A stretch of 64,000 nucleotides of DNA, from contig JBMNLI010000017.1 of assembly GCA_050952645.1 (NCBI GenBank), forward strand, positions 224,001 to 288,000. Direction: 5' to 3'. Position numbers and translations under genes: made by a program. The DNA is from Bdellovibrionota bacterium (lineage in GTDB: Bacteria > Bdellovibrionota_C > UBA2361 > CAKMMH01). The notes below the pieces were generated by a model, which was not told where the DNA came from, searched no databases, and saw only the letters and a program-made list of their open reading frames with translations. Positions 1 to 64,000 of this stretch are shown here, piece after piece (within the stretch, counting starts at the first letter, position 1; each line of letters begins with the position of its first letter).

Positions 1-1978
1 TATCATAAAAATATTTCGGAAGCCCTAGCATTTCAGCTTTAGAACGAACGTAGCTTAGAGCTGCCTTTGCAGACTCTTGCATCACATCTCCTAATTTTCC
101 TGTAATTAACAAACGTCCTTTTCCAGGCAAAACCGTAGTTTCAATCGCAAGGAGTTCTCCGCCTCTTTCAGTCCAAGCAAGCCCAGTGGTCATTCCCGTT
201 TGGTGTTGTTCTTCATGTTTTCCGTAGCTATAAATAGGTTGCCCTAAATATTTATTTATATTTTCAGCCGATACTACTACTTTATGTTTTTTATTATTTT
301 CTACTACCTCCATAGCGGCCTTTCTACAAAGCGCAGCTATGGCTCTTTCTAAACTTCTAACTCCAGCCTCTTTCGTGTATCGCCTAATAATTTCTACGTA
401 AGCAGAATCTTCTATAGTAATATTTTCAGGTTTTAAACCGTTTTGTTCTAACTCTTTTTTGTATAAATATTTTTTAGCGATAACTAGTTTTTCAAGCTCA
501 GTATAACCTGATAAGCTTAATATTTCCATTCTATCCATTAAAGGTTCTGGGATTTGATGGAGTGCATTCGCCGTGCAAACGAACATCACATTCGTTAGGT
601 CGTATTCACAATCTAAATAGTGATCACTAAAATTAACATTTTGCTCAGGGTCTAAAACCTCTAAAAGTGCAGCCGATGGGTCGCCTCTAAAGTCTGCCGA
701 CATTTTATCTATTTCATCTAACAAAAATACTGGATTACTTTTCTTAGCTTTTTTTATAGATTGTATTATTTTCCCTGGCATCGCTCCGATGTAAGTTCTT
801 CTATGTCCTCTAATTTCTGCCTCATCTCTTACACCACCTAAGGAAATACGCACAAACTCTCTATTAACGGCTCTTGCTATTGAGCGTCCTATCGATGTTT
901 TACCAACCCCTGGAGGTCCTACTAGACACAAGATTGGTCCTTTTATTTTTCCTACTAATTTTTGAACTGCTAAATATTCTAAAATTCTTTCTTTTACTTT
1001 TTCTAAGCCATAATGTTCTTCTTCTAATACATCCCTTGCATGATCCATATCTATATCATCTACAGATATTTCATTCCAAGGAAGAGATAGCATCCAATCT
1101 ACGTAATTTCTTACGACCGTTGCTTCTGCCGACATAGGAGACATCATCTTTAATTTTCTTATTTCTTTTTCAGTTTTTTCACGAGCCTCATCTGGCATAT
1201 CTTTTTCTTTAAGCTTATCTTCAAGTTCTTGAACCTCGTTTCTAAAATCATCTTTATCTCCGAGTTCTTTTTGGATAGCACGCATTTGCTCATTTAAGTA
1301 ATACTCTTTTTGCGTCTTTTCCATTTGTTTTTTTACTCTATTTCGTATTCTTTTTTCTACTTGCAATATTTCTATTTCAGATTTCATAAAATCTAAAACT
1401 TTTTCGAGTCTTTCTTTTGGATCTACAGTTTCTAAGAGCGATTGCCTATCTTCAGGCTTTATATTTAATTGAATGCCGATAGTATCTGCAAGTTTAGAAG
1501 GGTCTTCTATATTTTTAACTTGCATTATCATTTCAGGACTTACTTTTTTCCCAAGATTAACGTAATTTTCAAACGATACATTTACGGAACGCATCAACGC
1601 CTTTAATTCAGTCGTAGTTTCAAACTCTGCACTTAACTCTTCTACATCTACGAGCATACAATCTTCATTATCGTGATGTTTTAATATTCTAGCTCTAGCT
1701 TTTCCTTCGATTAAAACTTTTATTGGGCCATCTGCAAGTCTAATTAGTTGAACGACTTCACCTAAAGTGCCAATCTCAAAAATATCTTCTTGAGTTGGTG
1801 AGCTAGTTCTTGCATCTTTTTGAGCAGCTAGCATTATTAGCTTTCCTTGATTTTGTGCTTCTTCTATGGCTCTAACGCTCTTTTCTCGCCCTACAAATAG
1901 TGGCACTACTTGAGCAGGAAAAACTGCTGGTTCTCTTAATGCTAACAACGGAAGAGGATTCTCAATTTTTAATTTCAT
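1..1978 (-). CDS. lon: ATP-dependent Lon protease (C-terminus runs off the window start; absent from the ORF track)
   Basis: Manual translation from ATG at 1978: [21 protein letters not shown]; Walker [44 protein letters not shown]...[17 protein letters not shown]. Confidence 0.97.
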
Positions 1979-2136
1979 GAAATAACCTTACCTAATAAAA
2001 AAATATTTTCACTTTCACTATAATGAACAAATCGGAAAGTTTCAAATATTTATTAATACTTATTTTTAAATTTCTCTTTATTTATTTTTCTTTTAATTTA
2101 TTTATTTCTCTTTATTATTAATTATTACATTATATC

Positions 2137-2211
2137 TAATTCATAGTATCTCTAATTCATAGTATCACAAATCATAGTATCACAAATCATAGTATCACAA
2201 ATTATAGTATC
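2137..2211. repeat. Tandem repeat of about 15 bp (core CATAGTATC), 5 copies
   Basis: ctaattcatagtatc x2, acaaatcatagtatc x2, acaaattatagtatc in the lon-birA intergenic region. Confidence 0.85.
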
Positions 2212-2528
2212 ATTTTATACACTTAAAGATATATACATATATTATATAATATATAAACGTATAAGCATATAACATATAATAATAGATAATATGTAATATA
2301 TTACTAATATATAATAACTATTGCATAAAAATTCAAATAAAAATTTTTCTATATGCTTTTTTTATTAAATAAATTTATTTAACAAAATACATTTTTTAAG
2401 ATGACTTTTAAAACTAAGATGGTTGCTTTTTTTATTATTTTTATTATTTTAATAAAGTCTTTTAAAAATAAGTGCTTACGCTTTTTTAAAACAAACATTT
2501 TAAGAATATTTAAATATACCTTAATATT

Positions 2529-3260
2529 ATGGGAAAATATAACATCATTACATTTGATTTATTAGACTCTACTAACACTTATGCGCTACAAAACATAGAT
2601 GCGCTAGAGGATAGAACGTTAATTTTAGCTAACTCTCAAACTAAGGGGCGTGGAAAATTTCAAAGAGGCTGGGAATCTCAAAACACGAAAAATATTTACG
2701 CTTCATTAGTCTTAAAACCGAAAAATAATTTAGATTCCAAATTCTTTTTTGGCAATATCACGCAATTTTTATCGGTTATTATTTGCGATATATTAAAGCA
2801 ATATGGAGTTCTCCCAGAAATTAAATGGCCTAATGATATTTTAATATCTGATAAAAAAATATGTGGTATTCTTACTGAAAAAAGCACTAAAAATGCTGGG
2901 GTAGTCGTTGGCTTTGGAATAAATTTAGAACTTAAAAAAGAAGAGGCAGAAAAAATTTCTAGGAAAGCTACGTCGCTAAGTGCTGAATTAAAAGCTAAAA
3001 AAGATATCAATAAAATATCTTTTTTAAACTTACTATTAGATGCTTTTTTTATGGAATACGACTCATTTTTATTAAATGGTTTTGATTTTTTTAAAGAAAG
3101 GTATATTAAATATTCTAATTTTTTAGGAAAGGAAATTCTTATAAATAATTTTGATACTAGCATTAAAGGTATAGCTAAGAGCATTAACGATGATGGAACG
3201 CTAACTATTGAAAATGAAAACAAAAAAGAAATTAAAATTATAGCAGGAGAGATTGCATAA
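2529..3260 (+). CDS. birA: Biotin--acetyl-CoA-carboxylase ligase without N-terminal HTH
   Basis: DSTN, QTKGRGK, IKWPNDI and KKICGIL motifs. Confidence 0.95.
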   Translation: MGKYNIITFDLLDSTNTYALQNIDALEDRTLILANSQTKGRGKFQRGWESQNTKNIYASLVLKPKNNLDSKFFFGNITQFLSVIICDILKQYGVLPEIKWPNDILISDKKICGILTEKSTKNAGVVVGFGINLELKKEEAEKISRKATSLSAELKAKKDINKISFLNLLLDAFFMEYDSFLLNGFDFFKERYIKYSNFLGKEILINNFDTSIKGIAKSINDDGTLTIENENKKEIKIIAGEIA

Positions 3261-3575
3261 AAAGCGTGATGCTTTAAAATTAAAACTAGCAAAAATATAA
3301 AATTTCAATAAAAATCTTTTAAAAAACTCTTCAAAAAAAAAATTATAGGAAAAATCAAAAGAAAATCCTCAATAAAATCAATATGTTATAAATATTTGTA
3401 AGATTTTACAAAGATCTTACAAGGTTATTACAAATCTATGACAACTCGTTTTTAAAAATAAGCTAAAACATTATCTAAATTTTTTTTGCACTATGTGTTT
3501 TACGTAAATATCGAAGTGAAATACTAAGGCAAAATATTAAAACAAAATATTAATCATATAGGAGATAAAAATAAA

Positions 3576-4244
3576 ATGGAAAATGTTTTAGTAAATAATA
3601 TTGAAAATGAAACTGTATCTTTAACCGACTTAGAGTTAATAACACTTTTGAAGCGAGAAAAAAACCAGGATGCTTTTCAGGAGATCATTAATAGGTATGC
3701 TGAAAAAATTTTTACGCTTTCATTTAGGATTACTAGAAATAAGGAAGATGCTGAAGAAGCTTTGCAAGATACGCTTATTGCGGTTTATACAAAAATAGAT
3801 TCTTTTAAAGAAGAATCTACTTTTTCTAGTTGGCTTTATAGAGTTACTAGCAATGCTGCGTTTATGGTTATTAGAAAAAGGAAAAAGACTGAGGCTATTT
3901 CGCTAACTGATACTGAGGATTTTACTACTTCGCAAATAATTACAAAAAATAATTATGAAGATATAAATTATTTAAGCACTAAGCATGAGCTTCAAGAAAA
4001 ATTAGAGTTAGCGCTTCTTAAACTTCCTAAGGATTACAGAGAGATATTTATAATGCGTGATGTAGATAAGATTTCTAATAAGAAGATTGCGCAAAAGTTT
4101 AATTTAAGTATTCCTGCTACTAAGGCTAAAATTCATCGTGCTCGACTTTTGCTTAGAAAGGAACTTAAAAACTATTATGAAGATTATACTACTAGTAAAG
4201 AGTTTATTAAAACTCCGAAAGAGTGTATCGATTTTGCTATGTAG
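3576..4244 (+). CDS. ECF-family sigma-70 factor
   Basis: Region 2 DAEEALQD...FSSWLYRVTSN and a region 4 HTH ending KIHRAR; GGAG RBS upstream. Confidence 0.92.
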   Translation: MENVLVNNIENETVSLTDLELITLLKREKNQDAFQEIINRYAEKIFTLSFRITRNKEDAEEALQDTLIAVYTKIDSFKEESTFSSWLYRVTSNAAFMVIRKRKKTEAISLTDTEDFTTSQIITKNNYEDINYLSTKHELQEKLELALLKLPKDYREIFIMRDVDKISNKKIAQKFNLSIPATKAKIHRARLLLRKELKNYYEDYTTSKEFIKTPKECIDFAM

Positions 4245-4401
4245 ATATATCTAAATATGCTATGCAAAGCTTTTTAGTGGTAAAAAAACAAGAAGATAAA
4301 GGAAGATAAAAAAAGCAAAAAGGCAAGAAAACAAAAAATCTGAAGAAGAAATAAGCAGAAAACAAAAAGACAGAAAACAAATAGATAAAAAACAAATAGA
4401 T

Positions 4402-4456
4402 AAAAAAAGAGCGTAGGGGAAAACCTGAAGTGTCTCCCCTATTAAAGCTCTTTTTT
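4402..4456. terminator. Probable bidirectional intrinsic terminator
   Basis: aaaaaaagagc..taggg / ccctat..gctctttttt inverted repeat between convergent genes. Confidence 0.6.
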
Positions 4457-4644
4457 AAGCTAGCGCATTTAGTTTTTCTTTTACGCTAGGGGTCTATTGT
4501 TTAAAAACCATTTTGCTAGTTCATAGTTGCTTGTGATTTTTAGTTTGCAAATTTTAACAAGCTGTAAATAAAGATAGAGTGCATTAAAAACTCTATTTTG
4601 CAGCATCTTTTTTACTTCAAGCTTTATTAGTTTTTTTAAAGCTT

Positions 4645-5322
4645 TTAGTAAAACTGTATGCCGTCAATGGTGATTTCGCATACTAGAACTATTCCATTAC
4701 CTTTTTTATTAAGCTTATCTTTAAGCGTGCTCAAAATCGCTTCTTGCTCTGCGAGAACATCTTTAGCGTCGTAGTTTTGGAAAACCTCACTAACTAAAGG
4801 CTCTAAAGTAGTCTGCAAGTAGTTGTTGATAAGAGTGTTTTTCTTATTTGACTTTGCTTGTTTAGAGTTAAGTTTAGGGTAAAGTTTAGATGGGTCTTCC
4901 GTCAAAATTTCATAATTTACCAAGAAATTAGCACCGACGTCACTTCCATCTTTAGTTTTAATATTAAAACTTTTTCTAGCCATTCCTTGCCTATCTTGAC
5001 GCATCACCCTTTCCCATGGCTTTCTAGGCTTTGGCTCTTTGTACCAAATGTTTGAAACGATGCCACCCTTAGCGATTACTACTCCATACCTATTACTCTC
5101 TAATGGGTCAATGTAAAAAGTAGAAGTGACGTTTAAGAAAACACCCACGATATACAAAACGAGAATTGCTTTTAACAATACGATGACAGGTTCTTTTGTG
5201 TGAAACAGGCGAACAGAATCTAGCTTTTTAAAAAAAGAGATAGCTAGTAATCCTAAAGCCACTACGGCATATATTGTGCAAATGGTAAAAATCATTGTTA
5301 TTTTCCCCTTTCTATCAAGCAA
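4645..5322 (-). CDS. Membrane protein, possible SPFH/Band 7 domain
   Basis: Two N-terminal hydrophobic helices; FNIKTKDGSDVGANFLVNY and C-terminal EITIDGIQF resemble Band 7 patterns. Confidence 0.55.
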   Translation of the reverse strand: MLDRKGKITMIFTICTIYAVVALGLLAISFFKKLDSVRLFHTKEPVIVLLKAILVLYIVGVFLNVTSTFYIDPLESNRYGVVIAKGGIVSNIWYKEPKPRKPWERVMRQDRQGMARKSFNIKTKDGSDVGANFLVNYEILTEDPSKLYPKLNSKQAKSNKKNTLINNYLQTTLEPLVSEVFQNYDAKDVLAEQEAILSTLKDKLNKKGNGIVLVCEITIDGIQFY

Positions 5323-5581
5323 AATATTTTCGCCTTAAAAAGAGTTATTGAAATTTAGAACTTGCTTTTAAAATCACAAACGCTTGTGTATTATAACAAG
5401 TTAAACAAAAAAACCGTCTTATTACTTTATTTTTTACTATTTATCTTCTACCCTTTCTTATTTCATAAAAAAAGCTCTAAGACGAGAGTGAATTTAGCCT
5501 AACTTAAGTTCTTACTCAACTTTTTTTCTAGCAAAGCTCGTCTCCTCTAATGCTTTAGCTCCGTAGTATTAAAAACTAGCC

Positions 5582-6553
5582 TTAAACTACTTTCTCTAAA
5601 AACTCTAAGAACTCTTTGTAAGTATTTATATTCATGGCTTTTACTCTAAGGTCGCTTGCTCCATCAAAGCCTGAAAAATAAGTTTTATAAAATCTTTTCA
5701 TTACTCTAAAATCTTTTTCTTCTTGCCAAAAATCATTAAACATTTTTCCATGTTTTTTTAAAATTTCCACCTTGTCTTTTAATGGCATCTTTAAAAAATA
5801 ATCCTTAGGAACATTCTTAAAAATATACGGATTAGTAATCGCTCCACGCCCTATCATAATTCCATCTACCTTAGAATATTCTTGTTTTTTAATACCATCT
5901 TCAAAAGATACGACATCGCCATTTCCAATTATTACTATATCTTTATTTATAATATTTTTTAGCTCTACAAACTTTTTTATTTCATCCCAATTAGCTTTAC
6001 TAGCAAACGTTGAACGAACAGTTCTTCCGTGAATGGTTATAGCATTTGGATTTAATAAAAACAAAAACTCTCCCCATTTTTCGGTATCATACTTTCTATA
6101 ACCTAATCTTGTTTTTATACTTATTGGTAAAACATCTTTTACCGCTTCCTTAGTAGCTAAAAAAATTTCTTTTACTAAAGTAGGATTATTGACTAACGCA
6201 CCACAAGCATTATTTTTTAATACTTTAGGAACTGAACAACCTATATTGATATCTATTCCATCGAAACCTAACTCTAAAACATCTTTAGCTACTTTATAAT
6301 AATTCAAAGGATTATTTCCCCAAAGCTGCGCTACTATCGGCTTTTCCTGTTTTTTATATTTAAGCCTATGAATCACCCCATCTTTTCCTCTCGAGCAAAG
6401 CCCATCAGTATTTACAAACTCAGTAAAAAGCACATCTGGGCACGAAAGCTCCTTTACTAAATTTCTAAACACCGTATCCGTTACGCTCTCCATGGGGGCT
6501 AGCGCAAAAAATGGCACTTTTAAATCTTTCCAAAAGTTTTTTTTACTATTCAT
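5582..6553 (-). CDS. dus: tRNA-dihydrouridine synthase (Dus family)
   Basis: LAPM, DINIGC, TIHGRT, GNGDV and GIMIGRG motifs. Confidence 0.93.
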   Translation of the reverse strand: MNSKKNFWKDLKVPFFALAPMESVTDTVFRNLVKELSCPDVLFTEFVNTDGLCSRGKDGVIHRLKYKKQEKPIVAQLWGNNPLNYYKVAKDVLELGFDGIDINIGCSVPKVLKNNACGALVNNPTLVKEIFLATKEAVKDVLPISIKTRLGYRKYDTEKWGEFLFLLNPNAITIHGRTVRSTFASKANWDEIKKFVELKNIINKDIVIIGNGDVVSFEDGIKKQEYSKVDGIMIGRGAITNPYIFKNVPKDYFLKMPLKDKVEILKKHGKMFNDFWQEEKDFRVMKRFYKTYFSGFDGASDLRVKAMNINTYKEFLEFLEKVV

Positions 6554-6686
6554 ATTTAAGTTAATTGTTTAAGTTAATTATCAAGACTAATTATCTATAC
6601 TAAATTATCTATATTATTATTAACAGAGCAAATTATTAAAAATATACTATCAATAAGCATTGCTTATGCGCTACTAACAAAAATTA

Positions 6687-6879
6687 GTTCTTCACGTTTT
6701 AAGTGGGGTAGGAAAAAAATTGTTTCTTTAATTAGCTTAAAAGAAAATTGGCTTTGATAGAAAACTAGCTATAAATTAAAAAAAAATGACAACTATATTA
6801 AAAGTCAATTTTCTTTTGGCCCCCGTGGTGAGTGATACTAATCTTTTAGAGTTTAAAATCACTTTGAAACGTGAGGAAC
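6687..6879 (+). mobile_element. MITE-like repeat, subtype A (a second partial terminus follows at 6887-6925)
   Basis: Ends gttcttcacgtttt / ttgaaacgtgaggaac; interior homologous to copies at 9820, 10112, 21047 and 40009. Confidence 0.8.
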
Positions 6880-6944
6880 GTTTTTAGTTCTTCACGTTTT
6901 AAGTGCGGTGGAAAAAAATGTTTCTTTACTACGTTTAAATTTTT

Positions 6945-8366
6945 CTACCTTAAATCTTTTGCAATATTTTCTAGTAGTGGCGGTCTTAATAAAATATTTC
7001 TTGCTTCTAACGCCTGCGCGGCAAGAGATGGGAACACTCCTTCAAGTCTAGATATTTGATTTAAATGATCGGCGGTTTGAGAAATAAGTCTTGAAGCATC
7101 CCCTTCAGCTACTCCTGCAAGCCTAAGTATCGATGCAAACGATGACCAATCTTGCGAATCCATCCAAGTAGTTACAGTAATAGCAGCAGACGGCTGCACT
7201 ACTACCTCATCTCTATTCTTATTTTCATACGCTAATTTTACGTACTCTACAATTCTCGTCATCTCATCAAAATACTGTTTCTTTATAAGATTCTTTTTAA
7301 TATTTATATACGACCTATAAGAATCTCCAGCAATGCTAGCTACAAGCCCGACTAGTTCATAAGCATCTAAATCTTCAAAAAGTCCACTATCGATAGCCTC
7401 AGCGAGTTCTAAAACCAAACTCGTGCAAAGTTCTGCCGCCCAATGTCCTTTAGGAGTTAATTTTTTATCTTTTATATGTCCTAAACTTTCTAGAACTCTA
7501 ACCGTATTTTCTAATTGTAAAGATTGCCTATTTTTTAGGAGTTCCACTTCTCTTTGTCTTCTATTTATCTTCTTTCTAAATTTTTTAGCAACTTCAGTTT
7601 GAAGTGTATCTTTCTTTTCTTCATACTCTCTTTGTAATTCCTTTAGCTCCTCTTGAAGTTTGCTAGCTTCTTTTCTATCTAGAAAACCAGCAAAACTTTT
7701 TTCTACTAAAAATCTTAAATCTTCAACGGAACGAAATTTTAATAGATTAAGAACCGTTGATGGTGCTGCAAAATAAGCAGACCTTAAAGGCTCTACGGGT
7801 TTTTTTATAATATCACTTACCACTCTTGCATCTGAAAAAAGCCCTGGCGCTACTAAACAAATTCCCACCGAATCTTTTCCACGTCTTCCAGCTCGACCAG
7901 ACATTTGCTGAAACTCAGACGAGGTTAAAATTTTAAATCCATCTGCCCCTCTTTTGCTATGAGCAGTAATCACAGTCGTTCTTGCAGGAAAATCTACCCC
8001 TGCTGCCACAGTGCCAGTTGCTATCATAAGCCTAAGAACTCCTCTTACCATAAGTTCTTCTAAGAGCAATCTCCAAAGCAAAAGTTGCCCAGCGTGATGC
8101 GCCCCAGCCCCAGTTTTTATTAGTGCTTCATATTGAAGATGCCCAAAGATAACCTCTCTTTCCATGGAATATTTTTCAACAATCTTTTCAACCTCTGCTT
8201 TCAGCACTTCTTGTTCGTCTAGCGGAAGTTCAGCGCTAGGTCTTATTGAAAGTTTTTCTATATCATCATCACACTGTCTTCTCGATGTTCTAAATAATAA
8301 TGCTGGAAGTAAATTGTCTTTTTTTAATTGCATCAACATTGTATATACTGGATATTCACTTATCAT
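6945..8366 (-). CDS. Ski2/HelY-like helicase, C-terminal half (RecA2 domain plus C-terminal helical region)
   Basis: LLPALLF..SRRQCD, AHHAG, ATGTVAAGVDFPA, QMSGRAGRRG (motif VI); own AAGGTG RBS. Confidence 0.9.
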   Translation of the reverse strand: MISEYPVYTMLMQLKKDNLLPALLFRTSRRQCDDDIEKLSIRPSAELPLDEQEVLKAEVEKIVEKYSMEREVIFGHLQYEALIKTGAGAHHAGQLLLWRLLLEELMVRGVLRLMIATGTVAAGVDFPARTTVITAHSKRGADGFKILTSSEFQQMSGRAGRRGKDSVGICLVAPGLFSDARVVSDIIKKPVEPLRSAYFAAPSTVLNLLKFRSVEDLRFLVEKSFAGFLDRKEASKLQEELKELQREYEEKKDTLQTEVAKKFRKKINRRQREVELLKNRQSLQLENTVRVLESLGHIKDKKLTPKGHWAAELCTSLVLELAEAIDSGLFEDLDAYELVGLVASIAGDSYRSYINIKKNLIKKQYFDEMTRIVEYVKLAYENKNRDEVVVQPSAAITVTTWMDSQDWSSFASILRLAGVAEGDASRLISQTADHLNQISRLEGVFPSLAAQALEARNILLRPPLLENIAKDLR

Positions 8367-8525
8367 TTTACTAATTTCACCTTTTTTTATATTGCTATTA
8401 TATTACTTTATATATTACTTTAATTTATTTTTTAATTTATTCTCTACATTTTAAGATAGTTAAAACTATCTAACACATACATTTTCCCATATGCATAAAG
8501 CGTTAAAAACCCTAAAAGTTTACCT

Positions 8526-9544
8526 TTAGCGTCCTTTTATACGGCTCTTTCTCTGTTTTCCGCTTTGCGTTCCTTTTCCTTTAAAATTACTTTTAGTTCT
8601 TCTAGATGTTTTTCCTTTTCTTCGCCACCCCTCATCTCCTTTATAAGCCTTTCTAAATGAGATTCTCGTAAACTTCATTCCACTAGAATCAAGTCCTGCC
8701 TTGCCATAATAATCTAAAACATCCTTACAAACATTTCCCTTTTTATCATTTAAAGGTATAGGGCCAAAATCAGGATGTAAAAACCCATATCTTAACTCTA
8801 CAGGTCTATCATACTTATAAACTACATTACACTCTTTGCCTCTAACCTCTTTTAACCAAGCGGCTATCTCATCTGCATTTGAAATCGATGCAGAAAGCAT
8901 TAAAAGCGCCGCTTCTTTTGCACTCAAAATTATACTCTCTTCCCAAACGGCACCTCTTTGAGGGTCTGCAATATAATGAACTTCATCAAAAACTACTAAA
9001 GAATATCTTTCTTCGACTTTATATAACTCATTTCTATAAATTTCAGTCGTTGCGATTAAAATATTTGCATCAGTATCTATTTTTCTATCGCCAGTTAAAA
9101 TACCTACTTTAAATTTAGGCTCAAATATTTTTTAAACTCATTATATTTAGTATTAGAAAGTGCCTTTAAAGGCGTCGTGTAAATAGAACGCCCTCCTTGT
9201 TCGGCATTAGCTTTTATCGCCTCTAGAGCGATAAAAGTTTTTCCTGCTCCCGTCGGGGCTACTACGAGCGTATCATTTCCAAGGACTACGGATTCTATGG
9301 CTTCTTTTTGAAAATCATCTATAACAAATTCCGTATTTTCAGGAACTCCTATACCAGATAAAAACTCTTTTTTCTCTTTACTTATCCTTACCCCTCTACT
9401 ATCACCACCATTACTATTGCTACTTCTCTTCTCGATACTGTTCTTATTGCCGTTCTTATTACCATTCTTATTATTGTCATTATTCTTTTCCTTATTATTA
9501 TCCTTATTCCTATTATTTTTTTTATTATTATTTTTATAACTCAT
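8526..9544 (-). CDS. Ski2/HelY-like helicase, N-terminal half (RecA1 domain); one frameshift near 9131
   Basis: APTGAGKT and TPLKALSN; adding one A to the A6 run gives KVGILTGD...ATTEIYRN...VVFDEVHY...RGAVWEE, in frame with ORF 8526-8927 (LSAS, RPVEL). Confidence 0.88.
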
Positions 9545-9732
9545 ATAAAATTTCCTTAAATCTTTTTTAAAAACTAACCTTTCTTTTAATTTATTTTATT
9601 TAAAATTTATTTTTTAAAACTTTAAAGCTCTTAATATTTTAATCTAATCTTAATTTAGAGAGCAAAAATTCTCTTTAGTATTTACACAACCGCTCTTTAA
9701 ATCCTTTAAAAAAATATCACCTTTAGACATAC

Positions 9733-10169
9733 CTTAAAACGTCAAAGAACCTAAAAATTAGCTCTTCACGTTTTAAGTGGGTTAAAGTCTATCTTCTAAT
9801 AAATTGACAAAACTATTTTGTTCTTCACTTTTAAAGGTGATTTAAGACCTTAAAATTAGTATCACTCACCTCACGAAGCCCAAAAGAAAATTGACTTTAA
9901 AGGAATTGGCATAAAATAAATTAACTTTAAATATAGCTGTAATTTTTTTTTTGAAACTATAGTTAGTTTTATATAAAAGTCAATTTTCTTTTAAGCTAAC
10001 CTAAAAAACAATTTTTCTAACCCACTTAAAACGTCAAAGAACCTAAAAATTAGCTCTTCACATTTTAAGTGGGTTAAAGTCTATCTTCTAATAAATTGAC
10101 AAAACTATTTTGTTCTTCACTTTTAAAGGTGATTTAAGACCTTAAAATTAGTATCACTCACCCCACGAA
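9733..10169. repeat. 292-bp tandem unit (subtype B left end plus subtype A MITE); second unit is interrupted by the intron and resumes at 12067-12240
   Basis: cttaaaacgtcaaagaacctaaaaatt recurs at 9733, 10025 and 12214; the units are nearly identical. Confidence 0.92.
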
Positions 10170-12066
10170 ATAGGGTAGAGCGAGGGCTATACCCTCTCCC
10201 TCCCGTCGCACCGTACGTACGGGTCTCGTATACGGCGCTCCATTAATATAATATCAAGTAATACTCAGGTAATACGTCAAAGGGTCGATTAAACCAATTC
10301 GTTCCTTTGTTTTACGCCCCAATATTTTAGGGCTTAATGCATAATTCACTACGTACCACGAACTGCGTCTATACCAGCCGAGTCTGCTGTTAGCAACCTT
10401 ATAGATTTCTTCATTTCTAAAATTGCAACCAAGCATTCGGTTCAATTTCTTAAGATTTAGATAGATTCGTCTCGGCAATTTCCACTGTTTAAGTATTATA
10501 ACCCTCACTTTGTGTCTAAGCCATTGACCATATTTATCTATAAAAGTCTTAAGAGTTCCTATCTTATAATAGTTTATCCAACCTTTAATTAACCAGCTTA
10601 GCTGTTGAAATGTCGAACCTAACGTTCGTGCCATTGCCTTCCGTCTACAAAGAATTTCTCTAGTTTTATCATAGAGTTTTCGTTTGCGATCTTCAGCAGG
10701 TTTACATTTCCAAGTTTTATACCCACTCTTCCAGTAGGTAAAGCCTAAGAAAGTGCTTTCCGTCGGCCTAGAGATTTTACTCTTACTTGAATTAATTTTA
10801 AGTCGTAGCTTACGCTCCAACCAACTCGCAACGGACTTCATTACTCTATTAGCAGCCTTTTCACTTCTAACAAATATATTACAGTCATCGGCATATCTAA
10901 CAAACTTAAGTCCTCTTGCTTCCAGTTCCTTGTCGAGTCTTATCAAGGTATATGTTAGATAATACTGGGGATAATGGACCTCCTTGCGGAACTCCTTTCT
11001 CACTTACAGTAAACAATCCATCTTCCATTATACCAGCTCTTAAGAACTGTCTTATCAATCGTAGTGTCTTCGCATCTTTGATGCGTTCCCTGATTATCGA
11101 AATTAATTTGTCGTGATTAACAGTATCAAAATATTTCTCTATGTCTAGGTCTATAACCCAATCATAGCCTCTTTTCAAGTACTCAAGAGTTCTATATACT
11201 GCTAGATGGCAATTCCTTCTAGGTCTAAAGCCATAGCTACTATTACTAAAATACTTTTCGTATCCGCGTGCTAGTATTTGCGCTACCGCTTGTTGAATTA
11301 CCCTATCTACTACTGTAGGTATTCCTAAAGGTCTCATCTTACCATTAGCTTTAGGTATATACACTCTCTTAACTGGACTCGGCTTATAATTCCCTTCACG
11401 TATCTGAGATTTTATCTCTTCTCTGTGAACGGCAAAATAGTCTTCAAGCTCATCTACTGGCATATCATCTACACCAGATGCACCTTTATTTCGCTTAAAC
11501 AGCCTTTATAGCCTCATCTATATTTTTGTCTGATATAATTAGTTCAATCAATTCCACCTGTTGCTCCTCCCTCTGTTTGTAAAGCTACTAGAAAACACCC
11601 CCTCTATCTTCTGCCCCCACAGGTTACGTTCCTGTTTGTTAGGCATATCCTTCAATTTCGGACTCTTCTAGCCTTGCTTACAGTGATTCACAATATATTA
11701 ACGTTCAACCCTTCCTTGAGTGGTGTCTCAAGTACTATGGTATCAACTGACTTCCAGATATAAGCTTTATATCGCACGTGCATAGCACGCTATCTGGACC
11801 TCCCGGGGTAAGGCATAGTTCTTTCACCAGACAACCTCCAGATTTACTCGTTTGGTTTTACGTTTGTCTTTAGGGCTTCGGTTTGTAGCGCAACCTCACC
11901 CACCATTTAGCCTTGTATCTGGTTTCTGTTCGTAGGCTCCTTGGTTTTGATCCGCCACTTCCTTCACTCTAACATTACTGCTTCGAGCTTGTGGCATCAC
12001 TACACTTGGTGACAACTACCCGTGACGGGACTTTCACCCGCTAGAACTATGTCGTGCCCGGCACAC
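10170..12066 (-). mobile_element. Group II intron, class IIC, about 1897 nt
   Basis: 5' end GTGTGCCGGGC at 12066; short domain V GAGCGCCGTATACGAGACCCGTACGTACGGTG with CGC triad; domain VI ending in AT at 10170; flanks rejoin as cacgaa|gcccaaaag, matching the empty copy near 9877. Confidence 0.95.
10254..11557 (-). CDS. ltrA: Intron-encoded reverse transcriptase/maturase without endonuclease domain; +1 frameshifts near 11498 and 10938
   Basis: GTG start at 11557 after GGAGGAG; RPLGIPTVVDR, SYGFRP, DLDIEKYFD, GVPQGGPLSP, RYADD, GWINYY. Confidence 0.93.
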
Positions 12067-12239
12067 GCCCAAAAGAAAATTGACTTTAAAGGAATTTGCA
12101 TAAAATAAATTAACTTTAAATATAGCTGTAATTTTTTTTTTGAAACTATAGTTAGTTTTATATAAAAGTCAATTTTCTTTTAAGCTAACCTAAAAAAACA
12201 ATTTTCTAACCCACTTAAAACGTCAAAGAACCTAAAAAT

Positions 12240-12959
12240 TTAAATATTATATCTACAAGATATAAAATATCTTAACTCTTTATTACTAATATTTTTTATG
12301 TTTTCTTTTTTATCATCATAAATAAGCACACCATCATTTAAAGCTAATAGATGACTAACAACTGGAAAAAGTCGCCTTAAATCGTGGCTTACTATAATCA
12401 TCGTTAAGTTATATTCTTTTTGTAAATTAGATATTAACTCCATAATTACTGCGCTAGCTACTGGGTCTAGCCCACTAGTAGGGTCATCTAACAAAACTAC
12501 GCTTGGGGTAGACACTAGCGCTCTTGCTAGAGATACTCTTTTTCGCATACCACCGCTAAGCTGTCCTGGCATTTTTAAATAACTATCTTTAAGCCCTACC
12601 TTATCTAGTATATCAAATATTTTGTAAGTATAATTTTTTCTTTTTTCATCACTTAAAAGCGATAAAGAGTTTCCTCTAGTAAGTGGAAAAAGAACATTAT
12701 CAAAAACGTTCATCGAATCGAAAAGTGCTCCTTCTTGAAACATAAGTGAAACGTCGCTTTTATTTTTTATACCAAGGTCGAAAGTGCCACTATCTTGCTC
12801 ATATATTCCTGCAAGAACTTTTAGCAAAACGCTCTTTCCAGAAGCGGTAGGGCCTATTAACCCTGTAATTGTGCTAGCTTTTAAACTAAATGAAACATCT
12901 TTTAGGGCTTCAACATTGCTAAATGATTTCGTTATATTATTAACTTCTATATTTTTCAT
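12240..12959 (-). CDS. ABC transporter ATP-binding protein (MlaF/Ttg2A-like)
   Basis: GPTASGKS, FQEGALFDSM, LSGGMRKRVSLARA, DDPTSGLDP, VSHD. Confidence 0.88.
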   Translation of the reverse strand: MKNIEVNNITKSFSNVEALKDVSFSLKASTITGLIGPTASGKSVLLKVLAGIYEQDSGTFDLGIKNKSDVSLMFQEGALFDSMNVFDNVLFPLTRGNSLSLLSDEKRKNYTYKIFDILDKVGLKDSYLKMPGQLSGGMRKRVSLARALVSTPSVVLLDDPTSGLDPVASAVIMELISNLQKEYNLTMIIVSHDLRRLFPVVSHLLALNDGVLIYDDKKENIKNISNKELRYFISCRYNI

Positions 12960-13063
12960 ATATATATTTTTTTTTATAATTATTCTTGCTAACTATTCAC
13001 GCTAATAATTCACGCTAATAATTTTTCGTAAAGAGAAAGTAATAACATTTTTAAAAAGTTTCT

Positions 13064-14296
13064 TTATAAAAATTCCTGTATTTTGCTATCTAGCTCTTCT
13101 ATTGAAAATGGTTTTGCTAAAAATGCCTTTGCTCCATATTCTAACATTTTATTTACTGCATCTTGTGAACTAAATCCACTTATTACTATAAACTTTACAT
13201 CGGGTCTTATGGACATTAGGTCGATAAAGAGATCTTCCCCAGAACCATCAGGCATTAACATATCTGATACTACAAGGTCGAACTGCCCTCTTTGTTTTTT
13301 AAATATATCGTATGCTTCTTTAACACCACTAGCTACATATACATCATACCCTAAAAACTTCAATCCATCAAAAAAAACCTCTCTAATTATCTCTTCATCA
13401 TCAACAAAAAGTATTTTTCCGCTTTTTTGTTTTTTCTTTTCATTATTTTGTTTCTGATTATCTTGTTTTTCAAAATTTTCATCTTTTGCTAATGGGAGTG
13501 TTATTCTAAACGAACTTCCTTTACCCTCTTTCGATGCACATTCTAATTTTCCATTAAGACTTTTTACTATTTCAAAAGTAGTGCATAAGCCTACGCCAGT
13601 TCCGTTATCTCCTTTAGTAGTAAAATAAGGCTTTAAAATATTTTCTTTTATCTTATTTGACATACCTATACCATTGTCGGTAACTGAAAATTTACAAAAT
13701 TTATCATCTATCTTTTCTAGCACGATTTGTATTTTAAGATTTTCTTTATTTTGGCATTCTTTTAAAGCGTCTACTGCGTTAACTACTAAATTTATAAGAA
13801 TTTGTGCCATGGATGCTTCAATAGCTTTTATATAAATATCATTTTCTAATTTAGTTTCAATTTCATAGATAGGAGGCACCGAGGCTCTTAATAGAAAGAT
13901 GGTATCTTTGAAAACATTCGTTAAATTTAAAACTTTTAGTTCATCATTTAATTTTAGCTTAGAAAAATTTAAAATTTGTTTTGTAAGCCCTGAAGCTTTT
14001 AAAATAGCATTTTCGATAGAAGAAATAGAATCTAATAGCTCACGGGCTTCGTCTAAGTTTTTCTTAGAGTTTTTTTCTTGGTTTTCTTCTTGGTTTTTTT
14101 CTCGGGTTTTTTCTCGGGTTTTTTCGGATTTTTTTTCTAGAGATCTTTTTATAAAAGATATATGCCCCATCATTCCAGTTAAAATATTATTAAAATCATG
14201 AGCAACCCCACTAGCTAAAACGCCTAAACTTAAAAGCCTTTGATTGTGCAGTTTTTCATTCGTTTTAAGTTTATTATCATTATTTTTTTCATTCAT
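13064..14296 (-). CDS. Cytoplasmic hybrid histidine kinase with receiver domain and no evident sensor domain
   Basis: H-box GVAHDFNN, N-box NLVVNAVDA, DNGIG, GTGVGL; receiver VDDE, SDMLMP, KPF. Confidence 0.93.
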   Translation of the reverse strand: MNEKNNDNKLKTNEKLHNQRLLSLGVLASGVAHDFNNILTGMMGHISFIKRSLEKKSEKTREKTREKNQEENQEKNSKKNLDEARELLDSISSIENAILKASGLTKQILNFSKLKLNDELKVLNLTNVFKDTIFLLRASVPPIYEIETKLENDIYIKAIEASMAQILINLVVNAVDALKECQNKENLKIQIVLEKIDDKFCKFSVTDNGIGMSNKIKENILKPYFTTKGDNGTGVGLCTTFEIVKSLNGKLECASKEGKGSSFRITLPLAKDENFEKQDNQKQNNEKKKQKSGKILFVDDEEIIREVFFDGLKFLGYDVYVASGVKEAYDIFKKQRGQFDLVVSDMLMPDGSGEDLFIDLMSIRPDVKFIVISGFSSQDAVNKMLEYGAKAFLAKPFSIEELDSKIQEFL

Positions 14297-14698
14297 TATA
14301 AATATTACCTAAAAGATTGTTTAATGCCTCTTTGTAATCCGCTATAACTATTTGATATTATTAGACAATTTATCTTTTTAAAAAAATTATCTTTTAAAAT
14401 CAAGCATTTTCGGTATAAAATGCTATTTGAGTATTTTTGAAAGCATTTTTTAAGAGAATTAAAAAATTTAATTATTTACTCTAACTTATTTGATCTAATC
14501 ATTAAAATAATTTTAATAATAATTTAATGATAATTCAAGGTAAGAACGATGCTTTTAAAATCACTAAAGTTTAGTATATTAAATTTTATCAAATCTTAAA
14601 ATAGGAATTATAAGTCTTTAGGAGGTTTTTTGTTGACTTAAAGTTTTTTTAGGGGATGCCCTAAGGATTTCTATTTTAAATATTATGGAGTAAATTAA

Positions 14699-15001
14699 AT
14701 GGCTGATTTACAAAAGGGCATTGTAAAGTGGTTTAATGATGCTAAAGGATTTGGTTTTATACAAAGTGAGGCTGGAGAAGATGTTTTTGTTCATTATTCA
14801 GCAATAACGTCTGATGGGTTTAAAACGCTAAAAGACGGCGAAGAAGTTACTTACGAAATTGAAAAAGGCGAAAAAGGACTTCACGCTTTATGTGTAAACA
14901 GGACTAAAAAAATCGCTAAAGACAAGCTTAAAGCACCTAAAGAAAACGCTCCTAAAGAAGATGCCTTAGCCAAAACATCAAAAGAGGAGAATTTAAATTA
15001 A
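14699..15001 (+). CDS. csp: Cold-shock domain protein with Lys-rich C-terminal tail
   Basis: [13 protein letters not shown] and DVFVHYSAI. Confidence 0.93.
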
Positions 15002-15084
15002 AGTCGATTTTCTAGTTCTTCACGTTTAAAGGGGATTAGAAAAATTGTTTTTTTAAGGCTAGTTTAAAATCTCTTAAAAAAAAT

Positions 15085-15350
15085 GGCTCTTCACGTTTTG
15101 AGTAGGTTAGAGTCTATCTTCTAATGTAAATTGACAAAATTATTTTATGAAACTGTTGTTGTTTTATTAAAATAATAGTTAATTTTATTGGGAAAAATAA
15201 ACATTAGAGTTGTTAGAAAAAGTTATCCATAACTGATAGCAAGACCTAGTAATTAAAAGCTAAAGGTCAGGCTGTGGATAACTTTCACAAAGACCCCATT
15301 AAATAGAATGGCGTTTTGTCTCTCTTAACCCACCTAAAACATGAAGAACC
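15085..15350 (+). mobile_element. MITE-like repeat, subtype B (partial subtype A end at about 15015-15070)
   Basis: Ends ggctcttcacgttttgagtaggtt / aacccacctaaaacatgaagaacc; interior matches 35545-35785. Confidence 0.82.
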
Positions 15351-15583
15351 TCTTTTTATATAATTTTTCTTATTAAAAAGCATCCTTAATTTCCTTATAT
15401 AAGCCACTTAAAATAATTTAACACTTTCAACACGTTATCATAAAAATAGGCACTTTTCAAGTATTGTATTAGGCAGTTTTCAGGCTTTTCGTTAGGCACT
15501 TTTCAGGCGATTTGCTATGCAATTTTCAAGGCTATGCAATTTTCAAAAGGGGGGGAAACTAAAACTCATACGTGCCTAGGCTT

Positions 15584-16615
15584 TTAGAAGCATTTGCCTG
15601 CTAACTGTCCGCAAGCGGCTGCTATATCTTTTCCTTTTGAATAGCGAATAGTAGTCGTTATTTTAGAATTTAATAGATTATTTGCAAACTCGAAAACTAC
15701 TTTTTCATTTGGGGTTTTAAAAATATTTTCATCACACTCATTATAAGGGACTAAATTTACTTTAGCTTTTAGGGACGACACTATCTTTCTTAATCTTCCT
15801 AAATCTTCTCTAGTATCGTTTACTCCTTTTAGCATCACGTATTCTATCGTAATTTTTCTTTTACCTTTAAGTTTAACTTCTTTTAGTGCTTCGATTAACA
15901 TCTCTAATGGATATTTTTTATTTATTGGCATTAAAAAATCACGAAGCTCATTCGTTGTAGCATTTAGAGAAACTGCTAAGCTTGCTTTTATCTCCTGCTC
16001 AAAAAAATCTTTTATCCTTGGGACTATTCCACAAGTAGAAACTGTAATTTTTCTTGCACTAAAGGCATATCCGTATTCATCGTTTAAAATATCTATTGCC
16101 TTTACTACATTATCATAATTTAAAAATGGCTCTCCCATTCCCATAAAAACGATATTAGTAAAATCTTGCAAATGAGCGTTTGCATCGTAAAGCAAGAACC
16201 TAACTTGTCCTATAATTTCCGATACTTCTAAATTTCTTTTAAATCCTAATTTAGCGGTTTGACAAAATGCGCAATTCATAGCACAACCTACTTGTGAAGA
16301 AATGCAAATAGTATTTCTTTTATCTTGTTTTATAAATACAGATTCTATATATGAGCCATCACTCAATTTGAAAGAATATTTTCTTGAGCCATCTTTAGAG
16401 TTTAATTTTTTTTCTAGTGTTAATTCTGGAAAAGAAAAAGTAACCTTAAAAATTTCTCTAGTATCTCTTTTAATATCGGTCATTAAAGAAAAGTCGGTTA
16501 TCCCTCTAGCGTATACCCATTTAAAAAGCTGGTCTGCTCTAAACTTTGGAAGTTCAAATGTAGCACTTAAGTAAGAAGCTAAGTCTTGTCTAGTAAAATT
16601 AAAAAAATTTATCAT
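15584..16615 (-). CDS. rlmN: 23S rRNA A2503 C2-methyltransferase RlmN (radical SAM)
   Basis: CISSQVGCAMNCAFC, MGMGEP, IAAACGQL. Confidence 0.96.
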   Translation of the reverse strand: MINFFNFTRQDLASYLSATFELPKFRADQLFKWVYARGITDFSLMTDIKRDTREIFKVTFSFPELTLEKKLNSKDGSRKYSFKLSDGSYIESVFIKQDKRNTICISSQVGCAMNCAFCQTAKLGFKRNLEVSEIIGQVRFLLYDANAHLQDFTNIVFMGMGEPFLNYDNVVKAIDILNDEYGYAFSARKITVSTCGIVPRIKDFFEQEIKASLAVSLNATTNELRDFLMPINKKYPLEMLIEALKEVKLKGKRKITIEYVMLKGVNDTREDLGRLRKIVSSLKAKVNLVPYNECDENIFKTPNEKVVFEFANNLLNSKITTTIRYSKGKDIAAACGQLAGKCF

Positions 16616-16858
16616 ATAATTTATAAAGTTTTCTTAAAAGAATTTTTTAGGGGGTAGCTTTACGAGTATCTAAATACGCACTTTGTATAAGTTAATTATC
16701 TTATTTTTTAAGCTCTTTTGCACGTTTATTAAGTTTTAAGCACTAAAAACTAGCCTTATTTCTCCTTTAAAGAGAAATCTTTTAAAAGAAAATAATTTTT
16801 AAGAGCCTCTTTAAAAACGTGCGAAAGAGTAAAAAAACGCAAAAAGATTAAATTAAAC

Positions 16859-17269
16859 TTATAATTCTGGAAAGAAAAACTCGACTTCCGTTTTAGCATT
16901 TTCTATACAATCAGAGCCGTGCACAGAGTTTCTATCGATACTTTCTGCGAAGTCTGCTCTAATAGTTCCTTTTTCCGCTTTTGCTGGGTCTGTTGCTCCC
17001 ATAAGAGTTCTATTTTTAAGAACTGCGCCCTCTCCTTCGAGAACTGAAACTACCACTGGGCCACTTATCATAAATTCTACTAACTCATTATAAAAAGGCC
17101 TATCTTTATGAACTTCATAAAATTTTTGTGCTTGTTCTTTAGTTAAAGTTAGCATTTTTATTGCTATTATTTTTAAGCCGTTATTTTCAAAACGACTCAA
17201 AATATTACCTATAACACTTTTCTCCACTGCATCAGGTTTTATTATCGATAAAGTTCTTTCTATAGTCAT
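16859..17269 (-). CDS. ndk: Nucleoside diphosphate kinase
   Basis: IIKPDAV, GTIRADF, NSVHGSD. Confidence 0.97.
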
Positions 17270-17456
17270 AAATATTATCTCCTTTTAATTAAATACAAAT
17301 TTATATTTTTATTACACTCTTAATTTATACACTCTTAACTTAGCAATTAATTTATACGCATTTTTACTTATACGCATTTTAATTTATTTTATATTTTTAT
17401 TACCTTTTTTTGTTATATGCTTTTATTTTAAGAAAAGTTTTGCTTGTATACAGAAA

Positions 17457-17705
17457 TTATGCTTCAGCTTGTTCTACTGCCTTTGGCGCTTCTTTTAATC
17501 TTTTTATTATACGTCCTTTAGTTAAATCGTAAGGCGATATTTCGACTACTACTCTATCTCCTGGAAGTACTCTAATATAGAAACGTCTCATTTTACCTGC
17601 AAGGTATGCAAGGAGTTCATGTCCGTTATCGCATTCAACTCTAAAAGTGGTATTAGGGAAACATTCCTTTACCACGCCATTTAATTCTATTGTATCTTTT
17701 GCCAT
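17457..17705 (-). CDS. infA: Translation initiation factor IF-1
   Basis: [26 protein letters not shown]. Confidence 0.97.
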
Positions 17706-18063
17706 ATATAAACTTTTTATTTTAAAATTGTTAATAAAGTTCTTTTTTAAAAGTAAACATTATTTAGGTTATTACATACTACTACACTTCTATGCTTTTT
17801 TAGTATACTTTTTATAGTATACATTTATAGCTATACTTTTATAGCTTAAAGGATGCTTTCATATTTTATGAAAAGAACTTAAGTAAAATTTAGCCTGTTT
17901 AAAAAAGATAAAAATTTTTTCTCTTTTAAAAAATCTTTTGGCTTTCTTTAAATAAACTTTTTATATGATAACATTTTTTAAGCAAAAACTGCAAAAGCTA
18001 GAATTAAAAAAGTAGCGAAAACTCCCTTACTTTCAATTTTTGATTTTACAAATTAGTTATTTA

Positions 18064-19489
18064 TCAATTAAGTTTACTAAAAACATCTTTGTGTTCTCTA
18101 AGAAAATTTATTGCCGCCGATTTAGCATCTAAGTCTTCATTTTGGTTTTTAGCTATTTGAAGCCATTTTAAAGCTTCTTTTTTATCTGTCGCTACGCCTT
18201 CTCCATTAAAATACATCATGCCGACATAAGCGGCACCTCTAGGATTCCCTTGATCTGCAGCTTTTTTAGCCCATTTAAATGCTTCTTTAAAATCTTTAGA
18301 AACTCCTTTCTCAATTATATACATATTAGTTAAAAAAAAGCTGGGCAAGTACGCTTCCACGCTCCGCACCTTTTTTATACCATTTTACAGCTTCTTGATA
18401 ATCTTGAGGAACTCCTTGACCAAGTTCATAGACAATGCCTAGGTTAGTCAATGCGTTAGCATTTTCTTTCTTAGCAGCTTTTCTATACCATTTTATCGCT
18501 TCTTTATAATCTTTTAGAACGCCTGCTCCTAACCTGTACATGCTTCCTAAATTATCTTGAGCTATAGCATCTCCTTGCTCTGCGGCTTTTTTATACCACT
18601 TAAATGCCTCTTTATTATCTTTAGGAATGCCCTCACCATTTAAATACAAAGAACCTAAATCATTTTGAGCAATAGCAAGGCCTTGCTTGGCAGCTTTTTT
18701 ATACCATTTAACAACCTCTGTATAATCCTTTGAAACACCTTGCCCATTTAAATACATCAACCCTAAATTATACTGAGCTATGGCGATTCCTTTCTCTGCG
18801 GCTTTGATATGCCATTTTGCCGCCTCTTTATAATCTTGAGAAACTCCTTGTCCTAAAAAATACATATTAGCTAAATTAAATTGAACATTCACATCGCCTT
18901 TTTCAGCAAGAGTTATGCAAGAGTTTAATTCTTCGGAGTTAAGTTTTATATCATCTACGTTAAAGTCCTTTTTATTAAACTCGATTTTCTTTTCTGTTAA
19001 AGGGCAAGCTATTTTTTTTCCGCCGCAAGAGTAGAATAGTATTAGGAGTAATACGATTGTGATTGCAGATATTTTTATAATTTTTTTATTTTTGCATTCG
19101 TTATTTTCTTTATTTATATTTTCTTTATTTATTTTTTCTTTATTTACATCGCTTTTATTTACATCTTTTTTATTATCGATAAATTTATTATCATTAAATT
19201 TATTATCGTTATTTTTATTACTTATTAAATTGCTAGTTTCTCTATCGTTTATTTCATTTTTAAAAACCTCACTAGCTTTTTTCCATAAAAAAGTTTCTAA
19301 GTTATCATCTTCTAAGCTGTTATCTAAAGTGCTACTAGCTAAAGTGCTATCATCTAAAGCACTACTATTTGAAATTAACGTATCTTTACTTATTCTACCT
19401 TTTTTAATTTTTTCTAAAATTTGAGATTTTGAAAAACCTCCTACTGGTTTTCCATCGATAAGCATATAGTAAATATTATTATTTTTCAT
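18064..19489 (-). CDS. Membrane-anchored Sel1-repeat protein with GYF_2-like N-terminus; frameshift at the A8 run 18332-18339
   Basis: N-terminal YYMLIDGKPVGGFS...ISKDTLI, one TM helix, repeated AQxNLGxMYxxGxGVxxDYxEAxKWYxKAA; repeats continue in ORF 18064-18369. Confidence 0.88.
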
Positions 19490-19554
19490 AACCTTCTTTT
19501 CCTAAAAAAGAAACACTAAATTTAATATAAAGAACTACTAGAAGTAGTATAACG

Positions 19555-20940
19555 CTACTCTTTAAAATACTTGTCTAAAAACATTCTTCCTAATTGCGAT
19601 GCGGTTTTCATAAACTTTCCATTATGAACTATTACTATAGCTACCGCAATTTGTGGGTCATTTGATGGAGCACTCGCTATAAACCAATTCGTAAGCCCTT
19701 TAGGATTATCTCCATTTAACGTGCCAGTTTTTGCCGATACTGGTATTTCAAAATTTCTAAAATATTTTTTAGAAGTCCCCGAAGTAGTCGTCTTTGCCAT
19801 CATTTTTAAAAGCTCATCGGCCGTGCCCTTATTCATAACTTCTTGCAGAACTTGCGGTTTGCTTTTATAGAGAATCTCCCCCGTTGGCGCTACGACTCTA
19901 CTTATCATATAAGGCTTTGGAATCACCCCCTTGTTAGCGACACCTGCCATAATCATCGCAGCATGAAGCGGACTTATGCGAACATCTCCAAACCCTGCAC
20001 CAGTTCGACTAAGCTCATAATCTCCCTCAGGAATATTAGCTTCACTACTAGGCTGTATCATATCAAACGGAAGCTCCTCATTAAAACCAAACCTATTTGC
20101 ATAATTCATCAAAGTCGCTTGATTTAAATATTTTAACGCCACTCTACCAAAAACAGGATTACAAGATTTTCCTAAAGCATCTGAAAGAGACATATGCCTT
20201 TTATCTAACTTACCACTAGGGGCATAATTATACTTATTTAATATATAATCGCTTCCCCTATACGCTATGCGAGAATCTGCACGCAGAACTCCAGCCTCTA
20301 AAGCTGCCGTAGCAGTAACTATCTTAAATAACGAAGCCGCAGGAAGCCCAGCATACAATTCAAAATTAGGAATATCTGAAAGCCCATCCATTGCTACAAC
20401 TCTTCCCGTCTTAGGTTCTAAAGCTACTAGTGCTACGTGTGGCACCTCTGCTTGTTCTAAAATACTCGTAGTGTAACTTTGAAGTTCTGGGTCTAACGAA
20501 AAAAACACTATATTTCCAGCACGTGAAACCGCCTTTAAAGATTTCTCCGTCTTATACAATTCTTCATCAAACGACGGAATCTTAGTTAACAAAAATGAAT
20601 TGTCTTTTAAATTTACTAAAAGCTTAACTGGAGGAAATTTCTCTAAGCTACCTAACGCCTTAATATTCATTCTAGGTTTAGGAGCTTCTTTTTTAATATT
20701 AGTTTGAACTATTAGTTTTTTTACACTATTAGATGGATTGTGAAATCCAAAATAGTAAATGGCTATAAAAGCAGGTACGAAAAAACAAGATATAAAAGCT
20801 AAATACGAAAAAATTTTTTGCTTCTTTAATTTATACCTCTTGCGTTTCTTAACAACCTGCCCCTGAAGACAACTTGGTTTATCACTTTTAAAAAAATTCA
20901 TCATAATTACAATAAAAAGGTAAATAAAAAAATTCTTCAC
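19555..20940 (-). CDS. Penicillin-binding protein, transpeptidase domain (start uncertain)
   Basis: SxxK (SLFK), SxN (SCN) and KTG motifs, one TM helix; the listed GTG start lies inside a MITE terminus. Confidence 0.9.
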   Translation of the reverse strand: MKNFFIYLFIVIMMNFFKSDKPSCLQGQVVKKRKRYKLKKQKIFSYLAFISCFFVPAFIAIYYFGFHNPSNSVKKLIVQTNIKKEAPKPRMNIKALGSLEKFPPVKLLVNLKDNSFLLTKIPSFDEELYKTEKSLKAVSRAGNIVFFSLDPELQSYTTSILEQAEVPHVALVALEPKTGRVVAMDGLSDIPNFELYAGLPAASLFKIVTATAALEAGVLRADSRIAYRGSDYILNKYNYAPSGKLDKRHMSLSDALGKSCNPVFGRVALKYLNQATLMNYANRFGFNEELPFDMIQPSSEANIPEGDYELSRTGAGFGDVRISPLHAAMIMAGVANKGVIPKPYMISRVVAPTGEILYKSKPQVLQEVMNKGTADELLKMMAKTTTSGTSKKYFRNFEIPVSAKTGTLNGDNPKGLTNWFIASAPSNDPQIAVAIVIVHNGKFMKTASQLGRMFLDKYFKE

Positions 20941-21046
20941 GTTTTAAGGTGTTTTTAAAACCTCAAAATTAGCATCACCCTTAAAGCTCTTAAAGCACTG
21001 GCTTTAACTCTTAAAATTATCATCAATTATTTATCATCAATATTTA

Positions 21047-21271
21047 GGCTCTTCACGTTTTATGTGGGTTAAAAACCTTTAAAATTAGTATCACTCACCT
21101 CGACGAAGCCCAAAAGAAAATTGACTTTAAAGAAATTTGCATAAAATAAATTACTTTAAATATAGTTGTAATTTTTCTTTAAACTATAGATAGTTTTCTA
21201 TAAAAGCCAATTTTCTTTTAAGCTAACCCCCAATAACAATTTTTTCTAACCCACCTAAAACGTGAAGAACC
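21047..21271 (-). mobile_element. MITE-like repeat, subtype A, both termini intact
   Basis: ggctcttcacgttttatgtgggtta / taacccacctaaaacgtgaagaacc; contains an unoccupied acgaa|gcccaaaag intron site. Confidence 0.88.
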
Positions 21272-21302
21272 ATTATTTATCATCAATCGCTTATCATCTA
21301 TT

Positions 21303-22129
21303 TTACGCTATTTCTCTAATTCTTAAAAGCCTATCTATTAAGCTTGGAAATTCCTTAAGTGGCACCATATTAGGCCCATCACTTTTAGCTTTTTCTGGCT
21401 CTGGGTGAGTCTCAAAAAACAGCCCATCGCAACCTATCGCCATTGCACATCTTGCTAGAGGCTCTACTAAGCTTCTATCCCCACCTGAAGCATTTCCTAG
21501 GGCGCTCGGTTCTTGCACGCTATGCGTCGCATCGAAAATTACTGGTGCTCCAAAAGATTGCATCTTAACTACTCCCTTAAAATCGTTTACTAAGCGTCCA
21601 TAACCAAAAAAAGTTCCTCTCTCACAAATCATCACATTTTTATTCCCCGTACTATTAACCTTTTTTATAACATTTATCATATCCGTAGGTTGCATAAATT
21701 GCCCTTTCTTAATGTTTAAAGGCTTATTAGTTTTTCCTGCAGCTAAAAGCAGATCCGTTTGTCTAGCTAAAATGCTGGAATCTGAAGCACATCACAAACA
21801 TTGGCCACAATTTGAGCTTGATAGCTTTCATGAATATCTGTAATTACGGGAAGCCCCGTTTCTTTTTTAACCTTTAATAGAGCGTTTAACCCCTCTTCGA
21901 TACCTATACCACGAAAAGAATCTATGCTAGTTCTATTAGCCTTATCGAACGAGGCTTTAAATATAACATTTATATTACGAGTTTCTTTTAAATTACTTAA
22001 AACATCGGCAATTTTTAGCAAGATTTCTTCGCTCTCTATAACGCAAGGACCCGCAATCAATAATAAAGGCATGCCCTTTCCAACTTTAAAATTTGCTATA
22101 TTAACTATATTATTAGTATTTAATTCCAT
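21303..22129 (-). CDS. kdsA: KDO 8-phosphate synthase; frameshift near 21770
   Basis: [18 protein letters not shown]; adding one T gives [13 protein letters not shown]...[26 protein letters not shown]. Confidence 0.95.
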
Positions 22130-22228
22130 TTTTTCACATCCTTTTAAAAATATTATCATCAATATAATATATAAAGGGTAAAATAAATAGTGAAAGTTAT
22201 TTATAATTTTTTTTAAAGGAGACTTAAA

Positions 22229-22792
22229 GTGGCATTTTGGAAAAAAGGAGATTCATCAAAAAATAATCTATCAAAAAATAATCTATCAAAAAACAATCTA
22301 TCAAAAAATGATTTAAAAAATAATTTAGAAGATAACGAGCAAGACGCATCTTCTAGCGACAATTATTCTAATAATAAATCAAACGATACTTTTGCGATTA
22401 AAATAACTAGTAGTAAAGAAGATTCAAAAGATAATTCAAAAGATAATAAATCACAAGAAATTACTACTAATGTAGTTCGTTCTGCATTAGGTGCAGGCAC
22501 AGTTATTCAAGGCAAGCTTTCTTTTGATACGCCAGTTAGCATCGATGGAAAATTAAGTGGGGAGTTATTTTCTTCCGAAACCGTTATTATAGGAAAATCA
22601 GGCGTAGTAGATGCGACTATCGACGTTCGCTCACTCGTAGTTTATGGAAAAATCAAAGGTGATATTAAAGTATCAGAAAAAGCTACCTTTTTAAATGGCG
22701 CTATAATCGATGGCTCTATTTCTACACCATCTTTAATAGTAGAAGAAGGAGCAACGATAAATTGCAAATTCGAGATGAAAAAAAAGAATTAA
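22229..22792 (+). CDS. Bactofilin (polymer-forming cytoskeletal protein) with low-complexity N-terminus
   Basis: Beta-helix pattern [11 protein letters not shown]...IDGKLSGEL...[12 protein letters not shown]...[14 protein letters not shown] repeated three times. Confidence 0.88.
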
Positions 22793-23107
22793 AATATAAA
22801 GAACGAAATTTTTTTCTGTAATAGCTTTAAAGAAATTCTCTAAATACTCGCTTTTATTTGCCACTATTTAAATAAAAAAAACGATCTATTTTTTTACATA
22901 AATTTTTACAGAAATCTTTACATAAATCTTGGTGTTCTTTTAAGTTGCTATCAAGCTTTAAAGATTTTAGTTTTACTTATTTTTATTAGTTCTTTACGTT
23001 TTGTTTTAAAATTCTCAAAATAGCACTATCCTACCTACACGCCTAAAACGTGAGAAAACCTTTTTATTTCTACTATTTTGATTATCTATTTTGATTATTT
23101 GTTTTGA

Positions 23108-23442
23108 TTATCTTTTCTTAATCTTAGCAGCTTTACCACGAAGGTCTCTTAGATAATAAAGTTTTGCTCTTCTTACACGTCCTTTTGAAACGACCTCTAT
23201 CTTATCTACTCTTGGGCTATGGACAAAAAAAGTTCTTTCAACTCCTATGCCACCAGCGCTAATTTACGAACTGTAAAAGTGCCACCAGCTTGAGTGCCAC
23301 CATTTCTTTTTATTACAACGCCTTCAAAAATTTGGATACGCTCTTTATTACCCTCTACGATTTTTGCATGAACTTTTACAGTATCACCAGCTCTAAAATC
23401 AGGGATATCAGTTTTTGTATAATCTAAAGCATTTGCGTTCAT
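23108..23442 (-). CDS. rplS: 50S ribosomal protein L19; frameshift near 23265
   Basis: [18 protein letters not shown]; adding one A gives [15 protein letters not shown]...[12 protein letters not shown]...KIKKR stop. Confidence 0.96.
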
Positions 23443-23622
23443 CTTTTTTACCTTCTTTCCTTTTTTCTTTTGAAATTCAAACTACTACTTATAACTACTC
23501 ACACTTTTTAAAATGCATATCAAAATAATATAACATAACTAAAAATATAGTAAATAGGTTTACCAAATGATTTTTTATGTTAAAATGTAAAATTGTAATT
23601 TTAAAATAACTATAAAATTTTT

Positions 23623-23964
23623 ATGAATACAAAACTTAAGTATAACATAATAAAAAGAAAAAAGAAAACTTTAAGGCCTAAAGAGGATCCTAAAAAAGAA
23701 GAAATAATAAAAAAAATTTCAGATATTTTCGATGAAAATGGCTACAAAGTGCGTAGGGAAAAATTGCATCAAGGTTTCGGCTGGAAAGCGATAAGTGGTT
23801 CTTGCAGAGTTAACGATGAAAATTTAATTTTTTTAGATAGGAAGCTTGGGCAAGACGATCAAATGATTTTTCTTATGCTACAAATAAAAGAAAAAGACCT
23901 TGGCATGCCTAAAGATTTGCTTTTAGAAATACCAGATAAATTAAAAAAGATAGCTAAAATCTAG
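23623..23964 (+). CDS. Hypothetical protein
   Basis: 113-aa ORF with GYKVRREKL...SGSCRV...IFLDR; no family recognised. Confidence 0.65.
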   Translation: MNTKLKYNIIKRKKKTLRPKEDPKKEEIIKKISDIFDENGYKVRREKLHQGFGWKAISGSCRVNDENLIFLDRKLGQDDQMIFLMLQIKEKDLGMPKDLLLEIPDKLKKIAKI

Positions 23965-24876
23965 AGTTAAATCTCAACAAGTGTTCTTTTGCTCCATTTA
24001 GTGTATCTCTAGTTTTATTATTTTTAGTTATCACTACCCTATATCTAATAGAGTAAATCCCTTTATCCATATTTTTATGTCTATATTTAACATTAGTATG
24101 ATAAGTTAAAATCTTTTTTCCAAGTTTAAAAAATTTATCTTTTACACCATTTCTTTTTAATTTTCTTATATGTATTAAATATTTAAATCTCGCATTATTT
24201 CTTTTTTTATTCTTTCTAATGGTAGCTTTTAAAACTTTAGGAAGTTTTATAAGTAGAGCATTTCTATTTTTTAATTTTTTAATTTCTGGCCTTGGCACTT
24301 CCATTCTTGGATATGCAAGCTTTATTGCATTAGAGTTTCTAGGCGTTTTAGTTGGTGCAGCGGTAGGCGTAAAACTAGGAGTAAAAGTAGGCGTAAAAGT
24401 AGGAGTAAAAGTCTGCGTGTTTGTAGGGGTAAAAATTATCGTGCTAATAGGCTCTATGGTAGGAGTATTAGTTTTAGTAGGAGTAGATGTATAAGTAAAG
24501 CTTGGTGTGCTAGTATTTTCTGGCGTTATAATATTAGTAGGAGTGAAAGCATACGTATTAGTATTATTTAAAGTAGGAGTTGGTGTAAAAGTAGCGGTAG
24601 CTGTAAGAGTAGGAGTAAGGTTAGGAGTTTTAGTAGGCGTTAGTGTGGGAGTTAGAGTAGGAGTTGGAGTTAGAGTCCATGAGTATCCTTTAGGAGTTTC
24701 ATCGCAACCGTTTTCTAATGCATTAAATCTTTTAATGTTAAAATCTGCAAAAGGATCGTCTTCTGGTTCATCATCTACGCAATCATCTAAGCAGTTTATT
24801 ATTCCATCGCCGTCCATATCATCAGTGTTTTTATAAGTTCTACCGTAATACTGGGCTTGCTTACCGTAATAAGTAA
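23954..24876 (-). pseudogene. 3' part of the IS-interrupted RCC1-repeat surface protein gene (Thr/Pro-rich linker, basic C-terminal domain)
   Basis: In frame with the 5' part once the IS and one target duplication are removed: NATFT-YYGKQAQYYGRTYKNTDD-MDGDG. Confidence 0.88.
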
Positions 24877-26737
24877 CCTTAACTTTGCAAAAAAGTTCAC
24901 CTAAAATTTTTTTTGTAATTTTTTATTTATTTGAGCAGCTTTTAATCTTACCTTATCAGCATCTATATCAAACGCATTTAATATAGTTTTTTGTCTTTTG
25001 CTTACTGCATAGCTCAGCTGATATAAATCCTTACTCCCTCTTACCATTTCAATTTTTTCAAGTTCTTTTAATGCGGCAGGAACATTCATATAGTTTGGCT
25101 TTTTTGTTAGCTTAGAAAGTTCTTCATTAAGTAGAATATAAATGCGATTGCGAATTATAAGTGCTATAAACTCTATAAAAATTTTAGCAGATACTGCCTG
25201 AGATGAATGAACTCTCATACTTTTTGAGCCTAAAAAAGTCTTATCAATAGCAAAAAGTTTCTCAGTTGCGTCTCTACCCTTGTAAAGTATTATAGCTTCT
25301 TTAGCACTCATTTCTTCCGAACTAACAAGACAAAAATACCCACATAAATTAAGAGCCTTTTGAATTTCATCTGCTCTCTCTTCTACTTTTCTTAACTTTC
25401 CTTGATTGTCATAACTTAAATCAAAAAATTGCTTATACGTTTGTCCAAACTTTGTATCTTTGCCAATATGGTTTTTTAAAAATTGTTCAAACTCCTCTAA
25501 TTTAATTTCTAGTTGCTCCCTCTCAAATGCTTGCTTTTCCGCACTAAAATAAACATGAAAATAACGCTCCTTACTATCATCATCATATAATTTTGATTTC
25601 ACTGTAGTGCCATATACCTTGTATAAGCGAATACTACAGTCTCTTTTAGACTCAAATGTATTCCTGTTTTCTTCTACTAATTTAGAAACTAAAGCCTTAC
25701 ACCCTTTTACCATCAATAAAAAAGAAAAACCACTATTATCCATATATTGAATATTATATTTACTAAAATAACCACGGTCTAAAATAAATCCTATCTTTTT
25801 ATATCCATACTCTATAACCTTATCTGCCATATGAGTAAATTGAGAAACGTCTGTAATAGAACCAGGATACTCTTCGTAAAATAACGGAACTCTATTCGTT
25901 TGATCAAAGGCAATGGATAAATTAAATACTGGGAATCCTTTTTCGTCTTTCGCTTTACCAAACTCTACTAATTCAACATCACCTGCTTGACAGTTCTTAT
26001 TAGTCGAATCATATGAAACGTAAACCATTTGATTGCGATCTTTTCCCTTGTTCCAATCGTCAAGAAAGTTAATTATCTGCTCTTTGCTAACAGAAGAAAG
26101 AAAACGACTTATGGTAGAATCACTATAGATGCGCATACCTTTTGTAAAGAGTGGATGAGAAAAGGCGTAGTCTGGATAATACTGACTGACATTCTCTTCA
26201 TTTACAATAAAATAACTCGCTAAATCAAGTATAAGTTCACTACGTTCACCAAAATGTTTTTTTTAGTAAAAAAGGCAAATTAAATTCATTTGCTACTTTT
26301 TCAATCACCAAGTGGGGGACCTATACGAAGACAACAACTGCGTGAAGCGTCTGAAAATTTCTCGGGCATAGGGGCATCTGGAAAATAATTACTATAATTG
26401 TCATTAGGGTACATAATATCATCTCTACCATCAACTAATTTTCCAATAACGCTACGCTTTGGATTAGTATACTGTTTCTCTTTATTATAAGTGCGATCGT
26501 ATTCAAAAAGCACATATTTTGCTTCCCCTTTTTCTCTTATAATTATTTTATTTCTTTGCTCTGGTAATGGAACTGTTCGATTGTAATTCATAAAACCTCC
26601 TTTAGGTTAACGGTTGCACTAAAAGTATAGCATAGTAAATACACAGATGCAAGTAAAAAAAATGCATAATTTAACGATTATTTCTTATTTATTTTAATTG
26701 ATTATTTGTTTAGGTGAACTTTTTTGAAAAGTTAAGG
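24877..26737 (-). mobile_element. Insertion sequence, IS1634-like, 1861 bp
   Basis: 29-bp TIRs ccttaactttgcaaaaaagttcacctaaa / tttaggtgaacttttttgaaaagttaagg (1 mismatch); 6-bp direct repeat aagtaa at 24871-24876 and 26738-26743. Confidence 0.95.
24901..26591 (-). CDS. DDE transposase (IS1634/IS4-like); +1 frameshifts near 26316 and 26260
   Basis: YDSTN, FILDRGY, YKGRDATEKLF; removing one base from each homopolymer joins ORFs 26301-26591 and 24901-26136. Confidence 0.9.
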
Positions 26738-29314
26738 AAGTAAAAGTAGCATTATCATCTAGATTAGGACATTGGTCGTAAGGGTCTAAAACTTCATCTC
26801 CATCGTGATCGTTTATATCGCAATAATTTTCAGTAAGAGTTTTACATCTATAAACTCCCTTTCCTATAACATCATAAGTAATGCCACCGATTACTATTTC
26901 GCCAGTTTTTTCCGAACACTCTTCCCCTATAAAAAAATCTTCATCGATACGACCATCGTAATCATTATCTAAACCATCACAAAGTTCAGGCTGTGGCTCA
27001 GGCGTATACGTTGCCGTGTTAGTAGGTGTATTAGTCGGCGTGTTAGTAGGTGTATTTGTTGGCACCGTCGGCGTATTTGTAGGAGTATTTGTAAAAGTAT
27101 GCGTGAATGTAGGAGTAAAGGTAGGCGTAAAGGTAGGCGTTGATGCGGCGCTAGATGAACTACTATGAAAAGAAGTAGTGCTACTACTGCTACTACTAGG
27201 AGTACCATTTGGTGAAGAACTACTATGAAAAGAAGTAGTGCTACTACTGCTACTACTAGGAGTACCATTTGGTGAAGAACTACTATGAAAAGAAGTAGTG
27301 CTACTACTGCTACTACTAGGAGTACCATTTGGTGAAGAACTACTATGAAAAGAAGTAGTGCTACTACTGCTACTACTAGGAGTACCATTTGGTGAAGAAC
27401 TACTAGATTGCACATTACCTTGCGAGCTAGCACTACTACCACCTCCAAAAATAATTATACCGTCTCCATCCATATCTCCAAACCCTAAACCTTTCATCAT
27501 GCGTTTACCGTCTGAAGAAAAATCTTCATCTATTTTTCCATCACAATCATTATCTAAGCCATCATAAATTTCTAAGGTTTTCGCATCCATATTCGCTTGT
27601 GCATCACACAAAACAGGACTATCAGATATTAAACCAGCACAATAATATTTTCCATTTTCAAGGCATACTCCAAGTCCAGCAGAGCAACTTAAATTTATAG
27701 AAGAATACAAACTATCTTTACAACAAGCAGGCGTATTTGCACTACAAACTATCAGAGGCTCTTCTGTGTCTCCATTGTAGCAAGTTAGCACTCCCTCTCC
27801 TAAACATTGATTAGCTAAACCATTATCGCACTCTTTACCTAAGTTTGCATAATTCCAATGCGTAGAACAATTAGTAGGAAACATTAGAGCTTCCCCTCCT
27901 AAGAATATCTGAGTAGGCGTTTGTCTAGAAACTTTAGTGCCATCTCCAATTTGTGCTAAAGTATTATTTCCAGTGCTGTAAAGTTTTCCAACCACATTTA
28001 TTATATATAAATTATTGCTAACATTTATAATACGTTTTACATCACTAAAAATAAATTCAGGTGTTTTTTGATTAATAGTAGTATTATTCCCAATTTGTCC
28101 AAAATCATTTTTTCCAAAACAGTAAAGATTATTATCACTCGCAACTACGCAAGTAGAATTGCTAGCAAGCGACATACTATAAACACCGTCTAGGACTTTA
28201 TAAAACGGACTAGAAACGCTATCCCCTTTTCCTATTTGTCCGTAATTATTAGCGCCACTACAATAAAGCTTATTCTCGTTAGTTATAGCGCAAATATGGT
28301 ACTCTCCTATTGAAACTTGTTTTATATCATCTAAAACTTTTAATGGTGCTGAAACTTTGCTATCTTCTTTTGCGTCGATCGGCTTATAAGTAGCATTATT
28401 ATTTCCCCAACAATAAAGCGTTCCGTCTACTTTTATAGCACAAGTATTAAGGCTAGTTATACTAACATTGCGGACATTTTCAAGCACTTTCTTAGGAGTA
28501 TTCACGGAAGCGCTTAAAGTTCCGCTACCTACCTGACCAAAGCTATTTCCTCCCCAACAAAAAAGATCTCCATTAGTTTTAATAGCACAAGCGTGCGCAA
28601 CTGAAGAATTTTGCAAAGACACATAACTTACATCATCTAAAATTTTAATTGGAGATACCACTCGAGAACTAAAAGTGCCATTTCCTACATTTCCAACTTC
28701 ATTATAGCCCCAGCAATATAGCGCTCCTAAAGTAGTTATAGCACATGTAGTCCACCCTCCTACTGCCACTTGGCTTATATTAAGCTTAGGAAGTATCAAC
28801 TTAGGTGTAGTCTCGTAGGTAGTATCCCCCGAGCCTAATTGACCATAATCATTTTTTCCAAAACAATAAAGCTTGCTATCTGAAATAGCACAAGTATGAT
28901 CATAGCCTACACTAACGGCACTTACATTTGTAAGCCCCACAATTTTTTTAGGAGTCGATACGTGATAATCTTTAGATGTTATTTGACCATGTTCATTTAA
29001 CCCCAGCAGTAAAGTTCTCCACTTACAGAAATAGCGCAAGTAGTGCTCCCATTACTTGCTACCTGCTTTACGCTATCTAATATAACGCTATCTAATATAG
29101 GGGCTGATGCAAAACAAGGACTATTAGAAAATATTATGATAAATAAAAAGATAAATAAAAATAAGAAAAAATTAGAAAGAAAACTAGAGAATCTTTTTAT
29201 AGTTTCTAATGGTTTTCTACTATATATTTCCTTACTATATATCTCGTTATATACCTTATCATATATAGAGGGAAAAAAATTCAATAAGTTATGTTCTTTT
29301 ATGATAAAATTCAT
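26738..29314 (-). pseudogene. 5' part of a large secreted or surface protein gene (RCC1-like repeats, Cys/Asp-rich motifs, Ser- and Thr/Pro-rich linkers); frameshift near 29002 and IS disruption
   Basis: Hydrophobic N-terminal segment; repeated HTCAI...LYCWGxNxxGQ; two DGLDNDxDGxIDEDF motifs. Confidence 0.88.
27157..27405 (-). repeat. Exact 60-bp coding tandem repeat, about 4 copies (SSSSPNGTPSSSSSSTTSFH)
   Basis: Lines starting 27181, 27241 and 27301 are identical; 27361 matches for 45 bp. Confidence 0.97.
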
Positions 29315-29689
29315 AAATTAAAAATAATCAAATAAATAAAAAATAAATAAATATGCCTACGCATAAAATAAAAAATAAAATAAAAAACTTTAAAATTTAC
29401 TTACTTTTTTAAAAATAAATACAAATCAATAAATCGATATTATCGATACTTTGATGTAAAAAGCGAGTTTTCGTTGCTATCACTTAAATTTTTTTTTAAT
29501 TTTTTATAATTTTTTTGATTATTTAGGCGTTTTTTTAAGAAAATTTATACTTTTTTACCTCTATTTTAGCATTTTTTTTAATTTTTATATTTTTCAGTGA
29601 ATTTCAGTGACATCTAATTATGAGCCAATAGGATGATAGCTTTAAAAACTTTAGGAAGTTTTATAAGGAAGAGCTTTTTTGTTTTTAAT

Positions 29690-30025
29690 TTATATTAACG
29701 GTTGTTTTCTTTCTTGATTTAATTTTTCAGCCGACAATCGCACGTTAGCAATATTTTCATAAACTACATCGCCCGTATCTTCTGCATCTTGTATAACGGC
29801 AGACTTTAATGCTGAATAATTAACTATGCCTAGTCTTTGATTTTCAGGAACGAATATTTCACCACATGCTTTACATTGTGCTACTACCACTATTCCAGCA
29901 AAAGTCACCTTTGAAAGGTCTGTTAAAAAATCACTATCATCGGCTCCCTTTAACCCACAATAAGGACAAGTAATCTCATCTATAAACGTTTCCGCTAAAC
30001 CTTTTAACCTAAACTTTATCGCCAT
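29690..30025 (-). CDS. Hypothetical protein with probable zinc ribbon
   Basis: CPYC and CKAC pairs; GGAGG RBS. Confidence 0.75.
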   Translation of the reverse strand: MAIKFRLKGLAETFIDEITCPYCGLKGADDSDFLTDLSKVTFAGIVVVAQCKACGEIFVPENQRLGIVNYSALKSAVIQDAEDTGDVVYENIANVRLSAEKLNQERKQPLI

Positions 30026-30082
30026 ACGTAAATATTTCCTCCCTATCTTGCCTTAAGTTTAACCTAAAAAAAAATCTCTACC

Positions 30083-30433
30083 TCACACCATTTCAAACAC
30101 ATTATCTAACATAAGTAGCTTAAAAATCTCATCGACAAAACCACTAGCATCTTTTATAACTAATTTTCCGTTTTCTTCTTTTAATTTTTCATTACACGAT
30201 AGAATCTTTCCTATACCATAACTATTTATCACTTCGACTTGAGACATATCTAATACGATATTTTTCTTGCCTTTCTCAAGAAGATTACTAAAAGCTTTCG
30301 TTAAGGCCTCACCGCTTTGCTCCGAATCTAAATCCTCGGTTATCTTAATAACCGCTTCACCTCTAGGCGATATTTCCGTTAGAAACTCTAGATCTATATA
30401 CTTATTATTCATAAGTTTTATATCGGATATCAA
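30083..30433 (-). CDS. STAS-domain anti-sigma factor antagonist
   Basis: IVLDMSQVEVINSYGIG; EIFKLLMLDNVF. Confidence 0.88.
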   Translation of the reverse strand: MISDIKLMNNKYIDLEFLTEISPRGEAVIKITEDLDSEQSGEALTKAFSNLLEKGKKNIVLDMSQVEVINSYGIGKILSCNEKLKEENGKLVIKDASGFVDEIFKLLMLDNVFEMV

Positions 30434-30570
30434 CGCTTTAAACTTAATATTTTTTAATATCTTTCCTTACCATTTATTTATAATTTATTTATAATTTATT
30501 TACCGCTTATTATTTACGGTTTATTTGCTACTTATTATTACAAAATTAAAGCTAACTATATCTTTAAACT

Positions 30571-30597
30571 TAAGATTTTTCTTTATTTTCCCGAATA
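30571..30597 (+). promoter_or_regulatory. Sigma28-like promoter for the HDOD gene
   Basis: TAAG-N15-CCCGAATA versus consensus TAAA-N15-GCCGATAA. Confidence 0.5.
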
Positions 30598-30692
30598 TTT
30601 ACACAAGACTTCAAGGATAAAAAACAAGGATAAAAACAAAAAAATAATGATAAATAAAAAATAAACTAAAGAATTTTCAAGGATTTTTTATT

Positions 30693-31634
30693 ATGAATGA
30701 TAACTCTTTACAAAACAGTCAAGAAAATAACCAAACGTATAACCAAGAAGAATTTAAGACTGAACATGAAATCGCCGTCGATTGGAGAGAAATCCTAACT
30801 TGGGTCGATGACTTACCACCGATGCCACACGTAGCCTCTAAAGTTATAAACTTACTAAGTTCTCCTAATACGACATCTGCCGAGCTAAATGAGTTTTTAA
30901 AAAAAGACACAGCATTAAGTAGTAAAATTTTAAAAATAGCTAACTCTGCACTATTTTCTAGACAACGAGAAATTACAGGCATAAATCAAGCCGTAATGCT
31001 AATAGGATTTCAAGCGCTAAAAGGTATCGTCGTTGCAGCAACTATAAGACAAATGAATCAGACATTAAGTTCAATACAAAAAATTATTTGGGATCACAGT
31101 ATCGCTACCGCTATGTTTTCTACTAATATTTCAAAATCTTTAAAAAAACCTTACTCAGATGAGATGTTTCTTTTCGGTATGCTCCATTCGTTAGGACATT
31201 TCGTTATTTTAAATTATAATGAGACTAAAAATCGATTTAAGGATGTTATGAACCTTATAAAAGAAAACTCTTGCGACTACTGCACGGCAGAACAAGAAAT
31301 TTTTGGATTTACACACCCTCTTATAGGTGCGCTAGTAGCTAAGAAATGGAATTTTTCAGCAGAAATTTGTCAAATAGTTCTTCATTACGCTAGCTCGCTA
31401 GAAAGTTTTAAAGAAGAAAACGTGCAAACTGAAAAAACACTTATACTAAAATTATCAGATATCTTATCTCACACTTTAAAATTAGGAAGCCCTGAAGGAT
31501 ACAAAGACTTAACTAATGATATAGTGCCAATATGTAAACTTATAGGTTTTAATAAAGATACTCTAAACGAAGACTTGCAAAATATCGTAGAACTTACCGA
31601 AAAGCAATACGAAGCTGAAAAAAGCATTTATTAA
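30693..31634 (+). CDS. HDOD-domain protein
   Basis: LPPMPHVA, DTALSSKILKIANS, WDHS, GMLHSLG, HPLIGALVAKKWNF. Confidence 0.92.
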   Translation: MNDNSLQNSQENNQTYNQEEFKTEHEIAVDWREILTWVDDLPPMPHVASKVINLLSSPNTTSAELNEFLKKDTALSSKILKIANSALFSRQREITGINQAVMLIGFQALKGIVVAATIRQMNQTLSSIQKIIWDHSIATAMFSTNISKSLKKPYSDEMFLFGMLHSLGHFVILNYNETKNRFKDVMNLIKENSCDYCTAEQEIFGFTHPLIGALVAKKWNFSAEICQIVLHYASSLESFKEENVQTEKTLILKLSDILSHTLKLGSPEGYKDLTNDIVPICKLIGFNKDTLNEDLQNIVELTEKQYEAEKSIY

Positions 31635-31766
31635 AAATAGATTAAAAAAAATAGATTAAAAAAATTAAAGGATAACAAGAAAAATCCTTAAAGGTTTTTA
31701 TCTTATATTTTCACTTTTTATTTGCTTTTTATATTTTCACTTTGTCTTTCAATTTGTTCTAAAGTT

Positions 31767-32360
31767 TTATCGCTGAGTTTCATCGCTAGGATTTTCTTTC
31801 TCCCCTTCCTTTACCTCTTCTTCCTTAACCCACAAAGGATGTCTAGTAGAATACTTAGGATCATCAAAAATAACTTGCACGCCTTTTCTATTTCTTAAAT
31901 TTACAAACAATGGAGCTTTTAAATTTGCCGTAGTCGAACTCAACTCTTTTCTAACCGTAACTATAATTAAAATTGCGTATTCGTCATCTTCTCTAAAATC
32001 ACACAAAGGATCGTTTAAAGGCGGCTTTAAAGAATACTCAACTCCGAATTCATACCCATCGATAACTACAAAAGCTAGCGCAGGGTCGTCTGCACTATGA
32101 AGCCAAGAAAAAGGCGCTTTATGTTCAAGCATTACAAACTCAGTGTTTTTAGGAAAACCTATAAGCCCAGAGGGAAAGTAAATTAAACTTTCCTTTGGAA
32201 CCTTTAAATCACCAAAGCGTAAACTTTTTATAATTATTTCTTCTTTAGAATTTTCAGTATTACTTTCTGCATCACTTTCTACACTATTTTCTGCATTATA
32301 TGCCACACTACTTTCACATTCATTTTTTACATTTTCACACATAAAGACTTGCCTACCCAA
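31767..32360 (-). CDS. fliW: Flagellar assembly factor FliW (start may be at an ATG slightly downstream)
   Basis: RFG...FPSGLIGF, FSWLHS, TANLKAPL, GVQVI; adjacent to csrA. Confidence 0.93.
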   Translation of the reverse strand: MGRQVFMCENVKNECESSVAYNAENSVESDAESNTENSKEEIIIKSLRFGDLKVPKESLIYFPSGLIGFPKNTEFVMLEHKAPFSWLHSADDPALAFVVIDGYEFGVEYSLKPPLNDPLCDFREDDEYAILIIVTVRKELSSTTANLKAPLFVNLRNRKGVQVIFDDPKYSTRHPLWVKEEEVKEGEKENPSDETQR

Positions 32361-32379
32361 AAAATATTATTTCTAAATA

Positions 32380-32673
32380 TCACTTCTTAGAAACTACGAG
32401 CTTATTTAACTTAGCACTGCTACATTTTTTGTCTTTATTTTCATCGATATATTGGTCTAATACATTAAGCTCTTGTCCACTTTCTAAAGGAGAACTAGCG
32501 GCAACCTTATTTTCTTCTAATATTTGTAAATATATTTCTTCTCTATATATTTTATAATTATAAGGCGCATCTACACCTATTCTTGCCTGACTCCCCTTTA
32601 CATCGAGGACGATAATCTTTATATCATCACCAACAAAAATACTTTCACCAGCTTTTCTCGTTAATATAAGCAT
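32380..32673 (-). CDS. csrA: Carbon storage regulator CsrA with C-terminal extension
   Basis: [25 protein letters not shown]; the extension is typical of FliW-controlled CsrA. Confidence 0.96.
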
Positions 32674-32847
32674 CTTTTGCCTTCCTTGGCTAAAACAATA
32701 AAATAAACAATATAAATAAAATACATTAGAAGCTTATAAAAAAAATGAAATTTTTACAATAGTAATGTTTCAAAATAGTTTAGATCGCTATTTTACCGCT
32801 ATATTATCACCTAATTATCACACATTATTACCAAATTATCACTATTT

Positions 32848-32863
32848 TGGCACTATTTATGCA
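32848..32863 (+). promoter_or_regulatory. Sigma54 (-24/-12) promoter
   Basis: TGGCACTATTTATGCA with GG-N10-GC spacing, 70 bp upstream of the transglycosylase gene. Confidence 0.7.
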
Positions 32864-32932
32864 TAAAATTAAGCTATATAGCCATATTTTTTTATTTTTA
32901 TAAATATTATTTTAAATTATTTCTAAAAAACG

Positions 32933-34015
32933 ATGCGTATAAATTTCGATTCTAACTACAACGATATAAAGAAAATTTTAAGGTCTTACGATAACCTAAA
33001 CTCTATCTCTAATAAAAACTCTAATAAAAAAGAACTTTCTCTTAATAATACTCTTAATAACACTTTTGATAACACCTTTAATAATACGCTACAAGATGTT
33101 TTAACTAATGATGAAAATCTAATAAAAACGAGCGCTAATAATATGAAGCAAGATAGCATTCAAAATAATGCTAAAGGTAGTAGCTGTGCAAAAACTAAAT
33201 TAAGCTTTATTGAAAATGATATAAATGAGCAAAATTTATTTACTCTAAATTTAGAAGATTTTGAACTAGAAAAAGCAGATATTTTAAATAGCAAAGTTAA
33301 GTTTAATAATCATTATAACGTACTAGAAAATAGCTTTAGAAATGATATCGATGATTTTGATAGCGATTTTGATAACGATTTCGATAATGAAAATAATGTC
33401 AAAACACCGACCATCGTTTCTGCAAAAAGAATATCATCTGACAATAATTTGTCATTGAATAATAATTTTAAAGCAAACGTAAATAGAATAGATAAAAAAA
33501 TAATATCAAAAATAATAAAAGATGAGGGAAAAAGACAAGGGATAGACCCTGCACTAGCGTTAGCCGTTGCTAAAGTAGAATCATCTATGAACCCTATGGC
33601 TGTAAGCACAGATGGTCATTACAGTAAAGGCTTATTCCAACTTTTAGATAACACTGGAAAAGAACTTATGGCAAACTTTGCCAATTACGAGCACTACTCC
33701 CCTTATGATATAGAACAAAACTCTACTTTAGGTATAAATTACTTAAGAGAACTGCATCAAACTTTCTCTAAAGTAAATACATTAAGCAATAATGCAACGA
33801 CAAATATAGCACTAGATGCCGACTCGCTAGAAAAATTCGCAATAGCGGCCTTTAATGCTGGGCAAGGACGAGTAGCTAGCGCTCAAGAAAAAGCTTTAAG
33901 AGATGGAAAAGACCCAAGAGTGTTTGAAAATGTTTATGAATACCTACCTAACATAACTAAAGATTACGTAAGAAAAGTTTTAGCTACACGTGATGAGTTT
34001 TCAAGAAATATTTAG
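32933..34015 (+). CDS. Lytic transglycosylase (SLT domain) with Asn-rich N-terminus
   Basis: LALAVAKVES, GLFQL, AAFNAG, TKDYVRKV. Confidence 0.9.
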   Translation: MRINFDSNYNDIKKILRSYDNLNSISNKNSNKKELSLNNTLNNTFDNTFNNTLQDVLTNDENLIKTSANNMKQDSIQNNAKGSSCAKTKLSFIENDINEQNLFTLNLEDFELEKADILNSKVKFNNHYNVLENSFRNDIDDFDSDFDNDFDNENNVKTPTIVSAKRISSDNNLSLNNNFKANVNRIDKKIISKIIKDEGKRQGIDPALALAVAKVESSMNPMAVSTDGHYSKGLFQLLDNTGKELMANFANYEHYSPYDIEQNSTLGINYLRELHQTFSKVNTLSNNATTNIALDADSLEKFAIAAFNAGQGRVASAQEKALRDGKDPRVFENVYEYLPNITKDYVRKVLATRDEFSRNI

Positions 34016-34230
34016 AATAGAAATTTAAATAAGAATTTATAGAATAAACATTTTAGTAAAACATTTTAGTAAAATACTTTAATAAAACTTAAATAAAAGT
34101 GCGAAGAACATCTACAAAAAATTATAAATAAAATGTCTACTGTTTACACAACATCAAAAAATATTATAAAATCATAATTCTTTAAAAAAATAAAAAAATG
34201 GAGAGTTTTATTTATAATGGATAAGATATA

Positions 34231-35475
34231 ATGGATAAAAAAAGAGTCGTAATAACTGGCTTAGGTTGCGTGTGTCCGTGTGGGAATAACGTATTAGATA
34301 CTTGGAAAAATATTGTAAATGGAAATTCTGGAATAGATTACATTACTCAATTTTGCACGGATGATTTTCCAATAAAAATAGCAGGAAGCGTTAAAAATTT
34401 TAGAACAGAAGATTACATAGAACCAAAACAAATAAAAAAAACAGACTATTTTACTAGATTTGCTATCGCTGCTAGCAAACAAGCTATGCAGGATGCAAAA
34501 TTAAGTGGAACTTCAACTTATAAGCCTGAAAGGATGGGTTGCATCTTAGGTATAGGAACTAGTGGCATTCGAGTATTAGAAAAATATTGCGATGCTTATA
34601 GAGAGGGTGGCGCAAAAAAAATATCGCCTTTTTTAGTCCCTGCTCTTATAAGCAATTTAGCAGCTGGTAATTTAGCAATAGAACATGGGTTAAAAGGGAT
34701 AAATTACGTTATAACTAGTGCATTTGCTTCATCTGCTCATGCTATTGGGGAGTCTTATAGAATGATTAGAGATGGCAATCACGATGTAATGCTAACTGGC
34801 GGAGCAGAAAGTATCATTACGCCTCTAGCACTCGGTAGCTTTGCAGCTATGAAAGCACTTGCAACGAAAAGCGATGACCCCAAGCGCGTCTCTAGACCTT
34901 TCGATGCTAAAAGAGATGGCTTTGTAATGAGCGAGGGCGGAATAATTTTAGTTTTAGAAGAGTATGAAAAAGCTAAACGTAGAGGTGCTAACATTTACGC
35001 CGAGATAATTGGTTATGGTTTTTCTTGTGATGCTTACCATATAACGGCATTACCTAAAAATGCAACGGGGGCTATCGCTTGCATGAATATGGCATTAAAA
35101 AATGCTGACATAAAAAAAGAAGATATCGACTATATAAATGCTCACGGCACTTCTACACCTATGAATGATAAGACTGAAACTCTTGCTATAAAAAAAGTTT
35201 TTGGAGAACACGCCTACAAATTAAGCGTTAGCTCTACAAAGTCTACTACGGGACATTTGTTAGGAGCTGCTGGTGCTATCGAGGCTTTAGTTTGTGCATT
35301 AGTTATAAAAAATAATATTATTCCACCTACTATAAATTTAGAAAATAAAGATCCACTTTGCGATTTAGATTATACGCCGAATATATATAAAGAAAAAAAC
35401 GTAAGATACGCCCTTTCTAATTCATTTGGTTTCGGAGGAACTAACGCAAGCATTATTTTCAAAAAGTGTAGTTGA
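34231..35475 (+). CDS. fabF: Beta-ketoacyl-ACP synthase II homologue with Phe at the catalytic Cys position
   Basis: RVVITGLG, SRPFD, NAHGTST, GHLLGAAG, SNSFGFGG; ITSAFASS in place of the usual xACAS. Confidence 0.93.
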   Translation: MDKKRVVITGLGCVCPCGNNVLDTWKNIVNGNSGIDYITQFCTDDFPIKIAGSVKNFRTEDYIEPKQIKKTDYFTRFAIAASKQAMQDAKLSGTSTYKPERMGCILGIGTSGIRVLEKYCDAYREGGAKKISPFLVPALISNLAAGNLAIEHGLKGINYVITSAFASSAHAIGESYRMIRDGNHDVMLTGGAESIITPLALGSFAAMKALATKSDDPKRVSRPFDAKRDGFVMSEGGIILVLEEYEKAKRRGANIYAEIIGYGFSCDAYHITALPKNATGAIACMNMALKNADIKKEDIDYINAHGTSTPMNDKTETLAIKKVFGEHAYKLSVSSTKSTTGHLLGAAGAIEALVCALVIKNNIIPPTINLENKDPLCDLDYTPNIYKEKNVRYALSNSFGFGGTNASIIFKKCS

Positions 35476-35544
35476 TAAAAAACAATTTAAAATTTCTAAT
35501 TAACTAAAGGTCTCTAATGCAACGTGAGGCTCTATAAATTTTTA

Positions 35545-35785
35545 GCTCTTCACATTTTGAGTGGGTTAGAGTCTATCTTCTAATGTAAATTGACAAAATA
35601 ATAGTTAATTTTATTGGCAAAAATAAACATTAGAGTTATTAGGAAAAGTTATCCATAACTGATAGCCTGGCCTAGCAATTAAAAGCTAAAGGTCAAGCTG
35701 TCAGGCTGTGGATAACTTTCACAAAGACCCCATTAAACAAAATTGCGTTTTGGTTCTCTCGGCCCCACCTAAAACGTGAAGAACC
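35545..35785 (+). mobile_element. MITE-like repeat, subtype B
   Basis: Ends gctcttcacattttgagtgggtt / cccacctaaaacgtgaagaacc; interior closely matches 15085-15350. Confidence 0.85.
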
Positions 35786-35947
35786 ATTTTTTTAAAATGG
35801 CATAATTTTCTCTATCGCTTTAAAAAAATTTTTATTTTTTTATATCTTTTTATATCTTTTAAAATCTTACTATTTATACCTTTTTACAGCTTTAAAAACG
35901 CTTCCTTTAAAAAAAATCTTTAAAAACTTTTTCGCTTTTTAAAAACT

Positions 35948-35963
35948 TGGCAAAGCTTTTGCA
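35948..35963 (+). promoter_or_regulatory. Sigma54 promoter for the flagellin pair
   Basis: TGGCAAAGCTTTTGCA, canonical GG-N10-GC with TTGC. Confidence 0.75.
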
Positions 35964-36103
35964 AGATTGCTTTATAAATACGGTTCGCTAGGAAATAAAT
36001 TCCTAAAAAAGAAAAAAGGATTTTGAAATACTTTTTTATTTAGTTATTTATTTAGTTATTTATTTAATTACATAATTTATTTAAGCCAAGGAGAGCAAGC
36101 AAA

Positions 36104-36967
36104 ATGACTATAAATATTAGAACGAATGTCGCATCATTAGTATCGCAAAGAAACTTAGATAGTAGCACAGCGAGTATAAACTCTGCTTATGAAAGATTAT
36201 CATCGGGTCTTAGAATTAACCATGCTAGAGACGATGCTGCAGGTCTTGCAATTGCAGAGAGTTTAAAAGCTGATGCAAAAGTTGCATCCGTTGGTATTAG
36301 AAATGCAAACGATGGCATCTCTATTATTTCTATTGCCGACCAGGCGATAGGACAAATCGGAAATGTGCTTAGTAGATTAGCAGAGCTTGCTCAACAATCT
36401 GCAAATGGTGTGTATAGCAATACTCAACGTTCAGCACTAGCAAACGAGTTTGTAGCATTAACATCGGAAATTGAAAGAATTGCCGTAACGACATCATTTA
36501 ACAAATTACAATTATTAAGCGGTGGTGGTGAGGTTGTATTCCAAGTAGGTTTCGATGGAAGTTCAACTTCGCAAGTAAGTTATAAGGGAGTAGCAGCTAC
36601 TCTCGAGGCTCTAGGGCTTGCAGATGAGGGGACATCAAATGTAAATGTTTCCATTATTGCAGATACCGATTTAGCTTCTCAATCTGCTGCGCGTATCGCT
36701 CTAGATGCGATAAATAATGCTATTGCATCTTGTTCGAGAAATAGAGGAACTCTTGGTGCTGCTGAGGCAAGACTAGAGGTTACTATCAGCAACTTACAAG
36801 TTGCGAGAGAAAACTTTAGAGCTGCAGAAAGCCGTATCCGTGATGTTGACGTTGCTTCTGAAGCAGCTGAGCTGACAAGATTAAATATCTTACAACAAGC
36901 AGGTTCAGCAGTGCTTGCACAAGCTAACTCTCAACCTCAATTAGCATTACAATTATTACGTTCATAA
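36104..36967 (+). CDS. fliC: Flagellin, short type
   Basis: RLSSGLRIN.A.DDAAGLAI; AESRIRDVDVASE; LAQAN. Confidence 0.97.
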   Translation: MTINIRTNVASLVSQRNLDSSTASINSAYERLSSGLRINHARDDAAGLAIAESLKADAKVASVGIRNANDGISIISIADQAIGQIGNVLSRLAELAQQSANGVYSNTQRSALANEFVALTSEIERIAVTTSFNKLQLLSGGGEVVFQVGFDGSSTSQVSYKGVAATLEALGLADEGTSNVNVSIIADTDLASQSAARIALDAINNAIASCSRNRGTLGAAEARLEVTISNLQVARENFRAAESRIRDVDVASEAAELTRLNILQQAGSAVLAQANSQPQLALQLLRS

Positions 36968-37031
36968 TGTAAGTTTAATAAAAAATATTTTTATAGGGTT
37001 GTTTATTTTAGGTTTTAAAAGGATTTAGAAA

Positions 37032-37892
37032 ATGACACTTAATATTAGAACAAATATGCCGTCGGTTACTGCTCAAAAGAATTTAAATGCTACGGGTGGT
37101 AGACTTCAAACTGCTTATGAAAGACTTTCATCTGGATTAAGAATTAACCATGCTCGTGATGATGCTGCTGGTCTTGCTATTGCAGAAAGCTTAAAAGCCG
37201 ATTCAAAAGTTGCTTCAGTTGGTATAAGAAACGCAAACGACGCAATATCAATTATCAACATTACAGATGGAGCGGTAGGACAAATAACGAATGTTCTAAG
37301 TAGACTTAGTGAGCTAGCACAGCAATCTGCTAACGGCGTGTATAGCAATTCACAACGTTCTGCATTACAACTTGAGTTTACGGCATTATTAAGTGAAGTG
37401 GAGCGTATCGCTTATACTACCGAGTTTAACGGACTTAATCTTTTAAGCAACGGCGCTACGGTAACGTTCCAAGTTGGCTTTGATGGTTCTTCTTTATCGC
37501 AAATTAAATATGATGGAGTAGGAGCAACATTACAACACTTAGGACTAGCTCCCGAGGGGACTTCTGTTCATAAGTTCTCTATAACTGGTGATACCCCAGA
37601 GGCTTCTCAGTCTGCCGCAAGAAACGCACTCGATGCGATACAAACTGCTATAGACTCGGTAACTAGAGGAAGAGGTATTTTAGGTTCTGCGGAGTCTAGA
37701 CTAGAAACTACTATTCAAAATCTACAAGTAGCTAGAGAAAACTTTATCGCAGCTGAAAGTAGGATTCGTGATGTCGATGTAGCAGAAGAGGCTGCTAACC
37801 TTGCATCTGCAAATATATTACAACAAGCAGGAACTGCAATTTTAGCTCAAGCTAATTTACAACCACAATTAGCACTTCAATTGCTTCAATAG
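37032..37892 (+). CDS. fliC: Flagellin, short type
   Basis: Same conserved N- and C-terminal flagellin motifs. Confidence 0.97.
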   Translation: MTLNIRTNMPSVTAQKNLNATGGRLQTAYERLSSGLRINHARDDAAGLAIAESLKADSKVASVGIRNANDAISIINITDGAVGQITNVLSRLSELAQQSANGVYSNSQRSALQLEFTALLSEVERIAYTTEFNGLNLLSNGATVTFQVGFDGSSLSQIKYDGVGATLQHLGLAPEGTSVHKFSITGDTPEASQSAARNALDAIQTAIDSVTRGRGILGSAESRLETTIQNLQVARENFIAAESRIRDVDVAEEAANLASANILQQAGTAILAQANLQPQLALQLLQ

Positions 37893-38068
37893 GAGATAAG
37901 CTAAATAGTAAATCTAAATAATAAAAGTTCTCTTTTTTAGATACATGATTTAGATATACGATTTAAAAATATATCTTACAAAGAGAACTTCTATATTTAA
38001 CTCTTCAATTAACTTAAGAAAAATAACTAAAAAAATAACTAAAATAATCAAGTAAAAAAATTTAAATT

Positions 38069-38401
38069 CTATCTTAAGAATGCTAATCTTTCTTGTATAT
38101 TTTCATCTTCTGATGATTCTTCATACAGACGTAAATTATTTTGCAAGAACGCAGGATCTAAATCTAATTGAAGTGCAATCCATGCGAAACTAAATGGAAC
38201 CTTTGGGGTAAGCTCGCTAAAGATCCATTGTCTTGCACTTCTTATAACGTGGCGCTCACAACGAGCAGAACCGAAAGCATCACAAATTGCTCTTGATAAA
38301 ACTGCTGCTAATAAATTTCTTTCGGGTTTAATTGAGGAGTGATTATCTTGTGAATCTTGATATTCTGAATCAAAATAATTCGTATATGATAAATTACTCA
38401 T
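38069..38401 (-). CDS. Hypothetical protein
   Basis: AAGGAG RBS; PERNLLAAVLSRAICD...ARQW...PFSFAWI...LDLDP; no function recognised. Confidence 0.75.
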   Translation of the reverse strand: MSNLSYTNYFDSEYQDSQDNHSSIKPERNLLAAVLSRAICDAFGSARCERHVIRSARQWIFSELTPKVPFSFAWIALQLDLDPAFLQNNLRLYEESSEDENIQERLAFLR

Positions 38402-39344
38402 ATTTAATAATCTCCTTATAACTTGAGGTTAATAAGCTATTTATAGCTCTTATGTGTTTTAACTTTTCTTTATCTTTCTTTATATTTCTTTATCAACTTT
38501 TTCGTATTAAATAAAACTCGATATTAAATAAAACAAATTAAATAAAACAAATTAAGTAAAACTTATAAGAAGCTAATTTAATTTTAAAGCAATTTTTTAT
38601 TTATGTTTTTTAAATATATTATTAAAAATATAATGCTTAAAAAACACACTATTCAAAATGTATCGCTTAAAGTTATATTCCTAGACTTAAAATAACCTTA
38701 ACCTATAAAATTCTAAATTTAAATTTTCAAAAATTTAAAATATTTTAAAATTAAAATTAAAAAATGATAAAATTAACTAAATTATTAACTTATAACCTCA
38801 ACTTACAATATACAATTACAGTAAACCAATTCTTAACAAAAATTCGTAATAAATAATTAAAATCTTATAAAAAACAAATAATAACAAATAATTAGGTGGT
38901 GTTACTTTAAGTCAACTAAACTAACACAACCCTATTTTTATAATTTTATTTTAAAATAGTCAAGAAAAATCGGGGAATATTTTAAAAAAACGAAAAACTT
39001 AACTTTTCTATTAAAATTTTCAAAGCAAATTACCTACAATTTAAAGCATAACGCATTGAATTTATTGCAGATTTTCTCTGAAAAGAAAAAACCTTGCAAG
39101 CTTTGCATATAAAACGCTGTTTTATTAGCACATGTAATTATACTTTAATTTTTATAATAATTTTTAAAACAATCTTTTAAATAGTTTTTTAAAAATATAT
39201 TATTGAAAACGTTTTACTTTTTAGATAATTTTGTATATACTTACGCTCGTATTTTAAGTTTATAATTTATATTTTATCACAATCGTTTTAAATTTAATTA
39301 ATTTTTGATTTTAATTTTGATTTTAAATAGAAAGGAATTTTTGA

Positions 39345-39878
39345 ATGAAAAATAAGCTGTTTATTAGCAATTTAGACTTTAGCATAACGCAAGATCAGCT
39401 AGAAGATATTTTTAGTGAAATAGGAAGCTATGTAAGCATCGTTATCGCAACGGATAAAGATGCACGCTCGAGAGGTTTTGCTTTTATAGAAATGAAAGAT
39501 GAAGAAACTGCTCAAAAAGCTATCGATGCTTTAAATAATAAAGAAATAAATGGTCGCCCTATGAAGGTAAATTTTGACCGTGGCAAAAACCAAGACAATA
39601 TAAAAGCAAATGAGAGACAGCGAGGGCAACGCCAAGAGCAATTGCCACCTATTCAAAGAATGCAATTGTTTAAAAAGAAGAAAAAATTAGATCCGTTTAT
39701 AGAGGATCCAAATCTTAAGATTGATTATAGAGATGCTCCTTTGCTTTCCAAGTTCGTTAGTGAGAAAGGAAAAATTCTTTCTAGAAAACTAACTGGCTTA
39801 ACTGCACATAATCAAAGAAAAGTTTCAAAAGCTATAAAGCGTTCTCAAAGTTTAGGACTTATGCCTTATAGCAGTTAG
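39345..39878 (+). CDS. rpsR: RRM RNA-binding domain fused to ribosomal protein S18
   Basis: RNP2 KLFISNL and RNP1 RGFAFIEM, then IDYRD..LL.KFVSEKGKILSRKLTG....QRKVSKAIKRS..LGLMPY. Confidence 0.92.
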   Translation: MKNKLFISNLDFSITQDQLEDIFSEIGSYVSIVIATDKDARSRGFAFIEMKDEETAQKAIDALNNKEINGRPMKVNFDRGKNQDNIKANERQRGQRQEQLPPIQRMQLFKKKKKLDPFIEDPNLKIDYRDAPLLSKFVSEKGKILSRKLTGLTAHNQRKVSKAIKRSQSLGLMPYSS

Positions 39879-39925
39879 TATTTTTTCCTCCTTTAAAAAA
39901 AATACAATCTACCCTTATTTAATTT

Positions 39926-39970
39926 CAAAAAGGGGAACGTAGTTAAAAAAATTATGTTCCCCTTTTTTTT
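39926..39970 (+). terminator. Intrinsic terminator
   Basis: aaaaaggggaac...gttccccttttttt. Confidence 0.8.
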
Positions 39971-40008
39971 ATTCTTTTATCCTTTTATTCTTTAATGTGA
40001 TTTAAATT

Positions 40009-40232
40009 GGTTCTTCACGTTTTAGGTGGGTTAGGAAAATTGTTTTTGGGGGTTAGCTTAAAAGAAAATTGGCTTTTATAGAAAACTATCTATAGTTTAA
40101 AGAAAAATTACAACTATACTTAAAGTATTTTATATTTAGCAAAATTTTTTTAAAGACAATTTTCTTTTTGAGTTCCGTGAGATGAATGATGATAATTTTA
40201 AGAACTTAAAATCTTCTAAAAATATGAAAAAC
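40009..40232 (+). mobile_element. MITE-like repeat, subtype A, right end degenerate
   Basis: Starts ggttcttcacgttttaggtgggtta; first ~120 bp are nearly the reverse complement of the right part of the 21047-21271 copy. Confidence 0.82.
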
Positions 40233-40276
40233 TAAAATATCATAACGAGTATAGAAATTATAGCCTTAAAACTTTA

Positions 40277-41575
40277 CTACTGCCCCGTAACTGCAATAAC
40301 AGACTTCCAAAGATCGCCATCTGCTTTTACTTGTTTCTTTTTACCTACCATCATTTTAAAAGGTATGTTCACAAAATGCTCATTTATAATTCCTACCGCC
40401 ATATTAGTTTTCCCAGTCATAGCAGCATGAACCGCATTTTGCCCGAGTACTAAACAGAATTCCGAATCGGCAGAATTTGCAAGTTGGTTTCTTATAATAT
40501 AGCTAGGGTCGATATATTTTACGGTATGTTCAATATTTTCTTTCGTTAGATACTCTTTAATTTTTTCTTTTAAAAATAACCCAATATCTCCCATCTTTTG
40601 ATTGCCCGATAAATCCTTACCTATCTTCTCTTTATCAAAAAATTTTTGCCCAGCGCCTTCCGCTACAACGATAACGGCGTGTTGCTTATTTAAGAGCCGT
40701 TTTTTTAATTGCTCTAAAAGCCCATTTTTGCCGTCTATATCGAAATCTACCTCAGGAATTAAGCAAAAGTTTACACAACCCGAAGCAAGCGTTACGTGCG
40801 TTGCGATAAATCCAGACTCACGCCCCATAATCTTAACTATGCCAATTCCATTATAAGCAGCTCTCGCTTCAGTGTGAGCCGAATAGACGGCCGTTCTAGC
40901 ATCTCCAACGGCAGTTAAAAATCCAAAACTCCTACTAGTCCAGCATATATCGTTATCGATAGTTTTAGGAACACCAACTATTGAAATTTTTAGTTTTCTT
41001 TCTCTTATTCTTTTTGAAAGAGCCATGCCACCTTTTAAAGTTCCATCTCCTCCGATAACAAATAGTATATTAACCTCATATTTTAATAGAGTATCTATCA
41101 TATCATCTTCATCTTGAGGCCCTCGAGAGGTTCCTAAAATCGTTCCACTTGCATTTGAAATATCTTTTACAGACTCTTCAGTAAGCTCTACTGGCTCATA
41201 CTTAGACGATGAACTTAAGCCCTTAAATCCATACATAAAACCTAAAACTTTTTTTACTTTATAATGTTTTAAAGCCGTTATGCTTACCGCCTGAATAACA
41301 TCGTTAAGCCCAGGGCAAAGCCCCCCACAAGTTACTATCCCACATATAGTATTTTTAGGATCGAAATATATTTTTTTTTGCGACCCCGCTTTTTCAAACA
41401 TAGGAATCGCATTTAAAGTTTTTAAGTGGTAATCGAACTCTTCTTTCCTACCATAAATTATTACTCTCTCGCTAGGTGATATAAAATTAGCCTTTTTAGG
41501 ATCTAAAGGCGATTTTATCTTACATTCTCCTAAAACTTCTATTTCTGTATCTTTAATGTTTTTAATTTTTTCCAT
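40277..41575 (-). CDS. pfkA: ATP-dependent 6-phosphofructokinase, long form
   Basis: TCGGLCPGLN, GTILGTSRG, GGDGT, PKTIDND, MGRESG, KYIDPSY. Confidence 0.93.
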   Translation of the reverse strand: MEKIKNIKDTEIEVLGECKIKSPLDPKKANFISPSERVIIYGRKEEFDYHLKTLNAIPMFEKAGSQKKIYFDPKNTICGIVTCGGLCPGLNDVIQAVSITALKHYKVKKVLGFMYGFKGLSSSSKYEPVELTEESVKDISNASGTILGTSRGPQDEDDMIDTLLKYEVNILFVIGGDGTLKGGMALSKRIRERKLKISIVGVPKTIDNDICWTSRSFGFLTAVGDARTAVYSAHTEARAAYNGIGIVKIMGRESGFIATHVTLASGCVNFCLIPEVDFDIDGKNGLLEQLKKRLLNKQHAVIVVAEGAGQKFFDKEKIGKDLSGNQKMGDIGLFLKEKIKEYLTKENIEHTVKYIDPSYIIRNQLANSADSEFCLVLGQNAVHAAMTGKTNMAVGIINEHFVNIPFKMMVGKKKQVKADGDLWKSVIAVTGQ

Positions 41576-41739
41576 ATAATACGTATTATCGGTTTAATTA
41601 AAAAAGATGTTAAGGCAAATTTTTATTTCACACAACTAAACGTTTTTATTACACATTTAATAAGTTTATTTTACTTACTTTAAACGTTTTTTTGAATATA
41701 TTTTTTTATATATTTTTTATATATTTTTAAGGCGAAAAA

Positions 41740-43182
41740 ATGATATTTAAAAAAAGAAATTTTTTACTACTGTTTTTAATTTTATGCGTATCTTGCGTAA
41801 ATCACGACCTACAAAGCGCACTCGATGCAGACAAGAAAGGAGACACTACTACTGCCCTTAAGCATTTCAATAAATACTTAAACTCAAAATCGAATAAAGA
41901 AACCATCGATACTGCAAACGTTAGAGTTAACACTTTGCAAGCAAAAAAATTAGTTAAAAAAATTGAAACTACACTAGAAGCCCAAGAAGACACGCTTACC
42001 GCTGATGATTACAGAAAAATGTTAAAAGAAATAAGATCCCACAAAAACTGGGATCCTGATGATATAATTTTTAGCTTAACTAAATCGAGAATTAAAGACC
42101 GCTTAGCTATAATTCAAGATGAGTGCAAAAGCCTTGAAACCGTTTTAAATGTATTCTTAAAAAACAAGGAAGAGATAAAAGCTTATAAAACTTTTAATTT
42201 TATAAAAGAAAAAGATAGGAATTATAAGGTAGCTCCATTAACTGAAATAAAAATAGTAGATATTTTTACTAAACATAATGAGAAGAATTTTTATAAAAAT
42301 GTAAAGAACAATAATTTTAAAGATGCCGCGCTTTTCTTGCAAGTTTTAGATGCCGAGCTTTTTAGCGAAATATATAAAGAAGAGTTAAGAAAAAAATACT
42401 CTAATGTTTTAAGCCAAATTGCAACTCCTAAGATTGCAAAACTTATAGAAGAAAAAAAATTTTTAAATGCTTACGATATAAATAATACGACTATTAAAAA
42501 TGAAGCAATTAAAGAAAAAATAAAAGAAGAACTTAAAGAAAATTTAATCAATCAAGATGGCACGGTAAGCGTAAAAGATTTTATAACCCTTGAGGGGTAT
42601 TTAATTATATCGCCTGAATTAAAGCCGCTAGTAGAAAAAAGCTATTATGAATATATAGATAAAATTTCTTTGCCTATTACAAATATATCTTTCGTTTTAA
42701 AAAATTATGGTCTTAGAAAAGATATATATAATGATTTAAAGTTTTCTATAAAATCTAAAATATCTGAAATGACGATTCCAATAAAATTAAAAAATAGTAA
42801 AAGCAAAGACTTAGATTATTCCATAGAACTTGAAACTTACAAAATAGAAAATGATAAGATAAAAACAAAAATCAATATTTCTAAAATAAAACCTAAGCAT
42901 GAAAATATAGTTATACAAAAAATATCTTCAATATATAATGAGAACTTAAAAGTAGTAAGCACTAGTAGGTTAACTAATAAGATTATGAAAGTAATAAGAC
43001 AAAATGTAAAAATCGATGTGCTTACGATGCTGAAATCTGCAAGGTATTATTTAGCTAGAAAAGATTTAAAAAATTTTAAAGATATAACAAGCAAACTAAT
43101 CTTACTAAACCAAATAGAGCCTTTTGATGATGATACGGAAAATAAGTTAATAAATCTTTTATCGGAATACGAAGCGTTATGA
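41740..43182 (+). CDS. Hypothetical lipoprotein
   Basis: Basic N-terminus, hydrophobic core and CVSC lipobox-like motif; ATGA overlap with fmt. Confidence 0.7.
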   Translation: MIFKKRNFLLLFLILCVSCVNHDLQSALDADKKGDTTTALKHFNKYLNSKSNKETIDTANVRVNTLQAKKLVKKIETTLEAQEDTLTADDYRKMLKEIRSHKNWDPDDIIFSLTKSRIKDRLAIIQDECKSLETVLNVFLKNKEEIKAYKTFNFIKEKDRNYKVAPLTEIKIVDIFTKHNEKNFYKNVKNNNFKDAALFLQVLDAELFSEIYKEELRKKYSNVLSQIATPKIAKLIEEKKFLNAYDINNTTIKNEAIKEKIKEELKENLINQDGTVSVKDFITLEGYLIISPELKPLVEKSYYEYIDKISLPITNISFVLKNYGLRKDIYNDLKFSIKSKISEMTIPIKLKNSKSKDLDYSIELETYKIENDKIKTKINISKIKPKHENIVIQKISSIYNENLKVVSTSRLTNKIMKVIRQNVKIDVLTMLKSARYYLARKDLKNFKDITSKLILLNQIEPFDDDTENKLINLLSEYEAL

Positions 43183-44165
43183 GTAGTAATAAAATAAATA
43201 TTCTTTTTTTTGGAACTCCAGATTATTCTTTAGAAACTTTAGAAGCACTTTTTAACAAAGATAATGTAAACGTAGCAGGAGTTATTACGAAAGAAGACAA
43301 ACCTAAAGGGCGTGGTGGAAAAATATCCCCTACTTCGATAAAAATTTTTGCAATGGAAAAAAACATCCCCTACTTTACTCCTCATATTTTAAGAAATGAG
43401 CAAGAAGCGTTTTTTAATTTCTGCAAAACTCTTCCTAAAATCGATTTATCCGTAGTTATCGCATATGGGCAAATTTTACCTAAAGAGATTTTAGAGTTTC
43501 CAGAGCATGGCTCTGTAAACTTACACGCTTCCTTGCTTCCTCATTTAAGAGGCGCCGCTCCCATTCAAAGAGCCATTATGAATGGGGACACTAAAACGGG
43601 AGTATGTCTTATGAAAATGGACGAAGGGCTAGACACTGGGGATGTATATTTAAGCCAAACCGTAAAGATTGATGATACTACAACTTTTGGAAATTTATAC
43701 AAGATGCTATCTTCACTAAGTGCAAAAATTATTTGTGATAATATCGAAAAAATTATTAACGGCAAGCTTAAAGCTAAAAAGCAATCTTTAAAAAACGTTA
43801 GCTATGCTCGTAAAATTTTAAAAGAAGAGGCTTTGATAAATTGGGAAGATAGCAGTCATAAAATATTAAGATTGATAAATGCGATGGATCCTTTGCTAGG
43901 AGCCTATACGATATTTAATAATAAGCGTTTAAAACTTTTTACCCCTAAGATTGCACCTAAAATTGCCCCTAAAACTAAAAAGCGAGAACTTAAAGTTTCT
44001 AGCGATATAAAAAATGGTGATATTAGAAATGGCGATATAGTAGGATTTAGGAAAGACTATATTCAATTTAAGTGCAAAGACAATCTATTAAATATTTATG
44101 AGGTGCAACTAGAGGGAAAGAGGAGAATGAAAGCCGCAGAGTTTATATCTGGGCTAAAATCTTAA
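43179..44165 (+). CDS. fmt: Methionyl-tRNA formyltransferase
   Basis: FFGTPD, AYGQILP, NLHASLLP..RGAAPIQ, MDEGLDTGD. Confidence 0.96.
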   Translation: MSSNKINILFFGTPDYSLETLEALFNKDNVNVAGVITKEDKPKGRGGKISPTSIKIFAMEKNIPYFTPHILRNEQEAFFNFCKTLPKIDLSVVIAYGQILPKEILEFPEHGSVNLHASLLPHLRGAAPIQRAIMNGDTKTGVCLMKMDEGLDTGDVYLSQTVKIDDTTTFGNLYKMLSSLSAKIICDNIEKIINGKLKAKKQSLKNVSYARKILKEEALINWEDSSHKILRLINAMDPLLGAYTIFNNKRLKLFTPKIAPKIAPKTKKRELKVSSDIKNGDIRNGDIVGFRKDYIQFKCKDNLLNIYEVQLEGKRRMKAAEFISGLKS

Positions 44166-44297
44166 AATAAACAATTAAAAAAAATACAAAACAGCTTTAA
44201 AACGATTTAAGAATAAACTTAACTTATAAACTTACATTTATAAACTTACATTTATAAACTTATATTGCAAACTTAACAATAAATAGGAGAAATACTT

Positions 44298-45167
44298 ATG
44301 TGGGCTTTATTTGCTGCATGTTCGGCAATTACTCAGGCGCTTTTTGACGTAACGAATAAAAAATATCTTTCATATAAAAAGGTAGATGGAGCGATTTTAG
44401 GATTTGGAACTTTTTTAGCCGCCACTCTTTTTTTAATTCCGATAGCACTTTTTAATATTCCTGAGCAATTAGGAAAAGAGTTTTACTACCTGCTTCCGAT
44501 CGCTGGGATTCTAGATGCGATAGCAATGTTTCTTTATATAAAATCTGTTAAAATGGGAAACTTAGGCGATGTTTTACCTTTGCAAATGACGACCCCTCTT
44601 TTTACTATGCTTTTTGCACCTTTTTTATTAAATGAAACTATAACGCTAGTCAAGGCTTTGGGAATTATATTAATCGTGCTTGGCATTTACTGTTTAAACA
44701 TAAAAGATATAAAGCAAAATTTCTTATCTCCTATAAAATCAGTTCTTAATAATAAGGCAAGCAGGCTATTTCTTCTTACGGCGCTTATATGGAGCATTAC
44801 TACTTGTTTACATAAGTTAGGAATGAAAAGCTCTAATACTTTCTACTGGCTCGTTTTAGTAAAAGGCATGGATTTTATTTTCTTTTATGCGATTTTAGCT
44901 TTTTACCAAAAAACAAAGATAGACAATAAGCTACTAAAAGAGAACTGGCGTGCCTTTTCTATATTAGGTTTTTTAAGTGCTACAACATCTGCATTTTTTT
45001 ATATTGCAGTTTACCTTGGCACTACCGTTTATGCTATGATTATAAAAAGGGGTAGCGTTTTAATTAGCATAATTCTTGGTGCTATTTTATATAAAGAGGT
45101 AAATTTAAAGGAACATATGATAGGTGCCTTAATTATGCTTCTTGGCTGTTTCTTTGTGGCAATATAA
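44298..45167 (+). CDS. EamA/DMT family transporter
   Basis: About ten hydrophobic segments in two repeats (LLNETIT, LYKEVNL). Confidence 0.85.
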   Translation: MWALFAACSAITQALFDVTNKKYLSYKKVDGAILGFGTFLAATLFLIPIALFNIPEQLGKEFYYLLPIAGILDAIAMFLYIKSVKMGNLGDVLPLQMTTPLFTMLFAPFLLNETITLVKALGIILIVLGIYCLNIKDIKQNFLSPIKSVLNNKASRLFLLTALIWSITTCLHKLGMKSSNTFYWLVLVKGMDFIFFYAILAFYQKTKIDNKLLKENWRAFSILGFLSATTSAFFYIAVYLGTTVYAMIIKRGSVLISIILGAILYKEVNLKEHMIGALIMLLGCFFVAI

Positions 45168-45205
45168 AAAAAAAGGTGCTAAGGAGCAGAACTCCTTAAC
45201 ACCTT
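45166..45205 (-). terminator. Intrinsic terminator with its U-tract on the minus strand
   Basis: aaggtgctaaggag-cagaa-ctccttaacacctt hairpin preceded by an A-run on the plus strand. Confidence 0.75.
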
Positions 45206-45400
45206 ACAGAGAAAGTAGCGAGGTAAAAATCATTTAATTTAAAAAGTTATTTCAGCCGTATTTATAATTTTTTTATGTGTATTATTTATTTATATTTTTA
45301 AATTATATATTTTATCAACACGTTTCTTATAACTTTCTTTTCTTGCTCAAGACAATTTTTTTTATATCTTGTGTGCAAATATGAACTATTATTCAGCATT

Positions 45401-45453
45401 TTTAAGGGAGTTCCTTAAGTATTTAAAGCTTTCTTTTTAAGGAACTCCTTAAA
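45401..45453 (-). terminator. Hairpin downstream of the third flagellin
   Basis: tttaagggagttccttaa / ttaaggaactccttaaa. Confidence 0.7.
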
Positions 45454-45469
45454 TTTATCTTTATCAAAA

Positions 45470-46327
45470 TTATTGTAATAATGATAAAGCTATTGCTGGT
45501 GCTTGGTTTGCCTGAGCAAGAACTGAAGATGCGGCTTGTTGTAATATATTTAATCTAGTAAGCTCAGCAGCTTCAGAGGCAACATCAACGTCTCTAATAC
45601 GGCTTTCAGCAGAAGCAAAGTTCTCCTTAGCAACCTCTAAGTTGTTAATAGACACCTCAAGTCTAGATTGAGTAGCACCTAAAACACCTCTAGTAGCTGC
45701 AAGCGATGTAATAGCAGCATTTACTGCATCTAGTGCAGTTCTCGATGCTTCTTGAGCAGCTTCGGCAGTGTTAGCATTAATAGAAAAAGATAACTGAGAA
45801 GAGTTAGCTTGTGCTAATCCTAATGCTGCTAACGTGCCTTGAGTGTTCTTAAAAGATACTTGTGATGTAGAAGCAGAGTCGAACCCTACTTGCAACGTCA
45901 CACCACTAGAACCCGATAATAGTCCTACACCATTAAACTCGGTAGTTACTGCTATACGCTCGATTTCAGATGCTAGCGACACAAACTCATTTTGAAGCGC
46001 AGAACGTTGAACGGTCGAATATACACCGTTTGCCGATTGCTCAGCTAGCTCTGCAAGTCTTGTGAGAACGTCGCCAATTTGTCCTAATGCACCATCAGCG
46101 ATAGATACTGCCGATATACCGTCATTAGCGTTTCTTATTGCCACAGCGGCAATTCGTTGGTCAGCCTTCAAAGAGTCAGCGATAGCAAGTCCTGCAGCGT
46201 CGTCACTAGCTTTATTGATTCTTAAACCAGATGATAGTTTTTCGTATGAAGAACTAAGCTCTGCGGTTGCAATGCCTAATTTTCTTTGAGCCTGTAAAGA
46301 TTGAACATTTGACCCTAATGTAATCAT
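45470..46327 (-). CDS. fliC: Flagellin, short type
   Basis: KLSSGLRINKASDDAAGLAI; AESRIRDVDVASE. Confidence 0.97.
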   Translation of the reverse strand: MITLGSNVQSLQAQRKLGIATAELSSSYEKLSSGLRINKASDDAAGLAIADSLKADQRIAAVAIRNANDGISAVSIADGALGQIGDVLTRLAELAEQSANGVYSTVQRSALQNEFVSLASEIERIAVTTEFNGVGLLSGSSGVTLQVGFDSASTSQVSFKNTQGTLAALGLAQANSSQLSFSINANTAEAAQEASRTALDAVNAAITSLAATRGVLGATQSRLEVSINNLEVAKENFASAESRIRDVDVASEAAELTRLNILQQAASSVLAQANQAPAIALSLLQ

Positions 46328-46330
46328 ATA

Positions 46331-46383
46331 AATATCCTCCGTGATATTAACTTTCCTTTTTATATAACAATCCTTTGTTATAT
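46331..46383 (-). promoter_or_regulatory. Two CsrA-type GGA hairpins in the flagellin leader, one over the Shine-Dalgarno
   Basis: ATATAACAA-AGGA-TTGTTATAT and AATATC-ACGGAG-GATATT. Confidence 0.75.
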
Positions 46384-46870
46384 TTTTTATGTGGGTATAA
46401 AGAGGCTAGAAAACTAGAGGCTATAAAACTAGCAACTAGAAAACTAGAAACTAGTAAACTAGCAAGAAGCTAAAGCTTTCTTATTATAGTTTTTAAGCTT
46501 ATAGTTTTTAAGCCATCCCTTTTTTCACATATTTAAAAAGGAAGTCTAAAACAATTTTTCTTTTTTTTGGGTTATTGTATTTTGAAAAAGAGGACAAAAG
46601 AAATCTGTTTCCTCGCTAGCTTTCTTTGTGTCAAAACTTTTAATTATCATACTCTAACCTTGCTACTTTTCTTGAAACAATTTTTTTAAAGAATTGCTTC
46701 AATTAAATATCACTACGGATCTTTTGAAAAAAAACTTTAATATGAAATATTTTAAAAATAAATTTAATGACTTAGCTTAATAGCTTGAGAGATTAAAAGA
46801 ATAAAGTTATAATGCTTCTTAGGTGTAAAACATAAATGAAATTATTTCATAATTTTTAAAGGGTAAGCAA

Positions 46871-47200
46871 ATGTCAAATAATATTTTACAATTAACTGAT
46901 AGCGATTTTAACTCGCAAGTGTTAGATACTAAAACTTTAGTGCTAGTAGATTTTTGGGCTCCTTGGTGTGGCCCTTGCAAAATGATAACTCCTATATTAG
47001 AAGAAATTAGTGCAGAATATGAGGGTAAGGTTAAGGTGTGTAAAATAAACGTTGACGACCACAAAGAGAATGCAAGCAAGTATAACGTTAGGGGAATTCC
47101 GAATTTAATCTTATTTAATAACGGCGAGATGATTGATCAAATAGTCGGGGCAGTTCCAAAAGAAATAATAAAAGAAATGATAGATAAGCATTTAGAATAA
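46871..47200 (+). CDS. trxA: Thioredoxin
   Basis: DFWAPWCGPC. Confidence 0.97.
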   Translation: MSNNILQLTDSDFNSQVLDTKTLVLVDFWAPWCGPCKMITPILEEISAEYEGKVKVCKINVDDHKENASKYNVRGIPNLILFNNGEMIDQIVGAVPKEIIKEMIDKHLE

Positions 47201-47442
47201 CTAAGGAGGGTGGGGTTTCCCTTTTTCAAGATTTTTATATCTTGGCTTATATTTATGTTTTTTTATTTTACGTGCATAACTTGTGCTTAAATTTTTAAGT
47301 TAAACTCTTAAGATATTTTTATGCCCCTAGTCTTTAAAATGCCAGCGAAGATAGCAAAAGAAAATAACTAAGAAAAATGACTAAAGAAAATGCACGTAAA
47401 ATAGAGCATCAATAAAAGTAAAATTTTTTTTAAAAAGAAGTT

Positions 47443-48393
47443 ATGGAAGAGTTTTTCTACGAACTAACATTTTTTCATAAAAACATAGAAGAATATACTT
47501 ACAAGATTTTCGACCTTGGGACTAATGGACTTCAAGTAATCGATGAAAACACTGTAAAAATATTTTCTTATGACAAAGAAAATATAGAAACCCTTATTTT
47601 AAATATAGAAAATTTAGGTTTTAAACTTAAAGATAAAAAGAAAGTTAAAGATGAAAACTGGATAATAAAATGCCCGAAAGAGCTTGAAAATCTAGTTATT
47701 GGGAAACTAAAAATAGTTCCTACTATCAATATAAACGATATAAATAAGAAAGAAGAACAAGATAATATAGCTAATAATAATACAAAGAAAGATAATAATA
47801 CCTCAAATATAAAAGATAAGGCTTCTTTAAATTCACCTTTAGCTTCACCTTTAGTAAATTTAAAAATTATCCCTGGGGCTGCTTTTGGAACGGGACATCA
47901 TGAAACTACGAAAAACGTTTTAGCCCTGCTTCAACACGATAAGATAAGTGAAAATGTTAAGAATAATAATATTAAAAATGTGTTAGATATTGGCACTGGC
48001 TCTGCTATTTTAGCTATCGGCACATCGCTTTTATATGGGGTATCGTATGGCGTAAAGGTTCTTGCTTTTGATAATGATGAAACTACCATAGAAAATGCTA
48101 AAGATAACATTAGACTAAATAATTTAGAAGATAAAATTACGCTTTTTTGTGGAGATATAAGCAAAGTTTCTAAGAGTTTTGACCTTATATTAGCAAATAT
48201 TTATGCAGAGGTTTTAATAGATATTTATGAAAACCTCCTTAAGGTATGCTCAAAAAACGCTTTTTTAATCCTCTCAGGGATAGAAGAAAAGAAAGCTAAA
48301 AATATTATAAAGAAATATTCGAGAAATTTTAGCATTATCACTCAAAACACTGAAAATGGCTGGACTAGTATCTTACTTAATAAAGCGAAATAA
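47443..48393 (+). CDS. prmA: Ribosomal protein L11 methyltransferase
   Basis: PGAAFGTGHHETT, LDIGTGSAILAI, ANI, LILSGI. Confidence 0.93.
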   Translation: MEEFFYELTFFHKNIEEYTYKIFDLGTNGLQVIDENTVKIFSYDKENIETLILNIENLGFKLKDKKKVKDENWIIKCPKELENLVIGKLKIVPTININDINKKEEQDNIANNNTKKDNNTSNIKDKASLNSPLASPLVNLKIIPGAAFGTGHHETTKNVLALLQHDKISENVKNNNIKNVLDIGTGSAILAIGTSLLYGVSYGVKVLAFDNDETTIENAKDNIRLNNLEDKITLFCGDISKVSKSFDLILANIYAEVLIDIYENLLKVCSKNAFLILSGIEEKKAKNIIKKYSRNFSIITQNTENGWTSILLNKAK

Positions 48394-48529
48394 TAAAGCG
48401 AAATAATAAAGTAAAATAATAAAACAGTATAATAAAACAGTATAATAAAACTAAAAATAGAAAATAAAAATCAAAAAAATCTTATTTATCACTATCAATT
48501 ATTTTATTGATAGTTTATAATTTCTCCTT

Positions 48530-49600
48530 ATGGACAATAATGAATTTTTAACAGAATCTCAAACATTAATTTACGCAGGAATAGATCGCAACATTTTAAC
48601 TCGTTTCTGTGAAACTGGTTATATAAAAACTAAGATGCTAGCAAACGGGCAAGTTTTATATAGCAAGTCGGAAATAGAAAGAGTCTTTGGAAAGAGACGC
48701 GAGGTTTTAGCTAGCTATGATGCTAAGCAATCTGTAGGTCAAGGAAGTGCATTAAAGGTAGGCAACTTAGATGTAGCTTATAGCGATGATTACAGTAGTG
48801 ATGATTTCAGTAGTGATAATTACGAAGATGATATCCAAAGTGAAAAAAGTGCTAACAAGCAAAACATTAACAAGCAAAGTGCTAATGAAAAAAGCGCTAA
48901 GAGTAATACCTCAAGGCTTATAAAATTTCCTGAAGCTACTAGAACTAATGTTAGCAAAGAGGAGCAAGAGCTAAGTAGCAAAGCCAATAAAGACTTCCAA
49001 GGCACTAATAATAGAGATAATAATAAAAATAATAATAACGTTTATAATGATAATGCTGAAATGATTGCTAAGGTAAAAGAAGAAACGAGTAATCAAAATA
49101 GCGATGCGTTTAATAGCAATAAAACTGCTAATTATCAATATAATAATTTGCATAATAATTTACAAAGTAATTTACACAGCAATTTGCATAGTGGGCTACA
49201 AAACTTTCAAGGCTTTAATCATAATAAAAATGTTAATACATCATTTAGCAAACCAGAGCAAAGTTATATAGAGCAAGTAAAAAAACTTTCAAACGATAAT
49301 GGAAATTTAAAACAAGAAATAGTAAAACTTCAAAGTTATGCAAGGCTACAAAAGAAACTCTTAGAGGTAAAGGAAAATGAGATAAGTGAGTTGAAGCAAG
49401 AAAAAGATTGGCTAAAAAATCGCATAGAAAGTCAAGAAGAAAAGAACAATAGGGATCAACTTCTTATTCTTTCTGAAACTAGAGTTATACATAATTTACT
49501 TGCTAACGCCCAAAAAACATCGCCTTTTCGTGCAGCTTTAGAATGGTTTGGCTTTACAAAGAAAAATAGGCAAGAAACTATCGACATGGTAAAACAGTAA
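48530..49600 (+). CDS. Hypothetical protein: MerR/excisionase-like HTH, Asn-rich linker, coiled coil
   Basis: N-terminal FLT...GI...LTRF..TGYI...LYSKSEIE; heptad-rich C-terminal region. Confidence 0.65.
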   Translation: MDNNEFLTESQTLIYAGIDRNILTRFCETGYIKTKMLANGQVLYSKSEIERVFGKRREVLASYDAKQSVGQGSALKVGNLDVAYSDDYSSDDFSSDNYEDDIQSEKSANKQNINKQSANEKSAKSNTSRLIKFPEATRTNVSKEEQELSSKANKDFQGTNNRDNNKNNNNVYNDNAEMIAKVKEETSNQNSDAFNSNKTANYQYNNLHNNLQSNLHSNLHSGLQNFQGFNHNKNVNTSFSKPEQSYIEQVKKLSNDNGNLKQEIVKLQSYARLQKKLLEVKENEISELKQEKDWLKNRIESQEEKNNRDQLLILSETRVIHNLLANAQKTSPFRAALEWFGFTKKNRQETIDMVKQ

Positions 49601-49610
49601 GATATAAATA

Positions 49611-50390
49611 TTATTTCTTTCTTAATTTTACTGTAAGCATATTTGCTGGCAGGAAGAAAAAGAGTGCGTCTAAGTAGACGAATAGTTTTAAGAGTGGGTA
49701 AATTAAGGAGTAAAGTTTAAAGCTTTTTTTAAATTTATTTAAATCGTCTCCGCTAACGACCGTTCCTTTTTTTGTGTCTCTATTTTTTTGTAGTTTTCTT
49801 AATGCGAATATTATTAAAAAATCTATAAAATCCGAGAAGCATCTTGCGTATTTTTTAAATGAGATTATTTCAAAATCATTTAATGTTAAATCTTTTATTT
49901 CTTTTAAATTATATCCTGCTCTTACGTGTCCGTGAGCTTCATCGGTCTGCCCAGTTTTAAATTTTAAAAAACGAACAACACCATTTACGGGGTTTGGAGC
50001 GTTTATTATAAGCTGGCCTCCCTTTTTTAAAATTCTTGATAATTCTTCTATTACAAACTTATCATCGTGGATATGTTCTAAAAAATCTACTATCACTACG
50101 ACATCGAACATTTCGTTTTCAAATGGGAATTTTTCTTCATCGTTAACTTCAAAAACATTCGTTTCTACTAGTTCTTTTATAAGATTAACCGTCTCTTGGA
50201 TTAAATCCGCACTATACCAAGTGCCACCTTCTCTCCTTAAACAATACGATATTACGCCATTATCGGAGCCTATATCTAAGCAAGTTTTATTTGAATAATC
50301 TCCAAGCAGACTTTTAATAACATTATATTTTCTTTGTTTAAGTGGCGACTTATTAAAAATTTTTATCGCCCAATCTTTTTTACTATTCAT
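49611..50390 (-). CDS. Class I SAM-dependent methyltransferase
   Basis: LDIGSDNG, FDVV...LEHI, RILKKGG. Confidence 0.88.
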   Translation of the reverse strand: MNSKKDWAIKIFNKSPLKQRKYNVIKSLLGDYSNKTCLDIGSDNGVISYCLRREGGTWYSADLIQETVNLIKELVETNVFEVNDEEKFPFENEMFDVVVIVDFLEHIHDDKFVIEELSRILKKGGQLIINAPNPVNGVVRFLKFKTGQTDEAHGHVRAGYNLKEIKDLTLNDFEIISFKKYARCFSDFIDFLIIFALRKLQKNRDTKKGTVVSGDDLNKFKKSFKLYSLIYPLLKLFVYLDALFFFLPANMLTVKLRKK

Positions 50391-50410
50391 AGCAAGTTTA
50401 ACCTATAAAA

Positions 50411-51745
50411 TTATTTCTTTAATCTTCTTCTTAAATTATTTAAGTAAAGAAGCACGTATCCAAAATCTGTAAGCAGAAGTTTCATTAAAAAATTTCTTAT
50501 GCTTTTGTAGGAGCAAAATATGTATAGCATATTTGAAAATTTCTGTTTTAAAATTTGTTTTTTAGAAAGGCTTGGAATTAGTTTGCCATACTCTCCAAAA
50601 TCTACTAAATTTTCTCTTTTTATAAAATACCAAGCACGTTTTTTCTTTGCTATTAGCATTTCTTTATTACAATTATCTGCTATATCTTTAGGCAATTCTT
50701 TTAAATATATTTTATTATTTTCAGAAGCGTTTTCTATAAGTTCTTTCCCTTGGCTAGTTCTTGCTAGAACGAAGCTATAACCATCTTTAAAATCTATTTT
50801 ATTAAAATGCTCTTTGTTTATATTTTTAAACCAAGGGTCGCCTACTGAAATATCGGCTAGTTCAGACGCACCATCGAAGCAATACATACATCTTTTAGGA
50901 GTATAAAGGCGATACATAATATTTAGCATTTCGTGCGATGTCGGTCTATAAAATTTCTTTTTAGGAAAATACACGGGGCGTAATTCATTATTTTCTAATC
51001 TTACGTAGGGCGTTCCTGGATGTTTTCCAAATCTAGAAATGTATTCTTTTACGGGAAGTTTATCTATATTAAATTTTTTTAATATTATTCTTTCTGGTAT
51101 CGTTTCTATTTGTGAATGGCAAAAAAGCCCGATAGTAAGAAGTATTTTTTCGTTAATTTTAGGATTTAGTTTTCTTATTTTCCATAGTGCGTGGATTTGG
51201 CAAGGTAGACCTACGAGAGCGAATTTTCCGTCTTCAGTTTCTAATTGTTTTAGGACATCTAGTGTTAAACTTCTTGAATATCTAGATTTCCCAGCATTTA
51301 AAATATCGCTTTTAGTTTTTGCTACTATGGCTTTTGCCTTAAAGCATTCAGTTTCATCTCCAGATACAAGGATTGCGCCTTTAATTTTAGAGGTTTCTAG
51401 CAATGATATTAACAAGGCTTTAACGAGTCCTCCGCTAGTTCCTTGCTCTCTAGTTTCTTCTTTTAGTGCGTAGCTTAAGTATGCGTTTTTGTATTCTCCA
51501 AGGGTTGTTTTTATATCGTAATTTTTATTATAAATTTCTTTATAAATTTCTAAAAAATTAAAATTATTTCCAGCGCAAACTTTACTACAAATTCCGCAAT
51601 GTGTGCATTTATCATCTAGAACTATTGGAATATTATCTATATTTTTTTCTAGCGCTTTAAACGGGCAACTAGCAATACACGCTCCACAGCTATTACAAAG
51701 CTTTGAGGACACTATGTTTTTTATATTTTTTTCTTTGTTTTTCAC
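50411..51745 (-). CDS. F420 hydrogenase/dehydrogenase beta subunit (FrhB-like) with ferredoxin domain
   Basis: CNSCGACIASCP, CTHCGICSKVC, TSGG, VGLPCQ, IGLFC, CMYC..ADISVGD. Confidence 0.88.
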   Translation of the reverse strand: MKNKEKNIKNIVSSKLCNSCGACIASCPFKALEKNIDNIPIVLDDKCTHCGICSKVCAGNNFNFLEIYKEIYNKNYDIKTTLGEYKNAYLSYALKEETREQGTSGGLVKALLISLLETSKIKGAILVSGDETECFKAKAIVAKTKSDILNAGKSRYSRSLTLDVLKQLETEDGKFALVGLPCQIHALWKIRKLNPKINEKILLTIGLFCHSQIETIPERIILKKFNIDKLPVKEYISRFGKHPGTPYVRLENNELRPVYFPKKKFYRPTSHEMLNIMYRLYTPKRCMYCFDGASELADISVGDPWFKNINKEHFNKIDFKDGYSFVLARTSQGKELIENASENNKIYLKELPKDIADNCNKEMLIAKKKRAWYFIKRENLVDFGEYGKLIPSLSKKQILKQKFSNMLYIFCSYKSIRNFLMKLLLTDFGYVLLYLNNLRRRLKK

Positions 51746-52008
51746 ACACTAATAATATATTGCAAGGACTTATCAAGCAAGACTTCTTAAAACGTGAAAA
51801 ACTAATTTTTATAATAAAAAAAATAATTTGATTTATAAAGTAAGCTTATATAGAATTAACCGAAATGCTAAATAAAGAGAATTTTTAAGATAAAAATACA
51901 TTTAAAGAACTCCTATTTTAATTTTTAAGAAATTCATATACAATGTATATATATACAATATAATCGTTATATGTACTTGTTTGCTCTAAATCAAAAAAAA
52001 GGAAGATT

Positions 52009-52374
52009 ATGATTATTATAACCGACGATACGTTAAAAAAACTTTCCGCTTCACTAGATGAGTTAGCTTTCGCCGTTATTAGTGCTAAAGAGTATTTACG
52101 AGCTACTGAGCCTAAAAGTAAAATTCTACCAAGAATAGAATATTATGAAGAAATAGTAAATAAACAACGAGAACTAGCTATCACCTTAAGTGAAAAGGCA
52201 AAAACTAACGAACAAGAATCTATAGCAAGAATAATAGTAATTATAAACGAACTTTCTTATATGTTTAAACAGGACGTCCAAGAAATTTTATCATCTCCAG
52301 CTTTAAATCCAAAATTAAGGGAAACATCAAAAAATTGTGAAAAACAAACTTTCTCAAAAGAACAAATTTGCTAA
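52009..52374 (+). CDS. Hypothetical protein
   Basis: 121-aa helical-looking ORF with AGGA RBS. Confidence 0.6.
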   Translation: MIIITDDTLKKLSASLDELAFAVISAKEYLRATEPKSKILPRIEYYEEIVNKQRELAITLSEKAKTNEQESIARIIVIINELSYMFKQDVQEILSSPALNPKLRETSKNCEKQTFSKEQIC

Positions 52375-53464
52375 AAGTAAAGGCGTAGCACTACTACTAA
52401 CTACATTTATCATAGCTTTAGTAGCGATCTTAATCGTAAACTTAAGCTATTCTACGATGATAACCTCTCAGCAAAATACTAACCTTACTAGAGCTACACA
52501 AGCAGAATATCTCTTAAAATCGGCAGAATCGCTAGCAATAGTTCTTTTAAATAACGATGCAAACTCATACGATGCAAAACATTTCGATTTATCAACCTCT
52601 CTTAGCGATGCTCAAGCTATCTTTGCAACCCCTCAAGATGTTTCAAACTTTTTAGAAATTCCAATAGATGGCGTAAAAATAAGTATGCAACTAGTGCCTT
52701 GTAATGCATACTTAAATTTTTCTAATTTAGATAGAGATATAAAAAGACAGCAAATTTTAACTACCCTTTTTGACGCTCTAATGCTTGAAAATATCGAGGG
52801 AGAGTTCACATCGGAGCTATTACAAAACTCTAATAATACTAACGAACAATTAGTCGCTAATATTGCAGATTATTTAGACGCAGGAAATGAAGATTGTGAA
52901 AATTGCGTCGCTAAAGGTATAGAAAGCCAAATCCATGATAAAAACATAAGAAAGTTATGGGACTCGGGAACTATTACAAACTTTGGCGTTTTATACACAC
53001 TACCTAGATTTAATATGAATAAAGTAAATGCAATAGCACCTTATTTTTGCATCAACCCTACTGCCAACTCTAGAGAATATAATTTAAACTTAAATTACGT
53101 ATCCACAGAACTTTTAAACGTTCTTGCAGAATATGCTTCTAAATACCAAAGTGCAAATATCGATGTAAATGCCATTATCTCTAGACAAAATGAAGACGTG
53201 CCATTTACATCACCTAACGATATAATGCAATTCTTTTCACAATTAGGAATAGAGGCAGATAAGGTTTTCTCAAATAATTTTTTTACTACTAGTAGCCACT
53301 ACTGGGAGCTTATAGCCTCAGTGTCGATTGGGAATTCCACATCTAGGGTGCGCTCTATCATTCAAAAAGGCGCTATCAGACCAAACCAAGACCAAAACCA
53401 AAATCAAGACCAAAAGCAAAATCAAAATGGCGCTCGAGTTATAGATAGAGAACTAATTTTTTAA
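52337..53464 (+). CDS. gspK: Type II secretion minor pseudopilin GspK-like protein
   Basis: Prepilin site KG|VALL, QAEYLLKSAE, IADYLD, LNLNY. Confidence 0.8.
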   Translation: MKNKLSQKNKFAKSKGVALLLTTFIIALVAILIVNLSYSTMITSQQNTNLTRATQAEYLLKSAESLAIVLLNNDANSYDAKHFDLSTSLSDAQAIFATPQDVSNFLEIPIDGVKISMQLVPCNAYLNFSNLDRDIKRQQILTTLFDALMLENIEGEFTSELLQNSNNTNEQLVANIADYLDAGNEDCENCVAKGIESQIHDKNIRKLWDSGTITNFGVLYTLPRFNMNKVNAIAPYFCINPTANSREYNLNLNYVSTELLNVLAEYASKYQSANIDVNAIISRQNEDVPFTSPNDIMQFFSQLGIEADKVFSNNFFTTSSHYWELIASVSIGNSTSRVRSIIQKGAIRPNQDQNQNQDQKQNQNGARVIDRELIF

Positions 53465-53564
53465 ACACTCTTTTAAGCTTAAGCATCTAGATGTTTTTTT
53501 AGATATTTTTTGCACCACTTTAAATTAAAATCTTAAAATTAAAATCTTTTATTATAAAACCTTA

Positions 53565-53885
53565 TTATTTCTTTACATATTTAGCTAAAATTTCATCTAT
53601 CTGCGGATTGCCCTCTAAAATTGTATTTGCTAACTCTAGAAAATCTTTATCATTAGCTAATTCCTCTTTCTTAGCTACAACATTTACTATATACGCTTTA
53701 ACCTCATCTAAAGAACAAAACTCATTTGTTTTTAAATCCTCTATCTCACGCTTCCACGTATCGGCTAAAGAAATTTTGCTTTCTACATTTTGTGAACCTT
53801 TTAAAAGATTTTCATTAGTTAAGATTTTTGCTTTCTTTTTTGTTTTTTCTAATTCTTTTACTTTTAAATTATTTTTATTTTTCAT
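53565..53885 (-). CDS. Hypothetical protein, last gene of the T3SS-like operon
   Basis: Co-oriented, 35 bp downstream of the TPR gene. Confidence 0.65.
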   Translation of the reverse strand: MKNKNNLKVKELEKTKKKAKILTNENLLKGSQNVESKISLADTWKREIEDLKTNEFCSLDEVKAYIVNVVAKKEELANDKDFLELANTILEGNPQIDEILAKYVKK

Positions 53886-53919
53886 ATTCTAAACCCCTTA
53901 AAAAAATATTTTATTATCC

Positions 53920-54936
53920 TTAAAACTTAAAATCATCAATATCAAACTCCTTCGCTTCATTATTCGCTTCATTTTTAATATTGATCACTTTATCGCTACT
54001 AAATTCTTTTTTATTTTTTGCTTTATCTTCTTTATCGTTTTTTATCTCTTTTTCATTTTCTTTATCATTTTCTTTATCACTTTCTCTATCATTTTCTTTT
54101 TTCTTTTCTTTTATATTTTCTTTTATATTTTCTTTTGCATTTTTTATTTTATTTTTTTTGCTTTCTTTTCTTTTTTGTTTGTTCACATCTTTCCCTTTAA
54201 GAAGACTAGCATCAACATTCCCCCTATCTTCCTTAGTCTCTAATGCACTTTTATTATGCACTTTAGAGCTAACATTGCTAGTAGTAAGCTTTAGTTTTTT
54301 AGCATCATTTTTCAAAATCTTTTTACTTTTTATATCTTTATCTTTATTAACATCACTAACACCACTCTTATTAACACCTTCCTTATTAACACCTCCCTTA
54401 TTAAAAGCTTTAACCTTTTTAATATTGTCGATAATAATATCATCTTTTTTAAGAGTGCTAGCTTTTTGAAGCTCGTCTAAAGCTTGGCTTTGTCCCTCTT
54501 TAGTATTATCGAATAAAAGCCCAGCAAAATTGTTCCTATCACGATAATTTTCTGGCTTTCTTTCTATAACAAACTTATAAATGTTTTTAGACTCTTCTTT
54601 TAAACCTAACACATCGTAAAGAAGTGCTAAATTTGATAAAGCCCTTAAATAATTTTTATCCTCTTCATAAGATTTTATAAAATACTCCTCAGCAAGCTTA
54701 TAATCTTTTTGGTAAAATGCTACGCAACCTAACCCATCATACCCCTCAGGGATAGTAGCCACTTCGAGCGATAAATTAAAGCCAGCTCTCGCTTGTTCAT
54801 AATTTCCTTGCATCAAATCTTTCGTAGCTCTATCTGCATACTCTCTTGCGAGCATAAGCTTTTCTCTACTCTTTTCATAAGAGCAGGAAGCTAAAAATAA
54901 AATATTTAAAATTAATAATATTTTTACTATTCTCAT
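53920..54936 (-). CDS. TPR-repeat lipoprotein with charged low-complexity tail
   Basis: LASC lipobox; TPR patterns YDGLG..A..YF and ALSNLALLY; ATGA overlap with the SctV-like gene. Confidence 0.82.
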   Translation of the reverse strand: MRIVKILLILNILFLASCSYEKSREKLMLAREYADRATKDLMQGNYEQARAGFNLSLEVATIPEGYDGLGCVAFYQKDYKLAEEYFIKSYEEDKNYLRALSNLALLYDVLGLKEESKNIYKFVIERKPENYRDRNNFAGLLFDNTKEGQSQALDELQKASTLKKDDIIIDNIKKVKAFNKGGVNKEGVNKSGVSDVNKDKDIKSKKILKNDAKKLKLTTSNVSSKVHNKSALETKEDRGNVDASLLKGKDVNKQKRKESKKNKIKNAKENIKENIKEKKKENDRESDKENDKENEKEIKNDKEDKAKNKKEFSSDKVINIKNEANNEAKEFDIDDFKF

Positions 54937-56759
54937 GCAGCCTCTTTTAGTTGTAATTTAACTATGGTTCCACACACTTGTAATTTTACATCTTTTATTA
55001 TCTCTTCATGTGCAAGCACTGGAATATTTATGTTTTGTAAAGTTATAAAATCGAAAACACCTAGTCTTGCGTCTTTAGATGTTAAAAGCACTTTTCCCTC
55101 TACGTCTACTCCATCAAAAAACCTTACTATACTATTAAAACTTTCATCTGAAACTATATCTATCTCCTTTGCGGCTTTCATAAACTCTAAATCGATAACT
55201 GGGTCTAATAAGATTACATTTAGCTTAAAATCGCTACTAGCATATTTTAAACTAATCACTCTTTTTAAACTCTCACGAACGTTAGCAATTAGAGATTGTT
55301 TATTGATGTTATCTTTATCGAGTTCCGCAACGCCCTGAAGAATCATATCAAAATGCTTAATACTGATATCTTCCTCGATTAAACTTTTTAAAACTAACGT
55401 TAATTTAGTAACGCTTATTATATCTGGCACTACCCTATTTACTAAATCTTGATAAGTGCTTTCGTAAAAATCTAATAATTTTTTAGTTTCATTATCATCT
55501 ATAAACTCTAATATATTATTATCTAGCACTTTTTTTAGAGCATCTACAAACCTTACACCGCCATCTTTTAGATCAAAGTCTTTTTCTACATTAACATTAA
55601 GCCCTTTTATTTTTACTTCAAATTTTTCTACGCTATCATCAGTCTTTATTTCTGGAGTGCTTAATATGATTCCCCATTTTTCAAAAGCGTATTTTCTAAA
55701 CTCCTCTATACGTAGTTTTAATAAATTTATATTGTGAAGCTCTTTTAAATACGACGTATTAAATACTATTAAAAGTGTTGGCTCTATTCTTGGAATATAA
55801 TTTACCACCTCGTGTGATACGCTTTCTATTTGAGATTTTTGATTAGATGCTAAAAAACTCAAAAAGAAGAACGCCCCTATTAGCAAAAAAGGCACCGCAG
55901 GCATTCCAGGAATTAGTGCAAGTAGAAGTGAGATTATACTAATTATTATTTTTGGTTCCTTTAGTTGTCCTAATTGTTCTGGAATTTGGCTAGCTAAAGA
56001 CGATTTATCATCCGATACTCTCGTGATAATCATTCCAGCAGCTAACGAGTTTAAGAAAGCTGGAATTTGTGCTAGTAGTCCATCACCGATAGTTAAGAGA
56101 GTATACTTAGAAATAGCAGACTGAATATCCATATGATTTATAAAGATACCTACCGCTAAACCTCCTATAATATTTATAGCCGTTATTATAAGTCCCGCTA
56201 TCGCATCTCCTTTTACAAACTTCATCGCTCCATCTAGTGCACCATAGAACCTAGACTCGGTTTGCAACTCTTCTCTTTTTTCTTTTGCCGTTTTAAAATC
56301 GATAAGCCCAGAGCGAACGTCTGCATCGATAGACATTTGTTTCCCTGGCATAGCATCTAGCGTAAACCTAGCCGATACCTCTGCAACCCTTTCAGAACCT
56401 TTTGCTATTACTATAAATTGAACTAATGTGATAATTAAAAATACTACTATTCCTACGACTAAGTTTCCTTGTATAACGACCTTTCCAAAAGCTTCAATAG
56501 TTTTACTAATAGTGTTAGACCCTAAGATCATTCTTGTAGTCGATACATTTAACGCAAGTCTAAATAACGTTGCTAAAAGTAAAATCGTTGGAAGAGAACT
56601 TAATTTTATTGGCTTAGTAATATACAATGCGCTAACTAGTAAAAGTAATGATAAAATCAAATTAGTCACTAGCAATATATCTAAAACGCCTGATGGTAAT
56701 GGAAAAAGCATACTTGCAAACATGGCAAGTACGCTTATTGGCAAAATTAAATTTTTCAT
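54933..56759 (-). CDS. SctV/FlhA family export gate protein (FHIPEP)
   Basis: RVAEVSARFTLDAMPGKQMSIDAD, FYGALDGAMKFVKGDAIAG, LTIGDGL..QIPA. Confidence 0.95.
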   Translation of the reverse strand: MKNLILPISVLAMFASMLFPLPSGVLDILLVTNLILSLLLLVSALYITKPIKLSSLPTILLLATLFRLALNVSTTRMILGSNTISKTIEAFGKVVIQGNLVVGIVVFLIITLVQFIVIAKGSERVAEVSARFTLDAMPGKQMSIDADVRSGLIDFKTAKEKREELQTESRFYGALDGAMKFVKGDAIAGLIITAINIIGGLAVGIFINHMDIQSAISKYTLLTIGDGLLAQIPAFLNSLAAGMIITRVSDDKSSLASQIPEQLGQLKEPKIIISIISLLLALIPGMPAVPFLLIGAFFFLSFLASNQKSQIESVSHEVVNYIPRIEPTLLIVFNTSYLKELHNINLLKLRIEEFRKYAFEKWGIILSTPEIKTDDSVEKFEVKIKGLNVNVEKDFDLKDGGVRFVDALKKVLDNNILEFIDDNETKKLLDFYESTYQDLVNRVVPDIISVTKLTLVLKSLIEEDISIKHFDMILQGVAELDKDNINKQSLIANVRESLKRVISLKYASSDFKLNVILLDPVIDLEFMKAAKEIDIVSDESFNSIVRFFDGVDVEGKVLLTSKDARLGVFDFITLQNINIPVLAHEEIIKDVKLQVCGTIVKLQLKEAA

Positions 56760-56775
56760 AAAGCTAAATCATAAA

Positions 56776-57108
56776 TTACGCAGTTCTAACATTTCTAATT
56801 GCAGACATTTTGGTTTCATGCTCCGATTTAATAATATTAGAAGTTAAGGTTACTTTCTGCATTTGTTGTTGCCAATAAATTTGAAGACCAATCATATTTT
56901 GAAACTCAGATTGCATACCAAAAACCGAACCTGCAACGCCCCCTACGGTAGCTAACGTATCACCAACTGCGCCTAGCACATCTGAAAACCCCGAGCTACT
57001 TTCAGTTTCTGGAACGGGTGTATATCTTGTAAGACCTGATGCGTCAAAATTATCGTAATTAAAGCTTTCTGTTTGTGGTGTTAATGCTTTGTTTATAGTA
57101 TTAGACAT
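56776..57108 (-). CDS. Small protein with T3SS needle/rod (SctF/SctI)-like C-terminus
   Basis: QQQMQKVTLTSNIIKSEHETKMSAIRNVR resembles the needle-subunit pattern SNxxKxxxD/ExxxxIxNxR. Confidence 0.55.
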   Translation of the reverse strand: MSNTINKALTPQTESFNYDNFDASGLTRYTPVPETESSSGFSDVLGAVGDTLATVGGVAGSVFGMQSEFQNMIGLQIYWQQQMQKVTLTSNIIKSEHETKMSAIRNVRTA

Positions 57109-57211
57109 AAGATTTCTCCCGAAAAAATATTTTTGCTTTTTAAAAAGATATTTTTACATAAGATGTTTTCTTATATAAAAACACTCTAATAGAAATATTC
57201 GAGAGAAATTT

Positions 57212-58111
57212 TTAAAAGTTGCAAGAATTAACTAAAAAACTTATATTTTTTTCATCGAACGTCAATTCTCCAGAAAGAACATCTTTTGAGCCTATTTTTA
57301 ATATCGCATTTATCTTTTCATCTCTATCTAAAATAATCTTATCTCCCTCTTTTAATGCGACTAGCGACTTAAGGTCGATATCGATAGAACCTATATAAAG
57401 TGTAGCCTTTACCTCTATATTATCAGCTTTATTATTATCAGCTTTAGTATTATCAGCTTTATTATAGTCTTTAGTAGTATTTTCATTTTCCATAAGTTCA
57501 CCCTCGTTATTTATTACTGTAAAAATAAGCTTATCATCAGTTATTTCTAAATTGCTAAGTGCAAGCTCTCTTTCTAAGAAAGGAGCTTTAAGAGTAGATG
57601 TGTTAGCTAAAGTTAAGTTTAAAATATTTTTTGAAACCTTCTTTATATTAGTAGCTAGCAGTGTAGGATATATCGAAACGGAGATACTTTTATTTTCAGC
57701 ATTATATTTCTTAAATATATCTACAAGATTATCTTCTAAAAACTCTTTTTTAATACTCGATATATCGTAAGGAGTGCTAAAATAAATTTTCCTATCTTTA
57801 AAAATGCATTCTTCTTCAAATACTGGGAAAACGCTAGCAAAATCTGGTATTCTTTTTATCGATAAATTGTTTTTATCGAAAACTCTTAAAGCATCAAAAA
57901 TTTTTATTTCATCATTAGTTAAAATTTCATCACTAAAACTTATAGAAAAATAGTATTCATTTAACTTAAACACCGCTCTTTGTCTTCTTATATCGAAAGA
58001 GACTTGCTTATTAGAAAACTCTACATTACTAGATAATAAAACATCTAGTAGGCTTTTTATAAAGTTTCGTTCCTCTTTTTTTATATATCCAAAATCAAAC
58101 TTTGCTTTCAT
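57212..58111 (-). CDS. SctQ/FliM/FliN-like protein with C-terminal SpoA domain
   Basis: LYIGSIDIDLKSLVALKEGDKIIL...GEL. Confidence 0.78.
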   Translation of the reverse strand: MKAKFDFGYIKKEERNFIKSLLDVLLSSNVEFSNKQVSFDIRRQRAVFKLNEYYFSISFSDEILTNDEIKIFDALRVFDKNNLSIKRIPDFASVFPVFEEECIFKDRKIYFSTPYDISSIKKEFLEDNLVDIFKKYNAENKSISVSIYPTLLATNIKKVSKNILNLTLANTSTLKAPFLERELALSNLEITDDKLIFTVINNEGELMENENTTKDYNKADNTKADNNKADNIEVKATLYIGSIDIDLKSLVALKEGDKIILDRDEKINAILKIGSKDVLSGELTFDEKNISFLVNSCNF

Positions 58112-58144
58112 ATATTTGCTTTATATTCCATTTTACGTTTTTCT

Positions 58145-58324
58145 TTAAGAAAATATTACGGTATCTATTTTAATTTCTCTTTTTAAAAAATCTTGTAGCT
58201 CAGTAATATCTCTTAGCCACGCTTTAATTTTAGATAACGTTTTCTCGTCGTAAAAACACTCGTAATCATCTATTTTTAAAGAGTAAATCAGTTTTGCTTG
58301 TTTAAGATACCATATGTCTTCCAT
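58145..58324 (-). CDS. Small hypothetical ORF (59 aa) not in the ORF track
   Basis: MEDIWYLKQAKLIYSLKIDDYECFYDEK... fills the gap between the sctJ-like and sctQ-like genes. Confidence 0.45.
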   Translation of the reverse strand: MEDIWYLKQAKLIYSLKIDDYECFYDEKTLSKIKAWLRDITELQDFLKREIKIDTVIFS

Positions 58325-58347
58325 TAGTTATGTCTTTCTATTAGTTA

Positions 58348-59214
58348 TTACTTACCTATAATCGATACAGTTTTTATTAAGTCTAATTTTTTATTATTCT
58401 TATATTTTTTTATATTTTTTATTATTACCAAACTTAATGCGACACCTAAAATAAGATAAAAATAATAATAATTATTTTTGATAAAACCTAAAACGCCACT
58501 ATGCCTGCTACCGTTTATTGTAGCTTTAGAACTTTCTAATATGCCGCTATTAGCTACTAATATGTTATTTTCAGAATTATTCTTTTTATCACCTAAAACA
58601 TTTATTTTTGAGATAACTATCGATACATCTTTTGCATCTATTCCAGAAGCTCCACTTATTATTGATTTTATTTTTTCTTCATCGAACTTCTCTTTATCGC
58701 TAACTACCATTAAAACGCTAGCACTAGTTTTTTCCTTATCATCTTTTTTTAAGCTAAGGATATCGTTTTTTTTAATATTTAAATGAACTCTAGCATCGAA
58801 CACGCCACTTAACGTTAGGAGAGTTTTCTCGAGTTCTGCCGACAAGACTCTTTCATAATAAAAATTCTTTTCTTGATTAGAGCCGAGCACCGATGAGGTT
58901 TCTTTAATATTAGAAGTGTTATCTTTTAGCAACCTTTTAGAGTCTAGAAGAGAAATGGCGTTTATTAAATCTTTTTTTTCTACTAGGAGCGTCCATTTAG
59001 CATCTGCTTGGAGTTCTTTTTTTGCTTCGATGCCTTCGCTATTTAATATGCCTATTAGTCTATTTACTTGAATTTCGCTTAAGTTATGAAGTAGTGCCTC
59101 TTTACACCCCATAAGAAAGCAGAGCGAACATAATAAAAATTTACATATTACATTAAAATAAAAACTATTATTTTTCATGTTTTTTTTCGTGTTCTTTTTC
59201 ACGTTCTTTTTCAT
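58348..59214 (-). CDS. sctJ: SctJ/YscJ-type inner-membrane ring lipoprotein
   Basis: LMGC lipobox, LLHNLSEIQVN, ELEKTLLTLSGVFDARVHL, SASV, C-terminal TM; 288 aa, much shorter than FliF. Confidence 0.88.
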   Translation of the reverse strand: MKKNVKKNTKKNMKNNSFYFNVICKFLLCSLCFLMGCKEALLHNLSEIQVNRLIGILNSEGIEAKKELQADAKWTLLVEKKDLINAISLLDSKRLLKDNTSNIKETSSVLGSNQEKNFYYERVLSAELEKTLLTLSGVFDARVHLNIKKNDILSLKKDDKEKTSASVLMVVSDKEKFDEEKIKSIISGASGIDAKDVSIVISKINVLGDKKNNSENNILVANSGILESSKATINGSRHSGVLGFIKNNYYYFYLILGVALSLVIIKNIKKYKNNKKLDLIKTVSIIGK

Positions 59215-59884
59215 CTTTAAGAATCTCCTGTAAATTACTTAATGCTTTTATGTGTATTCTCGTTATCGATGAGCGAGAATAAGATTTATAACTTTTTGCA
59301 ATATCTACAAAAGTTTTATCTTTAAAGTAGTGTTCTTTAATGATATGCCTTTCATCCTCGGATAACTTGTCGATAGCTTTCTCGAGAATTTGTCTTTGTT
59401 CTAATCTTAAATAATGGTTTTCAGGCGATTGGTCTTCGCTATCTGAAATTCTATCTTCTATAAGCTCATTAGTACCTAATTTAAAAACTAGTGCTCCTTT
59501 TGATACTAAATCAAAAACTTTTGCTATTTTCTCATCTTCTTTATCCTCAGGCTCGATGCTCAGCACTTTCTCTTCAAAATCCACGACGCTAGTGTAGGCT
59601 TTAGCAACCTTTGCATATCTATTAGTAGTTTGCGTGTCTTTTCTAAATGCGTCTATTATGGCTCCTCTTATTCTATAAAATGCAAAATTTTTAAAAGGAA
59701 CGCTATCTTTACCTTGCTTATATTTTGTTGCGGCTTCGATAAGCCCTACGTATGCAGAAGATTTTGCCTCTTCTATCTTTTCTTTATTTAATTTATATTT
59801 TTTAGCTACTTGGTATGCAACGCAATGTGCAAACTCTAAATTTGCTTCTACTATCTCATTAATGGTCATTATATTGTTAGACAT
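59168..59884 (-). CDS. FliA/WhiG-like sigma factor
   Basis: GLIEAATKY...FKNFAFYRIRGAIIDAFR; region 4 LSEDER...SRSSITRIH. Confidence 0.88.
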   Translation of the reverse strand: MSNNIMTINEIVEANLEFAHCVAYQVAKKYKLNKEKIEEAKSSAYVGLIEAATKYKQGKDSVPFKNFAFYRIRGAIIDAFRKDTQTTNRYAKVAKAYTSVVDFEEKVLSIEPEDKEDEKIAKVFDLVSKGALVFKLGTNELIEDRISDSEDQSPENHYLRLEQRQILEKAIDKLSEDERHIIKEHYFKDKTFVDIAKSYKSYSRSSITRIHIKALSNLQEILKDEKEREKEHEKKHEK

Positions 59885-60287
59885 AATTATCTCTATTTTA
59901 TTTTTTATTTGTTATTTATATTCTCAAATTTTAAGCTTATACTTTTAAGCTTACATCTTAAGTTTGTATTTTAAAAATTATATTTTATAATTTATATTTA
60001 ATCTTTTTATTTAATCTTTAAGAAAAACGCTACAAAAACAACTTAAAAAAACAATATAAAAAAACTCTCTATAAGTTAGTCGAAAGTTTATTTTAAAAAT
60101 TTCAAAAATTTTCATATTTTATAAAAATTTTCAGTATTTTCTTTTACAATTAACTATTTTAACTTTGTTTCTGTATAATTTCACTAGGTTATATTATAAG
60201 AAGCCTTTTTGCGAGATTAAGAAAGAGTTAAGAACAAACTAAGAATATTTAGCTTAAGAGTATTTAAGGTAAAAGTTTAGGGTAAAG

Positions 60288-60397
60288 AACTACATTAGAA
60301 CTACAATAAAACTACAATAAAACTACAATGGAACTACATTTAAACTACAATAAAACTACAATGGAACTACATTTAAACTACATTTAAACTACATTGA
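60288..60397. repeat. 11-bp tandem repeat AACTACAnTnn, 10 copies
   Basis: aactacattag, aactacaataa, aactacaatgg, aactacattta variants in exact 11-bp register. Confidence 0.92.
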
Positions 60398-60477
60398 AAA
60401 AAAGTGCAATTGATATATAATTTTACTTTATAAGTTAAAAACAATTTTATCATTTTGGAAAAAATAAAAGGGTTTAT

Positions 60478-62169
60478 ATGAGTAATGTCGACAATACTGA
60501 GGAAAGTTCAAGAAAAGTTTCTAATTTTATAATAGATATTATAGAAGAAGATTTAAAATCTGGTAAACACACTAAAATTATCACGAGATTTCCTCCTGAA
60601 CCGAATGGTTATTTGCACTTAGGTCATGCAAAATCGATCTGTTTAAACTTTGGAATAGCTGAAAAATATAATGGCGAATGCAATTTACGTTTTGATGATA
60701 CTAATCCATTAAAAGAAGAGATTGAATATATAGATGCTATAAAGGAAGATATCGCATGGCTTGGGTTTAAGCCTACTCGAGTTTGTTATGCATCTGATTA
60801 TTATGAAACGCTCTACAACTGGGCTGAGGAGTTAATAAAAAAAGGCTTAGCATACGTTTGTAGTTTATGTGTCGATGAGATAAGAGAATATAGAGGCACT
60901 CTTACTACTCCTGGTAAAAATAGTCCTGATAGAGATAGAAGTGTAGAAGAAAATCTTGATTTATTTAGGCGAATGAGAAATGGCGAGTTTGAGGAGGGAA
61001 AGTATACTCTAAGGGCAAAAATAGATATGGCATCACCTAATATGAACTTAAGAGACCCTGCTATATATAGGATAAAACACGCTTCGCATCCAAGAACGGG
61101 CGATGAGTGGTGTATATATCCGATGTATGATTTTACGCATGGCGAGTCGGATGCTATCGAGCATATTACGCATTCACTTTGCACTCTTGAATTTGAGGAT
61201 CACAGGCCTTTATACGAATGGTTTATTGAGAATTTGAGCGTTCCGTCTACTCCTAGACAAATCGAGTTTGCGAGATTAAATTTAACTTATACCGTTATGA
61301 GTAAGAGATACTTATTATCTCTTGTAAAAGACGGCATAGTTTCAGGTTGGGATGACCCAAGAATGCCGACTATTTGTGGAATTAGGAGACGGGGATTTCC
61401 TGCAAAAGCTATTAGAAATTTTTGTGAGCTTATAGGCGTTTCAAAAGCCGATAGCATGGTAGATTATGCCTTACTTGAGCATTGCGTGAGAGATGTTTTA
61501 AACAAGGAGGCTCCAAGGCGAATGGCAGTTCTAGACCCTATTAAGCTTATTATAGAAAATTATCCAGATGATTTTGAAGAGGACATTGTTTGTGATAATA
61601 ATCCAGAAGATGAAAATGCGGGGACTAGAACCGTTAAATTTACTAAAGAGCTTTATGTAGAAAGGGAAGATTTTGAAGAGAATCCTCCTAAGAAATGGTT
61701 TAGGCTAGCGATTGGAAATGAGGTAAGATTAAAGCATAGTTATTATATCACTTGTAAAGAGGCTATAAAAGATGAGCATGGCAAAGTTAGCACTCTTATT
61801 TGCACTTACGACCCTGAAGCTAAGGGGGGGCAATCACCAGATGGAAGAAAGGTAAAGGGGACGATCCATTGGGTTTCTACGAAGTATGCTATAAATGCGA
61901 CTGTAAATTTGTATGATCATCTTTTTACAAAGCCTAATCCTTACGATGTAGAAGATGGAAAAGATTTCAGGAGTAATTTTAATGAGCAATCTTTAAAAGT
62001 TTTAACTAATGTTAAAGTTGAAGAGAATTTATCTAATGCCAAACCGCAAGATGCGTTTCAATTTTTAAGAAAAGGCTATTATAGTTTAGACAAAGACTCT
62101 ACAAAGGACAATCTAATTTTTAATAGAACGGTATCATTAAAAGATTCTTGGGAGAAAGAAAAGAAATAA
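60478..62169 (+). CDS. glnS: Glutamine--tRNA ligase
   Basis: [31 protein letters not shown]. Confidence 0.97.
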
Positions 62170-62244
62170 GTTTAGAGATAAAGAAAATTTTAGAAAAAAA
62201 AGATGACCTCGAAGCGATAAGTTTCAGCAAATCTTTATCTTCCC

Positions 62245-62688
62245 TTACTCTAAATAATTTAACTCATCTACAAATTGAGCAATATCTGAAAACTCTCTAT
62301 ATACCGATACAAATCTTATATAAGCTACTTTATCTATCTCTTTAAGTTCTGCCATTACAATATTTCCAATCTCTGAACTTTGAACCTCTTTTGAAAATTT
62401 TTCGTATAGAGTATTTTCCACCCTATCTATCATTTGATCTATAACTTCCGCACTTATAGGACGCTTTCTACAAGCTATCAAGATTCCAGATTTTAATTTC
62501 TCTCTATCGAAAACCTCACGACGCATATCTTTTTTAACAACCATAGGAAGCGTTAACTCTATCTTCTCATAAGTCGTAAAACGAAACTCACAATCTTGAC
62601 ACAAACGTCTCCTCCTAATGCCACCACCGCCATCATCTCTCGAGTCTATAACAGATAATTTTTCAGAGCCACATTTAAAACATCTCAT
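62245..62688 (-). CDS. nrdR: Transcriptional repressor NrdR
   Basis: CxxC...IRRRRLCxxC..RFTTYE, ATP cone, VAYIRF.SVYREF. Confidence 0.96.
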   Translation of the reverse strand: MRCFKCGSEKLSVIDSRDDGGGGIRRRRLCQDCEFRFTTYEKIELTLPMVVKKDMRREVFDREKLKSGILIACRKRPISAEVIDQMIDRVENTLYEKFSKEVQSSEIGNIVMAELKEIDKVAYIRFVSVYREFSDIAQFVDELNYLE

Positions 62689-62765
62689 AACTTTAGCTCA
62701 TTATAAATAAAAAAATAAAATTCTTCGCAAGCTTAAATTTTCATTTAAGCGTAAACTTAAATTTT

Positions 62766-64000
62766 TTACCCTAGCTTATAATCGTATAAAGGATATAATC
62801 TTACGAAATTTTTAACTTCCTCTTTTATCATACTTATATCTCTTCCCTCTTTTGCTTCCATTAGAGTGCGATTTATAAGTTGCGCAACTTTCTTCATTTG
62901 CACTTCTTTCATTCCACGCGTTGTAATAGCTGGCGTGCCTATTCTTAAGCCACTACATACCGTAGGAGACTCAGTGTCGTAAGGAATCGTATTTTTATTT
63001 GCAGTAATATTCACCTCATCTAGCCAATTTTGTGCATCCTTTCCCGTAATTCCCTTTGACCTTAAATCTATAATAAACACATGCGAATCTGTTCCACCTG
63101 AAACTATCTTATAGCCATCTTCCATTAAAGCCTCAGCTAGTGCTTTCGCATTTTTAACTACTTGTGATGCATACTCCTTAAACTCATCCGTCATCGCTTC
63201 ATTAAAAGCCACTGCCTTTGCAGCTATCGTATGCATATGAGGCCCCCCTTGAATGCCTGGGAAAACCGACTTATTTAAAACTTGTCCATATTTTTCTTTA
63301 GCTAAAATTAACCCCGAGCGAGGTCCTCTTAAAGTCTTATGCGTAGTAGTAGTCACTACATCACAATAAGGAAAAGGCGATGGATAAACTCCCCCGACTA
63401 TTAGCCCCGCATAATGGGCGATATCAGCAAATAAAATTGCATCAACTTTATCTGCAATCTCTCTAAATCTTTTAAAATCTATCACTCTAGAATAAGCAGA
63501 TGCACCACAAATTATCATTTTAGGCTTACTTTCTAATGCTATCCTTTCAACCTCATCATAATCGATAAGCCCAGTATCTTTGCTAACTCCATAAGATACT
63601 ACATTATAATATCTTCCCGATAAATTTACTTTAGCTCCATGACTTAAATGTCCTCCATGGTCTAGCTTCATTCCCATCACGGTATCGCCAATCTCTAAAA
63701 AAGCATTAAATACCGCATGGTTTGCTTGCGCACCTGAATGTGCCTGAACGTTTGCAAACTCAGCATTAAAAAGTTTTTTAGCACGCTCTATGGCTACCTC
63801 TTCTATCTTGTCTACTTCTTCACAACCGCCATAATAACGCTTCTTAGGAAGCCCCTCTGCATATTTATTAGTTAAAATACTTCCGCACGCTTCTAAAATC
63901 GCATCATCTACAAAATTTTCACTAGGAATTAACTCTAAGCCCTCTTCTTGTCTTTTAGTTTCTTTCTGTATTATATCGAATATTTCGGGGTCTACATTTC
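62766..64000 (-). CDS. glyA: Serine hydroxymethyltransferase (start lies beyond the window end)
   Basis: Frame is open to the window edge: [33 protein letters not shown]. Confidence 0.97.

Follow-up and report, generated by a model that had tools for sequence, protein, structure and literature searches.

A group IIC intron found mostly at the base of an ISL3-type MITE stem in a Bdellovibrionota genome

A 64,000-nucleotide stretch of a Bdellovibrionota genome (hereafter the window) contains a group II intron that splits one copy of a MITE, close to the hairpin inside the repeat, while an adjoining tandem copy is empty. This arrangement raises the question of whether the intron seeks the MITE as such, travels within it as cargo, or finds in it the kind of stem that class IIC introns generally enter. 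Earlier reports have placed IIC introns behind terminators, behind other inverted repeats and at attC sites (PMC1702495, PMC4424553, PMC7923331, PMC8643678, PMC7306698), one of these sources describing the targets as 'terminator motifs or other inverted repeats' (PMC1702495). The data presented here favour the third possibility. It is likely that a recently multiplied IIC intron, with nine of its ten copies at the base of an ISL3-type MITE stem, reached these positions through the ordinary IIC rule, the MITE supplying most of the fitting sites.

The intron and the MITE that hosts it

The window intron is 1897 bp long, ends in GTGTG...CCCTAT and lies on the minus strand. The position given in the first-pass annotation, 10170-12066 between cacgaa (10164-10169) and gcccaaaag (from 12067), was confirmed, and the features of the locus are listed in Table 1. 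Rfam matches on the minus strand comprise group-II-D1D4-3 (RF02001, 11813-11984) and Intron_gpII (RF00029, 10170-10240), and the GUGYG...AY ends, together with a CGC catalytic triad read from the Rfam alignment, identify a group II ribozyme. The intron-encoded protein (IEP) displays only the Pfam domains RVT_1 and GIIM, with no endonuclease domain, and its top PDB matches are the E. rectale intron protein (7UIM) and GsI-IIC. The 442-residue frame is unbroken in five genomic copies. The window copy contains three extra bases (10938, 11497 and 11649), two of them in the ORF, that are absent from all four sequencing runs compared, and the two frameshifts in its reading frame are therefore assembly errors. 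Elsewhere in the window the helicase (6945-9544) and KDO8P synthase (21303-22162) genes are split into several ORFs, probably by assembly indel errors.

Table 1. Features of the intron, the tandem MITE units and the dispersed empty copy (window coordinates)
Feature	Position	Strand	Basis or detail
Lone remnant of MITE right TIR	9733..9751		
8-bp repeat TAAAAATT, likely target-site duplication (TSD)	9752..9759, also 10044-10051 and 12233-12240	+	
Tandem unit 1, empty MITE copy	9760..10043		Junction 9877/9878
Tandem unit 2, split by the intron	10052..12232		Doubled left end (outer TIR 10052, inner 10111); right TIR ending 12232
Group IIC intron (10 copies in the genome)	10170..12066	-	Rfam, genome blastn; ends defined by comparing 10 distinct flanks
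Domains V-VI with CGC catalytic triad	10170..10240	-	Rfam alignment
Intron-encoded RT/maturase without endonuclease	10254..11557	-	Start codon approximate; 442-aa frame in intact copies
EBS1, GCUA	11886..11889	-	Covariation with IBS1 in 45 related introns
IBS1, GGGC on intron strand	12067..12070	-	Flank comparison and covariation; IBS3 = T at 10169
MITE internal stem	12071..12181		Branched loop of 77 nt closed by 17-bp arms (12071-12087, 12165-12181)
Dispersed empty MITE copy, 225 bp	21047..21271		Junction 21107/21108

Exon recognition by the intron is typical of class IIC, comprising a short EBS1-IBS1 pairing (3-4 bp) and IBS3. In 45 related introns the EBS1 loop forms on average 3.2 of four Watson-Crick pairs with IBS1, compared with 1.58 after shuffling; none of 5,000 shuffles reached 3.2, and the covariation signal was lost when the compared segment was shifted. 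The set of 45 was derived from 80 genome loci, 53 of which had a readable 5' end, by dropping gap-filled or duplicate flanks. Among the loci dropped were seven of the eight from Mogibacterium pumilum that share a flank (all eight were dropped from the flank survey described below) and L085, a duplicate of L084. In the Mogibacterium pumilum record one flank, bounded by N runs, is common to all eight loci (L026-L031, L033 and L051), and it probably reflects gap filling. The ribozyme domains, the endonuclease-less IEP, the short EBS1-IBS1 pairing and the DNA stem 5' of the insertion site (see below) all support the original assignment to class IIC. Its IIC relatives are 62-77% identical and mostly from Bacillota, and the closest relatives of the IEP, at 74-77% identity, are also from Bacillota. 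The IEP was matched in 13 of 90 order-level relatives, never above 52% and never within the family. This distribution suggests horizontal arrival of the intron from Bacillota.

The repeat is an ISL3-family MITE, sharing its TIRs with an element that encodes an ISL3 transposase and generating an 8-bp TSD. The TIR motif matches the genome 291 times, as opposed to 20 times after shuffling, and its genomic matches form 78 left-right pairs. One pair encloses an 1860-bp ISL3 element (C10:339480-341339; DDE_Tnp_ISL3, E = 1.3e-50) flanked by a perfect 8-bp duplication, whose TIRs match those of the MITE over 22-25 bp. The 8-bp TSD is also perfect in the window, and direct repeats of at least 8 bp with at most one mismatch flank 36 of the 69 elements of up to 300 bp, a hand count in A+T-rich flanks with no chance baseline. 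The intron is hosted by subtype A, which has a core of ~222 bp (44 cores in the genome, eight of them occupied) and shares only the TIRs with the ISL3 element, displaying no internal homology. Further length subtypes, of ~104 bp and ~270 bp, occur genome-wide, and the ~270-bp subtype carries 220 bp of the right end of the ISL3 element. Within the window the same TIR family is also found at ~6687-6879, ~15078-15146, ~35542 and 40009-40239. The sole ISL3 transposase in the assembly is single-copy and is frameshifted in an A run near its start, through an assembly error, a programmed shift or a real lesion. MITE DNA was not found in the 30 relatives searched, nor was the TIR pattern in three family-level relatives. 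IS1595 was rejected as the partner of the MITE, PF12762 having no match in the genome assembly (94% complete).

The perfect 17-bp inverted repeat that had been described as ending 4 nt short of the splice site was confirmed. With two mismatches it reaches 22 bp and spans the insertion site; compared with 200 shuffles, z = -3.7. There is no terminator-like site at 9700-12400. A candidate MITE-borne promoter, TTGACT-16-TATAGT (12172-12145), was discarded, as 10 sites were found compared with 8.4 +/- 2.9 by chance, and most copies read TTGGCT.

Insertion sites and the supply of stems

Blastn identified ten near-identical copies of the intron in the genome, and the nine that are uninterrupted differ by at most three substitutions. 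This similarity suggests recent multiplication and mobility. Nine of the ten copies are located in one MITE family, which makes up 1.43% of the genome, at either arm of the internal stem. Five are directly after TTTTCTTTTGGGC/T (junction GGGC/T), three come after the mirror-image arm, TTTTCTTTTAAGC/T, on the opposite strand (AAGC/T), and one is in a 98-bp tandem array derived from the MITE (AGGC/T). The tenth copy (C15:58210) lies outside the MITE, after a short hairpin of ordinary type, and has a perfect IBS1 (TAGC/A). IBS3 is T at nine of the ten sites, a helix is predicted at -5..-14 at all ten, and the stem spans 108-111 nt at eight. Since the stem is palindromic and both of its arms end in RRGC/T, each MITE offers one site per strand.

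These data bear on several expectations of the first-pass annotation. The view that the intron enters just after a DNA stem is upheld at every site, and the MITE is indeed the main target in this genome; the opposing scenario, in which other copies lie mostly after ordinary terminators, is not borne out, one copy in ten lying after an ordinary hairpin. The prediction that the flanks of the copies would be subtype A MITEs split at the same nucleotide is correct with respect to the host in most cases, but the introns occupy a pair of mirror-image sites, on opposite strands, rather than one. The dispersed junction placed at ~21106 is uninterrupted, but reads gacgaa/gcccaaaag, one base different.

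Several copies display additional rearrangements. At C7:31331-33500 the right end of the MITE is gone just past the intron and a TTTCTTTTATTA-type microsatellite is in its place. At C10:108195-112600 the MITE interior consists of the hairpin unit in a 98-bp tandem array, and the intron lies in one of the units. This intron copy (C10:108630) is itself interrupted by an IS1634-family element, resulting in three-level nesting (IS within intron within MITE array), and the same junction is present in run X3. The IS1634-family element has nine near-identical copies, including those at 24880-26744 of the window and C10:108915-110777. Intron flanks in runs X2 and X3 match sites already present in the assembled genome, and thus add no independent insertions. 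Contig depths, which are not copy numbers, differ between samples, hinting at different intron copy numbers. Eight of the ten introns are on the G-rich strand, which also carries 743 of 1,066 long ORFs (one-sided binomial 0.055), and one of the exceptions is ~10 kb from a skew switch; the strand bias is only suggestive.

The rule followed by related introns provides an external standard for judging these sites. At 86 distinct sites a helix at -5..-14 is present in 82 and a T tract (at least three T at -5..-8) in 80, the relatives inserting after terminator hairpins of ~30 nt with a T tract. Stem spans exceeding 70 nt occur in five of the 86, compared with eight of ten in this genome. Relative to all IBS-compatible sites, the MITE is strongly enriched (p = 5e-16). 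It is also over-occupied among intergenic sites with a predicted helix when no T tract is required (p = 0.008-0.055), and when IBS3 = T is the only condition (p = 0.012-0.051). Once the T tract, a condition taken from the relatives and hence external to this genome, is included, the MITE provides between 101 of 137 and 98 of 114 intergenic candidates with hairpin, T tract and RGC (about 75-85%), and nine of ten insertions in the MITE are therefore expected. Occupancy of 9:1 or 9:0 then does not differ from availability (p = 0.36-1), and a dedicated preference for the MITE, as originally envisaged, is not sustained, although the site rule was tuned on the same ten insertions and this number confers little power. 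Availability is thus sufficient to explain the location of nine of the ten copies, and ten insertions are compatible with a modest preference as well.

Retargeting, cargo transposition and the tandem array

Availability depends on EBS1, and the fit of this element to the MITE is unusual. GCU- ranks first of the 64 possible EBS1s by the number of MITE sites (99) and second by their share (85%). By contrast, the nine commonest EBS1s of the relatives would give a MITE share of 0-20%, and the EBS1s of two relatives in 100 would reach 70%; GCU- was absent from all 100 relatives examined. The rare fit reflects either ascertainment or retargeting, in which EBS1 mutated to GCUA after arrival and was selected for fitting both arms of the MITE, giving rise to a MITE-specialised lineage. 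EBS1 differs even between near-identical IIC introns (L011/L012; L013/L103/L014), which suggests that target specificity drifts faster than the RT and speaks for retargeting. The same hypervariability (43 EBS1 types among the 100 relatives, some regex calls possibly being off by one) also tells against retargeting, and the case was selected for sitting in MITEs. Full adaptation is disfavoured by the observation that the three most frequent IBS1s mismatch EBS1 at position 4, while the non-MITE site, TAGC, matches it perfectly. Nor was a close donor found, the best relative being 77% identical and the intron's 5' end having no exact match in metagenome or viral contigs. We therefore consider it unlikely that a horizontally acquired IIC intron was retargeted away from terminators, by a change in its 4-nt EBS1, and towards the pair of mirror-image sites in the ISL3 MITE. 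If this did occur, retargeting would constitute a third class of IIC target beside terminators and attC sites, and the range of a retroelement would have been set by the earlier spread of a DNA transposon.

The first-pass annotation also proposed that the 2.1-kb composite of MITE and intron might be transposed as cargo, in which case the ISL3 transposase would move it as a unit. Such transposition is physically possible, as both TIRs are kept in eight of the nine MITE-embedded copies (C7:31508 lacks the right end), and the composite is close in size to the 1860-bp ISL3 element with the same TIRs. It has left no trace, however. No two occupied MITEs match, these differing by 6-29 substitutions whereas the introns differ by at most three, and the insertions are therefore independent and the cargo proposal unsupported. 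On a tree of the 44 subtype-A cores the eight occupied cores require eight gains and are not clustered, 500 of 500 shuffled labelings being as low. Moreover, two opposite insertion points are in use, and the frameshift near the start of the single-copy ISL3 transposase, the reality of which is uncertain, also counts against mobilization of the composite, which we regard as highly improbable. An ~800-bp duplicated segment, 97.4% identical between C6:23218 and C12:89290, contains the same MITE in occupied form on C6 and empty on C12. The related idea of a renewable, proliferating target is likewise not supported, as every dispersed subtype-A copy differs from all the others (median divergence from the nearest copy 3.6%, the closest pair differing at 1 position in 179); the divergence of these copies suggests that the MITE spread before the intron did.

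At the locus itself the order is a lone right end, TAAAAATT, unit 1, TAAAAATT, unit 2 with the intron, and TAAAAATT. The 292-bp unit is a variant of the MITE in which the left end is doubled and the 8-bp duplication is included, and the junction reported 292 bp from the occupied one is, as stated, uninterrupted. The two units differ by three substitutions and two homopolymer indels and are each other's nearest neighbours on the tree. The right-end/TSD/left-end junction occurs exactly in a 132-nt contig of run X2 and in two 61-nt contigs of run X1 (possibly the source sample), and X2 also contains unit-2 sequence running into the empty junction. As contigs from two other runs contain the junction, the tandem probably exists, and the data fit a tandem that predates the intron insertion, although contigs this short, drawn from a repeat, do not prove the arrangement at this locus. 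That the tandem is instead an assembly artefact joining occupied and empty alleles, a concern that bears on the local arrangement only, has very little probability: the assembly is error-prone (the helicase and kdsA genes are frameshifted) and no contig of the runs compared spans the whole stretch, but the units differ in sequence, the X2 and X1 contigs cross the junction exactly, and tandem MITE arrays are also present on C9, C10, C12 and C7.

Mechanism and comparison with known systems

In the preferred account, insertion by the ordinary IIC rule, the intron would have come in from Bacillota. Single-stranded MITE DNA, probably on the lagging-strand template, would fold into a branched stem of ~110 nt; the maturase would grip the basal 8-13 bp, the terminal TTTT fraying into a spacer. 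EBS1 would then pair with RRGC, the intron RNA would reverse-splice, and the nascent lagging strand would prime cDNA synthesis. The E. rectale structure contains a stem of 12 bp and a short spacer together with IBS1 and IBS3, and IIC proteins are stated to use lagging strands (PMC10190682). The tandem would be older, probably the product of recombination at the 27-bp right-end/TSD repeat, with the intron subsequently entering one unit. The counts show that most landing sites of a hairpin-seeking retroelement can be supplied by a MITE burst, one mobile element thereby setting the genomic range of another. The system also provides a natural setting in which to test IIC target rules, namely whether only the basal stem matters.

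An endonuclease-less intron nested in insertion sequences and using lagging-strand priming is exemplified by RmInt1 of Sinorhizobium meliloti. RmInt1, however, is a IIB intron that homes in a sequence-specific manner to an autonomous IS, without structure-based recognition of a MITE. The literature searched, which included few subscription papers and no supplements, yielded no account of a IIC intron within a MITE; PMC4853749 describes the converse case, in which a MITE lies within a group I intron. The host repeat resembles the ISL3 MITE of Microcystis aeruginosa, which, in the available text, has a TIR start of GGCTCTTC, 8-bp direct repeats, a cognate ISL3 transposase and a stem-loop (PMC11448079); that text mentions no intron inside the MITE.

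A parallel in target choice exists with IIC-attC introns such as S.ma.I2, which also target a dispersed family of long imperfect DNA hairpins belonging to a different mobile system, the site lying at the stem or inside it (PMC7923331). The two differ in that IIC-attC introns recognize TTGT/T on the bottom strand, whereas the sites in this genome are RRGC/T, on either strand of a transposon-derived repeat, or TAGC/A, and the nearest RT relatives of the intron among those compared are, by their flanks, of the terminator type. With the terminator-type introns (B.h.I1, E. rectale 7UIM and GsI-IIC 6AR1) the intron shares an endonuclease-less RT/maturase, a 4-nt EBS1, an IBS3 of T, the CGC triad and insertion after a stem and T spacer. 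It differs from them in its EBS1, GCUA, and in its targets: eight of ten are the base of a 108-111-nt branched stem in a mobile repeat, on both strands, rather than a ~30-nt terminator, and a short hairpin outside the MITE, the nearest approach to a short-loop intrinsic terminator, is used once in ten. The stem opens into an ~80-nt branched loop, unlike the short capped loop of the solved IIC structure. Two features thus stay unusual, the ~110-nt branched stem used from both strands and an EBS1 that is the best of 64 for the MITE. Nevertheless, there is good support for regarding this as a standard IIC intron that inserts by the known IIC mechanism and whose target, though unusual, can be explained.

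Follow-up and report, generated by a model that had tools for sequence, protein, structure and literature searches.

The S18 gene of this Bdellovibrionota genome encodes an RRM domain joined in frame to a complete ribosomal protein S18. The gene lies in a stretch of 64,000 nucleotides, here called the window, from an assembly of 1.95 Mb in 17 contigs that is 93.75% complete. On sequence evidence we infer that the fusion is the organism's only bS18, and we predict that it is built into every 30S subunit. A folded RNA-binding domain has apparently been added here to a core ribosomal protein and become fixed across the phylum, without a description in print, and the ribosomes of these bacteria probably all have an additional arm for gripping RNA next to the site of mRNA loading. 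To our knowledge, bacterial core ribosomal proteins rarely gain whole folded domains; here an RRM appears to have been gained at the site of mRNA capture and of the Shine-Dalgarno (SD) helix, in the only S18 gene, and to have been kept across the phylum.

The fusion is a single uninterrupted ORF of 177 aa plus stop with an ATG start (table 1). The original prediction had described an RRM, a linker and a full cysteine-free S18 in one frame, and the ORF, Pfam and NCBIfam results bore this out. The Pfam family RRM_1 (PF00076) matched residues 5-73 (E 1.5e-23, 82.9 bits against a cut-off of 20.7) and Ribosomal_S18 (PF01084) matched residues 123-173 (E 8.6e-22, 77.4 bits against a cut-off of 21), while the NCBIfam S18 equivalog TIGR00165 covered residues 110-175 (71 bits against a cut-off of 38.75). 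The curated cut-offs of both TIGR00165 and PF01084 were thus exceeded, which places the protein in bS18. Residues 104-175 aligned with residues 4-75 of the 81-aa S18 chain 5myj_AR (E 1.1e-15). This alignment indicates that the S18 part is complete and that the RRM and linker are joined exactly at the S18 N-terminus.

Table 1. Features of the fusion gene and its surroundings, in window positions.
Feature	Position	Strand	Basis or remark
Conserved neighbour protein, 110 aa	38069..38401	-	divergent, upstream of the S18 gene
Divergent intergenic region, 943 bp, 17-19% GC, short A/T tandem repeats	38402..39344		sequence
Promoter-like TTTACT-17-TATACT	39213..39241	+	consensus match only, ~100 nt ahead of ATG
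Shine-Dalgarno-like AAAGGA	39331..39336	+	read from sequence, 8 nt ahead of ATG
RRM-bS18 fusion CDS	39345..39878	+	ORF list, Pfam and NCBIfam domains, sole S18 match in genome
RRM domain, residues 1-80	39345..39584	+	RRM_1 match, AF2 fold, Foldseek, conserved aromatics
Variable Gln/Arg/Gly-rich linker, residues 81-103	39585..39653	+	low pLDDT, divergence across 32 relatives
Complete bS18, residues 104-177: basic N-terminal tail (LPPIQRMQLFKKKKKLDPF) and core	39654..39875	+	5myj_AR alignment, TIGR00165, pLDDT
Terminator-like hairpin, with T run to 39977	39927..39967	+	49 nt past the stop codon

The junction between the two domains is supported by other assemblies. The linker, singled out earlier for verification, lies wholly inside a contig (39550-39798) of X3, an independent public run, that shows 0 differences and 0 gaps, and a second X3 contig spans 39322-39568, again with 0 differences. 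Gap-free cover on the S18 side comes from an X4 contig (39617-39837) and an X8 contig (39652-39807); the X2 contigs at the fusion gene are two short partial pieces only. The runs in which this DNA was found, among them X3, X4 and X8 that support the fused frame, are all DNA; a listing of such runs gave no RNA run.

Relatives share this arrangement. Both domains lay in one stop-free frame in 40/41 genomes of the order, the exception (G031, 85% complete) having no S18 match at all, and 95 of the 96 genomes of the class that are at least 85% complete gave a match. A search at the level of the phylum yielded genomes of the same class only; among its 78 genomes of at least 90% completeness the fusion was intact in 75, S18 being cut by a contig end in G043 and having no match in G094. 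Taken with the independent contigs, the stop-free fused frame in 75 of 78 related genomes rules out an assembly chimera or two genes, and nowhere in those 75 did we see a stop with a separate start between the domains, the arrangement that had been named as fatal to the original prediction.

One lineage has a different form. Genome G045 (92% complete) encodes a 107-aa S18 without the RRM, in which the linker that elsewhere follows the RRM and the PMGYF...KKKKK tail are retained, and this short type is present in two sources; the family mates G046 and G047 are fused. Judged by its sequence, the short S18 is a secondary deletion of the RRM, so the RRM would be dispensable at least in that lineage.

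We then compared the parts of the protein in an alignment of 32 fused sequences. The RRM contains RNP2 (LFISNL) and RNP1 (RGFAFIEM), and the start codon stands immediately ahead of RNP2 in all 32. Conservation was at least 90% at F6 of RNP2 and at F45 and F47 of RNP1, which, following the RNP1/RNP2 definitions, we take to be the canonical RNA-stacking aromatic residues. Mean pairwise identity was 51% in the RRM, 21% in the linker, 53% in the S18 tail and 63% in the S18 core. These identities, together with the conserved aromatics, indicate that the RRM is under purifying selection and that the linker, which is Gly/Ser/Arg/Gln-rich and 15-54 aa long across the 32 relatives, is free to vary.

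In the AF2 model the pLDDT was 75-89 across the RRM and 87-96 across the S18 core and fell under 50 at residues 83-96. The modelled RRM has the secondary structure beta-alpha-beta-beta-alpha-beta (E4-10, H16-26, E29-35, E44-50, H53-63, E74-77), and the top Foldseek hits of this domain were all RRMs, including the bacterial 7qzp (TM 0.89, rmsd 1.5) and chloroplast cS22. Because the pTM is 0.41 and the linker pLDDT lies below 50, the model assigns no fixed arrangement to the two domains, and the linker is modelled as a disordered tether. With a net charge of -4 to 0 and a pI of about 5, the RRM is mildly acidic; the S18 part is strongly basic (+9 to +14). An RRM so charged should not be a strong unspecific RNA binder by itself.

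PF01084 matched only once in the 93.75%-complete genome, in the fusion gene. A canonical rpsR near rpsF had been suggested as something to look for, and none is there: rpsF, encoding S6, is on another contig (C12) with rplI directly next to it and neither ssb nor rpsR between. The usual operon rpsF-(ssb/priB)-rpsR-rplI, a context that is typical of bS18 and not family-defining, is therefore absent. Compared with canonical bS18 (rpsR; 5myj_AR, 7nhk_s), the fusion has a complete S18 in residues 104-177, as the sole copy and with an S6 partner present, but it has ~100 extra N-terminal residues and its gene stands outside that operon. Since no second S18 was found here and nearly every relative gave a single S18 hit, the fusion is expected in all ribosomes and not in a subset.

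The genes flanking the fusion gene are on the opposite strand, so it looks monocistronic, as had been claimed; the terminator-like hairpin behind it has, in our scan, 18 pairs, 5 of them G-C, followed by the T run TTTATTCTTT. The length of the intergenic region, first put at 940 bp, also agreed with our measurement (table 1). A promoter-like block, GTTTTACTTTT...TATATACT, is kept in three aligned family relatives, and the DNA upstream of the fusion gene is alignable within the family only.

Initiation in this genome was surveyed in 855 ORFs, each 150 aa or longer and with an ATG as its first start no more than 12 codons from the upstream stop. GGAG, GAGG or AGGA was found at -20 to -3 in 37.7% of them; the corresponding figures were 4.8% for a control window and 11% within genes. 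The genome-wide SD signal peaked at -14 to -11. SD pairing is in use, although this rough count finds it in fewer than half of the genes. The 3' end of the 16S rRNA is the canonical GGAUCACCUCCUUU, the anti-SD is canonical, and at 1523 nt on a model of 1533 positions the 16S has an ordinary length. Leaders of 854 genes are 80-88% A+U at -60 to -1. S21, a six-domain S1 and S6 are all present, as is CsrA; a search of the genome for Hfq did not find it. We considered the RRM as a substitute for S1 or S21 and rejected this, both proteins being present. In 200-kb samples, the SD frequency was 28% in the RRM-less G045 (n=88) and 29% in the fused G047 (n=63), small samples with crude start calls; values this close do not connect the RRM with SD usage in this small natural experiment.

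Several known systems resemble the fusion in part. The nearest functional analogy is chloroplast bS18c, whose N-terminal extension, in the excerpted text of the source, enters the platform cavity with an mRNA contact predicted (bioRxiv 10.64898/2026.07.03.736309). Both are lineage-specific N-terminal additions to bS18. The excerpt, however, describes that extension as low-complexity basic/aromatic heptads of about 19-55 residues, whereas the fusion has a whole folded RRM on a tether, and its linker shows no heptad repeat. The chloroplast protein cS22/PSRP2 (5x8p_v, 5mmj_v) is a ribosome-resident RRM protein of the same fold and is matched in sequence by the fusion (E 3.9e-20). It is nevertheless, as far as the excerpted descriptions go, a separate two-RRM protein at the 30S foot, at h6/h10 and far from S18; the single RRM fused to S18 sets our protein apart from this type.

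Free bacterial RRM proteins, such as cyanobacterial Rbp1-3 and 7qzp of A. baumannii, have the same type of domain, and NF058537 (Rbp_regulator) matched the fusion at E 6.6e-23 with 80.8 bits, under its cut-off of 100. In the excerpt of one report, Rbp3 co-purifies with ribosomes and binds mRNAs (PMC12232666). Such proteins are free and their association reversible, while the RRM of the fusion, from its sequence, would sit covalently at a defined ribosomal site and in defined stoichiometry. In Bacteroidia, according to excerpts of two reports, a bS21/bS18/bS6 pocket sequesters the anti-SD (PMC7797042, PMC9976891). This, too, is a lineage-specific change in the neighbourhood of S18 that concerns handling of the 16S 3' tail and initiation. 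As excerpted, it differs in having no added domain and in occurring in genomes without SD motifs, whereas the genome here has a clear SD signal. The anti-SD is canonical here, but the excess of SD-like motifs at the 855 starts speaks against sequestration of the Bacteroidia type.

Our preferred reading, which we hold with about as much belief as doubt, is that the tethered RRM, a second mRNA-capture arm beside S1, binds ssRNA on the platform of the 30S, with the A/U-rich leader as its likeliest target. The N-terminal tail of bS18 would hold the RRM on its disordered tether of 15-54 residues at the platform, and from this tail, near the SD-antiSD helix, the RRM could reach the mRNA exit and standby region. 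There it would take hold of the mRNA by its A/U-rich leader, immediately upstream of the SD and start region, mRNA being the presumed ligand over rRNA, and this capture may help initiation. The position of the RRM is an extrapolation, because the location of S18 comes from E. coli and Thermus structures. In the excerpted text of one source, the SD-antiSD duplex occupies a cleft made up of 16S elements, S11 and S18, and S18's N-terminal tail, which is basic, touches the duplex (PMC4611024); an excerpt on the E. coli 30S-RNAP complex describes S1, S2, S18 and S21 as surrounding the opening at the 16S 3' end (PMC5655137).

The reading of the RRM as an mRNA-capture arm is favoured by the sole S18, the phylum-wide fusion, the conserved RNP aromatics and the disordered linker, by the published position of the S18 tail on the duplex, as far as excerpted, and by A+U-rich leaders in a genome where Hfq was not found. 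Other observations point the other way. With a six-domain S1 and S21 present, there is no obvious gap at the platform to fill; G045 deleted the RRM while keeping the linker and S18; the SD-motif frequency does not differ with and without the RRM in the two genomes compared; and the mildly acidic RRM is not expected to grip RNA strongly and unspecifically by itself. Of the earlier interpretation, the part that placed a tethered RRM at the platform thus fits the only-S18 status, the aromatics, the linker and the S18 tail site, while the part that invoked specialised ribosomes found no support. If the RRM does bind mRNA leaders, nature would have run, in this phylum, the experiment of anchoring an RNA-binding protein on the ribosome, and the effect of platform proteins on start-site choice would become testable outside model organisms, beside the Bacteroidia and chloroplast cases.

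The ligand of the RRM could instead be rRNA, either the pyrimidine-rich 16S 3' tail with the anti-SD or a nearby platform helix, which would make the RRM a structural clamp or an anti-SD gate. This is possible but not favoured, and we consider it unlikely. The RRMs of cS22, which is among the best PDB sequence matches of the fusion, bind 16S h6 and h10 in the excerpted descriptions, the Bacteroidia proteins bS21, bS18 and bS6 sequester the anti-SD, again as excerpted, and the origin of the tether would adjoin the 16S 3' end, whose sequence CACCUCCUUU is a plausible RRM ligand. However, SD motifs are in use, so the anti-SD cannot be permanently hidden, and nothing in the ordinary length of the 16S points to an added helix that the RRM could hold. 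The highly variable linker, for its part, suits a roving arm better than a fixed contact.

Next to the fusion gene lies a conserved small protein that bears on another alternative. Its family, about 108-110 aa in size, is present in 78/78 phylum genomes, and when the coordinates of both genes were combined it stood directly upstream of the S18 gene in 64/76. The arrangement is always divergent in the order of the window (50/57 genomes) and always tandem in the other orders (14/19). In the alignment the columns average 78% identity, and 41 of them are invariant, C39, C47 and H50 among these. Pfam, NCBIfam and PHROG gave no family match, with a weak Imm5_like signal (best E 0.0035) in 15/25 members, and among PDB sequences there was no relative. 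All 348 database relatives are called "hypothetical" and have organism labels like those of the relatives of the fusion; no longer or fused forms were found, and the AF2 model is all-helical at low confidence (pLDDT 52). By sequence and gene order, this appears to be a newly noticed conserved protein linked to the S18 gene across the phylum. A phylum-universal small protein so tightly linked is a second, unexplored lead.

The RRM might serve chiefly as a docking or regulatory module whose target is not the translated mRNA but the neighbour protein, RNAP, a platform decay enzyme or its own mRNA (extraribosomal autoregulation), a proposal that we also think doubtful. In its favour are the presence and position of the neighbour just described and, in E. 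coli, the contact of S18 residues F10, F13, V40 and I44 with the RNAP beta-flap, as excerpted from PMC5655137. The fusion gene has, moreover, left the rpsF operon, and the known S6:S18 leader RNA, looked for before rpsF and rpsR, was not found, so the gene needs some other control. Against this, the RNA-stacking aromatics are conserved, whereas protein-binding RRM variants usually lack them, and in the RRM-less G045 the small protein still adjoins S18. Autoregulation through a structured leader is likewise without support from Rfam, upstream alignment or 5' UTR folding: at gathering level Rfam had no match around the fusion gene or around rpsF, the rows being chance-level eukaryotic snoRNA and miRNA; upstream DNA is conserved within the family only; and the putative 5' UTR folds no better than shuffles (z = +1.0).

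The neighbour could also be combined with mRNA capture. We regard it as speculative, and rather improbable, that the RRM and the ~108-aa Cys/His neighbour form a lineage-specific initiation module that chooses A/U-rich leaders in parallel to SD-antiSD pairing. The neighbour would then be, with similarly slim prospects, a partner or regulator of RRM-bS18 in a phylum-wide rebuilt mRNA-loading platform. If such a module existed, it would amount to a naturally occurring, permanent wiring of an RNA-binding protein to the ribosome.

The RRM may otherwise have no role in translation and act in cis as an assembly aid, shielding or delivering the basic S18 or folding the 16S central domain. An acidic RRM beside a strongly basic S18 part would suit such a function, as would the fact that S18 enters the 30S as a heterodimer with S6. 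We consider it quite unlikely, since S6 is a separate ordinary gene, charge shielding needs no conservation of the RNP aromatics, and AF2 leaves the RRM undocked on S18 with a disordered linker.

It is very improbable that translation mostly begins inside the gene, at the ancestral S18 Met, M107 (QRMQLF), and yields a short, canonical S18, with the long form a minor or separate product. An in-frame Met does occupy the ancestral S18 start in 22/32 fused sequences, and NCBI has truncated gene calls, at 72 aa and 143 aa, that cluster with full-length proteins. The other 10/32, however, have T, V, L or I in place of this Met, and of the 22 that keep it only 2 show an SD-like motif ahead of it; the gene of the window shows none. 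The stop-free frame kept across the 75 genomes also argues against an internal start, and the sole lineage with a short S18 arose by deletion of the RRM DNA. Hardly credible, finally, is the original alternative of a second, Zn-independent S18 paralogue marking a subset of specialised ribosomes: cysteine is absent from the translated S18 part, itself an ordinary condition for S18, and the gene is outside the rpsF operon, but no second, Cys-motif S18 gene paired with the fusion was found in the 93.75%-complete genome, the S18 matches listed in relatives are the fused gene, one per genome, and a copy missed in the unassembled 6%, while possible for this genome alone, cannot explain 75 genomes.

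The fusion is widespread in databases under an ordinary name. A protein search returned 435 relatives at E<=1e-10, and the 120 listed all have both Pfam domains, the RRM_1 plus Ribosomal_S18 architecture for which a search had been proposed. The only name among these listed relatives is "30S ribosomal protein S18", and the organisms given for them include Oligoflexia, Bdellovibrionales and Deltaproteobacteria bacterium. A full-text literature search, with subscription journals outside its scope, found no description of an RRM-S18 fusion. The original remark that the architecture was not described therefore agrees with the papers searched and needs qualifying for the databases, which hold hundreds of copies labelled plain S18. 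This label and the 72-aa clipped calls hide the RRM. In a library of 1.84 billion representatives, eukaryotic multi-RRM proteins dominated the matches, with 3 fused proteins among the best 150, and a scan of genome contigs gave 2 close relatives. The genome itself encodes a second, free RRM protein of 121 aa with an RG-rich tail.

The small gene beside the RRM-S18 fusion, whose product matched no Pfam, NCBIfam or PHROG family, is present in all 78 phylum genomes (at least 90% complete); in 64 of 76 genomes it is the immediate upstream neighbour of the S18 gene. The two genes are divergent in the order to which the window's genome belongs and tandem in other orders. In the window, the divergent intergenic region between them is unusually long, and several short tandem repeats of A/T lie within it, for example three copies of ATTAAATAAAACAA. 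Relatives in the same order keep a long gap at this place, of about 240-1450 bp.

Features of the S18 neighbourhood and related loci (G000, the window's own genome; G045, a related genome; C, contig; coordinates after an L number count within that locus)
Feature	Location	Strand	Remarks
CsrA homologue	window about 32521-32673 (C17:256521-256673)	-	80.5 bits
Tandem flagellin genes	window 36104-36967, 37032-37892	+	Flagellin_N + Flagellin_C
Small protein, unknown family	window 38069-38401	-	110 aa; invariant C39, C47, H50
Divergent intergenic region	window 38402-39344		943 bp, 17-19% GC
Phosphofructokinase (PFK family)	window 40277-41575	-	432 aa; convergent with S18 gene
Free single-RRM protein	L003:1348-1713 (G000:C7)	-	121 aa
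rpsF, then directly rplI	L004:1495-2666 (G000:C12)		
S18 without RRM	L020:1342-1665 (G045:C117)		107 aa

At the rpsF locus of the window's genome, which has pth and an L25-like gene on its upstream side, neither ssb/priB nor rpsR separates rpsF from rplI. The same genome encodes a free RRM protein with a tail rich in Arg, Gly and His; it shares about 35% identity with the fused RRM, and the six-domain rpsA is located about 8 kb from its gene.

Some NCBI gene calls for RRM-S18 proteins (in the clusters of the proteins at loci L016 and L029) are truncated: they span 72 aa or 143 aa and begin at internal Met codons, so that the RRM is hidden in public annotation. In G045, the RRM itself is gone, but what is left of the linker and the small gene upstream are retained. 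Since its family mates G046 and G047 carry S18 fused to RRM, this absence is a secondary deletion. G045 and G047, both assigned to one family, differ greatly in G+C content (37% versus 57% in 200-kb samples, L051-L070).

A search of the whole 93.75%-complete genome found no Hfq; the CsrA homologue is located in the flagellar neighbourhood. The flagellin pair is found a short distance upstream of the gene for the small protein, and the phosphofructokinase neighbour of the S18 gene is also retained in the related genome G003 (L008, L019).
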